From the NCBI GenBank assembly GCA_964432465.1, contig CAYSNI010000069.1, forward strand, positions 1 through 30,517: DNA of 30,517 nucleotides, in the 5' to 3' direction. The stretch is from an uncultured Candidatus Saccharibacteria bacterium (lineage in GTDB: Bacteria; Patescibacteriota; Minisyncoccia; UBA6257; WO2-44-18). Below, in pieces: positions 1 through 30,517 of this stretch. The position numbers and the translations under genes are program-made. Positions within the stretch are counted from its first letter, which is position 1. Every line of letters starts with the position of its first letter. The notes under the pieces were generated by a model, which was not told where the DNA came from, ran no database searches, and saw nothing but the letters and a program-made list of their open reading frames with translations.

Positions 1-38
1 TCCGAAGTTAGTATGGAAAGGCCCATCAGAATCGTTCC

Positions 39-179
39 CTACAAGATGGCGTCCAGAAACTTCCGATCAGTAATTGCCGAGCGCGGATCCAGCTTTTCTA
101 CATACTTCGGATCAATCTGGAGTACGAAGTGGCCGAAGCGGCCGTCCCTAATTTCAATCACTACCGGATCGGTTTTCAT
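39..179 (-). CDS. small hypothetical protein, 46 aa (not in ORF track)
   Basis: Manual translation MKTDPVVIEIRDGRFGHFVLQIDPKYVEKLDPRSAITDRKFLDAIL*; SD GAGGAGG 4 nt before ATG; TGtTATAAT upstream. Confidence 0.55.
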   Translation of the reverse strand: MKTDPVVIEIRDGRFGHFVLQIDPKYVEKLDPRSAITDRKFLDAIL

Positions 180-212
180 ACTACCTCCTCTTTTCAGTGC
201 AACGACTCAATT

Positions 213-221
213 ATTATAACA
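213..221 (-). promoter_or_regulatory. extended -10 promoter (TGtTATAAT) for the 46-aa ORF
   Basis: Minus strand TGTTATAAT about 33 nt upstream of ATG 179; no consensus -35. Confidence 0.45.
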
Positions 222-239
222 TCAAAAACTAGACTGACC

Positions 240-1328
240 CTAAGTGTGCTTTGAAATATTCGCCACCATACCGCCGATGGTCATAAAAATAGCGAGCGCG
301 CTGCCACCGTAACTGATGAACGGTAACGGCACGCCGGTAAGCGGCAGAATTCCGGAGATGGCGCCGATATTTACAAAGACCTGGAGTCCGATCACCGATC
401 CAAAACCCACGAGCAAAAGTTTCCCAAATTTATCGCTCGTCTTCTTGGCAAGTAAAAATATTCTCAATACTAAAATCCCGAATAATGTAATCAAAGATAT
501 CGAACCAACGAAGCCAAACTCTTCCGCGAGGACCGCGAAGATCGAATCACCGATCGGTTCCGGCAAACGGCTAATCTTGCTAGTGGATTGGCCGTAGCCT
601 ACGCCATCAATACCGCCGGAACCGATCGCGATCAGCGCCTGATTGAGATGATAGCCACCCGCCTGCGGATCAGCGTTAGGTTTCAGGAAGTTAGTCACGC
701 GATCCAAACGATACGGAGTGGCAACAATCAGCGCGCCAATAATCCCAGCCATTACCGTAAAAGAAACACCAATGTGCCAGAGTTTCGCGCCACTCGCAAA
801 GTAAAGAATCATGGATGCGGCAAAAATAATTACAACTGTGGAAGTAGCCGGCTGCTTCAAAAGTAGTCCGCACACTACAAGTAGTAATGCCATCATCGGG
901 ATCATGCCTCTCCAAAAATCCTTACCCCTATTTCCTTGCCCCGCCAACCAGGCGGCCAAATACAGAATCACCGTCAGCTTCACAAGCTCGGCCGGCTGAA
1001 ACGTGATCGGGCCGATATTCAGCCAACGCTCGGCGCCGCCGGCCCTGACGCCTAGAGGGGTGAAGACGAGCGCTAACGCCACGATACTCACCAGCAAAAG
1101 AAAGATCGCGACCTTCTGATAGCGGCGATAATAGATTTTGTACGCGACCAGAAAACCGATAATGCCAAAACTCAATCCGAAATAAATCTGATGCTTTAAA
1201 TAATATAAGCTGTCGCCAAATTTCGCCTGGCCGAGATTGGAAGACGCGCTGTTTAACACCACCAAGCCGAACACGACAAGAAAAGCGAGGGTAGTTAAAA
1301 TTAGATAGTCGGGCTTATGAACTCGCAT
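240..1328 (-). CDS. ftsW: SEDS family peptidoglycan polymerase FtsW
   Basis: Multi-TM 362 aa; GAERWL, FQPAELVK, LPEPIGDSIFAVLAEEFG, GVPLPFISYGGS; same strand as mraY. Confidence 0.92.
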   Translation of the reverse strand: MRVHKPDYLILTTLAFLVVFGLVVLNSASSNLGQAKFGDSLYYLKHQIYFGLSFGIIGFLVAYKIYYRRYQKVAIFLLLVSIVALALVFTPLGVRAGGAERWLNIGPITFQPAELVKLTVILYLAAWLAGQGNRGKDFWRGMIPMMALLLVVCGLLLKQPATSTVVIIFAASMILYFASGAKLWHIGVSFTVMAGIIGALIVATPYRLDRVTNFLKPNADPQAGGYHLNQALIAIGSGGIDGVGYGQSTSKISRLPEPIGDSIFAVLAEEFGFVGSISLITLFGILVLRIFLLAKKTSDKFGKLLLVGFGSVIGLQVFVNIGAISGILPLTGVPLPFISYGGSALAIFMTIGGMVANISKHT

Positions 1329-1331
1329 TGG

Positions 1332-2840
1332 TCAACTGTGCTTTAATACCCTGCCACCAGCGGTACGGGTTAGTGAACTGTCGCTCACAGCTAATTTTCC
1401 GTTAACGAAAACATACTTGATCGCGACAATCCCGGACTTTAAAGAAAGTAGGCTTAGGTCGGCGTAATGTCCTTCTTTCACTAATCCGCGCTTCTTGATG
1501 CCAAATTTCTCCGCGGCCTCTGAGGTAATTTTTTCCACTGCCTGGGGTAGAGTTAAACCTTTTAGACGAAGCATCATTTCTAGAAACTTTGGAAAAGTTC
1601 GCGAAAAGCGCTCATGCTTGATCAACTTAGCGTCCGACGGCAAACTCGCGCCGTTGGAAGCAATGAGGACCTGATTCCGCTCCAAATTACGCACTAACAA
1701 ATCAAGATTGATATTCTTATAAAAAACTGTAGCTCGAAGATGGGTTAATTTCATTAACCGTACTAGGGCTTCACCAACGCTTACTTCCTGACTTTCCGCC
1801 ATCTGATGCAGTGTCTTACCGAGGAGGTACTCCCTGCCTTTCGCTTGCGCGATGAGGATGGCCTTGCCATCCATAGCCGATACTTCGCTCACAATCCGAT
1901 TGCGCGTGTCCGGATTTTCAAGATACGAGAGCATCACGTCTAAATTCCCCACTCTCGCCCAGCGCGGTAGCAAGGTATAAATTGGCACGATTGTTTCGGC
2001 AAAAGGATAACTATCGACGTGAATATCTAATTCACTGGCAACGCTATGAATCATTTCTAAGCCTTTCTGATATTCATTTTCAAATCCAAGCTGTGGCTTG
2101 AAATGGCTGATTAAAGTTTTCACACCGGTTTCTTCAGTTACTTTCACTGTCTCCGCCACCGCCGCCAGTAGCCCTTCTTCTTCATCGCGAAGATGCGTCG
2201 CGTACACGCCCTGATGCTCCGCCACAATTTTAACCAATTCTTTAATCTCCGAGTACGGAACCTGTCTCGCATGCGCGTATCCCAGTCCGGTGGAAAGACC
2301 GAAGGCCCCTTCTTTCATGGAATCAGAAATTAATTTTTGAAACGCGCGTAATTCGGAGACTGTCAGATCCCTCGCATCCTCACCCACCATCGCCCTACGA
2401 ATTGTGGAATGGCCAATCAGCGTCCCAAAATTAACGCCAAGTTTCCGCTGACTCAATATTTTCAAAAATTCCGCGATTGAATGCCAATCAACATTAATTT
2501 GGCTGGTATCTGTCCACTTGCGAATGGAGTCCAGGCTGCCATAGATAAGCGGTGCGAGTGATGAACCGCACTGCCCTCCCAAAATTGTGGTCACGCCCTG
2601 CAACAAGAAGTCCTGCTGTTCGGGGTTAGTAAAAAGCGAAAGGTGATGATCGGAGTCGGTATTCACATCAATAAATCCCGGTGAGAGATAAAGACCGAGG
2701 CCGTCAATGACAAGATCGGCTTTTTTCGTTGGGAATTTACCGATCGCGGAGATCTTGTCACCGGAAATCAAAACGTCGGCCAGATACGGCGATTTTTTTC
2801 CACTTCCGTCAACAATTTTGGCTCCTTTAATGAGAACCAT
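1332..2840 (-). CDS. N-acyl-D-amino-acid deacylase (D-aminoacylase)-like amidohydrolase
   Basis: IKGAKIVDGSG, PGFID, GVTT..GQCG, GHSTIR, GLSTGL.Y, THLRDE, SHFK; start moved to ATG 2840, which has TGGTATAAT 7 nt upstream. Confidence 0.85.
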   Translation of the reverse strand: MVLIKGAKIVDGSGKKSPYLADVLISGDKISAIGKFPTKKADLVIDGLGLYLSPGFIDVNTDSDHHLSLFTNPEQQDFLLQGVTTILGGQCGSSLAPLIYGSLDSIRKWTDTSQINVDWHSIAEFLKILSQRKLGVNFGTLIGHSTIRRAMVGEDARDLTVSELRAFQKLISDSMKEGAFGLSTGLGYAHARQVPYSEIKELVKIVAEHQGVYATHLRDEEEGLLAAVAETVKVTEETGVKTLISHFKPQLGFENEYQKGLEMIHSVASELDIHVDSYPFAETIVPIYTLLPRWARVGNLDVMLSYLENPDTRNRIVSEVSAMDGKAILIAQAKGREYLLGKTLHQMAESQEVSVGEALVRLMKLTHLRATVFYKNINLDLLVRNLERNQVLIASNGASLPSDAKLIKHERFSRTFPKFLEMMLRLKGLTLPQAVEKITSEAAEKFGIKKRGLVKEGHYADLSLLSLKSGIVAIKYVFVNGKLAVSDSSLTRTAGGRVLKHS

Positions 2841-2875
2841 TACCTCAATTATACCATTTTGAAATAAAAACTGGC

Positions 2876-3178
2876 TCAATGAGCCAGTTCTGCGAGCTTT
2901 CTGCCACAATCCGGGCAGTAAACTATTGGGATGTTGCTATTTTTCTCTCGACTCACAAATGCCGCCAAACCAATTAACATCCGATGGTAGCGCGGACCGC
3001 ACTGGGTACCGAAAACGCTGTTATCTTCCAACGCCTTCTGCGCGCGTTCAAAGATTACCTCCGGCTTCCGGGAAGCCGGAAGCTGCGCGCCGCATGCGTT
3101 GCAAAAGCGCGCGAGCGAGCCCATCTGATTGGGACAGTTCGGACACTGCACCTTAGGAACCTCATTTGGGTTTTTCAT
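2876..3178 (-). CDS. small zinc-ribbon protein
   Basis: CPNC, CNAC and CPDC pairs; SD GGAGG 5 nt before ATG. Confidence 0.7.
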   Translation of the reverse strand: MKNPNEVPKVQCPNCPNQMGSLARFCNACGAQLPASRKPEVIFERAQKALEDNSVFGTQCGPRYHRMLIGLAAFVSREKNSNIPIVYCPDCGRKLAELAH

Positions 3179-3494
3179 CTAGCCCTCCACAAAGACATTG
3201 CGGGTTGGTACAACGTGACCGCCGCCGACGATCACGTTTTAGAACCACCCCAAGTACCAGTCCTCCAATACGTGCGAGACAATAGCTACCGACAACGATA
3301 GCCAGAATAAGTAAGGGCGCGTGCGCAACTCGTCCGTCGGGGTGACCGAAAAATAACGTAAGATGATCAAGATCAATCGCAACAGCAGCCAAGCCACCAC
3401 AAACGCCAGCGCGAAATGCAAAAATGGTGCTCTCAGGGTGTACGACCAGTTGATTGTAGGCCAACGCCACTCGATGCCGGAGAGAGCGTAACAC
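3162..3494 (-). CDS. small membrane protein, frame A (GTG start, 110 aa; DLDH...GRVAH)
   Basis: Hydrophobic segments and a DLDH..R..H pattern like YdjM-type membrane metal-binding proteins; GGAG 6 nt upstream of GTG; competes with frame B. Confidence 0.45.
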   Translation of the reverse strand: MLRSLRHRVALAYNQLVVHPESTIFAFRAGVCGGLAAVAIDLDHLTLFFGHPDGRVAHAPLLILAIVVGSYCLARIGGLVLGVVLKRDRRRRSRCTNPQCLCGGLDEKPK

Positions 3495-3496
3495 AT
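3239..3496 (-). CDS. small membrane protein, frame B (85 aa; SHVLED)
   Basis: Two strong TM segments, SHVLED motif, GC-rich third positions; GGAG 4 nt upstream of ATG; competes with frame A. Confidence 0.45.
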   Translation of the reverse strand: MCYALSGIEWRWPTINWSYTLRAPFLHFALAFVVAWLLLRLILIILRYFSVTPTDELRTRPYLFWLSLSVAIVSHVLEDWYLGWF

Positions 3497-3535
3497 AGAA
3501 CTCCGTTATTAAAAATCTACAATGATACTGCCACC

Positions 3536-4582
3536 TTATAGATACTGGGTCAAGGCAAACAAAGCGAGGCCGAGCGCCACCGAAATAACGGAGATAATCC
3601 AGAAACGCATGGTCACTTTTGACTCCGGCCAACCGAGCGCTTCGAAGTGATGGTGAATCGGCGTGGAAATAAATATTTTTTTACCGCCACGGAATTTTTT
3701 ACTACCAAGTTGGACGATTACCGACAGCGATTCAATTACTAGTATCGGCGCGAAAAAAGGAAGAAGGAGGGTGGTGTTTGTCAACATGGAAATAACTCCC
3801 ATGGTAATCCCCAGTGACATTGAGCCGGTGTCACCCATAAAAAATCTGGCCGGGTAGATATTGAACCACAAAAAGGCCAGGGTCGCGCCGATAATCACCC
3901 CGCTAAGCGTCGCCAAATCATAGCGGCCCAGTACGAAAGCGACTACGGTCAAAGCAATGTAGGCGAAAAGCATCACCCCGCCAAGCAAACCGTCCAGACC
4001 ATCGGTTTCGTTCGCCGAAAACGCGCTCGCGACAATAATGAAAATAAAAAGTGGTATATACAGCCAGCCAATATTAATACTGCCGACGAACGGAACGGCC
4101 AGCACATCCCAATCTAAGCGATAATAAAACCATAAAGCGGCTACCACCGCGAACAACAGGTACATCACTAGTTTCTGGCTGACGCGCAGACCGCCACCTT
4201 TAGGACCGATACGAAGCACGCCCAAAAAGTCATCCGCAAGGCCAAGCATTGCCGCGATTAACATTGCCGCTAGTGGCAGATACGTCTCGGCCCGGTCAAA
4301 AAAATTAAGATAACTCCAGAAGCCATCAAATAGCCAGTGCAAAACCAGAAGCAAACAGGCGATACCGATAACCGTCCCCCAAATAATAATTCCACCCATT
4401 GTCGGCGTCCCCTCCTTTTTGGCATGCAGCTGGGAATAAACCGGGGCGGCTTCGCTGGTACGAATCTGTTTTCGGATTCCGAATTTATTTAAGAGCCTGC
4501 TGATAATAGGCGTAATCAGCAAGGCAACCAAAAAAGCGATAACCGAAAGTCCGATAATTCTAACTGCTTGAAGTACTACCAT
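3536..4582 (-). CDS. mraY: phospho-N-acetylmuramoyl-pentapeptide transferase
   Basis: KKEGTPTMGG, DDFLG, DGLDGL, FMGDTGS, PIHHHFE. Confidence 0.96.
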   Translation of the reverse strand: MVVLQAVRIIGLSVIAFLVALLITPIISRLLNKFGIRKQIRTSEAAPVYSQLHAKKEGTPTMGGIIIWGTVIGIACLLLVLHWLFDGFWSYLNFFDRAETYLPLAAMLIAAMLGLADDFLGVLRIGPKGGGLRVSQKLVMYLLFAVVAALWFYYRLDWDVLAVPFVGSINIGWLYIPLFIFIIVASAFSANETDGLDGLLGGVMLFAYIALTVVAFVLGRYDLATLSGVIIGATLAFLWFNIYPARFFMGDTGSMSLGITMGVISMLTNTTLLLPFFAPILVIESLSVIVQLGSKKFRGGKKIFISTPIHHHFEALGWPESKVTMRFWIISVISVALGLALFALTQYL

Positions 4583-5457
4583 TTCGTATAAGTATTATAT
4601 AAGGCCTCCGTATCCTTAGTCCGATCTTCACTGCCTAAAACAATAATCAGCAGAGGCTGAGTCTGGCCGGCGGACGGTGAATGAAATAATGATATCAAAT
4701 TACCGCTCGCCTCATCAATAAACCCAGTCTTACCGCCGATGAAATTCGGCTGATTCACAAAAGGATGGATGTTCCCGCCAACCTCCCGGGTAATCGCGAA
4801 AATTTCCGGATGAACGTTAAAAATGTAAATCACCAGCTTTTCCAGATCGCTGACCATTGATTGATTCAGAGCGGATAAACCGGTGGGATCAAAATAACGC
4901 GTGTTGTACATACCGATTGAAATGGCCCGCTGATTCATCAATTGAACAAACTCCTCCGTTCCCACGTATTCCGCTAACGCCACGCCCGCGTCATTACTGG
5001 AAACTTTTAAAAGCGCGCCGAGTAGTTCGCGACGGCTATAAAATTTCCCCGCAATAAGATTCCCGGCGCCTCCTTCGGTAGCGATCGCCTCCGAACTAAC
5101 TTTAACGCTGGATGTCGCGTTAATTTTTTCCAGAGCGACCACCGCGGTCATCAATTTAGTTAAGGAAGCGACCGGCCATTGCTGATTAGGATGAGAAATA
5201 AAAAATTCGTCCGTGCTGTTAATGCGCTTAACCAGTGCGGAGGCCGCGCTGATTTTTGGCACCGGCCTCTGAACAACAACGGCCCGAGGCGCCTCCGGAA
5301 TAATTGTGTCTTTCGCGCTCGCGGTGACGGTTGTAGCCTCAAGTGTGGCGGTGTAGACGACTTCGTCAGAACTACCGCGACGGGCATTACCGGCTAACGC
5401 TGAAAAAAGCACGACCAAAGAAAGAACCAGGCTGTATAGCTTATTGCGGTCGATCAT
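4576..5457 (-). CDS. D-alanyl-D-alanine carboxypeptidase (peptidase S11)
   Basis: N-terminal signal/TM; SxxK (ASLTK), SxN (SSN), KTG; probable start ATG 5457. Confidence 0.88.
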   Translation of the reverse strand: MIDRNKLYSLVLSLVVLFSALAGNARRGSSDEVVYTATLEATTVTASAKDTIIPEAPRAVVVQRPVPKISAASALVKRINSTDEFFISHPNQQWPVASLTKLMTAVVALEKINATSSVKVSSEAIATEGGAGNLIAGKFYSRRELLGALLKVSSNDAGVALAEYVGTEEFVQLMNQRAISIGMYNTRYFDPTGLSALNQSMVSDLEKLVIYIFNVHPEIFAITREVGGNIHPFVNQPNFIGGKTGFIDEASGNLISLFHSPSAGQTQPLLIIVLGSEDRTKDTEALYNTYTKW

Positions 5458-5998
5458 TTTGAGGATTGCGCAGTGCTTCAATTAGTTGACGGAACTTATC
5501 ATACTCCGGAAGTTCGGTCAGATTGCCGATGCCGAGATGCTTCATCAAGTCCATGCTTGCGTTATATAAAAACGCGTTAGCACGCTTCGGATCCTGAGCG
5601 CGTTCAATTAGACCCCGAATCAAAAGATTGCGGAGCGTAAAGCTAGAGTTCACTCCTCTAATATATTCAATCTCCGAGCGGAGCAACGGACCGGCGTAGG
5701 TAACGATCGCCAACGTCTCCAGCGCTACCGGAGTCAGCGATTCATGCAACTCTTCTTTAATCACTGCTTCTAAAAGTCCGGCGAATTCCGGCTTGGTAGT
5801 AAGCTGAACGCGATCTTTATTTTCTACTAAAAATAATCCTCGGCTTTCTAGCTTAAGATTTTCTTTTAACACCTGTATCGCGGTTTGCACCTCGTCTACT
5901 TCAACTTTAAGAACCCCGGCAAGTTTTTTATAATCCATCGCCTCGCCATAAATAAAGAGAAGCGCTTCTATTTTTGCTATTAATTGTTCCTTGGTCAT
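5441..5998 (-). CDS. scpB: SMC-Scp complex subunit ScpB
   Basis: IEALLF, LETLAIVTY, IEYIRGVNS; adjacent to scpA. Confidence 0.95.
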   Translation of the reverse strand: MTKEQLIAKIEALLFIYGEAMDYKKLAGVLKVEVDEVQTAIQVLKENLKLESRGLFLVENKDRVQLTTKPEFAGLLEAVIKEELHESLTPVALETLAIVTYAGPLLRSEIEYIRGVNSSFTLRNLLIRGLIERAQDPKRANAFLYNASMDLMKHLGIGNLTELPEYDKFRQLIEALRNPQNDRPQ

Positions 5999-6714
5999 TC
6001 TTGATTCTCAGTCACTTTTTCTTTTTCTAAAGTAATGTCACTAAAACGTTCACCTTGGCTAACCTTCACAATGCGGTCTTTCAAAAGATGCAGGATCGCC
6101 AGAAACAGCACGATTACTTCTTTCCGCGACTTCTGCTGGGAAAGCGCATGAAAACTCTGTTGGCCGGTAAGTCTATTTAATAACTCTTCCATCTTTTCTT
6201 CAATAGACACCACCGCCTGTTTTACGGTCTGCACTTCTGGAATGAGCTGTTGTAGCAAAGTGGCCAGGTTGCGAACCGCGCTGACTAAATCACCGACCGC
6301 CAGTTCTTTCGGCGGATAAAATACGGACACGTCACCCAGTGAAGAAAGTAATTCTCGTCCGTAGGCGACGTGTTTTTTATCCCAAATCTTCTTCAGATGC
6401 TCAGCCGCTATCTTAAATTCCCGATAGAGCTTGAGCCGCCCTTCCAAATCCTGAATGTCCGCCTCTTCTTCCTTGGTCAGCTCCAACATCGGCAAGAGCA
6501 CCTTAGACTTGATTAACACGAGTTTCGCGGCTACCACCAAAAAATCGGCTACGATCCCCATCTCTTTCTGCTCGCCCAGTTCTTTCACGTAGCGCAAAAA
6601 GTCGGCGGTCACATCCGCTAAACTGATTTGGGTAATCTCCAACTGCTTACCTTCGATCAACTCAAGTAACTTCCCGAGCGGACCAGTGAATTTTTCTAAT
6701 TTAACGTGGTACAT
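5995..6714 (-). CDS. scpA: segregation and condensation protein A
   Basis: FTGPLGKLLELI, ADFLVVAAKLVLIKSKVLLP, FLAILHL. Confidence 0.95.
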   Translation of the reverse strand: MYHVKLEKFTGPLGKLLELIEGKQLEITQISLADVTADFLRYVKELGEQKEMGIVADFLVVAAKLVLIKSKVLLPMLELTKEEEADIQDLEGRLKLYREFKIAAEHLKKIWDKKHVAYGRELLSSLGDVSVFYPPKELAVGDLVSAVRNLATLLQQLIPEVQTVKQAVVSIEEKMEELLNRLTGQQSFHALSQQKSRKEVIVLFLAILHLLKDRIVKVSQGERFSDITLEKEKVTENQE

Positions 6715-6741
6715 ATGATTATGACTTATGACTCATGACTT
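6715..6741. repeat. 7-bp tandem array at 3' end of four-helix-bundle gene
   Basis: ATGATT ATGACTT ATGACTC ATGACTT. Confidence 0.75.
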
Positions 6742-7106
6742 ATTACTTTTCCTTTAAGACTTTTCTTGAATCCACCTAATTGATCGTTAATGGAAGACAG
6801 CCGGAGGAAAAACTCAGAAAACTCACGGTCCGAAATTAATTTAATGTCTTTTAAAATATCCAAGCAAGCAACGGTCTCGTTTAGAGAGCCTAATGCAATG
6901 TTAAAAAAGTGATTCATGTCTTTATCTGAATGCTTACCACTTCCTTCTGCAAGGTTAAGCGCTATTGATAATGAAGAACGCGTTATCTGACTTCCTATAT
7001 CATACCTGTATTCTTGTGGCATTTTTTTCACTAAAAACATAACTTTAGCAAATACTTTCTTTGCGTCTTTATATACCTGCCACTCTAAGAATCTAAATTT
7101 TTTCAT
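6726..7106 (-). CDS. four helix bundle protein (23S rRNA-IVP/Avd-like family)
   Basis: FRFLEWQVY, SQITRSSLSIALNLAEGSG, FFNIALGSLNETVACL. Confidence 0.88.
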   Translation of the reverse strand: MKKFRFLEWQVYKDAKKVFAKVMFLVKKMPQEYRYDIGSQITRSSLSIALNLAEGSGKHSDKDMNHFFNIALGSLNETVACLDILKDIKLISDREFSEFFLRLSSINDQLGGFKKSLKGKVISHES

Positions 7107-7145
7107 AGTTATCTGTCATCTGTCATCGGTTATTTGTTATAGGTC
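7105..7145. repeat. degenerate 7-bp tandem array at 5' end of four-helix-bundle gene
   Basis: ATAGTT ATCTGTC ATCTGTC ATCGGTT ATTTGTT ATAGGTC. Confidence 0.7.
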
Positions 7146-8345
7146 ATTAAGCGCTCCGCGCGTGTAGACATTAGAAGGGCTCCAGATCATCCACCCGCCA
7201 AAAAATTCTGGACTATTAGAAGCGGCATCCTCCCAGGCCTTAATCTGCGCGCGCACTTTCTCCGCGTCGTAATCCGCTCCTATATCAAAGTCCTGGATCC
7301 ATGGCCTTAGCTTGCCGATAGGAGTTGTTGAAGCGACAACGGCTAATTTTTCCGCCCGCGTCAACGCGGTATCCATAGAATATTTTACTACTTCATAAGG
7401 ATACGCGGCTGGATTTTGAAGGCCGATAAAGCCGGCAGCATAGTGAGAAGGATAAGTCATCGGCGCCACGGCATCAAAGCTCGGCAAGGCATATTCCAGA
7501 TGCTGACCGATGCCCAGCCCGTCAGTGTTAATCGTAGTTAACCCGAAGAGATCGGCTGATATTGGCGCCGACGGAATCTGATTACGGACGTACGCGTAAA
7601 AATCCCGCATCACATTCACTTTCAACGTTGTCTCGTCCCAAACCGGATATTTTATGTCACTCATTTTGCCGTCAGAAGCAAAGCGAACGTAATCAAAATT
7701 CGCCTCATCAAAGCCGCGCGACAAAATCTCATTCGCGACCGCGATATTATAATCCCACACTTCTTTTGACGAAGAATCCATCCAGGCTAACCCCTTTCTA
7801 TCTTTCCAAACTGCTCCGGTGCTGGAGCTGTACAAGGCCAGATCTGGGCGGGCCAGGGCCAGTCGCACATCCTGAAAAACAGAAATACGCCCGATAATAT
7901 AAATATTTTTATCATGGAGACGCTTGATCAACCGATTCAGTGTCGGCATCCGAATCTCAACCGCGTCGTACATCTTCGGCAATGCGAGATCGGTGTTATA
8001 AGCGATGTATCCTGAGTAATCTTTTACATCAATCACAATCGCGTTTAACTCGGTACTATCAATCAGATTCAGTAGATATTGCAACTTTTTTTCGCTACTC
8101 ACTGACCAGCTGGTAGCATAAATAGCCTTAATAACCTCAGGCGGATTGGAAAGTTTTGGCTGAGGGTCGATATCCGCATTTACGGGAAATTGCGCCAAGC
8201 TTGTCGTAGCGTTTTCATTTGAATAGTCAATGACAATGAAGTTTTCCGCGAATAAAAAAATACCTAAACCGATCGAGATTAACCCAACAAAAAATAATGC
8301 CGTTCTAAGTCCCATGCCGTGATAGTTTAATTTTACGCTTGCCAA
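7137..8345 (-). CDS. putative glycoside hydrolase (DUF4015-like) with N-terminal membrane anchor
   Basis: KAIYATSW, NAIVIDVKD, GFDEANFDYVRF, MTYPSHY, RPWIQDF; alternative start ATG 8315. Confidence 0.8.
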   Translation of the reverse strand: MASVKLNYHGMGLRTALFFVGLISIGLGIFLFAENFIVIDYSNENATTSLAQFPVNADIDPQPKLSNPPEVIKAIYATSWSVSSEKKLQYLLNLIDSTELNAIVIDVKDYSGYIAYNTDLALPKMYDAVEIRMPTLNRLIKRLHDKNIYIIGRISVFQDVRLALARPDLALYSSSTGAVWKDRKGLAWMDSSSKEVWDYNIAVANEILSRGFDEANFDYVRFASDGKMSDIKYPVWDETTLKVNVMRDFYAYVRNQIPSAPISADLFGLTTINTDGLGIGQHLEYALPSFDAVAPMTYPSHYAAGFIGLQNPAAYPYEVVKYSMDTALTRAEKLAVVASTTPIGKLRPWIQDFDIGADYDAEKVRAQIKAWEDAASNSPEFFGGWMIWSPSNVYTRGALNDL

Positions 8346-8366
8346 TCTCGTCTGTCTATTAAGTCA

Positions 8367-8395
8367 TTGACTTTTTAGGAGTTTTATAATATAAT
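8367..8395 (+). promoter_or_regulatory. sigma70-type promoter for NUDIX gene
   Basis: TTGACT-17 nt-TATAAT. Confidence 0.75.
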
Positions 8396-8433
8396 TTCCT
8401 TAGATTTTTTGAAAGGTACTCGGAGGAATTCTG

Positions 8434-8928
8434 ATGGGTAGAACGGTACGAATTCGGGCGACGCAGATGGACGAACAGGGACGGGAATGTGTCCTGATGG
8501 TCCTGGAAAAGGGAGAGGAAAAAACAATTACTCCCACATTCGGCTTCTCCAAGGGGCCCGGCTGGGGTCTTCCGGGTGGTCGCGTGCATCAAGGTGAAGA
8601 CATGCTGGCGGCGGCCATGCGTGAATTCGAGGAAGAAACTGGTCTTACAGCGTCATTCCCGATGGATCCAGTCGTCTGCATTTTGCACAGCGAAAGCCAC
8701 GTGATCATCCTTTTTGAGCCGCTTAGCATTACCGGAGTGATCGCACCTAGAGATCGGGCCATCGTGAAGGCGGAGTGGATCCCACTCTCCTATCTAATTC
8801 CCGAGCCAGATGATGATGGAAAGCCTCAGATCCGGGCCATTCCCGACAATGGCAAAGACTATGACATTTATCGGATGCACTACCCTTTAATTCATAAGGA
8901 CTTCTCCGGACTCAAACTGGCCTCATGA
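8434..8928 (+). CDS. NUDIX hydrolase
   Basis: Full NUDIX box GGRVHQGEDMLAAAMREFEEETGL; SD GGAGG. Confidence 0.88.
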   Translation: MGRTVRIRATQMDEQGRECVLMVLEKGEEKTITPTFGFSKGPGWGLPGGRVHQGEDMLAAAMREFEEETGLTASFPMDPVVCILHSESHVIILFEPLSITGVIAPRDRAIVKAEWIPLSYLIPEPDDDGKPQIRAIPDNGKDYDIYRMHYPLIHKDFSGLKLAS

Positions 8929-8931
8929 TTC

Positions 8932-8957
8932 AAAAGCCCGACGTACGTCGGGCTTTT
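8932..8957. terminator. intrinsic terminator (perfect 26-bp palindrome)
   Basis: AAAAGCCCGACGTACGTCGGGCTTTT followed by more T. Confidence 0.8.
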
Positions 8958-8981
8958 TTATATGTGGTAATATAGACAGTG

Positions 8982-10091
8982 ATGCTTGCTCTATATAGGA
9001 AATACCGCCCAAAAAATTTCGAAGAACTGCTCGGTCAGCAGGAAATTTCCAAAGTATTACAAAATGCCGCGAAGCTCGGCAGACTAGCGCACGCCTATTT
9101 ATTTTACGGGCCACGCGGTACCGGAAAGACCACAATCGCCCGACTTGTGGCGAAAGTTGCCAACTGTGAAACCCGAAAGAGGGAAAAGCAATTCGCCAGC
9201 CAGGGCGAGCCGTGCAACGAATGTCCGCACTGTAAGGAAATTGATGCTGGCCGCGCGCTCGACGTAGTGGAGATTGATGCCGCTTCCAACCGTGGCATTG
9301 ATGAGATTCGCAATCTGAAAGAAGGCGTGCGCCTCTCCCCTTCTTCTTACGATTTTAAAGTATTTATTATAGATGAAGCGCATATGCTTACTCGGGAAGC
9401 CTTCAACGCGCTTTTAAAAACACTGGAGGAACCGCCGGCGCACGCAATTTTAATTCTCGCCACCACTGAATACGAAAAGATTCCCGCGACGATTTCTTCC
9501 CGTTGCCAGCGTTTTCGTTTTAAAAAACTCTCGATTGAAGACATCACGCAGAAACTGCGGTCAGTCGTCGCTTCGGAAAAAATGGAAGTGACCGATGACG
9601 CGCTGGAACTGATTGCCGCTTCCGCGGACGGCAGCGCCCGCGATGCTGAATCTCTGCTAGGCCAGATCACTTCCCTGGGTGGCACCGTCAACGCTGAAAG
9701 TGTAGAAAAGACTATCGGTAAAGTTGGTTCCGCGCGCACCGCCGAATTTTCGGGGATGCTACTCGCCGATAATTTGAGCGGCGCGCTAAAATATGTGAAC
9801 GAGCTCGATGGTAACGGTTATAATCTGGTAGATTTCAACAAAGAACTGATTCATTATTGGCGGCGCGTACTTTCACTGAAATTCGATCCGACCCTGGAAA
9901 AAATCTTCGCGACCGAGCTCACCAAAAAAGAGTTAGAAAATCTAAAAATTCACGCTACGCTCGTCGACGCCAAAAAACATATCCCCCTCGTGAAATCGCT
10001 CATCCGCGCCTACAGCGAAATGCGCTACTCCCCTTTCGCCATTGTGCCGTTGGAGGTGGCGATCATCGAGAATCTCCAGCCAATTAAATGA
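8982..10091 (+). CDS. dnaX: DNA polymerase III subunit gamma/tau (short form)
   Basis: LYRKYRP, GPRGTGKT, zinc motif, EIDAASN, IIDEAH, FNALLKTLEEPP, SRC. Confidence 0.96.
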   Translation: MLALYRKYRPKNFEELLGQQEISKVLQNAAKLGRLAHAYLFYGPRGTGKTTIARLVAKVANCETRKREKQFASQGEPCNECPHCKEIDAGRALDVVEIDAASNRGIDEIRNLKEGVRLSPSSYDFKVFIIDEAHMLTREAFNALLKTLEEPPAHAILILATTEYEKIPATISSRCQRFRFKKLSIEDITQKLRSVVASEKMEVTDDALELIAASADGSARDAESLLGQITSLGGTVNAESVEKTIGKVGSARTAEFSGMLLADNLSGALKYVNELDGNGYNLVDFNKELIHYWRRVLSLKFDPTLEKIFATELTKKELENLKIHATLVDAKKHIPLVKSLIRAYSEMRYSPFAIVPLEVAIIENLQPIK

Positions 10092-10128
10092 CCTCCTCCC
10101 CGGCTTTAGCCCGGGGAGGAGGTCATTT
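10086..10128. repeat. 18-bp perfect inverted repeat hairpin, resembles IS200/IS605-type end hairpins
   Basis: AAATGACCTCCTCCCCGG-CTTTAGC-CCGGGGAGGAGGTCATTT; contains the dnaX stop. Confidence 0.7.
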
Positions 10129-10146
10129 ATTCTATAATTCTAAGCA

Positions 10147-10776
10147 ATGGAAGACGCAACTCGCTGGGATAATTTCTATAAAAAATCTGACGGGAAAATT
10201 GTTTGGGGCGGAGAAAGAGCCGATTTTTTTGATCAAATAAGGGAAAAATACAACCTGATTGGTGGGCTTTTGCTTGATATGGGATGTGGAGTTGGCGATA
10301 AATCACTTTACTTCACAAAGCACGGCTACAAAACTGTAGGAGTTGATATTTCGCCACTGGCCATAGCTGAAGCCAACAAGAAAGCCTCTACAGTAAAAGC
10401 ACCCGGTCAATTCTTAGTCGGTGATCTAAAAAATATCGGGAAAATACCAGAAATATCCGCGCACTCCTACGATATAGTGTTGGATATTTTAAGCTCACAA
10501 TTCTTAGCTAGCCAAGAAAAAGAAGGTTTCTTTAACCAGTTAGCGGGACTAATTAAACCAAACGGGTACTACTTATTTGAAACATTCGGGAAAAAAGATA
10601 TTAATGATGAAATGCAGGGCGTTGAGGAATGGGTACGCAATATAGCAGTTTCCCCGGAAGAGGTTCTAAAATATTGCGGCAATTACTTTAATATATTAGA
10701 GCGGATTGATAAGCAGAGTGTTAATCATGAAGGAGCAGTTGTGCATTTCTATGTAATGCAACGAAAGGCTTGGTAA
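10147..10776 (+). CDS. class I SAM-dependent methyltransferase
   Basis: LLDMGCGVG, GVDIS, FLVGD, LIKPNGYYLF; visibly AT-rich. Confidence 0.85.
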   Translation: MEDATRWDNFYKKSDGKIVWGGERADFFDQIREKYNLIGGLLLDMGCGVGDKSLYFTKHGYKTVGVDISPLAIAEANKKASTVKAPGQFLVGDLKNIGKIPEISAHSYDIVLDILSSQFLASQEKEGFFNQLAGLIKPNGYYLFETFGKKDINDEMQGVEEWVRNIAVSPEEVLKYCGNYFNILERIDKQSVNHEGAVVHFYVMQRKAW

Positions 10777-10998
10777 GTTTCCACTTACTAAAATTTTCCG
10801 ATTCAGCTACAGCTTCGGTAAATGATGTCCTTGCGAAATAGGCGATGCCCCTAAGAGCGCAAATATAAAATCCAAGCGCAGGAATATCGGCCAAAATTAC
10901 CACGGCTTATTGCGTGTAAACGTCAGGAAAAGCCTAGACTTAAACAGAAAAATTGCTGGCTGGATAAATGGGCTAATTAATGGCATAATCTAATACAT

Positions 10999-11069
10999 TC
11001 CGGGATCGTCTAATGGTCGGACGTCAGACTTTGGATCTGAAAATCGGGGTTCGATTCCCTGTCCCGGAA
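10999..11069 (+). tRNA. tRNA-Gln(TTG)
   Basis: Acceptor TCCGGGA/TCCCGGA (U1-A72), D stem GTC/GAC, anticodon stem TCAGA/TCTGA with CT-TTG-GA, T loop TTCGATT; CCA not encoded. Confidence 0.93.
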
Positions 11070-11094
11070 CAAATAAGGTGATATAATAGACTAC

Positions 11095-11346
11095 ATGGAT
11101 CCACTACAATATTATATTCAAAGTTGGGGCGGAGGGATGTTTGCGGGATTTGGGATAGTGATCGGGCTAGCGGTGCTGCTCTGGTCGCTGTACTGGAAGG
11201 CCATGGCACTCTGGCACGCGGTAAAAAGCGGAGAAAAGATCTGGTTCGTCGCGCTCCTCCTTATCAGCATGATGGGCATCGTGGAGATTCTCTATCTCTA
11301 CTTCTTCAGTAAGAATAAACAAAAAGGATTACCGAAGCTGGATTAA
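11095..11346 (+). CDS. small membrane protein (DUF5652-like)
   Basis: LWSLYWKAMALW...WFVALL...GIVEILY pattern; TGaTATAAT 7 nt upstream. Confidence 0.75.
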   Translation: MDPLQYYIQSWGGGMFAGFGIVIGLAVLLWSLYWKAMALWHAVKSGEKIWFVALLLISMMGIVEILYLYFFSKNKQKGLPKLD

Positions 11347-11362
11347 CTCACTAAATATTTGT

Positions 11363-11767
11363 ATGAAAAAACCACTACTTATTTTAGGATTGGCGTTGGT
11401 GCTAGTGGGAATTGTCACAATATTCTCCGGCGCTCCAGCGGCGGATACTCTTCAACTAGCCGACACCCAAACGGCCTACTCCGATGTGGGGATGGCAAAG
11501 GAGCTCAGTATCTCTGCGAAAAACTACGCATTCGAACCGAAAATCATTATGGTCAACAAAGGTGACCACGTCAGAATCATGCTTACCAATGATGACGGCT
11601 TCCACGACCTTCGGATCGATGAATTTAACGTCGCCACGAAGAAACTCAATACTGGCGGACAAGACATTGTTGAGTTCGTCGCTGATAAAACCGGAACATT
11701 TGAATATTACTGCTCCATTGGAAGTCATCGCCTGATGGGTATGAAAGGAACGCTGATCGTTCAGTAG
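11363..11767 (+). CDS. exported cupredoxin-domain protein
   Basis: Signal peptide; type-1 copper ligands H (FHDL) and C..H..M (YYCSIGSHRLMGM). Confidence 0.85.
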   Translation: MKKPLLILGLALVLVGIVTIFSGAPAADTLQLADTQTAYSDVGMAKELSISAKNYAFEPKIIMVNKGDHVRIMLTNDDGFHDLRIDEFNVATKKLNTGGQDIVEFVADKTGTFEYYCSIGSHRLMGMKGTLIVQ

Positions 11768-11785
11768 TTCGGCTACGCTCACTAC
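11764..11785 (+). repeat. short REP-like hairpin
   Basis: GTAG-TTCGGCTACGCTCA-CTAC; related motif at 15559-15573. Confidence 0.4.
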
Positions 11786-11825
11786 AAATAACGAAATTAA
11801 AAACTGACAGATAACTAATAACAAC

Positions 11826-12290
11826 ATGCTAAAACAAGGCGAGAAGGCTCCAACTTTTTCTCTACCGGACCAAAGCGGTAAAGTTCACAAACTTTCCGAC
11901 TATGAGGGCCAGTGGGTGCTTTTATATTTTTATCCTAAAGACGACACACCGGGATGCACCAAGGAAGCCTGCTCAATCCGCGACAGCTGGCCGGAGTTTA
12001 AAAAACTGAAAGCCGTCGTCCTCGGCGTAAGCGTGGACTCAGAAAAAAGCCACGCCAAGTTCGTGGAAAAATACGAGCTTCCGTTCATTTTGCTCGCCGA
12101 TGACCAGAAGGAATTGGTAGAAAAATACGGTGTTTGGGCGAAAAAGAAATTCATGGGCCGAGAATACATGGGCACGCTCCGCACTTCCTTCTTAATTAAT
12201 CCGAAAGGAAAAATCGCGAAGATATACGAAAAAGTTAAGCCGGAAATCCACGTTCAAGAAGTGCTGACGGATCTGAAGAAGATGAAATAA
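11826..12290 (+). CDS. bcp: thioredoxin-dependent peroxiredoxin Bcp
   Basis: YFYPKDDTPGCTKEAC, GVSVDS, RTSFLI. Confidence 0.93.
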   Translation: MLKQGEKAPTFSLPDQSGKVHKLSDYEGQWVLLYFYPKDDTPGCTKEACSIRDSWPEFKKLKAVVLGVSVDSEKSHAKFVEKYELPFILLADDQKELVEKYGVWAKKKFMGREYMGTLRTSFLINPKGKIAKIYEKVKPEIHVQEVLTDLKKMK

Positions 12291-12291
12291 A

Positions 12292-12317
12292 AAAACCGAC
12301 TCCTAGGAGTCGGTTTT
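12292..12317. terminator. bidirectional intrinsic terminator (perfect 26-bp palindrome)
   Basis: AAAACCGACTCCTAGGAGTCGGTTTT between convergent bcp and the 48-aa ORF. Confidence 0.82.
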
Positions 12318-12321
12318 GGTT

Positions 12322-12468
12322 TCAGAGCCCCTTCGCTTCCAGTCGACTGGCTCGATCAGCCGACCAGTCGTGCAGCCTTTCCAACAGACGGACATTCTCA
12401 CCGAAAATGCCCATGAGAAAGTGCGCGATGCTGTTGTGCACGAACCAGTAAATCCGTGAGCGTTTCAT
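12322..12468 (-). CDS. small His-rich hypothetical protein, 48 aa (not in ORF track)
   Basis: MKRSRIYWFVHNSIAHFLMGIFGENVRLLERLHDWSADRASRLEAKGL*; SD AGGAGG; own promoter and terminator. Confidence 0.7.
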   Translation of the reverse strand: MKRSRIYWFVHNSIAHFLMGIFGENVRLLERLHDWSADRASRLEAKGL

Positions 12469-12495
12469 AACGCCTCCTAAATTCTCTACGCCGAG

Positions 12496-12524
12496 ATTAT
12501 ACCATTAAACCGCCACCAAATCAA
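12496..12524 (-). promoter_or_regulatory. sigma70-type promoter for the 48-aa ORF
   Basis: TTGATT-17 nt-TATAAT with extended TG. Confidence 0.7.
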
Positions 12525-12557
12525 GCGCCCTCCATAGGCGGGTAAATCTGCTCTCTT

Positions 12558-14069
12558 CTAAACAGATCCGAGATCCAAGGTTTGTTCAATATTAATCTGC
12601 TGAATAAACTCGCGGGAGTGGGACACGATAATCATCGCGCCTTCATATTTTTCCAAGGCTTTCGCTACCACCGGCAGATGACGAAAATTAATATGGTTAG
12701 TCGGCTCATCCAAAATGAGTAGTCCGGGCTTTTGTAGGACGAAACGCGCGAACACCAAAAGTCCCTTCTGACCTTCGGAAAGCGAGCCGACTTTATTCCG
12801 GAGAAGATCGCTGTCCAACAGGAAGTTGGCGGCGCAGGAACGGAGCGTCTCATCACTGCCGCTGACCATCACATCTGAAAGCGTCTCGTAAACCGTCTTT
12901 TTGAAATCCAAACCGGAAAAATCCTGCTTGTAATAACCCACCTTAATATCCTCGGCGATCTCCGCGCCCTTCGCTTTTCCGGTAGCCAAAGATTCTAGAA
13001 AAGTGCTCTTCCCCACTCCGTTCGGGCCGGTAATCAGCAGGCGGTCTTTCCGCTTCATCACGATATTCAATTTTTTATTAGCTACCTTACCTCCTTTTAG
13101 CGCCGAGATAGAGGTGATACCGACGATCTTCCATTCTGGCAAAGCGGTATTCTCAAATGCCTGCACTGGAATCACAAAGTCGCGGATGGTTTTATCCTCC
13201 TGGCGGAGATCCACCAGCTGGGATTCCAGCTCATCTATGGCTTCTCTCATTTTCCGAGCCACGTCACGCATTTTCCCGCCTTTTTGCGCGAAAAAATTCA
13301 TCTGATCCTTACGGTTCTGGATGTCCCGTTCCAACATTACGTTTTTCTTGCGCTCACGCTCAATCCGAAGCGCGATCTCTTCTACTACCTTTAAATAGTC
13401 ACCGACGTACTGTTCAACTTTCTTGGTGAAGCTGTCGAGATAAAGCACGCCATGAGTAAAGGCGTTCAAAAAATGGGCGTCGTGAGAAATAACAATGCAG
13501 GTTTTCGGATAATCAATCAAAAACTGGGTCAGATGCTCAATGCCGGTTTTATCCAGATTGTTCGTCGGCTCGTCCAGCAATAGAATATCGGGATTTTGAA
13601 TTAACGCGAAGGCGAGAAGAAGGCGGGCCTGTTGGCCACCAGAGAACTGGCGAAGTTTCTTTTTAAGATCAGCGTCAAGATTGACCACGGCAAGTACTTT
13701 ATTTACTCTCGGTTCGAGATCGTAAACTTTCTTCGAAAACGCGCGGGCGAAATAATCCATCACCGTGTCATCCAACCAATCCACCGGGATCACCTGCTTA
13801 GCAATCGCGACAGTCGCTCCCTCCCGGATACTGATCGTCCCTTCTTCCGGTTGCAGCTCCCGAGTAATCATTTTAAAAATAGTCGTCTTACCGGCACCGT
13901 TCTGGCCCATCAAAGTCATTTTCGCCCGCTCACGAATACTAAATTCCGCTTCCTGCATCAGGGCGTGCTTAGCGGTAAATCCAAAAGTTACCTTATTAAA
14001 ACGTAGCACCACGTCTCCGTGGCCGTATTTCTTCTGTTGAACTGGCTTTTCCGCTTTCGCCTTAGTCAT
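12558..14069 (-). CDS. ABC-F family ATPase
   Basis: Two ABC domains (GQNGAGKT/FSGGQ/DEPTN and GPNGVGKS/LSEGQ/DEPTN), linker, no TM. Confidence 0.92.
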   Translation of the reverse strand: MTKAKAEKPVQQKKYGHGDVVLRFNKVTFGFTAKHALMQEAEFSIRERAKMTLMGQNGAGKTTIFKMITRELQPEEGTISIREGATVAIAKQVIPVDWLDDTVMDYFARAFSKKVYDLEPRVNKVLAVVNLDADLKKKLRQFSGGQQARLLLAFALIQNPDILLLDEPTNNLDKTGIEHLTQFLIDYPKTCIVISHDAHFLNAFTHGVLYLDSFTKKVEQYVGDYLKVVEEIALRIERERKKNVMLERDIQNRKDQMNFFAQKGGKMRDVARKMREAIDELESQLVDLRQEDKTIRDFVIPVQAFENTALPEWKIVGITSISALKGGKVANKKLNIVMKRKDRLLITGPNGVGKSTFLESLATGKAKGAEIAEDIKVGYYKQDFSGLDFKKTVYETLSDVMVSGSDETLRSCAANFLLDSDLLRNKVGSLSEGQKGLLVFARFVLQKPGLLILDEPTNHINFRHLPVVAKALEKYEGAMIIVSHSREFIQQINIEQTLDLGSV

Positions 14070-14098
14070 GAAATGTGCAATAATAATAACACGTTTTT

Positions 14099-14605
14099 AT
14101 GATTTTGGTAACCCACGGTATTATCGGCGCGGCAGTTGGTCGTCTATTTACCTCTCACCCGCTCGTCGCCTTCACGCTCGGTTTCGCGAGCCACTTCCTT
14201 TCCGACGCTATTCCTCACTGGCACTATCCCCTGTTTTCGCAAAAACGCGATCGCGAAAATCCGATGAATAACGATCTTGTTTTGGGGAAGGGATTTTTAA
14301 TTGACCTGATCAATATCGGAATTGATTGCCTACTTGGTCTCGTTCTGCCAATTCTAATCTTCCAAGGCTGGGACGGTTTCGCCAATCCTTCACCCGCCAT
14401 TCTGGCGGGCGCGATCGGAGGCATCCTTCCCGACCCGCTCCAATTTCTATATATGAAATGGAAAAAAGGACCGCTAGTTTTACTTCAACGTTTTCACTTG
14501 TGGATTCACTCCAAGAAAGATATTGATCACCAACATTTCGCGGGCATCGCCGGTCAGTTGCTAATTATTATCGCGGTCATCCTACTTTCGCAAAGCCTCC
14601 TTTAA
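14099..14605 (+). CDS. membrane protein, putative metal-dependent hydrolase-like
   Basis: THG, SHFLSDAIPH, PDPL, HLWIH in hydrophobic context. Confidence 0.7.
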   Translation: MILVTHGIIGAAVGRLFTSHPLVAFTLGFASHFLSDAIPHWHYPLFSQKRDRENPMNNDLVLGKGFLIDLINIGIDCLLGLVLPILIFQGWDGFANPSPAILAGAIGGILPDPLQFLYMKWKKGPLVLLQRFHLWIHSKKDIDHQHFAGIAGQLLIIIAVILLSQSLL

Positions 14606-15349
14606 CTCGCTCAGCTCTCTTTCCGTCAACGAACGGGATTCGCCCGCTTTTAACTTGCCGATTTTTACCGAACCAATTCGTACCCGTCGTAAACTTACTA
14701 CCGTTAATCGCAAGGCATCGCACATCCGGCGAATCTGATGCCGACGTCCTTCTCTGATGATCAGCGAAAAGGAATGCGCGCTCAAACGCTCCGCTTTTGC
14801 GGGCATCGTCATGCCGTCTTCCAAGACTACTCCCTCTTCCATCCGGCGGATTTTTCCGAGTTGAATATCCTCCTGCACACCAACTTCATATTCTTTTTCC
14901 GTCAGATGCTCGTCGCCCGTAACTGCCTTCGTCACCGGGCCGTCATTGGAAAGTAAAATTAGCCCCTCGCTCTCCTTGTCCAACCTGCCAACTGCGTTAA
15001 GGCCGCTGAACTGCGGAGAAAAAGCTGGAATTTCTTCCGTAGCCAAGCCGCGCGGCTTATTGAAGGCAAGAGTTTTTTTACCTTTTAAGCTACCCCCGGG
15101 CTTGACCACCTCCACCTTATCCTTGGATGGATCAACCTGTACGCCCATTTCCCGGACTACCTTTCCATTCAATTTGATCCAGCCCTGTCGGATATAGGCT
15201 TCCGCTTCCCGCCGAGACAGGATCCCCTGCTGGGACAGATATTTTTGAATTCTCATCCCGTTAGAAGTCGCCCTCGCTTCCGGCGAGTGGCTACGGCCAC
15301 CTTGGGGCGGCCTACTTCTAACGGGACGAATCTTTTCACCATTACTCAT
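14582..15349 (-). CDS. rRNA pseudouridine synthase (RluB/RluF/RsuA family)
   Basis: S4 domain RIQKYLSQQGILSRREAE, catalytic GRLDKESEGL, EGRRHQIRRM; start 15349 or 15256. Confidence 0.92.
   Translation of the reverse strand: MSNGEKIRPVRSRPPQGGRSHSPEARATSNGMRIQKYLSQQGILSRREAEAYIRQGWIKLNGKVVREMGVQVDPSKDKVEVVKPGGSLKGKKTLAFNKPRGLATEEIPAFSPQFSGLNAVGRLDKESEGLILLSNDGPVTKAVTGDEHLTEKEYEVGVQEDIQLGKIRRMEEGVVLEDGMTMPAKAERLSAHSFSLIIREGRRHQIRRMCDALRLTVVSLRRVRIGSVKIGKLKAGESRSLTERELSELKEALRK
15256..15326. repeat. 71-bp structured palindromic element
   Basis: 13-bp terminal IR TCCCGTTAGAAGT/ACTTCTAACGGGA plus internal hairpins CTCGC/GCGAG and GTGGC-TACG-GCCAC. Confidence 0.8.
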
Positions 15350-15373
15350 AATGGTGTAAACTTAGCTTATTCT

Positions 15374-15871
15374 ATGACTATTCGCAAAGCCGAAAGCAGT
15401 GACATTCCCGCGATTGTTGAAATGGCCAGACAGATGGCGGATCTTCATCACGCGCTAGATTCGTATTATAAATCATCCACGGCCTACAAAACTCTAGAAG
15501 AAGATTTTTCCGAAGAGCTTGAAGATAAGGACTCAGCACTGATTGTAGCCGAAGACAGTTCGGCCAATCTCACCGCGGGCGGCCGTAAAATTGTCGGCTA
15601 CTTCCGCGGCATGATTGAGCCGGCGCCAACGTACCTTTCTCCGAAAAAAATCGGCATCGTGCATGATCTTTTTATTCTTCCGGAATATCGGAAAAAGCGT
15701 ACCGGTGAAAAACTTTTTACCGCCGCGTTGCAATGGTTTAAAGATAGGAATATTAAGAATGTTGAGCTGAATGTAGACGCCAGAAACATAACCGGCGTTG
15801 CTTTTTGGAAAAAACACGGTTTCTTGGAATATAAATTTCGAATGCGTTTAGACTTGCAGAAAGAAGACTAA
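15374..15871 (+). CDS. GNAT family N-acetyltransferase
   Basis: TIRKAESSDI, LFILPEYRKKRTGEKL, LNVDARN, FWKKHGF; probable start ATG 15374. Confidence 0.88.
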   Translation: MTIRKAESSDIPAIVEMARQMADLHHALDSYYKSSTAYKTLEEDFSEELEDKDSALIVAEDSSANLTAGGRKIVGYFRGMIEPAPTYLSPKKIGIVHDLFILPEYRKKRTGEKLFTAALQWFKDRNIKNVELNVDARNITGVAFWKKHGFLEYKFRMRLDLQKED

Positions 15872-15907
15872 TTGCCTAATCTAAGGAAAGTAATTCGAGG
15901 AGAGATC

Positions 15908-16357
15908 ATGGTTTCACCGCTAAGAATGGCGGAATGGATCCGCGAAAATCTTGAAGAAACAACCTGGGAAGTCAGAGAAAAAGGCGGGCTCGAAGCCGCA
16001 ATCAACCAGGCAAAAGTTCTGATTTCTTCAAAAGGACTGCACATTTTTGCGCCGGATTCGGAAAATCCAGGACAATCGCGCGGCTGTATAATTCCCGTTC
16101 CAGCGCCAAAAAGCTTTCAGAGCGTGCGCAATCTTTGGGAGTGGGTCAGGATAAAAATTTTAAAGAAATCACCGCGAGTCAAAAATAACGAGGAGCGGAT
16201 GGATGATCGGCTACGCGAAACAATTTCGGAAATCAGTAAATTCGCGACTGATCAGTGTTGCGCCCGATATCAAAGAACCAGCGCGGAAATTCACCAGAAC
16301 GACCGGGAAATCCGAGAAATAATCTTCAGCGCCCTCACCGGTGGAAGAGAAAGTTAG
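15908..16357 (+). CDS. hypothetical protein, 149 aa
   Basis: Open frame with SD GAGGAG 5 nt before ATG 15908 and a downstream terminator. Confidence 0.65.
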   Translation: MVSPLRMAEWIRENLEETTWEVREKGGLEAAINQAKVLISSKGLHIFAPDSENPGQSRGCIIPVPAPKSFQSVRNLWEWVRIKILKKSPRVKNNEERMDDRLRETISEISKFATDQCCARYQRTSAEIHQNDREIREIIFSALTGGRES

Positions 16358-16360
16358 TCC

Positions 16361-16385
16361 AATCCCCTGCGTTGGGGGATTTTTT
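16361..16385 (+). terminator. intrinsic terminator
   Basis: AATCCCC-TGCGTT-GGGGATT then T run. Confidence 0.7.
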
Positions 16386-16386
16386 A

Positions 16387-16519
16387 ATTGAGACCTTATC
16401 TGCTCGTACTCGCATTCCTGCTTGCCCGCCTATGGAGGGACTCCGGAATGCGAGTGGATTTTTTAATTAAGACTAATGCTAGTATTAGTGTATATTCTCT
16501 GGTATAATAGGGTCTCAAT
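16387..16519. repeat. 133-bp nested inverted-repeat element (MITE-like)
   Basis: Outer IR ATTGAGACCTTAT/ATAGGGTCTCAAT (12/13), inner IR ACTCGCATTCC/GGAATGCGAGT, 18-bp near-palindrome 16472-16489. Confidence 0.55.
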
Positions 16520-16522
16520 AAA

Positions 16523-17494
16523 ATGCTTATCGACGATGTCATTATCAGAATAGCGGCGGGCAACGGCGGCAAAGGCGCCGTCGCTTTTGAGAAGAACAAA
16601 TTCGCGATCGGCCCAACCGGCGCCCGCGGTGGCGATGGCGGCAACATCTATTTTGAGGCGGTGTCTGATATCTCCGCGCTGAGTAAATTTCGTCATAAAA
16701 AAGAATGGGCGGCAACTAACGGGCAGGATGGCCGGAGCCAGTACCGTGACGGTAAAGTTGGCTCTGATCTGGTTCTGAAAGTCCCGGCAGGCACCGTAAT
16801 CCATAATCTCGACACTCGCTACAGTGAAGAATTAGTAAAAGGCGGCGACCGCATCCTAGTCGCTAAAGGCGGCCGCGGCGGTAAGGGCAACTTTTTCTTC
16901 CGCTCACCGATCAATACTAGCCCGGAAGAGTTTGAATTTGGTCAACCGGGCGATAAATTCAACTTGCGCTTAGAACTTAAATTAATCGCTGATGTCGGCT
17001 TAGTTGGTCTGCCAAACGCCGGAAAATCTAGCCTGATCAATGAACTCACGAAAGCCCAAGTCAAGGTAGCGAACTACCCCTTTACCACACTGGAACCGAA
17101 CCTAGGCACCTATGAGAATCTGATCATCGCGGATATTCCTGGCTTGATCGAGGGAGCCTCAAAGGGTAAGGGACTCGGCACTAAATTCCTCCGTCATATT
17201 GAACGCACGCGAGTAATTTTCCATTTGGTTTCCGCTGAATCGGAAAAACCAGTTAAGGATTATAAGACGATTAGAAAAGAGCTGGGCGCTCATAATCCGG
17301 AACTTTTAGAAAAAATTGAGCACATCCTCATCAGCAAGAGCGATATGGGCAACCCTAAAAAACTGACGAAGGAGATTGCCGCGCTAAAAAAACTAAATTC
17401 AAAAGTATTGCCTATCTCCATTCACGACTGGGATAGCCTTGAGAAAGTACGGAAGATTCTGGATAAGATCGCGAAAGAGAAGGGCGGCCGCTAG
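16523..17494 (+). CDS. obg: GTPase Obg (no C-terminal OCT domain)
   Basis: Gly-rich Obg fold, VGLPNAGKSS, YPFTTLEPNLG, DIPGLIEGAS, FLRHIER. Confidence 0.96.
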   Translation: MLIDDVIIRIAAGNGGKGAVAFEKNKFAIGPTGARGGDGGNIYFEAVSDISALSKFRHKKEWAATNGQDGRSQYRDGKVGSDLVLKVPAGTVIHNLDTRYSEELVKGGDRILVAKGGRGGKGNFFFRSPINTSPEEFEFGQPGDKFNLRLELKLIADVGLVGLPNAGKSSLINELTKAQVKVANYPFTTLEPNLGTYENLIIADIPGLIEGASKGKGLGTKFLRHIERTRVIFHLVSAESEKPVKDYKTIRKELGAHNPELLEKIEHILISKSDMGNPKKLTKEIAALKKLNSKVLPISIHDWDSLEKVRKILDKIAKEKGGR

Positions 17495-18081
17495 CGGTAC
17501 AGCTTATTCTTTCGGATGTACTCCGCCACGCTTTTCGCCAAAAATGCATCCGCCTTGCCGCCCGCGGCGATTATCTCTCTTATTTTCGTGCTCGAAATAT
17601 CGCGTGCGGATATATCACGCGGGATTACCGTGCTATGCGGCGGAAGCTCCTCCGGCATTTCAAATCCCGGCCGTTCGAGAATTATAAATTTTCCTGTTTC
17701 GAAAAGCTCCTTTCCGTTCACCCAGGTATTTTTAATGGTCGCGGCCGAATCTGCTCCCACGACGAAACAAAATTCGGAATCCGGATAATACGTTTCCAGT
17801 TCCTGCTTGGTGGCATAGGTTGTGGTAAGTCCCGGACGCTTTATTTCGAGATCCGACACGCTCACTGGAATTTTCGGTAACGGAAATAATTCGCGAACCA
17901 TTGCCCGGAGCATTTCCACGCGGTGCATACCGTCGGTTCCGACAACCTTGTCCCTGCGGTCAGCCGATGGCATCACCCATATTTCATCAGCCGAAAAGTT
18001 ATCGAGGACCAGTTCGATCGCTTTCGCGTGTCCGATATGGGGCGGATTGAAAGCGCCGCCGAAGATCACGATTTTTTCCAT
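17491..18081 (-). CDS. nadD: nicotinate-nucleotide adenylyltransferase
   Basis: FGGAFNPPHIGH, FVVGADS, ISSTKIR. Confidence 0.93.
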   Translation of the reverse strand: MEKIVIFGGAFNPPHIGHAKAIELVLDNFSADEIWVMPSADRRDKVVGTDGMHRVEMLRAMVRELFPLPKIPVSVSDLEIKRPGLTTTYATKQELETYYPDSEFCFVVGADSAATIKNTWVNGKELFETGKFIILERPGFEMPEELPPHSTVIPRDISARDISSTKIREIIAAGGKADAFLAKSVAEYIRKNKLYR

Positions 18082-18090
18082 ACAATAATA

Positions 18091-18114
18091 ATAGCGCGGT
18101 TTTACCCGCGCTAT
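18091..18114. terminator. hairpin between nadA and nadD
   Basis: ATAGCGCGG/CCGCGCTAT 9-bp stem; weak U tract. Confidence 0.45.
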
Positions 18115-18121
18115 AAAGTGG

Positions 18122-19279
18122 TTACGTAATCAACATCATACGCTCGATGCCGAGCTTAGCCTTCTCGGCGATTGAACGCTGGATATGGACCGTAGTATCG
18201 GTTTCAAGAGGATTCTTGGGATCACAGCAGTCATCGCAAAGCAGGATCTCCAGGCGGTCCGTATTCAGCGAATCAAGCAGCTTTTCGAAGATATTCGCCT
18301 TCATGAAGCCGCACTCCGCCCGCTGCGAAACCGGGATGAAGGTTTTCTCCGGCAGTTCTTTCCGCAGCCGGTACACCATTCCCTTCTCGGTCGCCACGAT
18401 GAATTTCTTCACCGGCGAGATTCGAGCCCGCTCGACCATCTGCTCGGTCGAAAGAAAGAAAGCGCGCTGGTGAGGAATGATCCCCTGCTGGATTTTCAGC
18501 ATGCAGAGCGAGGCGCATCCACATTCCGGATGAATCATCAGCTCCGCGTCAGGGTTCTCAATGAGCGCCACATCAGCCGCGTCCATGCCGATCATCTCGT
18601 GCACGTAACAGCAGGCGCTCCATTCACCCTTCCTCTTTTCATATACCTCGATCAGGTCCTCCGGTACCCCCTGCTCCACCGCCTTTGCCTTCATGACGTA
18701 GCCAAGGAACTTATCAGGGAGAACAAGGATCTTCTTACCGGGATACATCTTCGCCGCGGCGACAATGATCTTGTCGGTATTCCGGGAGGTGGAGATGAAG
18801 TCACTAATCGACTTCGTGTAGGCGTCGCTGTTGATGTAGGTCACCAGCACGCCGCCGGGGTTGTTGCGCTTCCACTCTTCGATCCATTCATGATCGGTAC
18901 CGAAAACAAGCGAACAGCCGAGCGCCGCGGGCTTGTCGGGTACGAATACCCGTGTCGCGTCGCCGTTGATGATCTTCGCCGTCGCTCCCATGAAGTACAC
19001 GCTTTGAAAATCAATCCGTTCGGCGCCGATCGCCTTCGCGTGAAGGCTTAGTCCGAGCGAATCCCCGACTTTATCGGCAATCTCATGAAACTCCGGATAG
19101 AGATAGTTATGAGCGAAGATCTTTGCTTTCTTTTCTTTGGCTCTCGCCTGGATCTCGATCGCCATCTCGGCAAGTCCGTAACATCTTTCAAGCGTGTACC
19201 GCCCCGGATACAAATCTCCGGCGTACTGGTTGAAAAGCGTATACCAACGCATGGCAAGATGATCAACGACTGTATTCAC
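18122..19279 (-). CDS. nadA: quinolinate synthase A
   Basis: AHNY, GDSL, YIN, HPEC, FIVATE; three 4Fe-4S Cys (GCSL, CYVH, CGFMK); GTG start with SD AAGGAG. Confidence 0.92.
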   Translation of the reverse strand: MNTVVDHLAMRWYTLFNQYAGDLYPGRYTLERCYGLAEMAIEIQARAKEKKAKIFAHNYLYPEFHEIADKVGDSLGLSLHAKAIGAERIDFQSVYFMGATAKIINGDATRVFVPDKPAALGCSLVFGTDHEWIEEWKRNNPGGVLVTYINSDAYTKSISDFISTSRNTDKIIVAAAKMYPGKKILVLPDKFLGYVMKAKAVEQGVPEDLIEVYEKRKGEWSACCYVHEMIGMDAADVALIENPDAELMIHPECGCASLCMLKIQQGIIPHQRAFFLSTEQMVERARISPVKKFIVATEKGMVYRLRKELPEKTFIPVSQRAECGFMKANIFEKLLDSLNTDRLEILLCDDCCDPKNPLETDTTVHIQRSIAEKAKLGIERMMLIT

Positions 19280-19295
19280 ATACGCACTCCTTAAT

Positions 19296-19336
19296 GTTCT
19301 GGCCGTATTTTACCATTATTACGGCAAATAAAAAAG
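19296..19336 (-). promoter_or_regulatory. internal promoter block A (extended -10 TGGTAAAAT) for nadA
   Basis: 19/20 identical to 20536-20555; directly after a terminator. Confidence 0.65.
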
Positions 19337-19354
19337 AGGCGGTTAAGCCTCTTT
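19333..19354 (-). terminator. intrinsic terminator after NDT-NUDIX gene
   Basis: AAAGAGGC/GCCTCTTT stem, T run on minus strand. Confidence 0.7.
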
Positions 19355-20506
19355 AAGCGCTGAAAGAATCATGCCGATCGTACTCCAATCCACAAGATCT
19401 TTCGCGAAGATCTCGCGGATCGTGCAGACCTGCGTATATACCCGTTCGCCGGTCGGATCGCTCATATCGGCGCCATGCACCTCGCCGACCTGACTCTTAA
19501 ACCAGTTCATTTCTTCATCGGTCAGCTCCGCGGAAAAAAGATTGCAACAGTGGGTCAGAAGGGTCGCGGCAAGCTGCCGGGGGCCATGAGACTTGAGACG
19601 CTCCTTGCCGATCACGAAACCGGTTTCCTCATGGACTTCTTCCACCGCCACGTCGAGCGGATCCACGGCGGGATTCGGATTCGATCCGGCGGGAAGCTCC
19701 CAGACGAAACATTCATTGTTGCGCGCCGAGCTACGGAACTCCCGTCCGATCACAACTTCGTAATCAAGCAGAGTCGGTCCCCGGCGATACAGCACCACCG
19801 CGGAAGTATCCAGACGACCGATCACCGGTTCGTTGGTCTTCATGCGACCTTCGCCGAAAATCCTAATCCGGGGATGAATCATCCATATATAGACGCGTTC
19901 CTTCCTGTCGCCGACACGGAACGTCGCTTTAAGTTCAACTCCTTCAAGGACATGGCCCGCACGATGCTGCGCCTGATACCAGGACTGGAACGCCTTCGTT
20001 CTCCAGACAAAAAGCGGCACCTGTCGGGCTCCGCCCGAACGATGTGAACCGTCACCGAGGAATCTCAGGGCAGCGTCGACCGTCCCTTCAAGCGTATTCG
20101 CCTGCAGGACAAATTCTTTGCCGGCACAATGCTTCATGTAGCCTGTCTTTGGCGCATCATCCGGACAGCCGAATACCATCCAGCCCGAATGCCACAGCCA
20201 GCCGAATTCGATATTAGTGGTGAACGCGGGCATCTTTTCAAGCTCGCGGGGAACCCAGAACAGCGCACAATCGGAATGATTAAACGCGCTATGTTCCCAC
20301 TCGATCTGGCCGTCCTCGCCGCACTGGGCGGAACCGGCCCGGTCTTCCGGGACAAACACCACGCCGTCATAGCCCCGCTCTTTCAGAATCTCCAGAGCAC
20401 GCGGCCGCCATGACCCGACATCGTTCCTGCGGGGCGTCGGCCCCGCCAAAAAAATAGACCGGCTGAACTGCTCCGGCATCGGCTCGCCCGCGTAGACCAT
20501 CTGCAT
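19343..20506 (-). CDS. nucleoside 2-deoxyribosyltransferase-like domain fused to NUDIX hydrolase
   Basis: N-term IFLAGPTPR, VFVPEDR, QIEWE, FWVPR, TTNIEFG; C-term WELPAGS..VAVEEVHEETGF; SD AAGGAGG. Confidence 0.85.
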   Translation of the reverse strand: MQMVYAGEPMPEQFSRSIFLAGPTPRRNDVGSWRPRALEILKERGYDGVVFVPEDRAGSAQCGEDGQIEWEHSAFNHSDCALFWVPRELEKMPAFTTNIEFGWLWHSGWMVFGCPDDAPKTGYMKHCAGKEFVLQANTLEGTVDAALRFLGDGSHRSGGARQVPLFVWRTKAFQSWYQAQHRAGHVLEGVELKATFRVGDRKERVYIWMIHPRIRIFGEGRMKTNEPVIGRLDTSAVVLYRRGPTLLDYEVVIGREFRSSARNNECFVWELPAGSNPNPAVDPLDVAVEEVHEETGFVIGKERLKSHGPRQLAATLLTHCCNLFSAELTDEEMNWFKSQVGEVHGADMSDPTGERVYTQVCTIREIFAKDLVDWSTIGMILSALKEA

Positions 20507-20535
20507 GCATTCCTCCTTCTCTTTCAGACTGAAAA

Positions 20536-20575
20536 GTTCTGGGCGTATTTTACCAGAAAAATCGGGAAATAAAAA
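20536..20575 (-). promoter_or_regulatory. internal promoter block B (extended -10 TGGTAAAAT) for NDT-NUDIX gene
   Basis: Near-copy of block A. Confidence 0.65.
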
Positions 20576-20601
20576 GGCCTTCCAACAATGTTGGAGGGCC
20601 T
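20575..20601 (-). terminator. intrinsic terminator after pncB
   Basis: AGGCCTTCCAACA/TGTTGGAGGGCCT stem, T run on minus strand. Confidence 0.7.
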
Positions 20602-20605
20602 GTGT

Positions 20606-21850
20606 TTAAACCGGGATCAAACCGATCACCTGCCGATAGCGGGTGACCTCGTGGAGGTCGCCCATCGCCTTGGCGGGGTCATCGCTGAGCTTCACCGTGG
20701 AACGTCCGTTGACACGCGACGCTTTCACGACGATCTCCGCGGTGGGAAGTCCGAGATCGTTGGTAAGGTTGGTACCGACACCGAACGTGTGTCCGAGTCT
20801 GCCCTGGAAATGCGCGTGGAGCGCCACCATCCGGGCGGGATCCAGCTTATCGCTGAACACTGTCAGTTTATCTTTCGGATTCTCGTCGTAGCGGCGATAC
20901 CAGTTGATCATCTTCTCGCCATAGCTGAATGGATCCCCGGAATCTTGCCGGGTCCCTTTCCAGAGCTTCGCGACATCCTGATTCGCCGCGCGCAGAAAGA
21001 AGTCGGTGGTAAAGGTATCGGTCAGCGCGATCGAAAGACCACGGCCGTACATACTCCACCAGCCGTTCAGAACTTCGCGCTGAGCCTCAATCAGCACATC
21101 TTCGCTCCGGGTATCGGGATGCGCCTTCGCAAACGCGAGCGCGGCGATGACCATCGGAAGTTCGTGCGCCGACGTACCCATAGGTATGAGATCAACGTCC
21201 TTCGCGAACAGCACATTGGACGTGCCGAGCAGGATACCGGGTAGCTCCTCCCTCATCACCTCAACGACGTACTGCTGCCACGCCCGGCTAAAACGCCGAC
21301 GAGTGCCGAAGTCGCTGAACGTGAGGAAAGGCTGATGCCGGAATACGCAGATCTTCTCAAGGAGATTTTGAACACCCCGCGCGAAGACCGCCTCCTGCTC
21401 GAAGCGGGACTTTTTCCGCAAGAGTGCCCGGGAATAAAGTTCGCAGATGATCGACATTGCCAGCGTTTCCCAATACATGACCTTCGGCCACGGACCGGTA
21501 AACTCCAGACGGTAATCGTCGCCCTCTCTGATCAGTTTGTAGGGAGGAAGTTCGAGATCCCGCAAGAACTGGAGATAATCATCCTGGAACATCTTGTCGC
21601 CGTATTCGTGCGTGCCCCGCAGATAATGATATTCGCTGTTTCTCAGTCTGAGCTTCATCACATGATCAAGCTCGCGTCTCAAATCCTCTTCCGAAAAATA
21701 CTGCGCGAAAGGGATCCGTGCGCGATTGATCAGACTGAAAGTGACTTCCACATCACGATAGCGCCGGAATACCAGCTGGCCCATCGTGAATTTGTAGAAA
21801 TCGGTATCGAGCAAAGAGTTGATGATCGGTTCGTCGGAAAGCAGTTTCAA
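20606..21850 (-). CDS. pncB: nicotinate phosphoribosyltransferase
   Basis: LLDTDFYKFTM, DFGTRRRFS, GTSNV, GTSAHE, RQDSGDP, FGVGTNLTND, VKLSD; TTG start overlapping pncA stop. Confidence 0.95.
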   Translation of the reverse strand: MKLLSDEPIINSLLDTDFYKFTMGQLVFRRYRDVEVTFSLINRARIPFAQYFSEEDLRRELDHVMKLRLRNSEYHYLRGTHEYGDKMFQDDYLQFLRDLELPPYKLIREGDDYRLEFTGPWPKVMYWETLAMSIICELYSRALLRKKSRFEQEAVFARGVQNLLEKICVFRHQPFLTFSDFGTRRRFSRAWQQYVVEVMREELPGILLGTSNVLFAKDVDLIPMGTSAHELPMVIAALAFAKAHPDTRSEDVLIEAQREVLNGWWSMYGRGLSIALTDTFTTDFFLRAANQDVAKLWKGTRQDSGDPFSYGEKMINWYRRYDENPKDKLTVFSDKLDPARMVALHAHFQGRLGHTFGVGTNLTNDLGLPTAEIVVKASRVNGRSTVKLSDDPAKAMGDLHEVTRYRQVIGLIPV

Positions 21851-22485
21851 GAAACGCCTCCTTCCAAGACTTCATCAGTGCTGGAAATTACCACGCCGGC
21901 GGTCTCCATTTCAACGAGTGCGTCTTCGCCGTCGCTGGGATTGATATTGACCGCGCGGCAGGCGTCTTCGAGTAGGATGGCCTGTTGGCCATACTTCACC
22001 GCGTCGAGCGCCGTCGCCTTCACGCAATGATCTGTCGCAAGGCCGCCGATGTACATCTTCCTCACTTTCAGCTGGACCAGGCGATCGTTGAGCGAGGTGC
22101 CGAAGTGATGACCATCGAAAGCCGAGTAGCCGTCATCTATCGTACCTTCACCCTTAGTGATGATGTACAGCCAGCGATATGCGCTGGCTCCGGGTACCTG
22201 CAGATCCCTATGAAACTCGGCTCCGCGAGTGTACTGCACCGCGTGCTCCGGCCATTTGCCGCCATACAACGCGAAATGCTTCGTCACCGGCGGATGCCAG
22301 TCCCTCGAGATCATGATCGCCCAGTTATTCTGCATGGCATGAAGGATCATGCGATTCAGCGGAGCCATCACCTGGTCGCCTTCCACGACCGCAAGCGAGC
22401 CGCCCGGGCAAAAACAGTTCTGCGGATCCACGATCATCAATGCCGTATCGGACTGAAAGACCAGCGCCGGCCCTGAATTGAACAT
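21847..22485 (-). CDS. pncA: nicotinamidase
   Basis: IVDPQNCF, RDWH, WPEH, TKG, YSAF, GLATDHCV; Asp-Lys-Cys triad and metal ligands present. Confidence 0.92.
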   Translation of the reverse strand: MFNSGPALVFQSDTALMIVDPQNCFCPGGSLAVVEGDQVMAPLNRMILHAMQNNWAIMISRDWHPPVTKHFALYGGKWPEHAVQYTRGAEFHRDLQVPGASAYRWLYIITKGEGTIDDGYSAFDGHHFGTSLNDRLVQLKVRKMYIGGLATDHCVKATALDAVKYGQQAILLEDACRAVNINPSDGEDALVEMETAGVVISSTDEVLEGGVS

Positions 22486-22494
22486 GCAGCCTCC

Positions 22495-23370
22495 TTAAAG
22501 GATCGTTGCCCCTTCGTACTGCCAATCGAACTTGAGCTTGCCGTCGGGGAAGAAGATAAGATTTCTCATCTCTTCCGCGTTCGGCTGTACCGTCAGGCAT
22601 TCGTTCAGGCAGAGATTCTGCCCAAAGAGGTCAAAGACCTCCGCGCCATGCGCGAGCACCCGAAGACGGCACCCTGAATTAGTGACGAATTCCCGTATCT
22701 CTTTTCTTTGTTCAACTTTGAGATGATGCTCATTCGTCCATTCCCAGGCCTCGCGGTTCGACATCACCACCGGTTTGTTCACCGGGGTAAATGTGAGCTG
22801 GTCCACCTGGTGCGTCTTCGCGAACGCCACAAGATTCTTCAGCTTTTCAGCACTATCCACGAATCCGTTTGCGCCGATGCATGTCAGACGGACTGAAAGC
22901 CCTATTTCGTGAAGTTTCTTGATCAGTTCCGGAAGGTCGATATATTCCTTCTTATAAGGAAGGTAGACTTCGCGATTCTTCTCCGGTTCATAATGCACGA
23001 TAGAAATCGCGATTGTCGTCATACCAAGATTGCACCAGCTCCTCAGATAAGGATCATATTTCTCCGACCGCTCCGCGAATTTGATCCCGTTCGTCTGGAT
23101 CTCAATCAGTGGAAATTCATATCTCCGCATCTCTTCAAGATATCGGGTGATCTGATCCGGAAACAGCGTCGGTTCACCTTTTCCCGTGAACATCGCCGTA
23201 ATCGCGTTCTGAGCCTTCGCCAACCTGCACGCGATATGAAATCGGTGCCAATTGACCGTCGGTTCCTCGAGTAGCACGCCTTGCGGCGGGGTCATCTTGG
23301 ATACACAAAACGGACACCTCGCGTTACACGCCTCGCTGCCCGCCAGAATGCTGAATGTCTCGACTTTCAA
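22495..23370 (-). CDS. radical SAM enzyme of unknown function
   Basis: CNARCPFC (CX3CX2C), GKGEPTL, QTNG; 291 aa, no SPASM Cys set; TTG start with SD GAGGAGG. Confidence 0.9.
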   Translation of the reverse strand: MKVETFSILAGSEACNARCPFCVSKMTPPQGVLLEEPTVNWHRFHIACRLAKAQNAITAMFTGKGEPTLFPDQITRYLEEMRRYEFPLIEIQTNGIKFAERSEKYDPYLRSWCNLGMTTIAISIVHYEPEKNREVYLPYKKEYIDLPELIKKLHEIGLSVRLTCIGANGFVDSAEKLKNLVAFAKTHQVDQLTFTPVNKPVVMSNREAWEWTNEHHLKVEQRKEIREFVTNSGCRLRVLAHGAEVFDLFGQNLCLNECLTVQPNAEEMRNLIFFPDGKLKFDWQYEGATIL

Positions 23371-23424
23371 GGCGCCTCCTCTTAATACAATTCAGTTATC
23401 AAAGATCGACCATAGAGTAACACT

Positions 23425-24105
23425 TTAAAAGAATCTTTTCAACTCTATGGGCCTCTGCTCAACAAATACATAGAGCTGAGCAGGCCTGTGCTGGGCGCCG
23501 CCGAGCTTTTGACTCGTCGGCTTTATCAGTCCGAGCGCCACAAATTTCTTCCGAAAGTTTCTTTTATCGAGCTTCTTTCCCCAAATCGCTTCATAGGTTG
23601 CCTGGAGCTGACCAAGCGTGAACTTTTTAGGCAGGAGCGAAAAGACGGCGTTGGTATACTCCAACTTAGAACGTAAACGCCGGAGCGCATAGTTGACGAT
23701 CCTCTTGTGATCGAACGCAAGCAGCGGCAGCTTATTCACCGGGAGCAATGTCGGCGCCTGCAGATCCTTGGCGGATTCAAAGACAAGCTTCTCTCTGGGC
23801 ATCAGCGCGAAATAGCTCACCGAGACCGCCGGACCGCGGGGATCCCGTCCGGAGCTGTCGAACGTATACAGCTGCTCGATATACGCGTTCTTCACGCCGG
23901 TTTTGTCGGCAAGCACGCGAAGCGCGCCCTTCTCGGTCGTTTCGTTCTGAAAAAGAAAACCTCCCGGCAATGCCCACACGCCCTCAAACGGCGGGCGGGC
24001 GCGGCGGATCAGGAGCACTTTTAATTCGCCTTGATCGATCGTCAGAATTACGACGTCTACCGTCACGGCCGGAGAGAAGTAAAATTTGTCGGTATGTTTC
24101 TTCAT
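23425..24105 (-). CDS. nrtR: NrtR family transcriptional regulator (NUDIX-like + winged helix)
   Basis: VTVDVVI, WALPGGF, degenerate NUDIX box (RVLADK), EQLYTF..GRDPR, LAFDH, FTLGQLQ, DKRNFRKK, RPAQLY; start ATG 24105. Confidence 0.9.
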   Translation of the reverse strand: MKKHTDKFYFSPAVTVDVVILTIDQGELKVLLIRRARPPFEGVWALPGGFLFQNETTEKGALRVLADKTGVKNAYIEQLYTFDSSGRDPRGPAVSVSYFALMPREKLVFESAKDLQAPTLLPVNKLPLLAFDHKRIVNYALRRLRSKLEYTNAVFSLLPKKFTLGQLQATYEAIWGKKLDKRNFRKKFVALGLIKPTSQKLGGAQHRPAQLYVFVEQRPIELKRFF

Positions 24106-24109
24106 ATTA

Positions 24110-26056
24110 TTATTCGAGTTCTTTAAGCCAGGCATCCACGGCGACATCCGACGGCATGCGCCAATCGCCCCTCGGTGAAAGCGCTACCGACCCAACTTTT
24201 GGACCGTCCGACATTACCGAGCGCTTCCACTGGTTGCGGAAAAATCGCCCGACAAAAAGCCTCAACCATTTTTTAATTACCGCGCGGGGATATTTCTTTC
24301 CGAACGCCTGCTCCGCGAGAAACAGAATCTTTTTCGGCGCGCTCGCCCATCGCACGAAATGGTAGAGAAAAAAATCATGTAATTCATACGGGCCGATAAT
24401 ATCCTCGGTTTTCTGATCAATATCCTTTTTGCCCGCCCGCACAAGCTCCGGGGAGATCGGCGTCGCAATGATATCGGCAAGCACTTTCTTTGCCTTGCTG
24501 AAATCCTTTTGTGACCGCACCCACTGCACCAGATACTTCACCAGCGTCTTTGGAATGCCCGAATTCACGCAATAGTGCGAAATATGGTCACCGGTAAAGG
24601 TATTCCAGCCGAGTGCTATCTCCGAAAGATCACCCGTGCCTACCACGAGGCCGTTGATCTGGTTCGATTTATTCATAAGTACCAGCGTTCGATAGCGGGC
24701 CTGCACGTTTTCAAAGGTAATATCCTGCGTCTTTCCATTGTGTCCGATGTCTTTGAGATTCTGCGAGGCGCCTTCGGTAATATCAATAGTTTCCAGCGTC
24801 ACGCCCAGCGCTTCCGCAAGTTTGATCGCGTTGGACTTGGTACGCTTCGTAGTCGCAAATCCCGGCATGGTGTAGGCATGAATATTGTTACGAGGCAGAC
24901 CAAGTAATTCACAGGCCCGCACGGCTACCAGGAGCGCGAGCGTTGAATCCAGTCCGCCGGAAAGTCCGATGATCGGTTTTTCTTTATCCGCGTGCTCCAT
25001 GCGCTTCGCAAGTCCCGCCGCCTGAATCGCAAAGATTTCCTGCGCGCGCTTATCACGCTCGGATTCGTTGGAGGGTACAAAAGGATTCTGCGTGAGAGAA
25101 CGTTCCAGCTTCTCCGGGCTCGCGATGTCGGTATCAAATGAAATATTCCTGAACTCTTTCCTGGGCAACTCGTGCACGCCTTCCCCAAAGCTCGTCATAC
25201 GTTCCCGATCGGTCTTTATATGATGAAGGTCGAGATCGGCGTAGATGATCTGGCTTTCTCTGTCGAATCGCTCAGATTCTTTGAGAAGACCCCCGTTTTC
25301 CCCGATCAGGGCGTGACCGCTGAATACCACGTCAGTAGTGGATTCATGTACGCCACAGGACGCGTAGATGTAGCCAGCCACCGTACGGGCTGACTGCTGA
25401 GAAACCAGCTCGCGACGGTAATCCGCCTTCCCGATTAATTCGTTTGAAGCCGAAAGATTCGCGAGCACCGTCGCTCCCGCAACCGCCTTGAATGAACTGG
25501 GCGGCATCGGCATCCAAACGTCCTCGCAAATTTCCACACCAAGCGCGAATGCCGGCAGCTTTTCGGACTGAAAAATAAGATCCGCGCCGATCGGTACTTT
25601 CTTCCCGAGAATAGTTATTTCTTTCGCCAAAAGATCGCGCGAAGACGCGAACCACCGTTCCTCGTAAAATTCCTTGTATCCCGGGATGTAGGTCTTGGGC
25701 ACGAGACCAAGAATCTTCCCACCGGAAATTACCGCCGCCATATTGAATAATTTCCCCTCGCATGCGAGCGGGAGTCCCACTAATACCACCGCTTTTACGG
25801 TTTTGGAGGCATCCACGATCTCCTGTAAACTGATAAGAGATTCCTCCTGGAGCAGTTCCTGATGGAAAAGATCCCCGAGCGTATATCCAGTAATTGAAAG
25901 CTCAGGGAATACGATAAGTCCGGTCTGCTTCGCCGCCGCGACCTTTATCAGCTTAATGATCTCCTTCCCGTTCTCTTCCGGCTTCCCAAGCCAAAGCCTG
26001 GGTACCACCGCCGCTACCCTCATCAATCCAAATCTGGACAATTGGATAGTGTTCAT
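24110..26056 (-). CDS. nadE: glutamine-dependent NAD+ synthetase
   Basis: Nitrilase domain E-K-C (FPEL, VPK, EICED) plus SGGLDS, ENVQAR, GTGDLSE, ISPEL, IIGPYELHDFF. Confidence 0.96.
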   Translation of the reverse strand: MNTIQLSRFGLMRVAAVVPRLWLGKPEENGKEIIKLIKVAAAKQTGLIVFPELSITGYTLGDLFHQELLQEESLISLQEIVDASKTVKAVVLVGLPLACEGKLFNMAAVISGGKILGLVPKTYIPGYKEFYEERWFASSRDLLAKEITILGKKVPIGADLIFQSEKLPAFALGVEICEDVWMPMPPSSFKAVAGATVLANLSASNELIGKADYRRELVSQQSARTVAGYIYASCGVHESTTDVVFSGHALIGENGGLLKESERFDRESQIIYADLDLHHIKTDRERMTSFGEGVHELPRKEFRNISFDTDIASPEKLERSLTQNPFVPSNESERDKRAQEIFAIQAAGLAKRMEHADKEKPIIGLSGGLDSTLALLVAVRACELLGLPRNNIHAYTMPGFATTKRTKSNAIKLAEALGVTLETIDITEGASQNLKDIGHNGKTQDITFENVQARYRTLVLMNKSNQINGLVVGTGDLSEIALGWNTFTGDHISHYCVNSGIPKTLVKYLVQWVRSQKDFSKAKKVLADIIATPISPELVRAGKKDIDQKTEDIIGPYELHDFFLYHFVRWASAPKKILFLAEQAFGKKYPRAVIKKWLRLFVGRFFRNQWKRSVMSDGPKVGSVALSPRGDWRMPSDVAVDAWLKELE

Positions 26057-26065
26057 AATACACTA
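26047..26065. promoter_or_regulatory. candidate NrtR operator
   Basis: TAGTGT-TCATAAT-ACACTA, perfect 6-bp arms with GT-N7-AC core, overlapping the nadE ATG. Confidence 0.72.
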
Positions 26066-26094
26066 ACAGTAACGTATGATAAAAAAATCGTCAA
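26066..26094 (-). promoter_or_regulatory. promoter of nadE-nrtR operon
   Basis: TTGACG-17 nt-TACTGT, 9 nt before ATG; -35 lies inside the nadK CDS. Confidence 0.6.
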
Positions 26095-26927
26095 CCCCTT
26101 CCAGCGTCAATATCTTCTACCGTCCGGATAACCCGGCGGCAAAAGCCTGGGCGGAAAAGATCACGCTCTGGCTTCATAAGCACTATCCGAAAGTAACCAC
26201 GACCGAGAAAAGACCAGACGCGGTTATCGTCCTCGGCGGCGACGGTACCATTCTCGAAGCCGCCAGCCGCTATCAGCGTTCAAATCCCGTCATCCTCGGA
26301 CTAAACCTCGGCCATGTTGGATTCTTGGCGTCCGTCCGTGAAGAGGCGAAATTTATTAATGCACTGGCTAAATTTTTCTCCGGTAAATACTGGCTGGTGG
26401 ACAGGATGATGCTGCAGGCCAGCGTGTGGCGAAAAGGAAAGAATATTTTTAAAACAAATTCACTGAATGACGTCGCTATCCAGAATCCGATCGGTATGGT
26501 GGAGCTGGAAGCCAGCATCGAAGACCACCCCCTGCAATATATCCGTGGCACCGGCGTGCTCGTGGCTACCGCCACCGGCTCCACCGCGCATAATCTTTCC
26601 GCCCATGGCCCGATCGTGATGCCCAATATCGAATGCCTGATCCTGACCGAACTTTTTGATCACAGCATTCCCACTCCCAGTCTGATCATCGATAAAGACC
26701 GGATAATTTCAATGAAGATCCTGTTCTTCCGGAAACGCGGCATTCTTTCGGTCAGTAAGACCGGCAAACCGGCTGATCTTCTTCTGATATCGGGAGACAG
26801 CACCGTCTTCCCTCTTGAGATCGGCGATATCGTGAAGATTCGGCGCTCAAAAATGCTCGTCCGGTTCGCGGAATTGGAAAAGCACTATTTCTTTAAGAGC
26901 TTGCAGGAGAAGTTTTCGTTTCGGTAA
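26076..26927 (+). CDS. nadK: NAD kinase family protein
   Basis: LGGDGTIL, GLNLGHVGFL, LND, TATGSTAHNLSAHGP. Confidence 0.88.
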   Translation: MIKKSSTPSSVNIFYRPDNPAAKAWAEKITLWLHKHYPKVTTTEKRPDAVIVLGGDGTILEAASRYQRSNPVILGLNLGHVGFLASVREEAKFINALAKFFSGKYWLVDRMMLQASVWRKGKNIFKTNSLNDVAIQNPIGMVELEASIEDHPLQYIRGTGVLVATATGSTAHNLSAHGPIVMPNIECLILTELFDHSIPTPSLIIDKDRIISMKILFFRKRGILSVSKTGKPADLLLISGDSTVFPLEIGDIVKIRRSKMLVRFAELEKHYFFKSLQEKFSFR

Positions 26928-27537
26928 CTTCAGTACGGTCTGGCCAGTATCGCTTGATGATCCAGGCGGAAAAAATGGCGACCGCGATGGCGACGGCCAC
27001 GTCAACAATATAATGCTGTTTCACAGTGAGCGTGGAAAGACTAATCAGGGCGCCCCAAGAAGCGTAGGCGGTAAAAGCTTTTTTTCTTAAATAAGGATAG
27101 GCCATAATCATTAGCGTCACCGCAGCTACCACGTGACTGCTTGGGAAGGTATTATTCGGTAAATCTGAATTGTAAATCTTCTGCACAAAATACTGCGTCC
27201 AACTCGTATTAACCGCGTCGGCGGATAGAATCGGACGCGGATAAGAAGACGGGATAATAATATGCAACGCGAAGGTGATCACGAACGCGAGCGCTACCGC
27301 GGCAATGATGCGGGCGTACTGCTGCACGTTCACATTTTTAGAAATAATCGGTGGCAGCCAGAAAAAATAGATTGTCACGTAGAAAAAAATTGTCGCCGGA
27401 ATGAACGGTATCCAGCTGTCCAACGGCAACGCGAGCGAGTTGTTCAAACTCCGCGCAAAGGTGCCGATCGCAATTAGGCGATACGCGATAAAAATTATTC
27501 CGATAGTCGCGATAAAAATTAGCCACTTCTTTTTCAT
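26893..27537 (-). CDS. PAP2 superfamily membrane phosphatase/phosphotransferase
   Basis: Multi-TM; NTFPSSHV and STLTVKQHYIVD. Confidence 0.83.
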   Translation of the reverse strand: MKKKWLIFIATIGIIFIAYRLIAIGTFARSLNNSLALPLDSWIPFIPATIFFYVTIYFFWLPPIISKNVNVQQYARIIAAVALAFVITFALHIIIPSSYPRPILSADAVNTSWTQYFVQKIYNSDLPNNTFPSSHVVAAVTLMIMAYPYLRKKAFTAYASWGALISLSTLTVKQHYIVDVAVAIAVAIFSAWIIKRYWPDRTEVTETKTSPASS

Positions 27538-27575
27538 ATTATTTAGATTATAGTAACAAAAAATCTTCTACCAAA

Positions 27576-29411
27576 CTAGATTTTTGTACCGATTAGGCAG
27601 ACCTTTTGCCATGGCTGATAGACGCTATGGAACTGCTGCTCCGCGCTCGTACCATCCGGGTAGTTAACCGTGTAGGTTACATCCGCGGTCAAACCTTTTC
27701 TCGGTTGCTCACTACACTTCACCTCACCGAGTGGTAGTTCGTTCGTAGCCGTATACTGCGGTGGTGGAGCGGGTTTTTCCTCAGAAAATACGGGATCGGA
27801 AATAGAAACTTTCCGACCGTCCCTCTGGCCATAAAACTCCAGCACCACTTCCTCCCCCTCGGTCCGGCCCTGCAATAGCAGGTAATTACCCGTGTCATTT
27901 ACAAATTTAAGATCAGGACGTGGGCCATAAATCGTCGCGTCTAATCCTGGCCCGTAATACCCGACAACATAACGATGGTTTACTCGCTCGGTGATCGGTA
28001 AACCAGCATCGAGTGCTAGCCGAAAAAGCGTGGTGGCGATCTGACAAAGCCCCCCACCCAACTCTTTTACACTTTTTGTTCCCTTGATCACAAATTCTTT
28101 CACAAACCCGGATTCTTCAGTAGTTTCGCCGATTGCTTCCACGGCTGAAAATTCAGCTTCCGGAGGTACAAGCAAGCCATTCAACTTGGAAATCCCTTGA
28201 ATAATGTTTTGCTTGCGATCCGCGCTGCTTCCTTTGAAGCTAGTACGCGAAATACCAACCAGGTCTTTAATCTTGTAATCATCGATAGTTTTTTGTGTCA
28301 CCTTCGGCTCCGCGTGAATTGTCTCAATCGGGATTTCCACCTCTCCGCTCTGTGGCTTAAAATAGGAGCCGGGCATAATTGTCGCGAAGGCTAACGAAAG
28401 ATTGGCGCTAACCGCAAACGACCGTTGCACGTCCTGCACAATTTTCTCTACCTTGCTGGAGGTTTTTTTAATATCGACCACGTTACCTGACCGACCCGCC
28501 ACAATTTCTACAAGCACGCCATCAACCATCTGAAACCGACTGTCGATCGGCGGGCTATCGATTGCCACCGCAACTGTTTTTGAGAGATAGTTTTCCATTT
28601 TTTTCGAATCCACACCCAAATCACCATCGCGCAAGGTCAGCCAGCTCACCCAGGTTGCACCGCTCACCCGCCAATGAAGATTTTTATAAGAAAAAACAAT
28701 CTTGGTAGTCCGTGCCAATTGGTTCGCGAACTCCAGAAATGGGGACAGATTTTCGTTGGTCACGCTCGGAGCAAGCAGTACCGCTTGAAAATTTACCGGC
28801 TCTGAATCCAAGATTGATAAACGAATTCGTAATTCATTTAGCACTACCTTCATATCCACGCCTTCTCCGGCTCTCTCGGGACTAATCGTCACCGCCGCGC
28901 CGTTATCTAAAAATCTTGCCGGAGTAGCTAATTTAAAAAAATCTTCCAGCTCCCGTTCCAGCATAGAATTAATCGGGGCCTCGTGTAGCGCCACCGGAAG
29001 CGGGAAATGCTTGTCTCGAAAAACTAAGCCAAACTTTTCAGCTGCGCGGCGAAAAATTGAACCCTGCCTCCCCCACCGGTACGCCTCGGCCACCGTCCGC
29101 TCCCAATCGCCAACAGAAAAGTATTCAACTGAGTTATCTGAGGTTAATCCGGCGCTCAACATCGGAATGTGCACGACCTTCTTACCACCTTTACCTTCAA
29201 AAGAAAGCTGAGCTCCTTCCTTTATAAATTTCTCCGTTTTTTTATTGAGCTCTTCCGAAACTTCAGCGTAGGTTCGGCCGCCAACCTGCGCGCCGCCTAA
29301 AACTACTCCCGGATAAAAACTTCCGTGATAATACGAATCGAAGACGATTGCTCCAGCTAAAAGCATTAAAGATAGCGCTCCCAGTAACGATAACCGGACT
29401 TTTAAACTCAT
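27576..29411 (-). CDS. VanW family protein with N-terminal anchor and putative peptidoglycan-binding region
   Basis: YPGVVLGG, GGGLCQIATTLFR, ERVNHRY, GLDATIY, DLKFVNDT. Confidence 0.88.
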   Translation of the reverse strand: MSLKVRLSLLGALSLMLLAGAIVFDSYYHGSFYPGVVLGGAQVGGRTYAEVSEELNKKTEKFIKEGAQLSFEGKGGKKVVHIPMLSAGLTSDNSVEYFSVGDWERTVAEAYRWGRQGSIFRRAAEKFGLVFRDKHFPLPVALHEAPINSMLERELEDFFKLATPARFLDNGAAVTISPERAGEGVDMKVVLNELRIRLSILDSEPVNFQAVLLAPSVTNENLSPFLEFANQLARTTKIVFSYKNLHWRVSGATWVSWLTLRDGDLGVDSKKMENYLSKTVAVAIDSPPIDSRFQMVDGVLVEIVAGRSGNVVDIKKTSSKVEKIVQDVQRSFAVSANLSLAFATIMPGSYFKPQSGEVEIPIETIHAEPKVTQKTIDDYKIKDLVGISRTSFKGSSADRKQNIIQGISKLNGLLVPPEAEFSAVEAIGETTEESGFVKEFVIKGTKSVKELGGGLCQIATTLFRLALDAGLPITERVNHRYVVGYYGPGLDATIYGPRPDLKFVNDTGNYLLLQGRTEGEEVVLEFYGQRDGRKVSISDPVFSEEKPAPPPQYTATNELPLGEVKCSEQPRKGLTADVTYTVNYPDGTSAEQQFHSVYQPWQKVCLIGTKI

Positions 29412-29453
29412 TAGCTTTAGTATATAGTTGTTGAAGCTAGTTTAGGAGGCCTG

Positions 29454-29834
29454 ATGAATATCCGGCTGGACAGCATGAATCTCCTCGTCGCCTGCTTTAA
29501 TCTGATGGAGGAGAGAAACAAGGAGCGGTTTGAAGCGCTTCTGAAGACCGGTAAGATAGATCTCGCCCTGAATCAGCTTCTGCAAGATGGAACCTTCCCG
29601 GAGTGGTTTTCAAAAGATTTTTCTTTCAACCATGTTTACAAGCGCCTGAACGGACTACACGAATGTCTATCGCTAGCATCCTCAGCTGGCCTGCTTCGGA
29701 TGGACGGTACGAACTTCGACTATCATCTGGATCTGACTCCGCGAATGATCGCGCACCTTATGACAAATATCCCGATGGCGAATGACGACATCAGAAAAAT
29801 TGCTAAGAGACTCGATTCCCTACTCAATGAGTAG
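29454..29834 (+). CDS. hypothetical protein, 126 aa
   Basis: Open frame with SD AGGAGG 4 nt before ATG. Confidence 0.65.
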   Translation: MNIRLDSMNLLVACFNLMEERNKERFEALLKTGKIDLALNQLLQDGTFPEWFSKDFSFNHVYKRLNGLHECLSLASSAGLLRMDGTNFDYHLDLTPRMIAHLMTNIPMANDDIRKIAKRLDSLLNE

Positions 29835-29845
29835 GGAATTTATTT

Positions 29846-30517
29846 TTACAAAACTTTTTCCTGAAGAATCGGCGGCGACTTCGCCTCCATTAACCGAAAA
29901 GAAGTTCGGCCGATAATCTGATCCCGATCGGTTAAAACGTCTACCCGCCAGCGCCCGGCTGGAATAATTTCTTTTACAGAATAGCCACGGTAACCGTTAT
30001 CACGGCCGCCGGTAATCGGGAAATTCACCCGGCTCACCTCGCGCCACCGCTTCTCGGATTCGTCATAGTAAGACCAACGGTGGGAAATCTGGCTTTCTAA
30101 CTTTGACGGGGCAAACACGGCGCTGTAAGCGTAGAGCCCCTGACCAGGCAGAGCATGGATATCATTTCTTTTAAAAAATTCATACCACTCCCTTTTCTCA
30201 TCGGACACAAGATAGTCGCCATTATCCAACTTTTGTACCGAATGGTAGATACCGGCTTCTTTCAGAGAAAGTGGGATAGGCGGGATGATATTGGCAAAAT
30301 AAAACAGATTAAATAATAGGTAGATAGAACTAATCGTCTGCACGATCAGGCGATAATGTCCTTCCAGCCTTTGCGGAGCGATCCGCTGAATGAGATAGAC
30401 AAGACCAATCACCACCCCGAGGCTGAGTACGCCGCTCAGAAGGAAAATTCCCGCGCCCATCTGCCGGAATACTACCGGTAACGAAAAGATAGCGTAGGAA
30501 AATACCGCGAAGAAAAA
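29846..30517 (-). CDS. DUF2914-like membrane protein, 5' partial
   Basis: Frame open to window edge; IPPIPLSL, YSAVFAP, GGRDNGYRGYS, GRWRVDV. Confidence 0.8.
   Translation of the reverse strand, partial: FFFAVFSYAIFSLPVVFRQMGAGIFLLSGVLSLGVVIGLVYLIQRIAPQRLEGHYRLIVQTISSIYLLFNLFYFANIIPPIPLSLKEAGIYHSVQKLDNGDYLVSDEKREWYEFFKRNDIHALPGQGLYAYSAVFAPSKLESQISHRWSYYDESEKRWREVSRVNFPITGGRDNGYRGYSVKEIIPAGRWRVDVLTDRDQIIGRTSFRLMEAKSPPILQEKVL

What the first reader, a model, noticed from the sequence alone, without database searches (positions are those of the whole stretch)
3162..3496. Two overlapping same-strand frames that both look like real membrane proteins
Seen: a single GGAG precedes ATGTG. ATG (3496) opens an 85-aa frame ending SHVLEDWYLGWF, and GTG (3494) opens a 110-aa frame with IDLDH..GRVAH. 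Both have TM-like segments. YdjM-type membrane metal-binding proteins carry DxDH, R..H and SHxxxD motifs in that order, and here they are split between the frames. Inference: true dual coding, a programmed or accidental frameshift after GRVAH, or one frame is a shadow.
Basis: partly seen in the sequence, partly recalled or inferred. Interest (0 to 1): 0.55.

Follow-up and report, generated by a model that had tools for sequence, protein, structure and literature searches.

The report
One membrane protein in two frames
A 256-base stretch after mraY in this tiny-genome bacterium appears to encode two small membrane proteins in two reading frames of the same strand; together they match a four-helix metal-site protein that relatives make as one chain, and 18 diverged loci keep this layout, a rare well-supported case of long dual coding in cellular genomes.

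Summary
On the minus strand, GGAG (3504-3501) precedes ATGTG. ATG 3496 opens frame A (85 aa, to 3239). GTG 3494 opens frame B (110 aa, to 3162).

This is neither a shadow frame nor a broken gene.
- Both frames stay open in 18 loci: 12 in five genera of the window's family, three metagenome contigs, a Nealsonbacteria genome, a contig binned as Archaeoglobus and an IMG/VR contig. The third frame has 1-11 stops in each.
- A shared Shine-Dalgarno site with an NTGTG double start, or two nearby starts, recurs.
- The strongest constraint alternates: A (His motif), then B (DxDH...GRxxH), then A (SHVLEDY..GWF-stop).
- In G019 and in family f27, one single-frame ORF holds the A N-half, all of B and the A C-half. 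AlphaFold2 models this as a confident four-helix bundle.
- G019 nests among overlapped species, so unfolding into one chain happened at least once.

Best reading: A (helices 1+4) and B (helices 2+3) are translated separately and pair into a YdjM-like metal site. No expression data exist. Relation to YdjM is at motif level only. How the overlap arose is unresolved.

M.EcoHK31I and Rz/Rz1 are precedents in kind. The scan had not noted this locus type on other DNA.

The parts
3501..3504 (-). Shine-Dalgarno-like GGAG shared by both starts
   Evidence: A comparable purine-rich site lies 4-7 nt before the double start in the relatives (GAGGTG, AGGAG, GGGAGG, GAGGAGG).
3492..3496 (-). Double start ATGTG: ATG (3496) opens frame A and GTG (3494) opens frame B
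   Evidence: NTGTG is found in 10 of the 11 family-f1 loci whose 5' end is assembled (ATGTG, TTGTG or GTGTG), and also in L054, L071 and L074. Codon 2 of A is always TGN (Cys or Trp), so it is conserved at the base level rather than the residue level. L008, L055 and L082 instead have two separate starts 4-19 nt apart.
3239..3496 (-). Frame A CDS, 85 aa, a two-helix hairpin equal to helices 1 and 4 of the single-chain relatives
   Evidence: Pooled dN/dS is 0.35 in the N segment and 0.11 in the C segment. The profile A2 hits both ends of the f27 single-chain ORFs.
3162..3494 (-). Frame B CDS, 110 aa, a two-helix hairpin equal to helices 2 and 3 of the single-chain relatives, plus a basic tail
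   Evidence: Pooled dN/dS is 0.33 in the middle segment. About 90 clusters of short B-type proteins appear in the exhaustive search.
3356..3427 (-). Frame A helix 1 with the invariant His27 (LHFAL; H27 at 3416-3418)
   Evidence: Invariant columns. It aligns to helix 9-42 and H19 of the modelled single-chain relative.
3363..3431 (-). Frame B helix 2 ending in D41-L-D43-H44 (3363-3374)
   Evidence: Invariant D41, D43 and H44. It aligns to helix 48-75 and D67/D69/H70 of the model.
3321..3335 (-). Frame B loop motif G-R55-V-A-H58
   Evidence: Invariant R55 and H58. They correspond to R81 and H84 of the single-chain alignment.
3240..3320 (-). Frame B helix 3 (A59-L85)
   Evidence: It is hydrophobic and only weakly conserved in sequence. 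It aligns to helix 84-107 of the model.
3242..3319 (-). Frame A helix 4 with S74-H75-V-L-E78-D79 (3260-3277) and the C-terminal GWF
   Evidence: Invariant H75, V76, L77, E78, D79, G83, W84 and F85. They correspond to H133 and D137 of the single-chain alignment.
3165..3239 (-). Frame B basic, Cys-containing tail that lies beyond the frame A stop
   Evidence: One search shows that every relative continues B for 7-37 codons past the stop of A with a Lys/Arg-rich tail. The net charge of the C-tails is +52 over 17 loci. Genus g1 has a C-x4-C-x-C-like motif here.
3536..4582 (-). mraY, the upstream neighbour, 39 nt before the double start
   Evidence: Pfam Glycos_transf_4 at E 5e-31 plus the MraY signature. 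Synteny is kept in the f1 relatives. No promoter or terminator match lies in between.
2876..3178 (-). Double zinc-ribbon gene, the downstream neighbour, whose start overlaps the end of B by 17 nt
   Evidence: Pfam DZR at E 1.6e-6. The neighbour is conserved in genus g1 and in L011. In one relative cluster, P0029, B is fused to a zinc-ribbon-like tail.

Best explanation
The stretch 3496-3162 (minus strand) is a true dual-coding gene pair.

Proposed translation (inferred from sequence and conservation): ribosomes loaded at one Shine-Dalgarno site start either at ATG 3496 (frame A) or at GTG 3494 (frame B). They make two different two-helix membrane hairpins from the same DNA.

Proposed products (inferred):
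- Protein A supplies helix 1, with a conserved His, and helix 4, with SHVLED...GWF.
- Protein B supplies helix 2, ending in DxDH, the loop GRxxH, and helix 3 followed by a basic tail.
- The two hairpins interleave in the membrane into the same four-helix bundle that relatives make as one chain in the order A N-half, whole B, A C-half.
- This brings His, Asp, Asp, His, His, His and Glu/Asp together at one membrane face. Charge bias suggests this is the outer face.
- The result would be a YdjM-like metal site, probably a small membrane-embedded metal-dependent hydrolase.

Coding trick (shown by the sequence): information-rich motif segments of one frame lie over low-information hydrophobic helix segments of the other.

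Shown here: both frames are kept open, only in-frame indels occur, purifying selection alternates between the frames, start signals are conserved, single-chain relatives hold both products in full, and a confident four-helix model exists.

Inferred, not shown: translation of both frames, heterodimer formation, metal binding, topology and substrate.
For: 1. Both frames are open in 12 loci of five genera of family f1 and in six further, very distant loci. The third frame has 1-11 stops in each.
2. The chance that the second frame stays open, given the first protein, is 1.7-19% for B and 0-5.8% for A per locus.
3. Only in-frame indels occur in the f1 alignment.
4. A shared SD with an NTGTG double start, or two nearby starts each with a start codon, recurs.
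5. Pooled dN/dS by segment is A 0.35 / B 1.07 in the N segment, A 0.56 / B 0.33 in the middle and A 0.11 / B 1.30 in the C segment. The third frame gives 1.0-4.5. Per-column variability shows the same switches.
6. G019 (187 aa) and five f27 genomes carry single-frame ORFs made of the A N-half, whole B and the A C-half, and their alternate frames are full of stops. The A profile hits both ends of these ORFs (E 7e-11 to 8e-6) and the B profile hits the middle (E 2e-13).
7. The separately encoded B N-part in G019 is 53-56% identical in protein to the overlapped B of its sister species at only 57% DNA identity, with pN about 0.29 against pS about 0.8. The B N-part is therefore selected as protein.
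8. The mraY tree and the genus assignment nest G019 among overlapped species.
9. The AF2 model of a single-chain relative has pLDDT 93.5 and pTM 0.86, with four helices at 9-42, 48-75, 84-107 and 111-137. The invariant H19, D67, D69, H84, H133 and D137 sit near matching helix ends.
10. The tails of B are strongly basic (net +34 and +52 over 17 loci), while the motif loop of B and the C-tail of A are acidic (-23 and -33). The two topologies are therefore complementary.
11. The exhaustive search found about 90 clusters of short B-type proteins, 3 A-type clusters and about 29 single-chain clusters. Each of the six further distant overlapped loci read as DNA, two of which match B-only clusters (P0031, P0088), held a hidden A frame.
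Against: - There is no direct evidence of translation for either frame, because these are uncultured organisms.
- Within the overlapped genomes, the N and C segments of B show dN/dS of about 1.1-1.3. Their amino-acid sequence is therefore weakly constrained there, and I did not simulate the proper null for a shadow frame.
- The heterodimer could not be modelled, because only single chains can be folded with these tools.
- The link to YdjM is weak. Pfam scores 13.7 bits against a cut-off of 29 for frame A, and the best single-chain relative reaches E 1e-3. The hhalign probability is 24% at best.
- How an overlap whose two frames both resemble parts of single-frame proteins could have arisen is unexplained.
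Confidence: 0.8

Rival explanations
1. This rival proposes a single protein made by frameshifting. The ribosome starts in frame A, slips -1 into frame B before DxDH, and slips +1 back into A after GRVAH. The result is one short chain that carries all four motifs. This extends the first reader's frameshift idea.
For: The strongest purifying selection follows exactly this A-B-A path. Six of the 12 f1 genomes have G GGT TTT or a T-run at the first switch point. A few database ORFs (P0074, P0077, P0093) read B and then the A C-part in one frame.
Against: The window and five other f1 genomes have no slippery heptamer. Under a path-only model, the unneeded segments would all be open in only 0.7-17% of recoded sequences per genome, yet they are open in every locus. 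The double start and the basic tail of B beyond the stop of A are conserved. Single-chain relatives contain full helix 1, full helix 2, full helix 3 and full helix 4, not a spliced path. The spliced chain would also place the helix-1 His and DxDH on opposite membrane faces, unlike the model (inference).
Confidence: 0.05
2. This rival holds that only one frame is a real gene. The other is a shadow kept open by the codon and residue composition of the real one.
For: Hydrophobic NTN-rich coding tends to lack stops in some alternate frames. Frame B has dN/dS of at least 1 in two of three segments. Frame A has an odd composition, with 6.1% Trp and 30% F+Y+C+W+S.
Against: Neither frame is forced open by the other, with simulated probabilities of 0-19% per locus. 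Each frame has invariant polar motifs where the other frame varies. Both readings reappear as separate, selected segments of single-frame ORFs in G019 and f27. B-type and A-type proteins are each detected as families by profile search.
Confidence: 0.08
3. This rival treats the locus as a decaying pseudogene, or as an assembly error in a single-frame YdjM-like gene.
For: T5 runs occur in the window's stretch. The genome is a 72-contig metagenome assembly. One relative has an assembly gap at this locus (L004).
Against: The same two-frame layout recurs in 18 independent assemblies from very different sources, at 40-76% protein identity, without a single stop in either frame.
Confidence: 0.02

Closest known systems
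M.EcoHK31I, the heterodimeric C5 DNA methyltransferase of E. coli HK31
   Same: One enzyme fold is delivered as two polypeptides. The second chain is encoded in a different reading frame inside the gene of the first, and both chains are needed for activity (PMC2836561). Relatives of the enzyme exist as ordinary single chains.
   Different: In M.EcoHK31I a small beta chain carrying one motif is nested in a large soluble alpha chain. Here the two products are of similar size and overlap almost completely. They are membrane hairpins whose helices interleave (1+4 and 2+3), and they start 2 nt apart behind one SD. They lie in chromosomes of ultra-small bacteria rather than in a restriction-modification module. 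Nothing here has been tested at the bench.
Phage lambda Rz/Rz1 (embedded two-component spanins)
   Same: Two membrane-associated proteins are read from two frames of the same strand and work as one complex. Across relatives the pair occurs embedded, overlapped, separated or replaced by a single-chain form. This comparison rests on my own knowledge. The analogy is also used in the scan notes e1-3430461 and e1-2674637.
   Different: Rz1 is a short lipoprotein nested in Rz with its own start far inside the gene, and the two are not halves of one fold. The present pair is not in a lysis cassette. In the window's family it sits after mraY.
YdjM family (Pfam PF04307, formerly DUF457, 'membrane-bound metal-dependent hydrolase')
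   Same: The order of conserved polar motifs on four hydrophobic helices is the same. YdjM has TH, PDxD, HRxxxHS and SHxxxD. Here the order is xH, xDxDH, GRxxH and SHxxED. YdjM is the most frequent sub-threshold Pfam hit, found in 9 of 29 single-chain relatives. hhalign pairs the right motifs.
   Different: No member reaches the Pfam cut-off. The family ends at ...EDYxxGWF-stop and lacks the GVPWLWP extension of YdjM. Canonical YdjM is one chain of 165-215 aa in one frame. The function of YdjM itself is not established.

Membership tests
YdjM (Pfam PF04307) | Score over the Pfam gathering threshold (29 bits) | tested here: not met
   Frame A scores 13.7 bits at E 0.043, and frame B has no hit. 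The G019 and G046 single-chain forms have no hit. The best of the 29 single-chain relatives reaches E 9.8e-4, and 9 of 29 match at E <= 1.
YdjM (Pfam PF04307) | Conserved His / DxD / RxxxH / SHxxxD motifs in this order on four hydrophobic helices | tested here: met
   This is met only when the two frames are read together, or in the single-chain relatives. The window has A H27, B D41/D43/H44, B R55/H58 and A H75/D79. Single-chain invariants are, and canonical YdjM invariants are.
YdjM (Pfam PF04307) | Profile-profile homology to canonical YdjM | tested here: inconclusive
   hhalign of the single-chain set against Patescibacteria YdjM gives probability 23.6% at E 8.6e-4. B alone gives 3.8% and A alone 5.6%. 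The broad B profile also hits, at E 2.4e-5, a 406-aa ORF of G533 that carries a true YdjM domain. No solved structure exists for either family.
Same-strand dual-coding gene pair whose products form one unit (M.EcoHK31I or Rz/Rz1 kind) | Both frames kept open across diverged relatives, beyond chance | tested here: met
   All 18 loci keep both frames open, and the third frame has 1-11 stops. The simulated chance is 0-19% per locus.
Same-strand dual-coding gene pair whose products form one unit (M.EcoHK31I or Rz/Rz1 kind) | Purifying selection on the protein of each frame | tested here: met
   Frame A has dN/dS of 0.35 and 0.11 in its motif segments, and frame B has 0.33 in its motif segment. The B N-part has pN/pS of about 0.35 between G019 and its sister species. 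A codon model built for overlapping genes was not run.
Same-strand dual-coding gene pair whose products form one unit (M.EcoHK31I or Rz/Rz1 kind) | A translation start signal for each frame | tested here: met
   The loci have either a shared SD with NTGTG or two nearby starts. This is sequence evidence only.
Same-strand dual-coding gene pair whose products form one unit (M.EcoHK31I or Rz/Rz1 kind) | Both products made, and shown to associate | not testable with these tools
The indirect support is that natural single-chain relatives join both products.
Programmed ribosomal frameshift gene (dnaX, prfB, IS3 kind) | A conserved slippery site, with the zero frame closed soon after it | tested here: not met
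   There is no heptamer in the window or in five other f1 genomes. Both frames stay open over the whole length.
Programmed ribosomal frameshift gene (dnaX, prfB, IS3 kind) | The shifted product is colinear with single-frame homologs | tested here: not met
   Single-frame homologs contain the full length of both frames, 143-209 aa against 85 shared codons.

The most novel reading that the evidence does not exclude
The overlapped layout may be the ancestral state of this whole family. In this reading, a second two-helix hairpin (frame A, whose Trp/Ser/Cys/Phe/Leu-rich make-up is what the +1 frame of NTN-rich helix codons yields) was overprinted on a YdjM-like core hairpin (frame B). The pair then became an obligate two-chain four-helix protein. 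The single-chain forms arose from it repeatedly by staggered tandem duplications that 'unfold' the overlap, as G019 shows. B plus A C-part forms such as P0039 and P0041 would be intermediates. If so, this is a documented route by which an overlapping gene pair grows into a larger ordinary gene.
Probability: 0.3. Interest if true: 0.9.

Novelty: new variant of a known kind. Interest (0 to 1): 0.82.

Why it matters
Long, conserved same-strand overlaps are thought to be very rare outside viruses, and gene callers forbid them. In this family public databases hold one frame or the other almost at random: about 90 B-type clusters against 3 A-type clusters.

This case has unusually strong comparative support. 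It spans 18 diverged loci and has natural single-chain versions that act as a built-in control.

It also shows a clear design rule: motif segments of one frame are laid over low-information transmembrane helices of the other. And it gives a directional example, G019, of an overlap being resolved by duplication.

The case makes three questions testable:
- whether one SD can feed two start codons 2 nt apart in different frames;
- whether a four-helix membrane fold can be assembled from interleaved hairpins;
- how overlapping genes are born and resolved.

It also flags a small, unannotated envelope-associated protein in Patescibacteria.

Tried and rejected
- **Pfam and NCBIfam** on both frames and on the single-chain relatives gave nothing above threshold.
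- **Fold and sequence searches of the PDB** with the AF2 model and with profiles found nothing. The ESM Atlas gave only sub-0.9 leads: DUF6122, DUF5942, YdjM and TMEM267.
- **'Ghost frame' test.** I asked whether alternate frames of the six single-chain genes still score against the A or B profile more than codon-reshuffled versions do. The test was uninformative even for G019 (p 0.12) and gave one isolated p of 0.003 in the unexpected frame of G073. It does not settle which layout came first.
- **Tree of the B core** of 122 sequences. Single-chain forms fall in several places, and with midpoint rooting they lie towards the base. The alignment is about 65 columns, no support values were examined and the root is arbitrary, so I draw no polarity from it.
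The viral scan with the B alignment found none.
As a result, the DNA of most of the roughly 90 B-only clusters could not be checked.
- **A paper hit for 'DUF457'** turned out to be DUF4579.
- **Frameshift reading**, rejected: there is no conserved slippery site.
- **RNA element, promoter or terminator**, rejected: there is no Rfam hit and no consensus match beyond chance.

Full report
**1. What is in the window**

All features below are on the minus strand.
- mraY ends at 3536. Pfam gives Glycos_transf_4 at E 5e-31.
- Thirty-nine bases later come GGAG (3504-3501), then TTCT, then ATGTG.
- ATG 3496 opens frame A, 85 aa, with its stop at 3241-3239.
- GTG 3494 opens frame B, 110 aa, with its stop at 3164-3162.
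- A double zinc-ribbon gene starts at 3178, inside the end of B.
- The third frame has four stops in the shared 256 nt.
- No Rfam family, promoter or terminator match stands out in 2800-3800, so the pair is probably co-transcribed with mraY.
- The genome is a 702-kb, 72-contig assembly. Its relatives are labelled Parcubacteria, Patescibacteria or 'Saccharibacteria'.

**2. Both frames are conserved**

- Six-frame searches of 60 relatives hit frame A and frame B at the same place, without stops, in 11 further genomes. These represent five genera of the window's family f1, at 40-76% protein identity.
- A codon alignment shows only in-frame indels. Both translations look like conserved proteins.
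  - Invariant in A: P13, H27, L30, R60, W65 and H75-V-L-E-D79...G-W-F.
  - Invariant in B: F25, G34, D41, D43, H44, G50, R55, H58 and others.
- The third frame has 1-9 stops in every genome.
- I redrew synonymous codons while holding one protein fixed.
  - Holding A fixed leaves B open in 1.7-19% of trials.
  - Holding B fixed leaves A open in 0.45-4.1% of trials.
  - For six more distant loci the figures are 3-19% and 0-5.8%.

**3. The layout reaches far beyond the family**

- A profile of single-chain relatives was searched against 1.84 billion representative proteins and found 124 proteins. They break down as follows.
  - About 29 are single-chain forms of 121-237 aa.
  - Three are A-type proteins, one of which is the window's own A.
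  - About 90 are short B-type proteins of 60-117 aa.
  - A few ORFs read B and then the A C-part.
- Gene callers can keep only one of two same-strand overlapping ORFs, so I examined DNA wherever it could be fetched.
- Three metagenome contigs (L054-L056), a Candidatus Nealsonbacteria genome (L071), a 6.7-kb contig binned as Archaeoglobus (L074) and a 38-kb IMG/VR contig (L082) each carry an open A frame ending ...SHVLEDY..GWF-stop. In each it lies in the +1 phase of B.
- That makes 18 overlapped loci in total.
- Within Patescibacteria the family is patchy.
  - In the window's order it occurs in 2 of 32 families.
  - In a phylum-wide sample it occurs in 4 of 401 genomes.

**4. Start signals**

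- Ten of the 11 f1 loci whose 5' end is assembled have a purine-rich SD followed by NTGTG (ATGTG, TTGTG or GTGTG). L004 has an assembly gap there. In these loci an A start is followed 2 nt later by GTG for B.
- Codon 2 of A is always TGN (Cys or Trp). This points to conservation of the bases rather than of the residue.
- L054 (TTGTGG), L071 and L074 (AATGTGG) repeat the pattern.
- L008, L055 and L082 have two separate starts 4-19 nt apart.

**5. Where selection acts**

- Column variability and pooled Nei-Gojobori counts over six independent close pairs give an alternating pattern.

| Segment | Feature | dN/dS, frame A | dN/dS, frame B |
|---|---|---|---|
| N segment | His motif of A | 0.35 | 1.07 |
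| Middle | DxDH...GRxxH of B | 0.56 | 0.33 |
| C segment | SHVLEDY..GWF of A | 0.11 | 1.30 |

- The third frame scores 1.0-4.5.
- Motif segments of one frame therefore lie over hydrophobic helix segments of the other.
- For example, the D-L-D-H of B is written on the L-I-L-I-I of A.
- This pattern alone would also fit a spliced A-B-A protein, so that reading was tested (section 7).

**6. Single-chain relatives contain both products in full**

- In G019 (same genus g5 as four overlapped species, same place after mraY) and in five genomes of family f27, one single-frame ORF of 143-209 aa reads as follows:
  - the A N-half with helix 1;
  - a linker;
  - whole B, with its own N-part, helix 2, DxDH, G..RxxH and helix 3;
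  - the A C-half with helix 4.
- Their alternate frames are full of stops.
- The A profile hits both ends of the f27 ORFs (E 7e-11, 4e-7, 5e-6, 8e-6) and the B profile hits the middle (E 2e-13 to 7e-6).
- The separately encoded B N-part of G019 is 53-56% identical in protein to the overlapped B of L010, L012 and L013, at only about 57% DNA identity. pN is 0.28-0.30 against a saturated pS of about 0.8, and its A reading is broken by stops.
- The part of B that looks weakly constrained inside the overlap is therefore selected as protein once it is freed from the overlap.
- The mraY tree and a genus-specific one-codon deletion place G019 inside the overlapped genus.
- The overlap was therefore turned into a single chain at least once, by two local duplications read in different frames.

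**7. Frameshift, shadow and error readings**

- *Frameshift.*
  - There is no slippery heptamer in the window or in five other f1 genomes. G GGT TTT or T-runs occur at the first switch point in six genomes only.
  - Under a path-only model, the unneeded segments would all stay open in 0.7-17% of recoded sequences per genome.
  - A spliced chain would not be colinear with the single-chain relatives.
  - It would also place the helix-1 His and DxDH on opposite membrane faces (inference).
- *Shadow.* The shadow reading fails on the evidence of sections 2, 5 and 6.
- *Assembly error.* This cannot explain 18 independent assemblies.

**8. Structure and topology**

- AlphaFold2 on 29 single-chain relatives gives pLDDT 93.5 and pTM 0.86, with four long helices at 9-42, 48-75, 84-107 and 111-137.
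- The invariant residues are H19, G23, D67, D69, H84, H133 and D137; H70 and R81 are nearly invariant. Apart from G23 they sit near the helix ends on one face.
- No solved structure matches by fold or by sequence.
- Summed over 17 loci, net charges are as follows.
  - N-tail of B: +34.
  - C-tail of B: +52.
  - Motif loop of B: -23.
  - C-tail of A: -33.
- By the positive-inside rule, B is N-in/C-in. The motifs of both proteins then face outward. This is an inference.

**9. Relation to known families**

- Canonical YdjM occurs in 44 of 151 sampled Patescibacteria genomes as one chain of 165-215 aa. It carries TH, PDxD, HRxxxHS and SHxxxD.
- The present family shows the same motif order but does not reach Pfam's cut-off.
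- YdjM is the commonest sub-threshold hit, in 9 of 29 relatives with a best E of 1e-3.
- The hhalign probabilities are 24% for the single-chain set, 4% for B and 6% for A. The right motifs are paired each time.
- I therefore call the family YdjM-like in design. Membership is not shown.
- The window's genome has no canonical YdjM.
- In kind, the closest precedent in print is M.EcoHK31I. Its beta chain is encoded in another frame inside the alpha gene, and both chains are needed (PMC2836561). The lead came from the scan notes e1-943921 and e1-3768650.
- Phage Rz/Rz1 is the other analogue (own knowledge).

**10. What remains unexplained**

- Both frames of one DNA stretch resemble separate parts of single-frame proteins.
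- Duplication explains the step from overlap to single chain, as in G019. I know of no ordinary path in the other direction.
- Frame A has the make-up expected of a +1 reading of NTN-rich helix codons: W 6.1%, F+Y+C+W+S 29.6% and L 19%. B has 19.1% F+Y+C+W+S and the background has 15.9%.
- The helix-1 and helix-4 parts of single-chain forms keep 5-6% Trp. This hints that A was overprinted on B and that the single-chain forms descend from overlapped ones.
- Against that, the B-core tree and the ghost-frame test do not settle the polarity, and the YdjM-like motif order would then need explaining.

**11. Function**

- Function is inferred only. The pair is probably a small membrane-embedded metal site, likely hydrolytic, facing outward.
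- In the window's family it lies among envelope genes (mraY, ftsW and a carboxypeptidase; scan note e1-5164456) and next to a zinc-ribbon gene.
- One relative cluster has B fused to a zinc-ribbon-like tail (P0029).
- More distant loci do not share this neighbourhood, so the envelope link is weak.

Noticed in passing
window 3165-3239 (-) and 2876-3178 (-): The cytoplasmic tail of B in genus g1 carries a small Cys motif: RCTNPQCLCGG here and CDRPDCPTCGG in L005. The next gene is a double zinc ribbon that is conserved as a neighbour. One relative cluster (P0029) has B fused to a zinc-ribbon-like C-terminus. Together these hint at a functional link between B and the zinc-ribbon protein.
   Followed up: partly
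L004 (G003:C6), about 60 nt upstream of the A/B core: A run of N is flanked by the same roughly 55-nt sequence on both sides. This is a scaffold-gap artefact that duplicates the start of the A/B locus in that assembly.
   Followed up: no
L047:902-1369 (-), G096: The single-chain gene loses the C-terminal motif in frame, ending ...NRRLHY-stop. The expected ...SHPIEDYTIN reading sits in the +1 frame. An intact relative exists (P0003, 158 aa). This is either a real frameshift or an assembly error.
   Followed up: no
Alignment codons 46-48 of the f1 loci (L005-L009, L013); the equivalent in the window is about 3355-3365: G GGT TTT or T6-T8 runs lie exactly where constraint switches from frame A to frame B. 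They occur in six of 12 genomes and are absent from the window. They could give occasional -1 slippage into B, but they are not conserved.
   Followed up: partly
L074:1310-1806 (+) and L082:4535-4783 (+): The same two-frame gene occurs on a 6.7-kb contig binned as Archaeoglobus sp., again with AATGTGG at the start. It also occurs on a 38-kb IMG/VR 'viral' contig. These may reflect mis-binning, mobility or a truly wide host range. mraY and the zinc-ribbon gene, the only neighbours looked for, are not in the flanks of the six distant loci.
   Followed up: no
P0085 (329 aa), P0039 and P0041 (87 and 98 aa): P0085 is a B-type N-terminus fused to an unrelated C-terminal domain of about 240 aa. P0039 and P0041 are B followed in frame by the A C-part, without an A N-part. 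They are possible half-unfolded intermediates.
   Followed up: no
G533:C28:7775-8329 (L053) and G587:C4:176628-176786 (L052): The broad B profile hits ORFs of 406-422 aa. The G533 ORF also carries a true YdjM domain (E 2e-14). This is a possible bridge between the B hairpin and canonical YdjM.
   Followed up: partly

What the first reader, a model, noticed from the sequence alone, without database searches (positions are those of the whole stretch)
18122..19279. Intact NadA without its usual partners NadB and NadC
Seen: all three cluster cysteines and the AHNY, GDS, YIN and HPEC residues are present, so it is not a decaying gene, yet no aspartate oxidase/dehydrogenase or quinolinate PRTase is in the island. 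Established: NadA needs unstable iminoaspartate and its product needs NadC. Inference: either partners lie elsewhere, or the radical SAM protein supplies the substrate and this PncB (same type II PRTase fold as NadC) accepts quinolinate, which would be a non-canonical de novo route.
Basis: partly seen in the sequence, partly recalled or inferred. Interest (0 to 1): 0.7.

Follow-up and report, generated by a model that had tools for sequence, protein, structure and literature searches.

The report
Quinolinate synthase lacking its usual partner genes

Summary
Window 18122-19279 (-) encodes an intact NadA: three cluster cysteines and every catalytic motif are present. No window ORF resembles NadB, NadX or NadC. 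A 68%-identical homologue lies in a canonical nadA-nadB-nadC operon, so the ~390-aa, cysteine-rich subfamily is a genuine quinolinate synthase.

The window is from a Patescibacteria (CPR) genome. It carries an NAD block: nadK | nadE-nrtR-rSAM-pncA-pncB | NDT-Nudix | nadA | nadD, with an NrtR-type operator.

In seven related CPR loci a MoaA/viperin-like radical SAM gene sits in the NAD cluster with nadA. This holds across two NadA subfamilies and three PncB types, and the gene often has the same operator in front. None of these loci has nadB or nadC within 10 kb. Other CPR lineages do carry canonical nadC, or nadB plus nadC, beside nadA.

I favour, weakly, a partly non-canonical de novo branch with the radical SAM protein as candidate partner. 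Canonical partners elsewhere in the genome is nearly as likely, and the tools could not test it. PncB using quinolinate is disfavoured.

The parts
18122..19279 (-). nadA: quinolinate synthase, ~390-aa Cys-rich subfamily. Its own transcription unit.
   Evidence: Orthologue in a canonical nadABC operon.
17491..18081 (-). nadD: nicotinate-mononucleotide adenylyltransferase.
   Evidence: TIGR00482 127 bits vs cut-off 112. nadA-nadD adjacency recurs in 7 loci.
19343..20506 (-). 387-aa two-domain protein: N-terminal nucleoside 2-deoxyribosyltransferase-like domain plus C-terminal ADP-ribose-pyrophosphatase-like Nudix domain.
   Evidence: Also present in L014, L031, L098.
20606..21850 (-). pncB: nicotinate phosphoribosyltransferase.
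   Evidence: NF003704 419 bits vs 379; TIGR01514 333 vs 270. PDB hits are NAPRTases only.
21847..22485 (-). pncA: nicotinamidase. Overlaps pncB by 4 bases.
22495..23370 (-). Radical SAM protein, 291 aa, CNARCPFC motif, MoaA/viperin-like fold, no specific family.
23425..24147 (-). nrtR: Nudix-related transcriptional regulator. A later start giving 226 aa was called in the Logan copy.
   Evidence: PF21906 and PF00293.
24110..26056 (-). nadE: glutamine-dependent NAD synthetase.
   Evidence: NF002730 881 bits.
26076..26927 (+). nadK: NAD kinase, divergent from nadE.
26047..26065 (.). Perfect palindrome TAGTGT-N7-ACACTA between nadK and nadE. Putative NrtR operator with the GT-N7-AC core.
   Evidence: Core consensus from PMC2330246.
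19296..19315 (-). Promoter-like 20-mer TGGTAAAATACGGCCAGAAC (extended -10) just upstream of nadA.
20536..20555 (-). Near-identical 20-mer TGGTAAAATACGCCCAGAAC upstream of the NDT-Nudix gene.
19333..19354 (-). Terminator-like hairpin between the NDT-Nudix gene and nadA.
20581..20595 (-). Terminator-like hairpin after pncB.
18091..18114 (-). Terminator-like hairpin between nadA and nadD.

Best explanation
The ORF is a genuine, working quinolinate synthase. It condenses iminoaspartate with dihydroxyacetone phosphate on a [4Fe-4S] cluster to give quinolinate. It sits as its own transcription unit inside an NrtR-controlled NAD gene block of a Patescibacteria genome: nadK | nadE-nrtR-rSAM-pncA-pncB | NDT-Nudix | nadA | nadD. 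This much is shown. That its product feeds NaMN to NadD, NadE and NadK is inferred from gene adjacency and shared regulation. NadB/NadX and NadC are absent from the window and from +-10 kb around seven related CPR NAD clusters. Each of those clusters carries one MoaA/viperin-like radical SAM gene, and in three of them it lies behind the same operator. My inference is that in this lineage at least one step flanking NadA is done by a non-canonical enzyme, with the radical SAM protein as prime candidate. The role I favour for it is SAM-driven oxidation of L-aspartate to iminoaspartate, independent of O2 and fumarate, by analogy with ThiH versus ThiO or HemN versus HemF. I do not think PncB takes quinolinate. 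How quinolinate reaches NaMN stays open: a NadC elsewhere in the genome, or an unknown enzyme.
For: NadA is intact and orthologous to operon-encoded NadA. rSAM and nadA lie in one NAD cluster in the window, L004, L014, L025, L031, L032 and L098, with at least five gene orders. In L098 the rSAM (65% identical) accompanies a different NadA subfamily (369 aa, NF006878 298 > 294) and a different PncB type. Window PncB is only 35% identical to L004 PncB, whereas NadA is 72% and rSAM 68% identical. The exact form of the palindrome TAGTGT-N7-ACACTA occurs 10 times in 0.95 Mb against 0.06 expected. Every copy, including the one-mismatch copies, lies at an NAD gene. It stands directly before rSAM in L025, in the nadK|rSAM gap in L004 (one mismatch), and before pnuC-nadR-rSAM in L098. 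A symmetric variant lies 12 nt before a solo rSAM in L013. Its core matches the published NrtR core GT-N7-AC. No NadB or NadC appears in any rSAM-type locus at E <= 1e-3. None of the 120 best CPR-type NadC hits lies on a contig that carries the rSAM.
Against: Only +-10 kb around each locus could be read, so canonical nadB/nadX/nadC may lie elsewhere, as they do in E. coli. Canonical nadC lies next to the same NadA subfamily in other CPR-like loci (L046, L094, L095). A full nadB|nadA-nadC-nrtR cluster exists in Gottesmanbacteria. The radical SAM family also occurs as a solo gene with no NAD genes nearby in four genomes (five loci, L009-L013). Its nearest folds, MoaA and viperin, act on nucleotides rather than amino acids, and it has no auxiliary cluster. 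The apparent mutual exclusion of rSAM and nadC is not significant (Fisher p = 0.25). No biochemistry exists.
Confidence: 0.42

Rival explanations
1. Ordinary case. NadA works in the canonical aspartate pathway, and nadB (or nadX) and nadC are encoded elsewhere in the genome. The radical SAM gene is an NrtR-regulon passenger with another role, NAD-related or not.
For: The same NadA subfamily sits in canonical nadABC operons (L002, L016, L017). It sits beside nadC in CPR-like loci. nadA is solo in many genomes. CPR can carry canonical NadB and NadC. The rSAM is solo in four genomes (five loci, L009-L013). Catalytic residues are unchanged.
Against: Seven clusters of up to 12 NAD genes, which include even GAPDH, pnuC and nadR, never include nadB or nadC. 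No NadC from the 120 best CPR-type hits lies on the 412-kb, 186-kb, 116-kb or 54-kb contigs that carry these clusters.
Confidence: 0.38
2. The missing step is NadC. Quinolinate reaches the NaMN/NaAD pool without a quinolinate PRTase. One route would be rSAM-catalysed decarboxylation to nicotinate followed by PncB. Another would be base exchange by the NDT-like domain of the NDT-Nudix protein, with the released nicotinamide recycled by PncA and PncB.
For: nadA lies directly upstream of nadD (which consumes NaMN) in 7 loci with no nadC between. pncA-pncB are in 6 of the 7 rSAM loci, and the NDT-Nudix gene is in 4. rSAM and nadC were never seen together. A DAO/Mqo-like flavoprotein that could cover the NadB step is in the L098 cluster and near nadA in L008.
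Against: There is no chemical precedent for either reaction. The NDT-Nudix gene is absent from L004 and L032. The exclusion statistic is not significant. The flavoprotein could equally be a glycerol-3-phosphate oxidase.
Confidence: 0.1
3. One reading: this PncB itself phosphoribosylates quinolinate.
For: PncB shares the type II PRTase fold with NadC (established knowledge). pncB lies near nadA in most of these clusters.
Against: PncB passes the NAPRTase equivalog cut-offs. Its PDB matches are NAPRTases only, with no Pfam QRPTase hit. Its gene overlaps pncA by 4 bases, which suggests translational coupling. Three divergent PncB types accompany the rSAM-nadA pair. E. coli nadC mutants are niacin auxotrophs despite an E. 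coli-type PncB (established knowledge).
Confidence: 0.04
4. Orphan NadA. The pathway is incomplete in this reduced genome, and NadA is either a recently acquired passenger of a transferred NAD block or part of a pathway shared with a host.
For: The NAD block has GC3 of 0.60-0.70 against 0.37-0.58 in the flanks, which suggests lateral origin. CPR bacteria are episymbionts with patchy pathways (general knowledge).
Against: NadA is retained with all catalytic residues in many divergent CPR loci. It has its own NrtR operator in L004, L019, L022, L025 and L098. Iminoaspartate is too unstable to be exchanged between cells (established knowledge).
Confidence: 0.06

Closest known systems
Quinolinate synthase NadA (Pfam PF02445; solved T. 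maritima and P. horikoshii enzymes)
   Same: Same fold-defining motifs, three [4Fe-4S] cysteines and substrate-binding residues. Subfamily members occur in nadA-nadB-nadC operons.
   Different: About 80 residues longer. It has an N-terminal extension, insertions after HPEC and before the second cluster cysteine, and seven extra invariant cysteines (C33, C253, C255, C259, C348, C351, C352). It falls below the NCBIfam equivalog cut-offs. No nadB or nadC lies nearby here.
NrtR regulons of NAD metabolism (Rodionov et al. 2008, PMC2330246)
   Same: A Nudix plus winged-helix regulator sits inside the NAD cluster. Palindromic operators with a GT-N7-AC core lie upstream of nadE, nadK, pncAB and nadA.
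   Different: The CPR regulon also contains a radical SAM gene and an NDT-Nudix gene. The word 'radical' does not occur in that paper, and paper searches found nothing linking a radical SAM enzyme to NrtR or nadA.
MoaA and viperin-type radical SAM enzymes
   Same: N-terminal CxxxCxxC motif and partial TIM-barrel fold. Best structural matches are MoaA (TM 0.72) and viperin-like enzymes (TM 0.66). There are weak pVip and MoaA HMM hits.
   Different: It scores far below every family cut-off (MoaA 34 vs 284; viperin 30 vs 180). It has no MoaA-type auxiliary-cluster cysteines. Its substrate is unknown.
Oxidase versus radical SAM pairs for one step (ThiO/ThiH, HemF/HemN)
   Same: This is an analogy only. 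A flavin oxidase step (NadB) could be replaced by a radical SAM enzyme in anaerobes.
   Different: This rests on memory and inference. There is no sequence relationship, and no activity has been shown.

Membership tests
Quinolinate synthase NadA | NadA domain above the Pfam gathering score | tested here: met
   PF02445, 224.9 bits vs 27.
Quinolinate synthase NadA | Score above the NCBIfam equivalog cut-offs | tested here: not met
   NF006878 234 vs 294; TIGR00550 195 vs 263. This is attributed to subfamily insertions. The 369-aa NadA of L098 passes.
Quinolinate synthase NadA | Three cysteines ligating the [4Fe-4S] cluster, plus catalytic and substrate-binding motifs | tested here: met
   C122, C224, C323 and the AHNY, GDS, YINS, TS, HPEC, ST motifs align to solved NadA and are invariant.
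Quinolinate synthase NadA | Orthologues linked to nadB and nadC | tested here: met
   L002, L016 and L017 (65-68% identical) are nadA-nadB-nadC operons.
Quinolinate synthase NadA | Quinolinate formation from iminoaspartate plus DHAP | not testable with these tools
   Requires an enzyme assay or complementation of a nadA mutant.
Canonical aspartate de novo NAD pathway (NadB/NadX-NadA-NadC) | Aspartate oxidase or dehydrogenase encoded | tested here: not met
   None in the window or within +-10 kb of seven rSAM-type loci. The rest of the genome could not be read.
Canonical aspartate de novo NAD pathway (NadB/NadX-NadA-NadC) | Quinolinate phosphoribosyltransferase encoded | tested here: not met
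   None in the window or within +-10 kb of seven rSAM-type loci. The rest of the genome could not be read.
NrtR regulon | NrtR protein with Nudix and winged-helix domains | tested here: met
   PF00293 and PF21906.
NrtR regulon | Palindromic operator with a GT-N7-AC core upstream of NAD genes | tested here: met
   Window 26047-26065 and equivalent sites in L004, L014, L019, L022, L025, L031, L044 and L098. Ten exact copies against 0.06 expected.
NrtR regulon | ADP-ribose-responsive binding of NrtR to the operator | not testable with these tools
   Needs a gel-shift assay.
MoaA / viperin radical SAM families | Family-level HMM score | tested here: not met
   MoaA 34.5 vs 284; viperin_w_prok 30 vs 180.
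MoaA / viperin radical SAM families | Radical SAM CxxxCxxC motif and core fold | tested here: met
   C15, C19 and C22 are invariant. Fold matches.
Nicotinate phosphoribosyltransferase PncB | Equivalog HMM score | tested here: met
   NF003704 419 vs 379; TIGR01514 333 vs 270.
   PncB hits only the NAPRTase families and only NAPRTase structures.

The most novel reading that the evidence does not exclude
A lineage of Patescibacteria makes NAD de novo without NadB and/or NadC. A MoaA/viperin-like radical SAM enzyme, co-regulated by NrtR and possibly helped by the NDT-Nudix protein, supplies a step flanking quinolinate synthase. That step would be either anaerobic formation of iminoaspartate or PRPP-independent entry of quinolinate into the nucleotide pool.
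Probability: 0.3. Interest if true: 0.85.

Novelty: new variant of a known kind. Interest (0 to 1): 0.55.

Why it matters
The aspartate route to NAD (NadB or NadX, then NadA, then NadC) is treated as fixed in bacteria. A conserved radical SAM member of the NAD regulon that travels with nadA where nadB and nadC are missing would be a concrete candidate for a non-orthologous replacement in a universal cofactor pathway. It would bear on whether CPR bacteria really depend on others for NAD. Even if the partners turn out to lie elsewhere, three things remain new, at least as far as the searches of the held paper library go: the CPR NrtR operator, the radical SAM gene as a member of that regulon, and a large family of NDT-Nudix fusion proteins.

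Tried and rejected
- The look-up of P0077 was not on record.
- Rfam found no nadA/NAD+ riboswitch in the window or in 7 subfamily loci, only a tRNA. An earlier call exceeded the size limit.
- The sequence search of the rSAM against the PDB was uninformative. PADLOC gave only a weak pVip hit, so I do not read the gene as a defence viperin.
- AlphaFold of the NDT-Nudix protein from a single sequence failed (pLDDT 37).
- The 149-aa and 161-aa ORFs near nadD in L004 and the window are unrelated.
- Paper searches found nothing on CPR NadA-only genomes or on a radical SAM enzyme tied to iminoaspartate, NrtR or nadA.
- Sequencing runs that hold the locus are all metagenomes, so read mapping cannot show that nadB/nadC are absent genome-wide.
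- The idea that this NadA makes nicotinate directly was rejected, because the residues that bind both carboxylates are invariant.
- The apparent exclusivity of rSAM and nadC is not significant. In an NJ tree the rSAM-linked NadAs are not a clade.

Full report
**1. The observation**

Window 18122-19279 (-) is a 385-codon ORF with a GTG start eight bases after an AAGGAG. It matches Pfam NadA at E 1.6e-66. It aligns to the solved Thermotoga and Pyrococcus enzymes at E ~2e-34.

In an alignment of 30 relatives, the three cluster cysteines (C122, C224, C323) and all these residues are invariant. The gene is therefore intact. It falls below NCBIfam's two NadA equivalog cut-offs. I attribute this to the N-terminal extension and two insertions seen against the solved enzymes.

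All plausible ORFs of the window were scanned against Pfam or NCBIfam. They were also searched locally with NadB and NadC from three lineages. None resembles NadB, NadX or NadC.

**2. What surrounds it**

The window is a Patescibacteria (CPR) contig. The closest NadA and radical SAM homologues are named Patescibacteria, Parcubacteria, Levybacteria and Sungbacteria. The flanks carry typical CPR genes.

The minus strand holds nadE-nrtR-rSAM-pncA-pncB. Short gaps or overlaps separate these genes, and a terminator-like hairpin follows pncB. Next comes a 387-aa NDT-like/Nudix gene, then nadA, then nadD. nadK is divergent from nadE.

The NDT-Nudix gene and nadA each follow a hairpin and a nearly identical 20-mer, TGGTAAAATACG[G/C]CCAGAAC. 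This is an extended -10 element: 2 matches against 0 expected. GC3 of the nine NAD genes is 0.58-0.70 (0.60-0.70 without nadD) against 0.37-0.58 in the flanks, so the block is compositionally distinct.

**3. Is this NadA a real quinolinate synthase?**

A 68%-identical homologue on a 3.6-Mb contig lies in a nadA-nadB-nadC operon (L002). Two further operons of the same subfamily were found (L016, L017). In a neighbour-joining tree these operon-borne NadAs are nested among the CPR ones. Catalytic residues do not differ between contexts. So the subfamily is a genuine NadA, and nothing suggests a changed substrate or product.

**4. Where are the partners in relatives?**

Loci came from the protein look-ups and from a metagenome scan. 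Three patterns appear among CPR-like loci.

- (a) In seven loci nadA shares an NAD cluster with the same 291-aa radical SAM gene. These are the window, L004 (Parcubacteria GCA_016180525.1), L014, L025, L031, L032 and L098, with at least five different gene orders. None has NadB or NadC within 10 kb at E <= 1e-3.
- (b) In L046, L094 and L095 a canonical nadC lies convergent to a subfamily nadA. Contig-length matches indicate the same for P0245/P0081, P0246/P0078, P0247/P0057, P0251/P0054 and P0249/P0058, two of which (P0245, P0247) are the L094 and L095 contigs. No rSAM lies nearby.
- (c) Gottesmanbacteria carry nadB | nadA-nadC-nrtR with a short-type NadA.

Canonical partners therefore exist in the CPR gene pool. 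Many other genomes have a solo nadA.

**5. The radical SAM gene**

It has the CxxxCxxC motif, no auxiliary-cluster cysteines, and no specific family assignment. An AlphaFold model (pLDDT 84) is closest to MoaA (TM 0.72) and viperin-like enzymes (TM 0.66).

Its link to NAD metabolism rests on three observations.

- Cluster membership in seven loci.
- In L098 it accompanies a different NadA subfamily (369 aa, above the equivalog cut-off) and a different PncB type (PRK09243-like). The window and L004 PncBs share only 35% identity, against 72% for NadA and 68% for rSAM. The linkage is therefore not just one inherited arrangement.
- The shared operator. The exact palindrome TAGTGT-N7-ACACTA occurs 10 times in 0.95 Mb of non-redundant fetched DNA, against 0.06 expected. 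Every copy, including those with one mismatch, lies at an NAD gene. In the window it lies at 26047-26065, between nadK and nadE. Elsewhere it lies upstream of nadA (L004, L019, L022, L025, L098) and of pncA (L014, L019, L031). It lies directly upstream of rSAM in L025, in the nadK|rSAM gap of L004, and upstream of a pnuC-nadR-rSAM operon in L098. Its core matches the published NrtR core GT-N7-AC (PMC2330246). A symmetric variant lies 12 nt before a solo rSAM in L013.

Against a specific tie to nadA: family members at 57-64% identity stand alone in four other genomes, five loci L009-L013.

**6. Weighing the readings**

- This PncB passes the NAPRTase equivalog cut-offs and matches only NAPRTase structures.
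- Its gene overlaps pncA by 4 bases.
- Three PncB types accompany the rSAM-nadA pair.
- E. coli nadC mutants need niacin although they have this type of PncB (established knowledge).

Two readings remain close.

- The canonical genes may lie elsewhere. This is common for nadA, and only +-10 kb per locus could be read.
- The lineage may complete the branch with non-canonical enzymes. Clusters of up to twelve NAD genes never include nadB or nadC. Moreover, none of the 120 best CPR-type NadC hits lies on the 412-kb, 186-kb, 116-kb or 54-kb contigs that carry these clusters.

I give the non-canonical reading a slight edge, 0.42 against 0.38. Within it I favour the radical SAM enzyme as an O2- and fumarate-independent source of iminoaspartate. 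That role is inference by analogy. The enzyme's nucleotide-type fold relatives argue against it, and the apparent exclusion of rSAM and nadC is not significant (p = 0.25).

**7. Novelty**

NadA itself is a new member of a known family. The NrtR-regulated CPR cluster carries a radical SAM gene and an NDT-Nudix gene and lacks nadB and nadC. I found no description of such a cluster in the library, so I rate it a new variant of a known kind.

The decisive test is an HMM scan of the complete MAGs for NadB, NadX and NadC. It could not be run here.

Noticed in passing
window 18122-19279 (residues C33, C253, C255, C259, C348, C351, C352): The ~390-aa NadA subfamily has seven invariant cysteines beyond the three cluster ligands (HPECGCAxxC and CDDCC motifs). 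They are conserved in both operon-borne and CPR members. This may be a second metal or Fe-S site; I recall no such site described for NadA.
   Followed up: partly
window 19343-20506 (-): The 387-aa fusion of a nucleoside 2-deoxyribosyltransferase-like domain with an ADP-ribose-pyrophosphatase-like Nudix domain belongs to a large full-length family: 395 50%-identity clusters at E <= 1e-30, with 40/40 members hitting Nuc_deoxyri_tr2 and 20/40 hitting NUDIX. It sits in NAD clusters of L014, L031 and L098 too. It is plausibly an NAD/ADP-ribose/NMN recycling enzyme feeding PncA.
   Followed up: partly
window 19296-19315 and 20536-20555 (-): Near-identical 20-mers TGGTAAAATACG[G/C]CCAGAAC (extended -10 plus a conserved downstream CGGxCAG) precede nadA and the NDT-Nudix gene, each after a terminator-like hairpin. 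Similar CGG(N)CAG elements follow the -10 box of nadA in L014 and L031.
   Followed up: partly
window 26047-26065; L004, L014, L019, L022, L025, L031, L044, L098: A CPR NrtR-type operator TAGTGTA-N5-TACACTA defines a regulon of nadK, nadE, pncAB, nadA, pnuC-nadR, the NDT-Nudix gene and the radical SAM gene. Variant palindromes TATTGTA-N5-TACAATA/TACACTT occur before a solo rSAM (L013 9971-9989) and in the nadB|nadA gap of Gottesmanbacteria (L096 8897-8915).
   Followed up: yes
L098 6815-8188; L008 14452-15804: A 450-457-aa DAO-family flavoprotein (weak hits to L-2-hydroxyglutarate oxidase, malate:quinone oxidoreductase and type-2 glycerol-3-phosphate oxidase) lies inside the L098 NAD cluster and about 3 kb from nadA in an Uhrbacteria contig (312 bits between the two). 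It could supply iminoaspartate or oxaloacetate, or DHAP. It is not present in the window.
   Followed up: partly
L008 11180-13131: In Uhrbacteria, nadA is followed by a GFO/IDH/MocA-type NAD-binding oxidoreductase and a 340-aa protein with no family hit. This may be another non-canonical partner set.
   Followed up: no
window 17491-26927: The nine NAD genes have GC3 of 0.58-0.70 (0.60-0.70 without nadD) against 0.37-0.58 for the flanking housekeeping genes. This suggests the block was acquired laterally or is under different codon constraints.
   Followed up: partly
window 10999-12290: A tRNA gene is followed by DUF5652, a cupredoxin-like protein and an AhpC/TSA peroxiredoxin. These are oxidative-stress or copper proteins in a presumed fermentative CPR genome.
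   Followed up: no
L098 5727-6752 and 8311-9952: The largest NAD cluster also contains a type I GAPDH, a PnuC transporter and a NadR-like NMN adenylyltransferase/ribosylnicotinamide kinase. A nicotinamide riboside route therefore coexists with nadA and pncAB there.
   Followed up: no

What the first reader, a model, noticed from the sequence alone, without database searches (positions are those of the whole stretch)
19343..20506. NDT-like/NUDIX fusion as a possible two-step NAD or NMN dismantling enzyme
Seen: N-terminal domain with FLAGP and TNIEFG (nucleophile-position Glu) fused to a NUDIX domain with EEVHEETG, between pncB and nadA. Established: in this N-glycosidase fold, Phe rather than Tyr at the first motif favours ribo- over deoxyribonucleotides (MilB/BlsM versus Rcl/NDT). 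Inference: NUDIX splits NAD(H) or ADP-ribose, and the NDT domain releases nicotinamide or nicotinate from NMN/NaMN to feed PncA/PncB, or swaps bases by transglycosylation. Residue equivalence was judged by eye.
Basis: partly seen in the sequence, partly recalled or inferred. Interest (0 to 1): 0.75.

Follow-up and report, generated by a model that had tools for sequence, protein, structure and literature searches.

The report
N-glycosidase/Nudix enzyme in NAD operon
This gene encodes a real, widely conserved but never characterised two-domain enzyme (a MilB-like nucleotide N-glycosidase fused to an ADP-ribose-pyrophosphatase-like Nudix domain) that sits inside a complete NAD-metabolism operon and most likely recycles the breakdown products of NAD, which makes it a candidate for the still gene-less bacterial NMN nucleosidase.

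Summary
ORF 19343-20506 (minus strand, 387 aa) carries FLAGP, TNIEFG and EEVHEETG. Its N-terminal part hits Pfam PF15891 and folds like MilB and the uncharacterised BDI_0649 (4mcj). Its C-terminal ~220 residues fold like ADP-ribose pyrophosphatase NudF, NudK and NUDT5.

The fusion is an established family: relatives were found in 550 species genomes, mostly Patescibacteria, but also cultured Glycomyces, Dactylosporangium and Enhygromyxa. Full-length homologues occur in Bacillus phage G (gp334), a huge uncultured phage and three Streptomyces plasmids; a Klosneuvirus 'Nudix hydrolase' shares the N-domain fold.

In the window it lies in a nine-gene NAD block: nadK | nadE-nrtR-rSAM-pncA-pncB-FUSION-nadA-nadD. 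In 30 of 53 low-GC loci it lies within 10 kb of NAD genes, usually directly adjacent, despite shuffled gene order; [fusion]-pncA-pncB is the commonest order. A stand-alone N-domain lies in an NrtR-linked NAD cluster on a Variovorax plasmid.

Best reading: the N-domain hydrolyses a pyridine ribonucleotide (NMN to nicotinamide plus ribose-5-P, feeding PncA/PncB). The Nudix domain cleaves ADP-ribose. This parallels NadM-Nudix.

Substrates are inferred, not shown. Rivals are sequential NAD dismantling, an NADase or cyclase N-domain, and ADPR to AMP to adenine. No characterisation was found in the literature.

The parts
19343..20506 (-). Whole ORF (387 aa plus stop) of the N-glycosidase/Nudix fusion protein
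   Evidence: ORF list. 861 homologues, the top 120 full length. AF2 model pLDDT 91, pTM 0.85.
20012..20506 (-). N-terminal domain, residues 1-165: MilB/NDT-like (PF15891) Rossmannoid N-glycosidase domain
   Evidence: Pfam PF15891, E 1.2e-9. Foldseek best hits are 4mcj (E 6e-6) and MilB 4ohb/4jel (E 2e-4 to 5e-4). A family profile matches 4mcj in the PDB sequences at E 2.7e-5.
20438..20452 (-). FLAGP motif (residues 19-23) after strand 1. F19 is equivalent to MilB F17, which sets ribo versus deoxy specificity.
   Evidence: Translation check. F19, L20, G22 and P23 are invariant. MilB motif F-L-(G/A)-(G/A)-P from PMC4081090.
20201..20218 (-). TNIEFG motif (residues 97-102). Glu100 (nt 20207-20209) sits at the position of the catalytic or nucleophile Glu of the NDT/MilB fold.
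   Evidence: T96, T97, E100 and G102 are invariant. The motif aligns to TLLEMG of 4mcj. It is kept in phage, actinobacterial and N-domain-only homologues.
19772..20011 (-). Residues 166-245: beta-rich sub-domain that precedes the Nudix core, as in NudF/NUDT5-type ADP-ribose pyrophosphatases
   Evidence: Foldseek alignments of about 200 columns to NudF, NudK and NUDT5 cover this part plus the Nudix core. DSSP shows strands 186-241. Invariant residues include E219, R221, K223, N225 and R231.
19346..19771 (-). Residues 246-387: Nudix fold core
   Evidence: Foldseek hits 9b1z, 1g0s, 3o61 and 8rdz. Profile alignment to Bacillus ADP-ribose pyrophosphatases 8wv3 and 8zr8.
19616..19687 (-). Variant Nudix box, residues 274-297 (GSNPNPAVDPLDVAVEEVHEETGF). 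The metal-binding Glu residues E290, E293 and E294 plus G296 are kept. The Arg of 'REUXEE' is replaced by a variable residue, and the box is one residue longer than canonical.
   Evidence: Translation. Invariant E290, E293, E294. Alignment to 'ALRELEEETG' of ADP-ribose pyrophosphatases.
20581..20595 (-). Terminator-like hairpin plus T-run after pncB, directly upstream of the fusion gene
   Evidence: Terminator scan; sequence read.
20533..20576 (-). Promoter-like module upstream of the fusion. It contains TGGTAAAATACGCCCAGAAC, which includes the palindrome TTCTGG-N10-CCAGAA laid over a -10-like TAAAAT. The module is duplicated upstream of nadA.
   Evidence: Direct repeat D2. Two exact matches in the window against 0 expected by chance.
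19333..19354 (-). Terminator-like hairpin overlapping the stop codon of the fusion gene
   Evidence: Terminator scan; sequence read.
19293..19336 (-). Second copy of the promoter-like module, upstream of nadA
17491..26927 (.). The surrounding NAD block. nadK 26076-26927 is on the plus strand. On the minus strand lie nadE 24110-26056, nrtR 23425-24147, a radical-SAM gene 22495-23370, pncA 21847-22485, pncB 20606-21850, the fusion, nadA 18122-19279 and nadD 17491-18081.
   Evidence: Pfam and NCBIfam. The same gene order occurs in locus L002.

Best explanation
The gene encodes a cytoplasmic bifunctional enzyme that recycles the by-products of NAD consumption. It belongs to an NrtR-type (ADP-ribose-responsive) NAD operon.

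- **C-terminal domain.** It is an active ADP-ribose-pyrophosphatase-type Nudix hydrolase. It cleaves the diphosphate of ADP-ribose (possibly also related ADP-X compounds) into AMP and ribose-5-phosphate.
- **N-terminal domain.** It is a MilB-like ribonucleoside-5'-monophosphate N-glycosidase that uses Glu100. It most likely cleaves NMN, which is produced for example by NAD-dependent DNA ligase, into nicotinamide and ribose-5-phosphate.
- **Downstream flow.** Nicotinamide then passes to the adjacent PncA, PncB, NadD and NadE. Ribose-5-phosphate can be turned into PRPP for PncB.
- **Analogy.** The logic matches NadM-Nudix, an NMN-handling domain fused to an ADP-ribose pyrophosphatase. Here NMN would be routed through the deamidated Preiss-Handler branch instead of being adenylylated.
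- **Shown:** the domain folds, conservation of the catalytic residues, family breadth and the linkage to NAD genes.
- **Inferred:** the identity of both substrates, and that the two domains work in parallel rather than in sequence.
For: **Folds**
- The N-domain passes PF15891. Its best structural matches are 4mcj and the CMP N-glycosidase MilB.
- The C-terminal half matches NudF, NudK and NUDT5 at E 1e-12 to 1e-10.

**Catalytic residues**
- FLAGP with Phe is the MilB ribo-specific form (PMC4081090).
- E100 is invariant at the catalytic position. The fusion family also has invariant R34 and R87 and near-invariant R26, which fits a phosphorylated substrate.
- The Nudix-helix residues E290, E293 and E294 are invariant, as is a loop E354-R355 pair. 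By contrast, the window's own NrtR has a degenerate Nudix box.

**Context**
- The window holds a nine-gene NAD block that includes nrtR.
- In 53 low-GC loci, 30 have NAD genes within 10 kb and usually within 400 bp: pncB 21, pncA 19, nrtR 15, nadE 14, nadD 14, nadK 13, ADP-ribosylglycohydrolase 8, prs 5.
- Gene order is shuffled among these loci, and [fusion]>pncA>pncB> is the commonest arrangement, seen in 10 loci.
- A rough binomial tail for 21 or more of 53 at a 3% chance rate is 1e-18.
- An independent lineage shows the same link. On a Variovorax plasmid an N-domain-only homologue lies between an isochorismatase-type cysteine hydrolase and NAD kinase. This cluster is divergent from an NrtR orthologue (45% identical to the window's), a Nudix gene and a macro-domain gene.
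- In a huge phage, a Macro domain gene and a phosphoesterase gene lie 1.7-2.3 kb downstream of the fusion.

**Absence of other signals**
- The fusion has no PADLOC or PHROGs hit.
- No paper found assigns a gene to NMN glycohydrolase activity, which was described in Salmonella in 1981 (reference list seen; searches).
Against: - No substrate was tested, and residue equivalences rest on predicted structures.
- In 28 high-GC loci (Actinomycetota, Myxococcota, Planctomycetota) and 23 low-GC loci no NAD gene is nearby. One Patescibacteria locus has thyA and DHFR nearby instead.
- N-domain-only homologues with the same active-site residues are paired with HIT hydrolases on four actinomycete plasmids. 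HIT and ADP-ribose-cleaving Nudix enzymes both release AMP, which points to AMP rather than NMN as a shared downstream substrate.
- The only prior mention of the family concerns phage G AEO93593.1. It predicts an ADP-ribosyl-cyclase-type activity on NAD itself (PMC9503650).
- The Nudix box lacks its Arg and is one residue longer than canonical. The Pro that my recollection places downstream of the box in ADP-ribose pyrophosphatases is not conserved.
- I could not check whether these genomes lack PncC, NadR or NadM.
Confidence: 0.4

Rival explanations
1. Sequential dismantling of NAD(H). The Nudix domain cleaves NAD(H) into NMN(H) and AMP. The N-domain then cleaves NMN into nicotinamide and ribose-5-P.
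For: - The net products fit the neighbouring PncA and PncB.
- Physical fusion, and the pairing of N-only homologues with another nucleotide hydrolase family (HIT), suggest coupled steps.
- The Bacillus methanol-dehydrogenase activator, which I recall as an ADP-ribose-pyrophosphatase-like Nudix that cleaves enzyme-bound NAD, is among the best sequence-profile matches (8zr8).
Against: - The Nudix fold matches the NudF, NudK and NUDT5 class. The NudC-type SQPWPFPxS and Cys motifs are absent.
- An NAD-destroying enzyme inside an operon that NrtR would derepress when ADP-ribose signals NAD consumption is counter-productive. NrtR logic is taken from PMC2330246.
Confidence: 0.15
2. The N-domain acts on NAD+ itself, as a TIR/CD38-like NAD glycohydrolase or ADP-ribosyl cyclase. 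It would release nicotinamide plus ADPR or cADPR, and the fused Nudix domain would then cleave that product to AMP and ribose-5-P.
For: - Iyer et al. 2022 list the full-length phage G homologue AEO93593.1 among DrHyd-superfamily proteins 'predicted to function as ARCs' (PMC9503650). The identity of that protein with gp334 was shown.
- TIR domains appear among weaker structural matches (E 9e-3 to 7e-2), and a ThsB appears at E 0.5 in the profile search.
- The products also fit PncA and the ADP-ribose-pyrophosphatase domain.
Against: - No Pfam ADP-ribosyl-cyclase hit was obtained, and no CD38 or cyclase structure is in the top 50 Foldseek matches. The best matches are mononucleotide N-glycosidases.
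- The protein has no PADLOC hit.
- A constitutive NADase in a housekeeping NAD-synthesis operon needs an explanation.
Confidence: 0.12
3. Complete dismantling of ADP-ribose on the adenine side. The Nudix domain makes AMP and ribose-5-P. The N-domain is an AMP (or ADPR) adenine N-glycosidase that yields adenine and a second ribose-5-P for PRPP synthesis.
For: - HIT (by operon) and Nudix (by fusion) are the two partners of this N-domain clade. To my knowledge both typically release AMP.
- PRPP synthetase is in 5 NAD clusters and ADP-ribosylglycohydrolase in 8.
- Macro, 2H and RNA-ligase genes lie near phage and plasmid homologues.
Against: - No adenine phosphoribosyltransferase or other adenine-salvage gene recurs in the neighbourhoods. 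pncA is the commonest immediate neighbour.
- Uncontrolled AMP hydrolysis is costly. The known AMP nucleosidase belongs to a different fold (my own knowledge).
Confidence: 0.15
4. General nucleotide-pool house-cleaning unrelated to NAD. The Nudix domain would cleave damaged or modified (d)NTPs or NDPs to monophosphates. The N-domain would remove the aberrant base, as Rcl/DNPH1 does.
For: - Source annotations read 'MutT/8-oxo-dGTP pyrophosphatase'.
- DNPH1 and NDTs are structural relatives.
- One Patescibacteria locus has thyA, DHFR and an AlkB-like gene nearby.
- About half of all loci have no NAD neighbours.
Against: - Phe, not Tyr, at the first motif argues against deoxy-substrates (PMC4081090).
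- The Nudix fold class is NDP-sugar/ADP-ribose pyrophosphatase with the extra N-terminal sub-domain, not MutT.
- The NAD linkage is strong and repeated.
Confidence: 0.08
5. Conflict function. The module degrades ADP-ribose-derived immune signals or toxins (cADPR isomers and similar), as a counter-defence or housekeeping antidote. The operon position in Patescibacteria would then be secondary.
For: - Full-length homologues occur in Bacillus phage G, a huge uncultured phage and Streptomyces plasmids. A Klosneuvirus 'Nudix hydrolase' (412 aa) shares the N-domain fold.
- In the huge phage a Macro domain gene lies nearby.
- N-only homologues sit in plasmid regions with RNA-ligase and 2H genes.
Against: - For the window's gene the context is a chromosomal NAD biosynthesis operon among housekeeping genes.
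- There is no PADLOC or PHROGs match.
Confidence: 0.05

Closest known systems
NadM-Nudix bifunctional NMN adenylyltransferase / ADP-ribose pyrophosphatase (Synechocystis slr0787 type)
   Same: Both are two-domain enzymes of NAD recycling, with an NMN-handling N-terminal domain fused to a C-terminal ADP-ribose-type Nudix domain. Both are encoded in NrtR-controlled NAD gene clusters (PMC2330246; PMC9503650).
   Different: Here the N-terminal domain is an N-glycosidase fold (PF15891), not a HIGH-motif nucleotidyltransferase. NMN would therefore be broken to nicotinamide for PncA/PncB instead of being adenylylated. The Nudix part here also carries the extra NudF-like beta sub-domain.
MilB / BlsM CMP (hydroxymethyl-CMP) N-glycosidases
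   Same: They are the best characterised structural match of the N-domain (4ohb, 4jel, 4jem). They share the F-L-(G/A)-(G/A)-P motif with the ribo-specific Phe, and a catalytic Glu (MilB E103) (PMC4081090).
   Different: The base-stacking Phe22 and the Arg/Lys23 of MilB's 'P-F-(R/K)' are replaced by T24 and P25. The family has its own invariant W33-R34, E54, W70-E71 and R87. It is fused to Nudix and linked to NAD genes, not to a MilA/ThyA-like hydroxymethylase.
BDI_0649 of Parabacteroides distasonis (PDB 4mcj), a PF15891 member of unknown function
   Same: It is the closest structure and the only significant PDB sequence-profile hit (E 2.7e-5). It shares the equivalents of F19, W33, P53, W70-E71, D79, T97, E100 and G102.
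   Different: It is a stand-alone protein of about 175 aa from Bacteroidales. It lacks R34, E54 and R87. Its neighbourhoods show no NAD genes.
ADP-ribose pyrophosphatase NudF (E. coli, Klebsiella), GDP-mannose hydrolase NudK/YffH, human NUDT5
   Same: The fold of the C-terminal ~200 residues matches, including the N-terminal beta sub-domain (TM 0.6-0.7 on the target). The Nudix-helix Glu residues are conserved, and so is a Glu in the later loop (E354).
   Different: Sequence identity is only 16-19%. The Arg of the Nudix box is missing and the box is one residue longer. The domain is fused to an N-glycosidase.
TIR domains and CD38/ADP-ribosyl cyclases (NAD+ glycohydrolases of the same Rossmannoid class)
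   Same: They share the broad fold class and the chemistry of cleaving a ribosyl-nicotinamide bond with a catalytic Glu. The family's phage G member was predicted to be cyclase-like (PMC9503650).
   Different: Structural matches to TIR are only weak, and there are none to CD38 in the top 50. Pfam places the domain in PF15891, and some relatives also hit PF05014.

Membership tests
NDT/MilB-like N-glycosidase superfamily (Pfam PF15891 Nuc_deoxyri_tr2; 'DrHyd' of Aravind and co-workers) | Sequence match to the family model above its curated cut-off | tested here: met
   PF15891 scores 38.8 bits against a cut-off of 30, residues 16-117. All listed homologues carry PF15891.
NDT/MilB-like N-glycosidase superfamily | Rossmannoid alpha/beta fold shared with solved members | tested here: met
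   The domain model has pLDDT 87. Foldseek gives 4mcj at TM 0.69-0.76, MilB at TM 0.55-0.63, then DNPH1 and NDTs.
NDT/MilB-like N-glycosidase superfamily | Conserved catalytic Glu in the motif after strand 4, plus an aromatic residue in the first (F/Y)-x-x-G motif | tested here: met
   E100 and F19 are invariant in 30 sequences. They align with 'TLLEMG' and 'IFLAG' of 4mcj and are kept in phage, actinobacterial and N-only homologues. Equivalence to MilB E103 and F17 rests on motif comparison, not on a printed structural alignment.
MilB/BlsM CMP N-glycosidases (specific family) | The 'P-F-(R/K or other)' base cage following F-L-(G/A)-(G/A)-P, and linkage to MilA/ThyA-like genes for the hydroxymethyl-CMP type | tested here: not met
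   The sequence reads FLAGP-T-P-R, with no Phe after the Pro. thyA was seen near the fusion in only one locus, 4 kb away.
Nudix hydrolase superfamily | Nudix box GX5EX7REUXEEXGU | tested here: inconclusive
   The box reads G274-x7-D282-x6-x-E290-V-x-E293-E294-x-G296-F. The three Glu residues and both Gly residues are kept, the Arg is replaced by a variable residue, and there is one extra residue. Pfam PF00293 is not reached by this protein but is reached by some family members.
Nudix hydrolase superfamily | Nudix fold | tested here: met
   Foldseek E 2.7e-12 to 5e-10 to many Nudix structures, from a model with pLDDT 91.
ADP-ribose pyrophosphatase subfamily (NudF/NUDT5 type) | N-terminal beta sub-domain plus Nudix core. 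By my recollection, also a catalytic Glu in the loop after the Nudix helix and a conserved Pro about 15 residues after the box. | tested here: inconclusive
   The sub-domain is covered by the ~200-column structural alignments. E354 is an invariant candidate for the loop Glu. The Pro (P309 in this protein) is not conserved in the family. Substrate specificity is not testable here.
NudC-type NAD(H) pyrophosphatase | SQPWPFPxS motif downstream of the Nudix box and a zinc-binding Cys motif (my recollection of the family definition) | tested here: not met
   A string search of the protein finds no SQPWPFP and no CxxC.
ADP-ribosyl cyclase / CD38 (the 'ARC' clade predicted for phage G AEO93593.1) | Match to cyclase family models or structures | tested here: not met
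   No Pfam cyclase hit at E<=0.01. No cyclase or CD38 structure among the top 50 Foldseek PDB matches. Enzymatic cyclase activity is not testable here.
NrtR regulon (ADP-ribose-responsive NAD operons) | Co-location with nrtR and an NrtR operator (21-bp palindrome with a GT-N7-AC core) upstream | tested here: inconclusive
   nrtR is in the same gene block in the window and in 15 of 53 low-GC loci, and it is divergent from the Variovorax cluster. The palindrome found upstream of the fusion, TTCTGG-N10-CCAGAA, does not fit the GT-N7-AC core.

The most novel reading that the evidence does not exclude
The N-domain may not be a plain hydrolase but a pyridine-base transglycosidase, since NDT-type enzymes work through a ribosyl-enzyme intermediate. 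It would swap nicotinamide for nicotinate on the ribose-5-phosphate: NMN + nicotinate gives NaMN + nicotinamide. Together with the adjacent PncA this would amount to a PRPP- and ATP-free NMN-to-NaMN route, a functional substitute for the NMN deamidase PncC. That would suit energy-poor Patescibacteria, and CD38-catalysed NMN base exchange offers a precedent (PMC11903787, listed). The same mobile module in jumbo phages, giant viruses and plasmids would then be a compact NAD-repair device.
Probability: 0.07. Interest if true: 0.8.

Novelty: new variant of a known kind. Interest (0 to 1): 0.58.

Why it matters
[quoted passage not shown] None of the papers I could search names a gene for it. If the N-domain is that enzyme, an old orphan activity gets a gene and a fold.
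- **Patescibacteria metabolism.** These bacteria have minimal metabolism and depend on salvage. The assignment would complete their NAD homeostasis map: NMN and ADP-ribose would be fed back into PncA, PncB, NadD and NadE under NrtR control.
- **Testability.** Orthologues at 45-50% identity exist in cultured Glycomyces, Dactylosporangium, Actinomadura, Spirillospora and Enhygromyxa, and in Bacillus phage G. The prediction can be tested now.
- **Phage-host relevance.** The same module occurs in jumbo phages and on plasmids, and its N-domain fold in a giant-virus Nudix protein, sometimes next to Macro, 2H or HIT genes. It may therefore matter for NAD/ADP-ribose-centred phage-host conflicts.
- **Annotation.** Current database names ('MutT/8-oxo-dGTP pyrophosphatase', 'nucleoside 2-deoxyribosyltransferase domain protein') are probably misleading.

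Tried and rejected
- **Direct sequence search against the PDB.** It gave only a chance-level hit. A profile search was needed instead.
- **Fold search with the full-length model.** Nudix hits swamped the result, so the N-domain was modelled and searched on its own.
- **Defence or phage-family membership.** The fusion has no PADLOC or PHROGs hit.
- **Extra informative domains in longer relatives (421-592 aa).** None were found.
- **Profile search of 1.8 billion representatives with the N-domain.** It found 1909 clusters, but the listed top 150 are nearly all the same fusion or fragments of it, so no new partners emerged.
- **Neighbourhoods of the closest solved relative, BDI_0649.** They contain pentose-phosphate genes, a PRK-family kinase and Rnf genes, with no NAD signal.
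- **Neighbourhoods in Actinomycetota, Myxococcota and an alphaproteobacterial MAG.** They contain NO synthase, Der GTPase, DUF2169, SDR and TetR genes, which is uninformative.
- **Is the fused Nudix a paralogue of the operon's NrtR, or of the second Nudix at 8434-8928?** Only weak, box-limited similarity was found.
- **NrtR operator.** The duplicated upstream element does not match the published GT-N7-AC core.
- **Literature.** Searches for PF15891, DrHyd, NMN nucleosidase or glycohydrolase, deoxyribosyltransferase with Nudix or NMN, and Patescibacteria NAD salvage found no study of this family beyond one accession cited in PMC9503650. NARP3 is unrelated.
- **Distance between the two active sites.** I could not measure it, because model coordinates are not exposed to the scripting tool.
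Full report
**1. Observation**

The ORF at 19343-20506 on the minus strand is 387 aa long.
- FLAGP at residues 19-23
- TNIEFG at residues 97-102
- EEVHEETG at residues 289-296

Their coordinates were checked by translation. The gene lies between pncB (20606-21850) and nadA (18122-19279) on the same strand. The N-terminal part passes the Pfam gathering score for PF15891, Nuc_deoxyri_tr2.

The Nudix part is too divergent for Pfam PF00293 in this particular protein. It is nevertheless recognised in several close relatives and by fold.

**2. It is a family, not an accident**

- A search of 5.8 billion proteins found 861 relatives. The best 120 are all full length (379-432 aa) and about 45-65% identical.
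- A scan of one genome per species found relatives in 550 species. Most are Patescibacteria, labelled Lloyd-, Yanofsky-, Jorgensen-, Harrison-, Vogel-, Falkow-, Uhr- and Moranbacteria or Paceibacterota.
- Relatives also occur in cultured Glycomyces, Dactylosporangium, Actinomadura, Spirillospora and Enhygromyxa salina, and in MAGs of Myxococcota and Planctomycetota.
- Full-length homologues also occur in Bacillus phage G (gp334 = AEO93593.1, 44.5% identity over 99% of the query), in a 485-kb uncultured phage, and on three Streptomyces plasmids.
- A Klosneuvirus 'Nudix hydrolase' has the same N-domain fold.
- The N-domain profile matches 1909 clusters (clustered at 50% identity) among 1.8 billion representative proteins.

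**3. Anatomy**

The AlphaFold model built from a 30-sequence alignment is confident (pLDDT 91, pTM 0.85).

*C-terminal half*
- Its roughly 200 residues superpose on ADP-ribose diphosphatase NudF (9b1z, 1g0s, 1viq), GDP-mannose hydrolase NudK/YffH (3o61) and human NUDT5 (8rdz), with E 1e-12 to 1e-10.
- This is the NDP-sugar/ADP-ribose class, which has an extra N-terminal beta sub-domain.
- A family profile aligns the Nudix helix to 'ALRELEEETG' of Bacillus ADP-ribose pyrophosphatases.
- E290, E293, E294 and G296 are invariant. The Arg position is variable, and the box is one residue longer than canonical.
- An invariant E354-R355 pair lies in the later loop. By my recollection that is where ADP-ribose pyrophosphatases carry their catalytic Glu.
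- NudC-type motifs are absent.

*N-terminal domain (modelled separately, pLDDT 87)*
- It is closest to 4mcj, an uncharacterised Parabacteroides protein (E 6e-6, TM 0.69-0.76).
- Next comes the CMP N-glycosidase MilB (E 2e-4 to 1e-3).
- TIR domains, DNPH1 and classical NDTs follow more weakly.
- The MilB literature gives the motif F-L-(G/A)-(G/A)-P-F-(R/K). It reports that F17Y switches MilB from CMP to dCMP and that E103 is catalytic (PMC4081090).
- This family has FLAGP-T-P-R. It keeps the ribo-type Phe and a Glu at the catalytic position (E100). It lacks MilB's base cage.
- It adds invariant or near-invariant R26, W33-R34, E54, W70-E71, D79, W84 and R87.
- I read this as an active N-glycosidase for a phosphorylated ribonucleotide whose base is not cytosine. 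That reading is an inference.

**4. Context in the window**

Pfam annotation shows one NAD block. NAD kinase lies at 26076-26927 on the plus strand. On the minus strand, in order:
- glutamine-dependent nadE (24110-26056)
- nrtR (23425-24147; a Nudix domain plus the NrtR winged helix)
- a radical-SAM gene (22495-23370)
- pncA, pncB, the fusion, nadA and nadD (ending at 17491)

The rest of the window is ordinary chromosomal housekeeping: FtsW, MraY, ScpA/B, DnaX, Obg and a tRNA-Gln.

The fusion gene is flanked by terminator-like hairpins. A 44-nt promoter-like module precedes it and is duplicated upstream of nadA.

**5. Context elsewhere**

*Low-GC, Patescibacteria-type loci.* Of 53 such loci, 30 have NAD genes within 10 kb of the fusion, usually within 400 bp (family assignments checked by Pfam):

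| Gene | Loci |
|---|---|
| pncB | 21 |
| pncA | 19 |
| nrtR | 15 |
| nadE | 14 |
| nadD | 14 |
| nadK | 13 |
| nadA | 8 |
| ADP-ribosylglycohydrolase | 8 |
| the radical-SAM gene | 7 |
| PRPP synthetase | 5 |

- Gene order differs among these loci, so the link is not one inherited arrangement.
- The commonest order is [fusion]>pncA>pncB>, seen in 10 loci.
- With a generous 3% chance rate, 21 or more of 53 has a tail probability near 1e-18. Relatedness of the genomes inflates this figure.

*High-GC loci.* The 28 high-GC loci show no NAD neighbours.

*Independent support from Variovorax.* On a Variovorax plasmid an N-domain-only homologue (41% identity, same active-site residues) lies between an isochorismatase-type cysteine hydrolase and NAD kinase. 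That cluster is divergent from an NrtR orthologue (45% identical to the window's), a small Nudix gene and a macro-domain gene.

*Huge phage.* A Macro domain gene and a calcineurin-like phosphoesterase gene lie 1.7-2.3 kb downstream of the fusion.

*Actinomycete plasmids.* On four plasmids the N-domain-only gene directly follows a HIT-domain gene.

**6. Mechanism**

Shown:
- two folds with conserved catalytic residues
- a conserved fusion
- repeated linkage to NAD salvage genes, to the ADP-ribose-sensing regulator NrtR, and to ADP-ribose-processing genes

Inferred: the substrates.

My preferred model is a recycler of NAD-consumption by-products.
- The Nudix domain cleaves ADP-ribose to AMP and ribose-5-P. 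ADP-ribose is the product of ADP-ribosyl transfer and the effector that releases NrtR from DNA (PMC2330246).
- The N-domain cleaves NMN to nicotinamide and ribose-5-P. NMN is the product of NAD-dependent DNA ligase.
- These products feed the adjacent PncA, PncB, NadD and NadE, and PRPP synthesis.
- This mirrors NadM-Nudix, where an NMN-using domain is fused to an ADP-ribose pyrophosphatase. Here the flow would be routed through the deamidated branch.

I give the exact version 0.4. I give about 0.75 to the looser statement that this is a bifunctional N-glycosidase/diphosphatase of NAD and ADP-ribose turnover.

**7. Rivals**

The products fit. The Nudix class and the NrtR logic argue against NAD as the substrate.
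- **(b) N-domain as NADase or ADP-ribosyl cyclase.** This is the only published prediction touching the family, made for phage G AEO93593.1 (PMC9503650). My fold and Pfam tests place the domain nearer to mononucleotide N-glycosidases than to CD38 or TIR.
- **(c) ADP-ribose to AMP to adenine plus ribose-5-P.** The HIT pairing favours it, because HIT and ADP-ribose pyrophosphatases both release AMP. The lack of adenine-salvage neighbours and the pncA adjacency count against it.
- **(d) Generic pool sanitation.** The Phe motif, the fold class and the gene context count against it.
- **(e) Counter-defence in mobile elements.** This is plausible for the phage and plasmid copies. It is less so for this chromosomal operon.

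**8. Comparison and novelty**

Each domain belongs to a known superfamily, and the domain architecture is visible in databases. I found no functional study, and no description of its place in NrtR-type NAD operons of Patescibacteria.

Papers that mention NMN nucleosidase or glycohydrolase name no gene for it.

I class it as a new variant of a known kind, namely bifunctional NAD-recycling Nudix fusions. Interest is moderate to good, because an orphan activity becomes directly testable in cultured organisms.

Noticed in passing
window 22495-23370 (-); also L002, L011, L032, L035, L051, L059, L022: A 291-aa radical-SAM protein has CxxxCxxC at residues 15-22 and only weak MoaA, viperin or Tes-like similarity. 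It is 57-67% identical in seven other Patescibacteria NAD clusters and lies directly upstream of the fusion in five of them. Its role in NAD metabolism is unknown. One idea is an oxygen-independent substitute for NadB.
   Followed up: partly
window 18122-19279 (-): The nadA-like gene scores below the NCBIfam equivalog cut-offs (234 against 294 bits). No nadB or nadC is present anywhere in the 30.5-kb window, so the de novo branch looks incomplete or non-canonical.
   Followed up: partly
window 19293-19336 and 20533-20576: A 44-nt module is duplicated upstream of nadA and of the fusion. It consists of a terminator T-run followed by TGGTAAAATACGSCCAGAAC. This sequence has two exact sites in the window against none expected by chance. 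Upstream of the fusion it forms the palindrome TTCTGG-N10-CCAGAA over a -10-like TAAAAT. It may be an operator, but it does not fit the published NrtR GT-N7-AC core.
   Followed up: partly
window 18000-26000: G+C is 0.51-0.58 across the NAD gene block, against 0.42-0.51 (mostly 0.46-0.49) in the rest of the window. This fits either lateral acquisition of the block or a different codon usage.
   Followed up: no
L090 5564-6492, L092 5801-6489, L093 3621-4492, L094 3424-4492 (actinomycete plasmids): A HIT-domain gene directly precedes, and in some cases overlaps, an N-domain-only homologue that keeps all active-site residues. This is a second, non-Nudix nucleotide hydrolase partner for the same N-glycosidase clade. 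RNA-ligase and 2H genes lie nearby.
   Followed up: partly
L091 (Variovorax sp. SRS16 plasmid 2) 1149-7395: The cluster holds macro, RecX, Nudix and NrtR genes, divergent from a cysteine hydrolase, two unknown genes, the NDT-like gene and NAD kinase. The two unknown proteins (241 and 207 aa) have no PDB sequence match.
   Followed up: partly
L089 5983-7146 (Streptomyces sp. NBC_01216 plasmid): This full-length homologue (34% identity) has lost FLAGP (it reads YLASA) and the TTNxE motif (it reads AAEAW). Its N-domain is probably inactive or repurposed.
   Followed up: no
L007, L014, L028, L035 (e.g. L014 229-1227): A family of ~332-aa proteins with a KxDG motif like that of ATP-dependent ligases sits next to the NAD clusters in four Patescibacteria loci. 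It has no Pfam hit.
   Followed up: no
window 18185-19051 (+), 19475-20047 (+), 20588-21244 (+), 21335-22030 (+): Long ORFs lie antisense to nadA, the fusion and pncB. They sit inside well-supported genes on the other strand and are most likely spurious products of the higher G+C.
   Followed up: no
window 8434-8928 (+): A second, small stand-alone Nudix hydrolase (164 aa) with a canonical box lies 10 kb from the NAD block. Its substrate is unknown.
   Followed up: partly

What the first reader, a model, noticed from the sequence alone, without database searches (positions are those of the whole stretch)
22495..23370. Radical SAM enzyme coupled to pncA-pncB downstream of nrtR
Seen: intact CX3CX2C, compact single-cluster size (291 aa), C-terminal RNLIFFPDGKL..W. 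The pncA SD overlaps its stop codon, pncA overlaps pncB by TTGA, and there is no terminator between nrtR and this gene. I know of no radical SAM step in canonical NAD salvage or de novo synthesis. Inference, alternatives: (a) anaerobic source of iminoaspartate for NadA in place of NadB, by analogy to ThiH making dehydroglycine; (b) a nucleotide-modifying enzyme of viperin-like size acting on NAD, NMN or ADP-ribose; (c) repair of a damaged pyridine nucleotide.
Basis: partly seen in the sequence, partly recalled or inferred. Interest (0 to 1): 0.85.

Follow-up and report, generated by a model that had tools for sequence, protein, structure and literature searches.

The report
Uncharacterised radical SAM enzyme in NAD operons
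The gene is real and belongs to a large, unnamed family of radical SAM enzymes that sits inside NAD(P) gene clusters in ultra-small bacteria, ultra-small archaea, other phyla and giant-phage-like contigs, so it may be the first radical SAM step in NAD metabolism, but its reaction is unknown.

Summary
Window 22495-23370 (- strand) encodes a 291-aa radical SAM protein with C15-x3-C19-x2-C22. It is translationally coupled to pncA-pncB, and no terminator separates it from nrtR.

The family is large (990 clusters at 90% identity) and unnamed. It passes no curated family model. Its predicted fold is closest to MoaA and viperin, without a second cluster.

The NAD link is strong and was replicated. 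At least one NAD gene lies within 8 kb in 48 of 80 genome loci, and within 6 kb in 36 of 48 long metagenome loci. The lineages include CPR bacteria, DPANN archaea, Melainabacteria and viral contigs.

Two new findings:
- In about 40% of loci a HisC/CobD-like PLP enzyme follows immediately, usually with a 4-nt overlap, and one natural fusion protein exists.
- Residue 258 predicts that partner. Cys goes with no PLP gene (94 loci against 1). Ser or Ala goes with the PLP gene (55 against 0). The window protein is the stand-alone Cys254-x3-Cys258 type.

The enzyme shares clusters with canonical nadB and nadC, and it occurs in clusters that have no nadA. Ideas (b) and (c) remain open. The chemistry is unknown. 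My best guess is a thiol-dependent radical reaction on a pyridine nucleotide or ADP-ribose-type metabolite.

The parts
22495..23370 (-). Radical SAM gene, 291 aa, TTG start; stand-alone 'Cys258' type of the family
23305..23328 (-). Codons for C15-N-A-R-C19-P-F-C22, the radical SAM [4Fe-4S] motif
   Evidence: Read; invariant
22597..22611 (-). Codons for C254-L-N-E-C258. C254 is conserved in nearly all family members. C258 is the residue that co-varies with absence of the PLP partner gene.
22483..22497 (-). rSAM stop TAA, overlapping Shine-Dalgarno AAGGAGG, and pncA ATG (translational coupling)
23425..24147 (-). nrtR (Nudix + winged-helix NAD regulator). It lies 54 nt upstream with no terminator between, and overlaps the nadE end by 38 nt.
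24110..26056 (-). nadE (glutamine-dependent NAD synthetase), first gene of the same-strand run
21847..22485 (-). pncA (nicotinamidase)
20606..21850 (-). pncB (nicotinate phosphoribosyltransferase, 419 bits against cutoff 379); TTGA overlap with pncA
20581..20595 (-). First terminator-like hairpin downstream of the rSAM gene, after pncB; probable end of the nadE-nrtR-rSAM-pncA-pncB transcript
19343..20506 (-). Fusion of a nucleoside deoxyribosyltransferase-like domain and a Nudix-like domain (387 aa). It lies immediately downstream of the rSAM gene in four related Parcubacteria loci.
18122..19279 (-). nadA (quinolinate synthase); no nadB or nadC in the window
17491..18081 (-). nadD-type nucleotide adenylyltransferase
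26076..26927 (+). nadK (NAD kinase), divergent from nadE; the most frequent neighbour family of the rSAM in the protein clustering (35 loci)

Best explanation
Shown. The gene encodes a stand-alone member (Cys254-x3-Cys258 type) of a large, undescribed radical SAM family that is a regular component of NAD(P) gene clusters. In the window it is most probably co-transcribed as nadE-nrtR-rSAM-pncA-pncB and translationally coupled to pncA. It replaces none of the known NAD steps, because it occurs alongside all of them. In other lineages the same enzyme carries Ser or Ala at position 258, and is then followed by, or fused to, a HisC/CobD-like PLP enzyme. Cys258 and that PLP enzyme therefore appear functionally interchangeable.

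Inferred. The [4Fe-4S] cluster cleaves SAM, and the 5'-deoxyadenosyl radical abstracts a hydrogen from the ribose or ribose-phosphate part of a pyridine nucleotide or ADP-ribose-type metabolite (NAD(P)(H), NaMN/NMN, ADP-ribose or a damaged or dead-end form of these). This matches the two closest folds, MoaA and viperin, which act on nucleoside triphosphates. The Cys254/Cys258 thiol pair then finishes the reaction by donating a hydrogen atom or electrons, or by forming a transient C-S adduct, in the manner of ribonucleotide reductases. In Ser/Ala258 enzymes the unfinished carbonyl-type intermediate is handed to the PLP enzyme instead. The usable product (free pyridine base or a normal nucleotide) returns to PncA-PncB-NadD-NadE. 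On this reading the enzyme recycles or repairs pyridine nucleotides, and it is derepressed with the NrtR operon when ADP-ribose signals NAD consumption.
For: Family and fold:
- 990 homologues in the 90% clusters, with no name beyond 'radical SAM' or 'MoaA'.
- 387 clusters at 50% identity with E<1e-30.
- No NCBIfam or Pfam family beyond PF04055.
- AF2 model pLDDT 84.6. The best full-length Foldseek matches are MoaA (TM 0.72) and viperin-like enzymes (TM about 0.65).

Context:
- At least one NAD gene in 48/80 genome loci and at least three in 34/80. Replicated in 36/48 and 27/48 metagenome loci of 6 kb or more.
- Neighbours include nadK, nadE, NAPRT, pncA, NMNAT, nrtR, Nudix, ADP-ribosylglycohydrolase, PnuC and NadR-type kinase, in many different gene orders.
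- It co-occurs with complete canonical routes, so its function is additional.
- Minimal modules point downstream of the base: RNK-NMNAT-NadK-rSAM with stop/start overlap, and NAPRT-PncA-rSAM-NMNAT on a 190-kb viral contig.
- In Parcubacteria the gene order rSAM > NDT-Nudix > pncA > pncB (L001, L015) follows a plausible degradative salvage order.

Partner and switch:
- The PLP gene was always immediately downstream in the 33 loci that hold it.
- Fusion protein P0156.
- Residue 258: Cys 51/51 without PLP and Ser/Ala 32/32 with PLP. It is the only fully discriminating column. Replicated as 43:1 and 0:23. The switch occurred several times in the tree.
- The PLP enzyme carries the HisC-type motifs GSSEGI, SNPSAR-GN, D-x-A-Y and SFSK, plus two conserved C-terminal Arg. 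Its best PDB matches are HisC and CobD, which bind phosphate-ester substrates.

Operon in the window.
Against: - No substrate has been tested, so the nucleotide substrate rests only on fold resemblance (13-15% identity) and on context.
- Foldseek E-values for MoaA and viperin are close to those for SuiB, GDGT-MAS and HydE.
- I could not write one mechanism in which a dithiol and an aminotransferase-type enzyme give the same product. The equivalence may lie elsewhere, for example in sulfur supply, a reductant or by-product handling.
- Hydrolytic enzymes already release pyridine bases in these clusters (NDT-like, LOG-like, Nudix), so the need for a radical step is unexplained.
- 32 of 80 genome loci, mostly from large genomes, show no NAD gene within 8 kb by tblastn. 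About five of these carry a divergent NadK-like gene that only the clustering detected.
- Co-transcription and NrtR control are inferred from gene spacing only.
Confidence: 0.35

Rival explanations
1. A new input route for the pyridine ring. The rSAM, with the PLP enzyme where present, converts some available compound into nicotinate or nicotinamide, which NAPRT or PncA then use. The compound could be a decorated pyridine such as an N-alkylated nicotinate or nicotinamide, or an amino-acid-derived precursor. This would be a fourth source beside de novo, Preiss-Handler and riboside salvage.
For: Radical SAM enzymes are typical of cofactor precursor synthesis (general knowledge: ThiC, ThiH, BioB, MoaA, CofGH, MqnCE). 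Compact NrtR-controlled modules nrtR-NAPRT-rSAM-PLP (L067, L071) and NAPRT-rSAM-nadE (L078) place it beside the nicotinate-using enzyme, without pncA in L067 and L078. The PLP partner has the aminotransferase / ACC-synthase type 'YRFCLTP' Arg that usually binds an alpha-carboxylate, which suggests an amino acid substrate. A radical SAM lyase in queuine salvage is a precedent from memory.
Against: Obscuribacterales modules (RNK-NMNAT-NadK-rSAM) contain no NAPRT, pncA or nadE, so a nicotinate-level product would have no user nearby. A single enzyme (Cys258 type) building a pyridine ring from an amino acid is chemically unlikely. No candidate substrate is indicated by any neighbour, such as a transporter or demethylation helper. 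The fold neighbours act on nucleotides rather than amino acids.
Confidence: 0.2
2. A sulfur-dependent reaction. The enzyme puts sulfur into, or uses a persulfide on, an NAD-derived molecule. In stand-alone forms Cys258 would be the sulfur or persulfide carrier, possibly sacrificial. In Ser/Ala258 forms the PLP enzyme would deliver sulfur from free cysteine.
For: The perfect Cys258 versus PLP-enzyme anticorrelation has the same signature as Cys-dependent suicide versus externally supplied sulfur in Thi4 and LarE. Both of those use NAD or NaAD (from memory). A DUF3343 'Se/S carrier-like' domain (PF11823) lies upstream of the rSAM in all 15 Obscuribacterales-type loci.
Against: There is no auxiliary Fe-S cluster, which all known radical SAM sulfur-inserting enzymes have (only C15, C19, C22, C254 and C258 are conserved). 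The PLP enzyme resembles HisC and CobD, not class V desulfurases or MalY/PatB C-S lyases, and has no persulfide loop. No housekeeping sulfur-containing NAD derivative is known. No lar or thi genes are nearby.
Confidence: 0.12
3. One reading: an oxygen-independent source of iminoaspartate for NadA that replaces NadB, by analogy with ThiH versus ThiO.
For: The window and several relatives have nadA beside the rSAM without nadB. The top Foldseek hit of the PLP partner is an aspartate aminotransferase. The ThiH/ThiO precedent is from memory.
Against: Canonical nadB and/or nadC lie in the same clusters as the rSAM in L055, L059, L122 and L128, and L122 has nadA+nadB+nadC. Only 12/80 and 16/48 loci have nadA. 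Several full-looking salvage clusters and viral modules lack nadA. A DAO-family FAD oxidoreductase lies next to nadA in L008, L010 and L020, and is a better candidate for a NadB or substrate-supply substitute. There is no similarity to ThiH or HydG.
Confidence: 0.04
4. No role in NAD metabolism. The gene would be a housekeeping radical SAM enzyme, for example for RNA or protein modification, or a viperin-like antiviral enzyme, that merely travels with NAD genes in streamlined genomes.
For: 32/80 genome loci show no NAD gene within 8 kb. In large genomes the neighbours are heterogeneous: patatin, another rSAM, amidohydrolase, POR, ClpB, COX1. There are weak PADLOC pVip hits (36 bits).
Against: The linkage recurs with different gene orders in bacteria, archaea and viral contigs, often with stop/start overlaps with NAD genes. 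Chance hitch-hiking would not be rebuilt independently so often. The pVip and viperin scores are far below family cutoffs (30 against 180). No defence-island genes are typical neighbours. There was no hit in 50,697 deposited phage genomes.
Confidence: 0.08

Closest known systems
MoaA (GTP 3',8-cyclase)
   Same: Best structural match over nearly the full length (TM 0.71-0.72, about 300 aligned columns). It has a CN-x-RC-x-x-C type motif and a partial TIM barrel with a C-terminal beta extension. Some sources name homologues 'MoaA'.
   Different: 13% identity. TIGR02666 scores 34.5 bits against a cutoff of 284. The three C-terminal Cys of the second cluster and the C-terminal Gly-Gly are absent. 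No molybdopterin genes are nearby.
Viperin / prokaryotic viperins (NTP 3'-deoxy-3',4'-didehydro synthases)
   Same: Similar size, a single cluster, fold match TM about 0.65, and a nucleotide substrate as a plausible parallel.
   Different: The NF038283 score is 30 against a cutoff of 180. The PDB profile search gives E about 0.1. The context is housekeeping NAD genes, not defence islands or kinases.
Radical SAM plus aminotransferase pairs of aminosugar pathways (BtrN/BtrS, DesII/DesI; from memory)
   Same: A radical SAM enzyme makes or uses a sugar carbonyl that a fold-type I PLP enzyme transaminates. Here the two genes overlap, and one fusion exists.
   Different: BtrN has an auxiliary cluster. 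The PLP enzymes there are DegT-type, whereas this one is HisC/CobD-like. No such pair is known to be replaceable by one cysteine.
Class III ribonucleotide reductases: formate-dependent versus thioredoxin-dependent subtypes (from memory)
   Same: The presence or absence of an extra active-site cysteine decides which external reductant completes a radical reaction on a ribose. This is a formal parallel to Cys258 versus the PLP enzyme.
   Different: Unrelated fold (glycyl radical enzyme). The parallel is an analogy only and nothing was tested.
Thi4 and LarE (NAD- or NaAD-consuming enzymes with a sacrificial Cys or an external sulfur source; from memory)
   Same: A 'Cys present = self-sufficient, Cys absent = needs an external donor' dichotomy on an NAD-derived substrate.
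   Different: Neither is a radical SAM enzyme, and there is no sequence or context link here.
ThiH/ThiO alternatives in thiamin synthesis
   Same: The idea of a radical SAM enzyme standing in for a flavin oxidase that makes an imine.
   Different: No similarity to ThiH. The enzyme co-occurs with NadB.

Membership tests
Radical SAM superfamily (PF04055) | CX3CX2C motif for the SAM-binding [4Fe-4S] cluster | tested here: met
   C15, C19 and C22, invariant in 20 homologues
Radical SAM superfamily (PF04055) | Pfam score above the gathering threshold, and a GGE-type SAM motif | tested here: met
   36.5 bits against 29.5; invariant K64-G65-E66-P67 in 'TGKGEPT'
Radical SAM superfamily (PF04055) | Partial (beta/alpha) barrel fold | tested here: met
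   AF2 pLDDT 84.6 with alternating strands and helices; 169 PDB matches at E<=0.001, and the 50 listed are all radical SAM enzymes
Radical SAM superfamily (PF04055) | Reductive cleavage of SAM to 5'-deoxyadenosine | not testable with these tools
   Needs anaerobic biochemistry
MoaA | Equivalog model score | tested here: not met
   TIGR02666 34.5 against 284; TIGR02668 26 against 325
MoaA | C-terminal three-Cys auxiliary cluster | tested here: not met
   Only C254 (plus C258 in this subtype) is conserved outside the motif
Viperin / pVip | Equivalog model score | tested here: not met
   NF038283 30.2 against 180; PADLOC pVip 36 bits, no cutoff given
SPASM/twitch radical SAM enzymes | Cys-rich C-terminal domain | tested here: not met
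   No such motif; no SPASM Pfam hit
   Co-occurs with nadB and/or nadC in L055, L059, L122 and L128. Most loci lack nadA.
NAD(P) gene cluster / NrtR operon member | Same-strand, closely spaced with NAD genes, recurrently and in unrelated lineages | tested here: met
   Window. Across 80 + 80 + 8 loci.
NAD(P) gene cluster / NrtR operon member | NrtR operator in front of the transcription unit, and ADP-ribose-dependent expression | not tested
   No operator model for this lineage. Only a repeated 20-bp palindromic motif was seen, upstream of nadA and the NDT-Nudix gene.
New family defined here (NAD-cluster rSAM) | Motifs CNARCPFC-x-SKMT, TGKGEPT, E-x-QTNG, GQN-x-C-L-x-x-[C/S/A]-L-T and R-x-LIFFPDG-x-x-x-x-W; about 290 aa | tested here: met
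   All are present in the window protein. One deviation: K278 where most members have H.

The most novel reading that the evidence does not exclude
This is the first radical SAM step of NAD(P) metabolism. It would be a housekeeping enzyme of CPR bacteria, DPANN archaea, Melainabacteria and some giant phages. It would make, or reclaim NAD from, a pyridine-nucleotide derivative that is not yet on the metabolic map, possibly a sulfur-containing or ribose-modified one. Its reaction would be completed either by an in-built Cys254/Cys258 thiol pair or by a dedicated HisC-like PLP enzyme.
Probability: 0.3. Interest if true: 0.9.

Novelty: new variant of a known kind. Interest (0 to 1): 0.8.

Why it matters
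NAD is one of the few major cofactors with no known radical SAM step in its synthesis, salvage or repair. A conserved radical SAM enzyme inside the NAD operons of organisms with very small genomes suggests a missing reaction in NAD(P) homeostasis. It is kept next to complete known pathways and is also carried by giant-phage-like contigs together with NAPRT, PncA and NMNAT.

The one-residue switch (Cys258 versus a PLP partner enzyme) gives a direct experimental handle, using site-directed swaps with and without the partner. It also gives a simple rule for annotating about a thousand orphan 'radical SAM' or 'MoaA' proteins. The enzyme could matter for how episymbionts obtain NAD, and for the contest between phages and NAD-depleting defence systems.

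Tried and rejected
- **Curated families.** No Pfam family beyond PF04055 and no NCBIfam family passes its cutoff, and PADLOC gave only weak pVip hits. The best weak hits are Tes, MoaA, viperin, NrdG and pVip.
- **PDB sequence searches.** Single sequence and profile searches found nothing significant.
- **Literature.** Eight full-text searches combined radical SAM with NrtR, NAD salvage, nicotinamidase, NAPRT, quinolinate, Preiss-Handler, NAD kinase, or DPANN and Patescibacteria. No paper describes this family.
- **Deposited phage genomes (INPHARED).** No homologue.
- **Defence-system reading.** Patatin lies upstream in one Chloroflexota lineage, but it is not recurrent.
- **NDT-Nudix fusion as a stand-in for the PLP enzyme.** Rejected, because DPANN clusters carry separate NDT-like and Nudix genes together with the PLP gene.
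- **Thioredoxin-like neighbours of Cys258-type genes.** None found among ten unknown neighbours.
- **PLP enzyme as a cysteine desulfurase or C-S lyase.** No support from HMM or fold hits.
- **Auxiliary cluster from C48, C254 and C258.** Rejected, because C48 is not conserved.
- **Inverted-repeat scan of the two intergenic regions.** The call failed on a strand argument and was not repeated.
- **Position of residues 254 and 258 in the model.** I could not read the model coordinates, so their position relative to the cluster is unknown.
Full report
**1. The observation**

The - strand ORF 22495..23370 encodes 291 aa from a TTG start, with AGGAGG 7 nt upstream. Homologues align from residue 1, so the start is right. 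Codons 23328-23305 read C-N-A-R-C-P-F-C (C15, C19, C22). Pfam gives only Radical_SAM (36.5 bits, cutoff 29.5).

The stop TAA runs into GGAGG, and the pncA ATG follows 6 nt after the GGAGG. pncA and pncB overlap by TTGA. No terminator-like hairpin lies between nrtR, the rSAM gene and pncA. The first ones on this strand follow pncB, the NDT-Nudix gene and nadA.

On the - strand they are nadE, nrtR, rSAM, pncA, pncB, an NDT-like/Nudix fusion, nadA and nadD. nadK is divergent. The rest of the window holds ordinary cell-envelope and replication genes. The closest homologues (67-68% identity) come from Parcubacteria/Patescibacteria assemblies.

**2. The family**

A search of 5.8 billion proteins found 990 relatives, of which the 120 listed are 55-68% identical over the full length. 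Their only names are 'radical SAM protein' or an automatic 'MoaA'. A profile search of 50% representatives found 387 clusters at E<1e-30.

No NCBIfam model comes near its cutoff. The best are Tes, MoaA, viperin and NrdG at 27-37 bits, against cutoffs of 131-450. PDB sequence searches give nothing significant.

The AlphaFold model (pLDDT 84.6) is a partial barrel with a beta-rich C-terminal extension. The best full-length Foldseek matches are MoaA (TM 0.72) and fungal viperin-like enzymes (TM about 0.65), at 12-15% identity. Outside the cluster motif, only C254 is conserved in nearly all members, so there is no auxiliary cluster.

**3. Link to NAD metabolism**

I fetched 80 loci from GTDB species genomes, 8 from viral contigs and 80 from metagenomes.

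By tblastn with the window's NAD proteins and cluster representatives, 48/80 genome loci have at least one NAD gene within 8 kb, and 34/80 have at least three. Among metagenome loci of 6 kb or more the figures are 36/48 and 27/48.

De novo clustering of neighbour ORFs, with Pfam and NCBIfam on representatives, gave these neighbour families:

| Neighbour family | Loci |
|---|---|
| NAD kinase | 35 |
| Nicotinamidase (PncA) | 26 |
| NrtR / Nudix | 25 |
| NAD synthetase, long form | 18 |
| NAD synthetase, short form | 8 |
| NAPRT, three types | 17, 7 and 7 |
| NadA | 11 |
| NadD | 11 |

NadR-type ribosylnicotinamide kinase, PnuC, ADP-ribosylglycohydrolase, NadM-Nudix, NDT-like proteins and a DAO-family FAD oxidoreductase also recur.

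The lineages are CPR bacteria, DPANN archaea (Woese-, Nano-, Aenigmarchaeota), Obscuribacterales, Planctomycetota, Acidobacteriota, Chloroflexota and Gammaproteobacteria. Gene orders differ between lineages. A typical DPANN order is NAPRT > pncA > nadE > rSAM > PLP > nadD > Nudix > ARH. In Obscuribacterales it is RNK > NMNAT > NadK > rSAM, with a stop/start overlap.

A 190-kb viral contig carries NAPRT > PncA-like > 165-aa ORF > rSAM > NMNAT, between DNA and RNA ligase genes. A 66-kb contig carries pncA, nadE, rSAM, nrtR, pncB and nadD.

In large genomes the gene, with or without its PLP partner, often stands among unrelated genes.

**4. A partner enzyme**

In 33 genome loci a gene of about 345 aa follows the rSAM gene directly, usually with a 4-nt overlap. 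It is a divergent fold-type I PLP enzyme. It has the lysine motif SFSKPYG and the HisC-like motifs GSSEGI, SNPSAR-GN and D-x-A-Y.

The best PDB profile hits are histidinol-phosphate aminotransferase (E=8e-10) and threonine-phosphate decarboxylase CobD (E=3e-7). No NCBIfam model reaches its cutoff. Its model (pLDDT 92) matches class I/II aminotransferases in general, with TM 0.55-0.64. It has 612 relatives of its own.

P0156 (666 aa) is a natural fusion of the rSAM and this enzyme. The gene is absent from the window and from the Parcubacteria loci.

**5. A one-residue switch**

I aligned the rSAM proteins of 84 loci and split them by presence of the PLP gene. Window position 258 is Cys in 51 of 51 loci without the partner, and Ser (26) or Ala (6) in 32 of 32 loci with it. 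No other column comes close; the next best has overlap 0.33.

In a neighbour-joining tree the Cys state appears in several separate places. Examples are L030, L037 and L046, which sit inside Ser/Ala DPANN clades. The fusion protein has Ser.

The independent metagenome set gave Cys 43 without the partner and 1 with it (L158), and Ser 23 with the partner and 0 without. The remaining loci end too close to the gene to judge.

Together the counts are 94:1 and 0:55. The second thiol, four residues after the conserved C254, therefore substitutes for whatever the PLP enzyme contributes. The window protein is the stand-alone C254-x3-C258 type (codons 22611-22597).

**6. What this excludes**

tblastn with E. 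coli NadB and NadC finds canonical nadB and/or nadC in the same clusters as the rSAM:
- L055: nadA-nadC-nadB, PLP type.
- L059: nadB, PLP type.
- L122: nadA, nadB and nadC, Cys type.
- L128: nadC, Cys type.

The enzyme also co-occurs with every Preiss-Handler and riboside-salvage step. It is therefore not a substitute for NadB or NadC, nor, it seems, for any other known step. Its function is additional.

Many loci have no nadA. A DAO-family flavoprotein lies next to nadA in L008, L010 and L020.

**7. Most likely mechanism**

- Shown: family, fold class, operon position, NAD-cluster membership, partner and switch.
- Inferred: the substrate and the chemistry.

The substrate is probably a pyridine nucleotide or an ADP-ribose-type compound, for three reasons. 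The only full-length fold neighbours act on nucleoside triphosphates. The smallest modules (NMNAT-NadK-rSAM and NAPRT-PncA-rSAM-NMNAT) share only nucleotide-level steps. The partner belongs to the HisC/CobD branch, whose members bind phosphate esters.

I propose hydrogen abstraction from the ribose part, followed by a step that needs either the C254/C258 thiol pair or, in Ser/Ala258 enzymes, transfer of a carbonyl-type intermediate to the PLP enzyme. The thiol pair would act by hydrogen or electron donation, or through a transient C-S adduct. A usable base or nucleotide would then return to PncA-PncB. I put this at about 0.35.

The rivals are listed separately:
- A new pyridine input route (0.2).
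- A sulfur-dependent reaction (0.12). It is suggested by the Thi4/LarE-like Cys logic and by a DUF3343 Se/S-carrier-like domain upstream of the rSAM in all 15 Obscuribacterales-type loci.
- No NAD role (0.08).
- A NadB substitute (0.04).

I could not write a single mechanism that makes a dithiol and an aminotransferase-type enzyme strictly equivalent. This remains the main unexplained point.

**8. Novelty**

Eight full-text literature searches found no description of this family or of any radical SAM enzyme in NAD salvage. The library does not cover subscription journals, so prior work cannot be fully excluded.

The protein is a new family within a known superfamily, in a pathway where that superfamily has no known role, and it has an unusual partner/residue switch. 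I rate it a new variant of a known kind, with interest 0.8.

Noticed in passing
window 19296-19315 and 20536-20555 (- strand): A 20-bp motif TGGTAAAATACGSCCAGAAC occurs twice (0 expected by chance). One copy is about 40 nt upstream of nadA and the other about 30 nt upstream of the NDT-Nudix gene. It holds an extended -10 (TGGTAAAAT) and, in the second copy, the palindrome TTCTGG-N10-CCAGAA. It may be a promoter with an overlapping operator, perhaps for NrtR.
   Followed up: partly
window 19343-20506 (-): A 387-aa fusion of a nucleoside 2-deoxyribosyltransferase-like domain (PF15891) and a Nudix-like domain, with no curated family. It is found only in the Parcubacteria loci (7 of them), and in four it lies directly after the rSAM gene. 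It is a plausible NAD/NMN pyrophosphatase plus N-glycosidase that releases nicotinamide.
   Followed up: partly
window 18122-19279 (-): nadA is present, but no nadB or nadC is found anywhere in the 30.5-kb window by tblastn with the E. coli proteins. Whether they lie elsewhere in the genome is unknown.
   Followed up: partly
window 24110-24147: The nadE 3' end and the nrtR 5' end overlap by 38 nt if the listed ATG of nrtR is used. A later start (the second Met, residue 15) would remove the overlap.
   Followed up: no
L008 715-2085, L010 789-2180, L020, L004, L005, L012: A DAO-family FAD oxidoreductase of about 460 aa recurs in these NAD clusters and is adjacent to nadA in three loci. Its best weak hits are L-2-hydroxyglutarate oxidase, malate:quinone oxidoreductase and type 2 glycerol-3-phosphate oxidase. 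It is a candidate non-canonical supplier of a NadA substrate.
   Followed up: partly
L040 3347-4735 and 14 other Obscuribacterales-type loci: A DUF3343 'putative Se/S carrier-like' domain (PF11823) lies upstream of the rSAM. In L040 it is fused to a NadR-type ribosylnicotinamide kinase, and related loci look the same. In the others it lies about 1.5 kb upstream of the rSAM gene.
   Followed up: partly
L087 8001-8867 (316-kb viral contig): tblastn matches the full-length rSAM, but the standard-code ORF list shows only a 177-aa ORF there. This suggests an in-frame stop and possibly an alternative genetic code in this giant phage-like contig.
   Followed up: no
L069 9793-10644: A second, 28%-identical radical SAM paralogue lies directly after the PLP gene (order rSAM-PLP-rSAM2). 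It lacks the GQN-x-C-L motif.
   Followed up: no
L158 6001-6870: The single exception to the rule: Cys at position 258 with a PLP gene still downstream. It may be a transitional state.
   Followed up: no
L081 6592-7998 and L082 93-1499: In a Chloroflexota lineage a patatin-like phospholipase gene ends 3 nt before the rSAM-PLP pair. L081 also has another radical SAM gene with an HHH domain upstream. This context is not seen elsewhere.
   Followed up: partly
L021, L034, L035 (about 310 aa) and L022, L032 (about 500 aa): SAM-dependent methyltransferase genes lie on the opposite strand to the rSAM gene inside DPANN NAD clusters, and next to an nrtR-like gene in most of these loci. Their function is unknown.
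   Followed up: no

What the first reader, a model, noticed from the sequence alone, without database searches (positions are those of the whole stretch)
26035..26094. One GT-N7-AC palindrome positioned to control two back-to-back promoters in a 19-bp gap
Seen: only 19 nt separate the nadE and nadK start codons. TAGTGT-N7-ACACTA (26047-26065) covers the nadE ATG and abuts its -10 (TACTGT, with TTGACG 17 nt upstream inside nadK). A weaker nadK promoter (TGGACA 26035-26040, 18 nt, TACACT 26059-26064) has its -10 inside the right arm. Established: NrtR boxes are about 21-bp palindromes with a GT-N7-AC core and binding is relieved by ADP-ribose. Inference: one operator represses both directions, nadE mRNA is near-leaderless, and the operator is partly protein-coding.
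Basis: partly seen in the sequence, partly recalled or inferred. Interest (0 to 1): 0.65.

Follow-up and report, generated by a model that had tools for sequence, protein, structure and literature searches.

The report
NrtR operator between nadK and nadE
The palindrome is a genuine binding site of the known NAD-metabolism repressor NrtR, packed with two back-to-back promoters and the nadE start codon into about 60 bp of an ultra-small (Patescibacteria) bacterium; it is a compact, conserved example of a known kind of switch, not a new one.

Summary
TAGTGT-N7-ACACTA lies at 26047-26065. The nadE ATG (26056-26054) sits in its centre and the nadK ATG is at 26076, leaving a 19-nt gap.

The palindrome is not chance. 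It is the only such site in the window. In 166 loci fetched because they encode NrtR relatives it occurs 69 times exactly and 88 times with one mismatch, against 0.15 and 3.1 in shuffles. It lies in front of nadE, nrtR, pncA, pncB, nadA, nadD, pnuC and nadK.

The whole module is conserved in the closest Patescibacteria relatives:
- All 12 loci with an orthologous nadK carry a box 2-40 nt from its estimated start.
- A TTGACn-16/17-TAnnnT promoter abuts the box on the nadE/nrtR side.
- T(G/A/T)GAC(A/T)-17/18-TACACT uses the nadK-proximal arm as the nadK -10.
- In four genomes the nadE ATG sits at box positions 10-12, and two of them have no alternative start.

One NrtR operator most likely represses both directions, nadE mRNA has a leader of about 0-3 nt, and one operator arm encodes Asn-Thr. 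Binding, the effector and the transcription start sites are untested; no RNA data exist.

Novelty is modest: a known regulator and motif in a new lineage, with nadK as a target and an unusually compact layout.

The parts
26046..26066 (.). NrtR operator: 21-bp box A-TAGTGT-TCATAAT-ACACTA-A (12-base core arms at 26047-26052 and 26060-26065)
   Evidence: Perfect palindrome. 26.4 bits with a matrix built from 157 related sites, next best in the window 4.3 bits. Same arms 69 times exactly and 88 times with one mismatch in 166 NrtR loci, against 0.15 and 3.1 in shuffles.
26054..26056 (-). nadE start codon, at box positions 10-12 in nadE orientation
   Evidence: First start of the ORF. The N-terminus MNTI(Q/K/E)(L/K)S-x-FG(L/F) is shared with L081, L166 and L001. 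L001 and L166 have no alternative start upstream of the conserved FGF motif.
26066..26071 (-). Predicted nadE -10 (TACTGT), abutting the box. Predicted start site near 26059, giving a 3-nt leader
   Evidence: A TAnnnT hexamer at box positions -5..0 (or within 2 nt of that) with TTGACn 16-17 nt upstream recurs in L001, L004, L006, L087, L163, L164, L165 and L166. L081 has the -10 but its contig ends before the -35. The start site is inferred.
26089..26094 (-). Predicted nadE -35 (TTGACG), inside nadK codons 5-7
   Evidence: The spacer is 17 nt. GTCAA on the nadK coding strand is kept at the same distance in the relatives.
26035..26040 (+). Predicted nadK -35 (TGGACA), inside nadE codons 6-8
   Evidence: Consensus scan, 9/12. 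Same position in the relatives: TGGACA in L081, TTGACA in L166 and L003, TAGACT in L001, TTGAAT in L087.
26059..26064 (+). Predicted nadK -10 (TACACT), which is the nadK-proximal arm of the box. Predicted start site near 26071, giving a 5-nt leader
   Evidence: The 17/18-nt spacing to the -35 is conserved in 5 relatives. The start site is inferred.
24110..26056 (-). nadE, glutamine-dependent NAD synthetase (648 aa), first gene of the repressed operon
   Evidence: Pfam CN_hydrolase + NAD_synthase.
23425..24105 (-). nrtR (226 aa from ATG 24105; the longest ORF starts at 24147), so the operon is self-regulated
   Evidence: Pfam NUDIX + NrtR_WHD. Homologues are 219-228 aa. PDB relatives are BtAraR 5bs6 (1e-39) and S. 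oneidensis NrtR 3gz5/3gz6 (3e-34). The Nudix signature is degenerate: R-V-L-A-D-K in place of RE-U-x-EE (read).
19343..23370 (-). Downstream operon genes: radical SAM, pncA, pncB and an NDT-like/Nudix gene. All carry AAGGAGG-type ribosome sites, and a terminator-like hairpin lies at 19354-19333
   Evidence: Gene calls and Pfam hits on the identical contig L082. Ribosome sites. Terminator scan.
26076..26927 (+). nadK, NAD kinase (283 aa), divergent target
   Evidence: Pfam NAD_kinase N and C domains. The N-terminus is colinear with relatives. Every orthologous nadK in the fetched loci has a box near its start.

Best explanation
The 21-bp palindrome at 26046-26066 is the operator of the NrtR repressor encoded 2 kb downstream in the same operon. 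It lies in the middle of a roughly 60-bp bidirectional control module (26035-26094).

nadE side: -35 TTGACG (inside nadK codons 5-7), 17 nt, -10 TACTGT, which abuts the box. Transcription would therefore start inside the box near 26059. The AUG that lies in the non-contacted centre of the operator would be 0-3 nt from the 5' end, with no Shine-Dalgarno sequence.

nadK side: -35 TGGACA (inside nadE codons 6-8), 18 nt, -10 TACACT, which is the nadK-proximal operator arm. Transcription would start near 26071, giving a leader of about 5 nt.

An NrtR dimer on the box would cover the nadE start site and the nadK -10 and spacer. It would so block RNA polymerase in both directions. That would co-repress NAD synthesis and salvage (nadE-nrtR-radical SAM-pncA-pncB-NDT/Nudix, including the repressor itself) together with NAD phosphorylation (nadK). 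Derepression is expected when an NAD-breakdown signal binds the catalytically dead Nudix domain; ADP-ribose is the signal known for family members.

Because the two -10 hexamers are 1 bp apart on opposite strands, the two promoters should also exclude each other when derepressed.

What is shown and what is inferred:
- Shown: the sequence anatomy, the motif's association with nrtR and NAD genes, conservation of the promoter and box geometry, and the nadE start.
- Inferred: binding, repression, the effector, the start sites and the promoter competition.

Sub-confidences: operator identity about 0.95; repression of the nadE operon about 0.85; co-repression of nadK about 0.7; nadE leader of 5 nt or less about 0.65.
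For: 1. Motif statistics. In 1.34 Mb of 166 nrtR-containing loci there are 69 exact and 88 one-mismatch boxes, against 0.15 and 3.1 in shuffles. 108 of 166 loci have at least one.
2. Target genes. Boxes precede nadE, nrtR, pncA, pncB, nadA, nadD, pnuC and nadK.
3. Motif form. The symmetrised matrix is W-TAGTGT-N7-ACACTA-W, 21 bp with a GT-N7-AC core, as published for NrtR. The same paper shows ADP-ribose relieving binding of two family members (PMC2330246).
4. Regulator in cis. nrtR has NUDIX + NrtR_WHD domains and is related to solved NrtR/AraR structures.
5. Module conservation. nadK, box and nadE or nrtR are arranged this way in L081, L166, L163, L164, L165, L001, L003, L004, L006, L085 and L087.
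6. Invariant block. The box is the longest invariant block in the alignment of the four closest modules.
7. Promoter geometry is conserved on both sides.
8. The nadE start lies inside the box.
9. Ribosome sites. In the window AAGGAGG-type sites occur mainly on internal operon genes. Several first genes have TATAAT-like hexamers 5-14 nt before the ATG. This fits short or absent leaders as a habit of this genome.
10. Precedent. A single NrtR palindrome lies between divergent nrtR and nadABC in mycobacteria (PMC6800001).
Against: - There is no experimental datum for this protein or site.
- No RNA run holds the locus or L001, so all start sites are predicted.
- The nadE -10 TACTGT matches TATAAT at only 3 of 6 positions, and the consensus scan did not list it. 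That scan instead listed TTATCA-16-TATTAT inside the box, which would put the start site downstream of the ATG.
- The nadK promoter differs in some relatives: L006 uses TAATAT at box positions 18-23, L004 and L163 differ again, and L164/L165 have only weak candidates.
- A histogram of -10-to-start distances over relatives is noisy and does not prove leaderless expression.
- The loci were chosen because they contain nrtR, so the motif-nrtR association has no nrtR-free control.
Confidence: 0.65

Rival explanations
1. The box is an NrtR operator, but effectively only for the nadE operon. nadK would be expressed largely constitutively, for example because its weak promoter is rarely occupied anyway, or because NrtR occupancy interferes little with it.
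For: The nadK promoter elements are weaker and less uniform among relatives than the nadE-side promoter. nadK is not mentioned at all in the founding NrtR regulon paper (0 occurrences).
Against: The gap is 19 nt, so every possible nadK core promoter overlaps the box (sequence geometry). All 12 orthologous nadK genes in the fetched loci have a box 2-40 nt from their estimated start, even when the gene on the other side is different.
Confidence: 0.15
2. nadE really starts downstream (TTG codon 6 at 26041 or ATG codon 12 at 26023). It would be transcribed from the TTATCA-16-TATTAT promoter whose -10 lies in the box spacer. The operator would then be non-coding and the mRNA would have a leader of about 7-25 nt.
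For: The consensus scan lists TTATCA-16-TATTAT at 9/12. WIN and L081 have TTG at codon 6. In L006 and L085 a TATAAT in the box spacer is the best -10 or a good one.
Against: Met12 is excluded, because the conserved S-x-FG(L/F) lies upstream of it and L081 has CTG there. L001 (AAG) and L166 (CTG) have no start at codon 6, yet keep ATG-AAC-ACT-AT in the box. The -10 abutting the box, with its 17-nt-spaced TTGACn, is the feature conserved across relatives. There is no Shine-Dalgarno sequence before either alternative start.
Confidence: 0.1
3. NrtR acts differently on the two sides. It would repress nadE but activate or tune nadK by binding within the nadK 18-nt spacer, in the manner of MerR-type spacer binders.
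For: The box occupies the nadK spacer and -10, and the spacer is a suboptimal 18 nt.
Against: All characterised NrtR proteins are repressors (PMC2330246 and PMC6800001). The box covers the -10 hexamer itself, which favours occlusion.
Confidence: 0.05
4. The palindrome is a chance sequence or a non-regulatory structure such as a hairpin.
For: None beyond its short 6-bp arms.
Against: There are 69 exact copies in related loci against 0.15 expected. It is the only site in the window. It is the invariant block in the alignment of relatives.
Confidence: 0.01

Closest known systems
NrtR operators of NAD regulons (Rodionov et al. 2008, PMC2330246; Synechocystis Slr1690 and Shewanella oneidensis SO1979 validated by gel shift; structures 3gz5/3gz6)
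   Same: A 21-bp palindrome with a GT-N7-AC core. It lies next to a Nudix + winged-helix regulator gene and overlaps the promoters of nadE, pncAB and other NAD genes. The operon is self-regulated. The regulator's Nudix signature is degenerate.
   Different: The lineage (Patescibacteria) is not covered by that work or by any paper found here. nadK as a target is not mentioned there. The start codon of the target gene lies in the operator centre. Binding and effector are untested for this protein.
Mycobacterium smegmatis NrtR: single palindrome between divergent nrtR and nadA/B/C (PMC6800001)
   Same: One NrtR site in a divergent intergenic region controls both the regulator and an NAD operon.
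   Different: The motif is different (GTTTTCGA-N7-TCGAAAAC). Here the regulator is in the same operon as nadE and the divergent partner is nadK. The gap is only 19 nt and both -35 elements lie in coding sequence.
Bacterial bidirectional promoters with shared or adjacent -10 elements, for example E. coli acrR/acrAB with the AcrR repressor and bioA/bioB (Warman et al., PMC12825309)
   Same: Divergent start sites a few bp apart (10, 18 and 23 bp are the common spacings). One polymerase binding event excludes the other. At acrA/acrR the paper describes AcrR as a repressor of both genes.
   Different: Here the predicted start-site spacing is about 12 bp and is not measured. The -10 hexamers are adjacent (1 bp apart) rather than shared. 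The organism is uncultured.
Leaderless or very short-leader mRNAs (for example in mycobacteria, PMC3898074 and PMC4633059)
   Same: No Shine-Dalgarno sequence, and a TAnnnT hexamer a few nt upstream of the start codon.
   Different: 9 nt separate the -10 from the ATG, so a 2-3-nt leader is more likely than a strictly leaderless mRNA. There is no RNA evidence here.

Membership tests
NrtR operator (NrtR box) | About 21-bp palindrome with a conserved GT-N7-AC core | tested here: met
   A-TAGTGT-N7-ACACTA-A at 26046-26066. The matrix from 157 related sites shows W-TAGTGT-N7-ACACTA-W. The definition comes from PMC2330246.
NrtR operator (NrtR box) | Linked gene for a Nudix + C-terminal winged-helix NrtR regulator | tested here: met
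   23425..24105 (-) has Pfam NUDIX 6e-13 and NrtR_WHD 6e-24. PDB relatives are 5bs6 and 3gz5.
NrtR operator (NrtR box) | Site lies in the promoter region of NAD-metabolism genes, overlapping promoter elements or between the promoter and the start | tested here: met
   It lies between nadE and nadK and overlaps the predicted -10 and start-site regions. Related boxes precede nadE, nrtR, pncA, pncB, nadA, nadD, pnuC and nadK.
NrtR operator (NrtR box) | Site conserved at orthologous positions in related genomes | tested here: met
   An exact box lies at the nadK/nadE or nadK/nrtR junction in 11 relatives. It is the invariant block in alignment A2.
NrtR operator (NrtR box) | Specific binding by the cognate NrtR protein | not testable with these tools
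   Needs a gel shift or footprint with purified protein.
NrtR operator (NrtR box) | Binding relieved by ADP-ribose or a related NAD metabolite | not testable with these tools
   Known for Synechocystis and Shewanella NrtR (PMC2330246). Here only the degenerate Nudix signature (RVLADK) was read from the sequence.
Bidirectional promoter (adjacent or shared -10 elements) | Divergent start sites about 10-23 bp apart, either side of or within the -10 region | tested here: inconclusive
   The predicted start sites, about 26059 (-) and about 26071 (+), are 12 bp apart, with the -10 hexamers at 26066-26071 (-) and 26059-26064 (+). These are predictions only.
Leaderless / near-leaderless mRNA | 5' end of the mRNA within 0-5 nt of the start codon | not testable with these tools
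   No RNA runs hold the locus or L001.
Leaderless / near-leaderless mRNA | No Shine-Dalgarno sequence, and a -10 hexamer a few nt upstream of the start codon | tested here: met
   There is no GGAG, GAGG or AGGA before nadE or nadK, whereas internal operon genes have AAGGAGG. TACTGT ends 9 nt before the nadE ATG. The same 9-nt spacing occurs in L166, L081, L013, L120 and L137.

The most novel reading that the evidence does not exclude
The roughly 60-bp cassette would be a selected, reusable design. Its parts are -35, 17 nt, a -10 abutting the NrtR box, and the target's ATG at box positions 10-12, with each gene's -35 written into the first 5-8 codons of its divergent partner. It is shared across Patescibacteria: it recurs before nadE, and before nrtR in L013, L120 and L137. 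A box with a central ATG also precedes pncB in L040, an Acidobacteriota contig. The same box also occurs in DPANN archaea. In this reading, NrtR and mutually exclusive polymerase binding at the two adjacent -10 elements would together set the ratio of NAD synthesis (nadE operon) to NADP synthesis (nadK), using leaderless translation.
Probability: 0.3. Interest if true: 0.55.

Novelty: new member of a known kind. Interest (0 to 1): 0.38.

Why it matters
Gene regulation in Patescibacteria (CPR) is almost unstudied, and the organisms are mostly uncultured. This locus offers a concrete regulator-operator pair that can be tested in vitro, with both promoters and a start codon within 60 bp. It suggests that NAD kinase belongs to the NrtR regulon in this clade, so NAD and NADP supply would be co-regulated. 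It also shows how genome streamlining can place promoter elements and an operator arm inside coding sequence. It does not reveal a new mechanism: the regulator, the motif and control of divergent genes by one operator are all known.

Tried and rejected
Only the 30.5-kb window could be scanned for further boxes, and none was found.
- First genome-contig scan with the single NrtR protein found nothing. The alignment-based scan worked.
- RNA evidence for start sites: only DNA metagenome runs hold the locus. No RNA runs were found for the window or for L001.
- Met12 (ATG 26023) as the nadE start was considered and rejected. TTG codon 6 was considered and judged unlikely.
- A histogram of -10-to-start distances over ORFs of 17 related loci was too noisy to demonstrate leaderless expression.
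- The supplement of Rodionov 2008 is not held, so I could not check from the paper that the published cyanobacterial logo equals TAGTGT-N7-ACACTA. Cyanobacterial loci in my own set do carry this box (L057, L064, L077).
- Literature searches found no paper linking NrtR with NAD kinase as a target or with Patescibacteria. Nothing useful was found on leaderless mRNAs in CPR.
Full report
**1. Observation**

The sequence is exactly as described.
- TAGTGT (26047-26052), TCATAAT, ACACTA (26060-26065) form a perfect 6+7+6 palindrome.
- The longest nadE ORF (24110..26056, minus strand) starts at the ATG 26056-26054. That is box positions 10-12 read in nadE orientation.
- nadK (26076..26927, plus strand) starts 19 nt away.
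- Pfam confirms the genes. NadE has CN_hydrolase + NAD_synthase. NadK has both NAD-kinase domains. The gene after nadE is an NrtR, with NUDIX 6e-13 and NrtR_WHD 6e-24.
- NrtR homologues are 219-228 aa. nrtR therefore probably starts at ATG 24105, 4 nt after the nadE stop.
- The closest named homologues come from Candidatus Harrisonbacteria, Yanofskybacteria and Paceibacterota. The organism is thus a Patescibacteria (CPR) bacterium.

**2. More than chance**

There is a single zero-mismatch match in the window.

I fetched 80 loci from species genomes and 80 from metagenomes that encode NrtR relatives. I added six from exact-protein look-ups. Across 166 loci and 1.34 Mb:
- The 12 arm bases occur 69 times exactly and 88 times with one mismatch. 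Shuffles give 0.15 and 3.1.
- 108 loci have at least one such site.
- The loci come from Patescibacteria, Chloroflexota, Acidobacteriota, Cyanobacteria, Planctomycetota and DPANN archaea.
- The boxes sit in front of nadE, nrtR, pncA, pncB, nadA, nadD, pnuC and nadK.

The symmetrised matrix is W-TAGTGT-N7-ACACTA-W, with an A/T-rich, otherwise free spacer. This is the 21-bp palindrome with a GT-N7-AC core that Rodionov et al. defined for NrtR (PMC2330246). With that matrix the window has one site, at 26.4 bits; the next best position scores 4.3.

**3. The nadE start codon**

- Met12 (ATG 26023) is excluded. Homologues conserve S-x-F-G-(F/L)-(L/I/M)-(R/K)-V-A-A, which begins upstream of it, and the 75%-identical relative L081 has CTG there.
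- TTG at codon 6 exists in the window and in L081. But L001 has AAG and L166 has CTG at that codon, and both keep ATG-AAC-ACT-AT inside the box.
- So in four genomes (window, L081, L166, L001) NadE begins Met-Asn-Thr-Ile, with Asn-Thr encoded by the ACACTA arm.
- The first 6-20 residues of NadE vary in length and sequence among homologues. This explains why an operator arm is tolerated there.
- In other relatives the ATG has a different register. It begins at the last base of the box in L006 and L085. It lies 2 nt after the box in L164/L165, which keep an in-frame TTG at box position 10. It lies 5-17 nt after the box in L163, L007, L009 and L011.

**4. Promoters**

nadE/nrtR side. Relatives show a very regular arrangement: TTGAC(A/T/G), then 16-17 nt, then a TAnnnT hexamer that abuts the box or sits within 2 nt of it.

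| Locus | -35, spacer, -10 |
|---|---|
| window | TTGACG-17-TACTGT |
| L166 | TTGACA-17-TACTCT |
| L001 | TTGACT-17-TACATT |
| L006 | TTGACA-17-TAATAT |
| L004 | TTGACT-16-TATACT |
| L087 | TTGACG-17-TAATAT |
| L163 | TTGACG-17-TAGAAT |
| L164/L165 | TTGACT-16-TATAGT |
| L081 | TACAGT (contig ends before the -35) |

- A 5/6 or 6/6 match to TTGACA at a fixed distance in nine loci cannot be chance. The probability is about 0.014 per locus by my estimate.
- In the window the -35 lies in nadK codons 5-7. The relatives keep GTCAA on the nadK coding strand at the same distance.
- With the usual 7-nt distance, transcription starts at about 26059, which is box position 7. That gives a 3-nt leader and no Shine-Dalgarno sequence.
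- The same design (TTGACA-17-TATACT, then the box with ATG at positions 10-12) precedes nrtR in L120 and L137. L013 has TATACT abutting the box and the same ATG position. A box with a central ATG also precedes pncB in L040.

nadK side.
- It recurs as TGGACA-18-TACACT (L081), TTGACA-18-TACACT (L166), TTGACA-17-TACACT (L003), TAGACT-18-TACACT (L001) and TTGAAT-17-TACACT (L087).
- L006 uses TTGACA-17-TAATAT, shifted by 5 nt. L004, L085 and L163 have other candidates, and L164/L165 have only weak ones.
- In most relatives the nadK -10 is therefore the nadK-proximal operator arm, and its -35 lies in nadE codons 6-8.
- The predicted start site is about 26071, giving a 5-nt leader.

General habit of the genome. 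In the window, strong AAGGAGG sites occur mainly on internal operon genes: radical SAM, pncA, pncB, NDT/Nudix and nadA. Several first genes have TATAAT-like hexamers 5-14 nt before the ATG. This fits short or absent leaders. A broader histogram over relatives was too noisy to prove it.

**5. nadK as a target**

- With a 19-nt gap, any nadK core promoter must overlap the box.
- All 12 loci with an orthologous nadK (at least 50% identity; one is a second assembly of this organism) have a box 2-40 nt from the estimated nadK start. Eleven are exact and one has two mismatches.
- This holds whether the opposite gene is nadE, nrtR (L003, L004) or a methyltransferase (L087).
- Caveat: these loci were selected for containing nrtR.
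- nadK is not mentioned in the 2008 regulon paper. No paper in the library links NrtR with NAD kinase as a target.

**6. Mechanism**

An NrtR dimer on 26046-26066 would cover the nadE start site and the nadK -10 and spacer. It would so exclude RNA polymerase from both promoters.
- The repressed unit on the minus strand is probably nadE-nrtR-radical SAM-pncA-pncB-NDT/Nudix. It ends at a good terminator-like hairpin at 19354-19333.
- nadA and nadD may have their own signals.
- The Nudix signature of this NrtR reads R-V-L-A-D-K instead of RE-U-x-EE. The domain is therefore most likely a sensor, as in the characterised members whose binding is weakened by ADP-ribose (PMC2330246).
- The two -10 hexamers (26059-26064 on the plus strand, 26066-26071 on the minus strand) are 1 bp apart. 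Polymerase binding in one direction should therefore exclude the other, as at E. coli bidirectional promoters (PMC12825309).
- Binding, effector, start sites and competition are all inferences.

**7. Comparison and novelty**

- The site meets every sequence-level criterion of an NrtR operator. The two biochemical criteria cannot be tested here.
- One NrtR palindrome serving divergent units is already known in mycobacteria (PMC6800001).
- New here are the lineage (no paper found), nadK as a target, and the extreme compaction: the start codon in the operator centre and both -35 elements in the partner's coding sequence.
- Earlier notes of this same scan report the same TAGTGT-N7-ACACTA operator in other Parcubacteria and in a Woesearchaeota contig. 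They agree with my results but are not independent evidence.
- I classify this as a new member of a known kind, with moderate-to-low interest.

**8. Limits**

No genome-wide regulon scan and no nrtR-free control could be run.
- No RNA data exist for this or related loci.

Noticed in passing
L120:1001-1019, L137:627-645, L013:5989-6007, L060:155-173, L040:2442-2460: A -10 hexamer abutting an NrtR box whose central ATG (positions 10-12) opens the gene recurs before nrtR in four other lineages: TATACT in L013, L120 and L137, and TATGCT in L060. L120 and L137 also have a consensus TTGACA 17 nt upstream. In L040 a box with a central ATG opens pncB, but no such promoter is evident. The design may be reusable rather than a one-off.
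   Followed up: partly
L010, L015, L017, L048 (contigs labelled Woesearchaeota, Pacearchaeota and Nanobdellati): DPANN archaeal contigs encode NrtR relatives and carry the identical TAGTGT-N7-ACACTA box before nadA and other genes. In L010 the box sits 4 nt after a TTTATATATA stretch that looks like an archaeal TATA box. This suggests a bacterial-type NAD regulator shared between CPR bacteria and DPANN archaea.
   Followed up: partly
window 18081-18117: After nadA there is a 9-bp-stem hairpin (18114-18091) whose 3' half and tail contain TATTAT. That hexamer ends 6 nt before the nadD ATG (18081). nadD may therefore have its own leaderless-type promoter without an NrtR box. A second terminator-like hairpin (19354-19333) follows the NDT/Nudix gene.
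   Followed up: partly
window 16486-16508: An isolated TAGTGT half-site (no ACACTA partner; -3.3 bits with the matrix) lies just upstream of TGGTATAAT before obg. It is probably chance.
   Followed up: no
window 24103-24147: The longest nrtR ORF (ATG 24147) overlaps nadE by 38 nt. Homologue lengths (219-228 aa) point to ATG 24105, 4 nt after the nadE stop and without a Shine-Dalgarno sequence. This suggests termination-reinitiation coupling.
   Followed up: partly
L098:1316 and 6745, L047:2297 and 6693, L011:7788, L033:11757, L063:5661, L162:2961 (most labelled Saccharibacteria): In these boxes, most from Saccharibacteria-labelled loci, the spacer reads TGACAAT or TGACTTA, so TTGACA is formed across the left arm and the spacer. 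There the operator overlaps a -35 instead of a -10 or start site, often with a second box about 40 bp downstream.
   Followed up: no
L163:8136-8666 and L163:5930-6880; L083:5650-6642; L087:3000-3956: SAM-dependent methyltransferase genes lie directly at NrtR boxes in L083 and L087. In L163 a methyltransferase and an ADP-ribosylglycohydrolase gene lie in the NAD gene block near nrtR. They may be extra regulon members.
   Followed up: no
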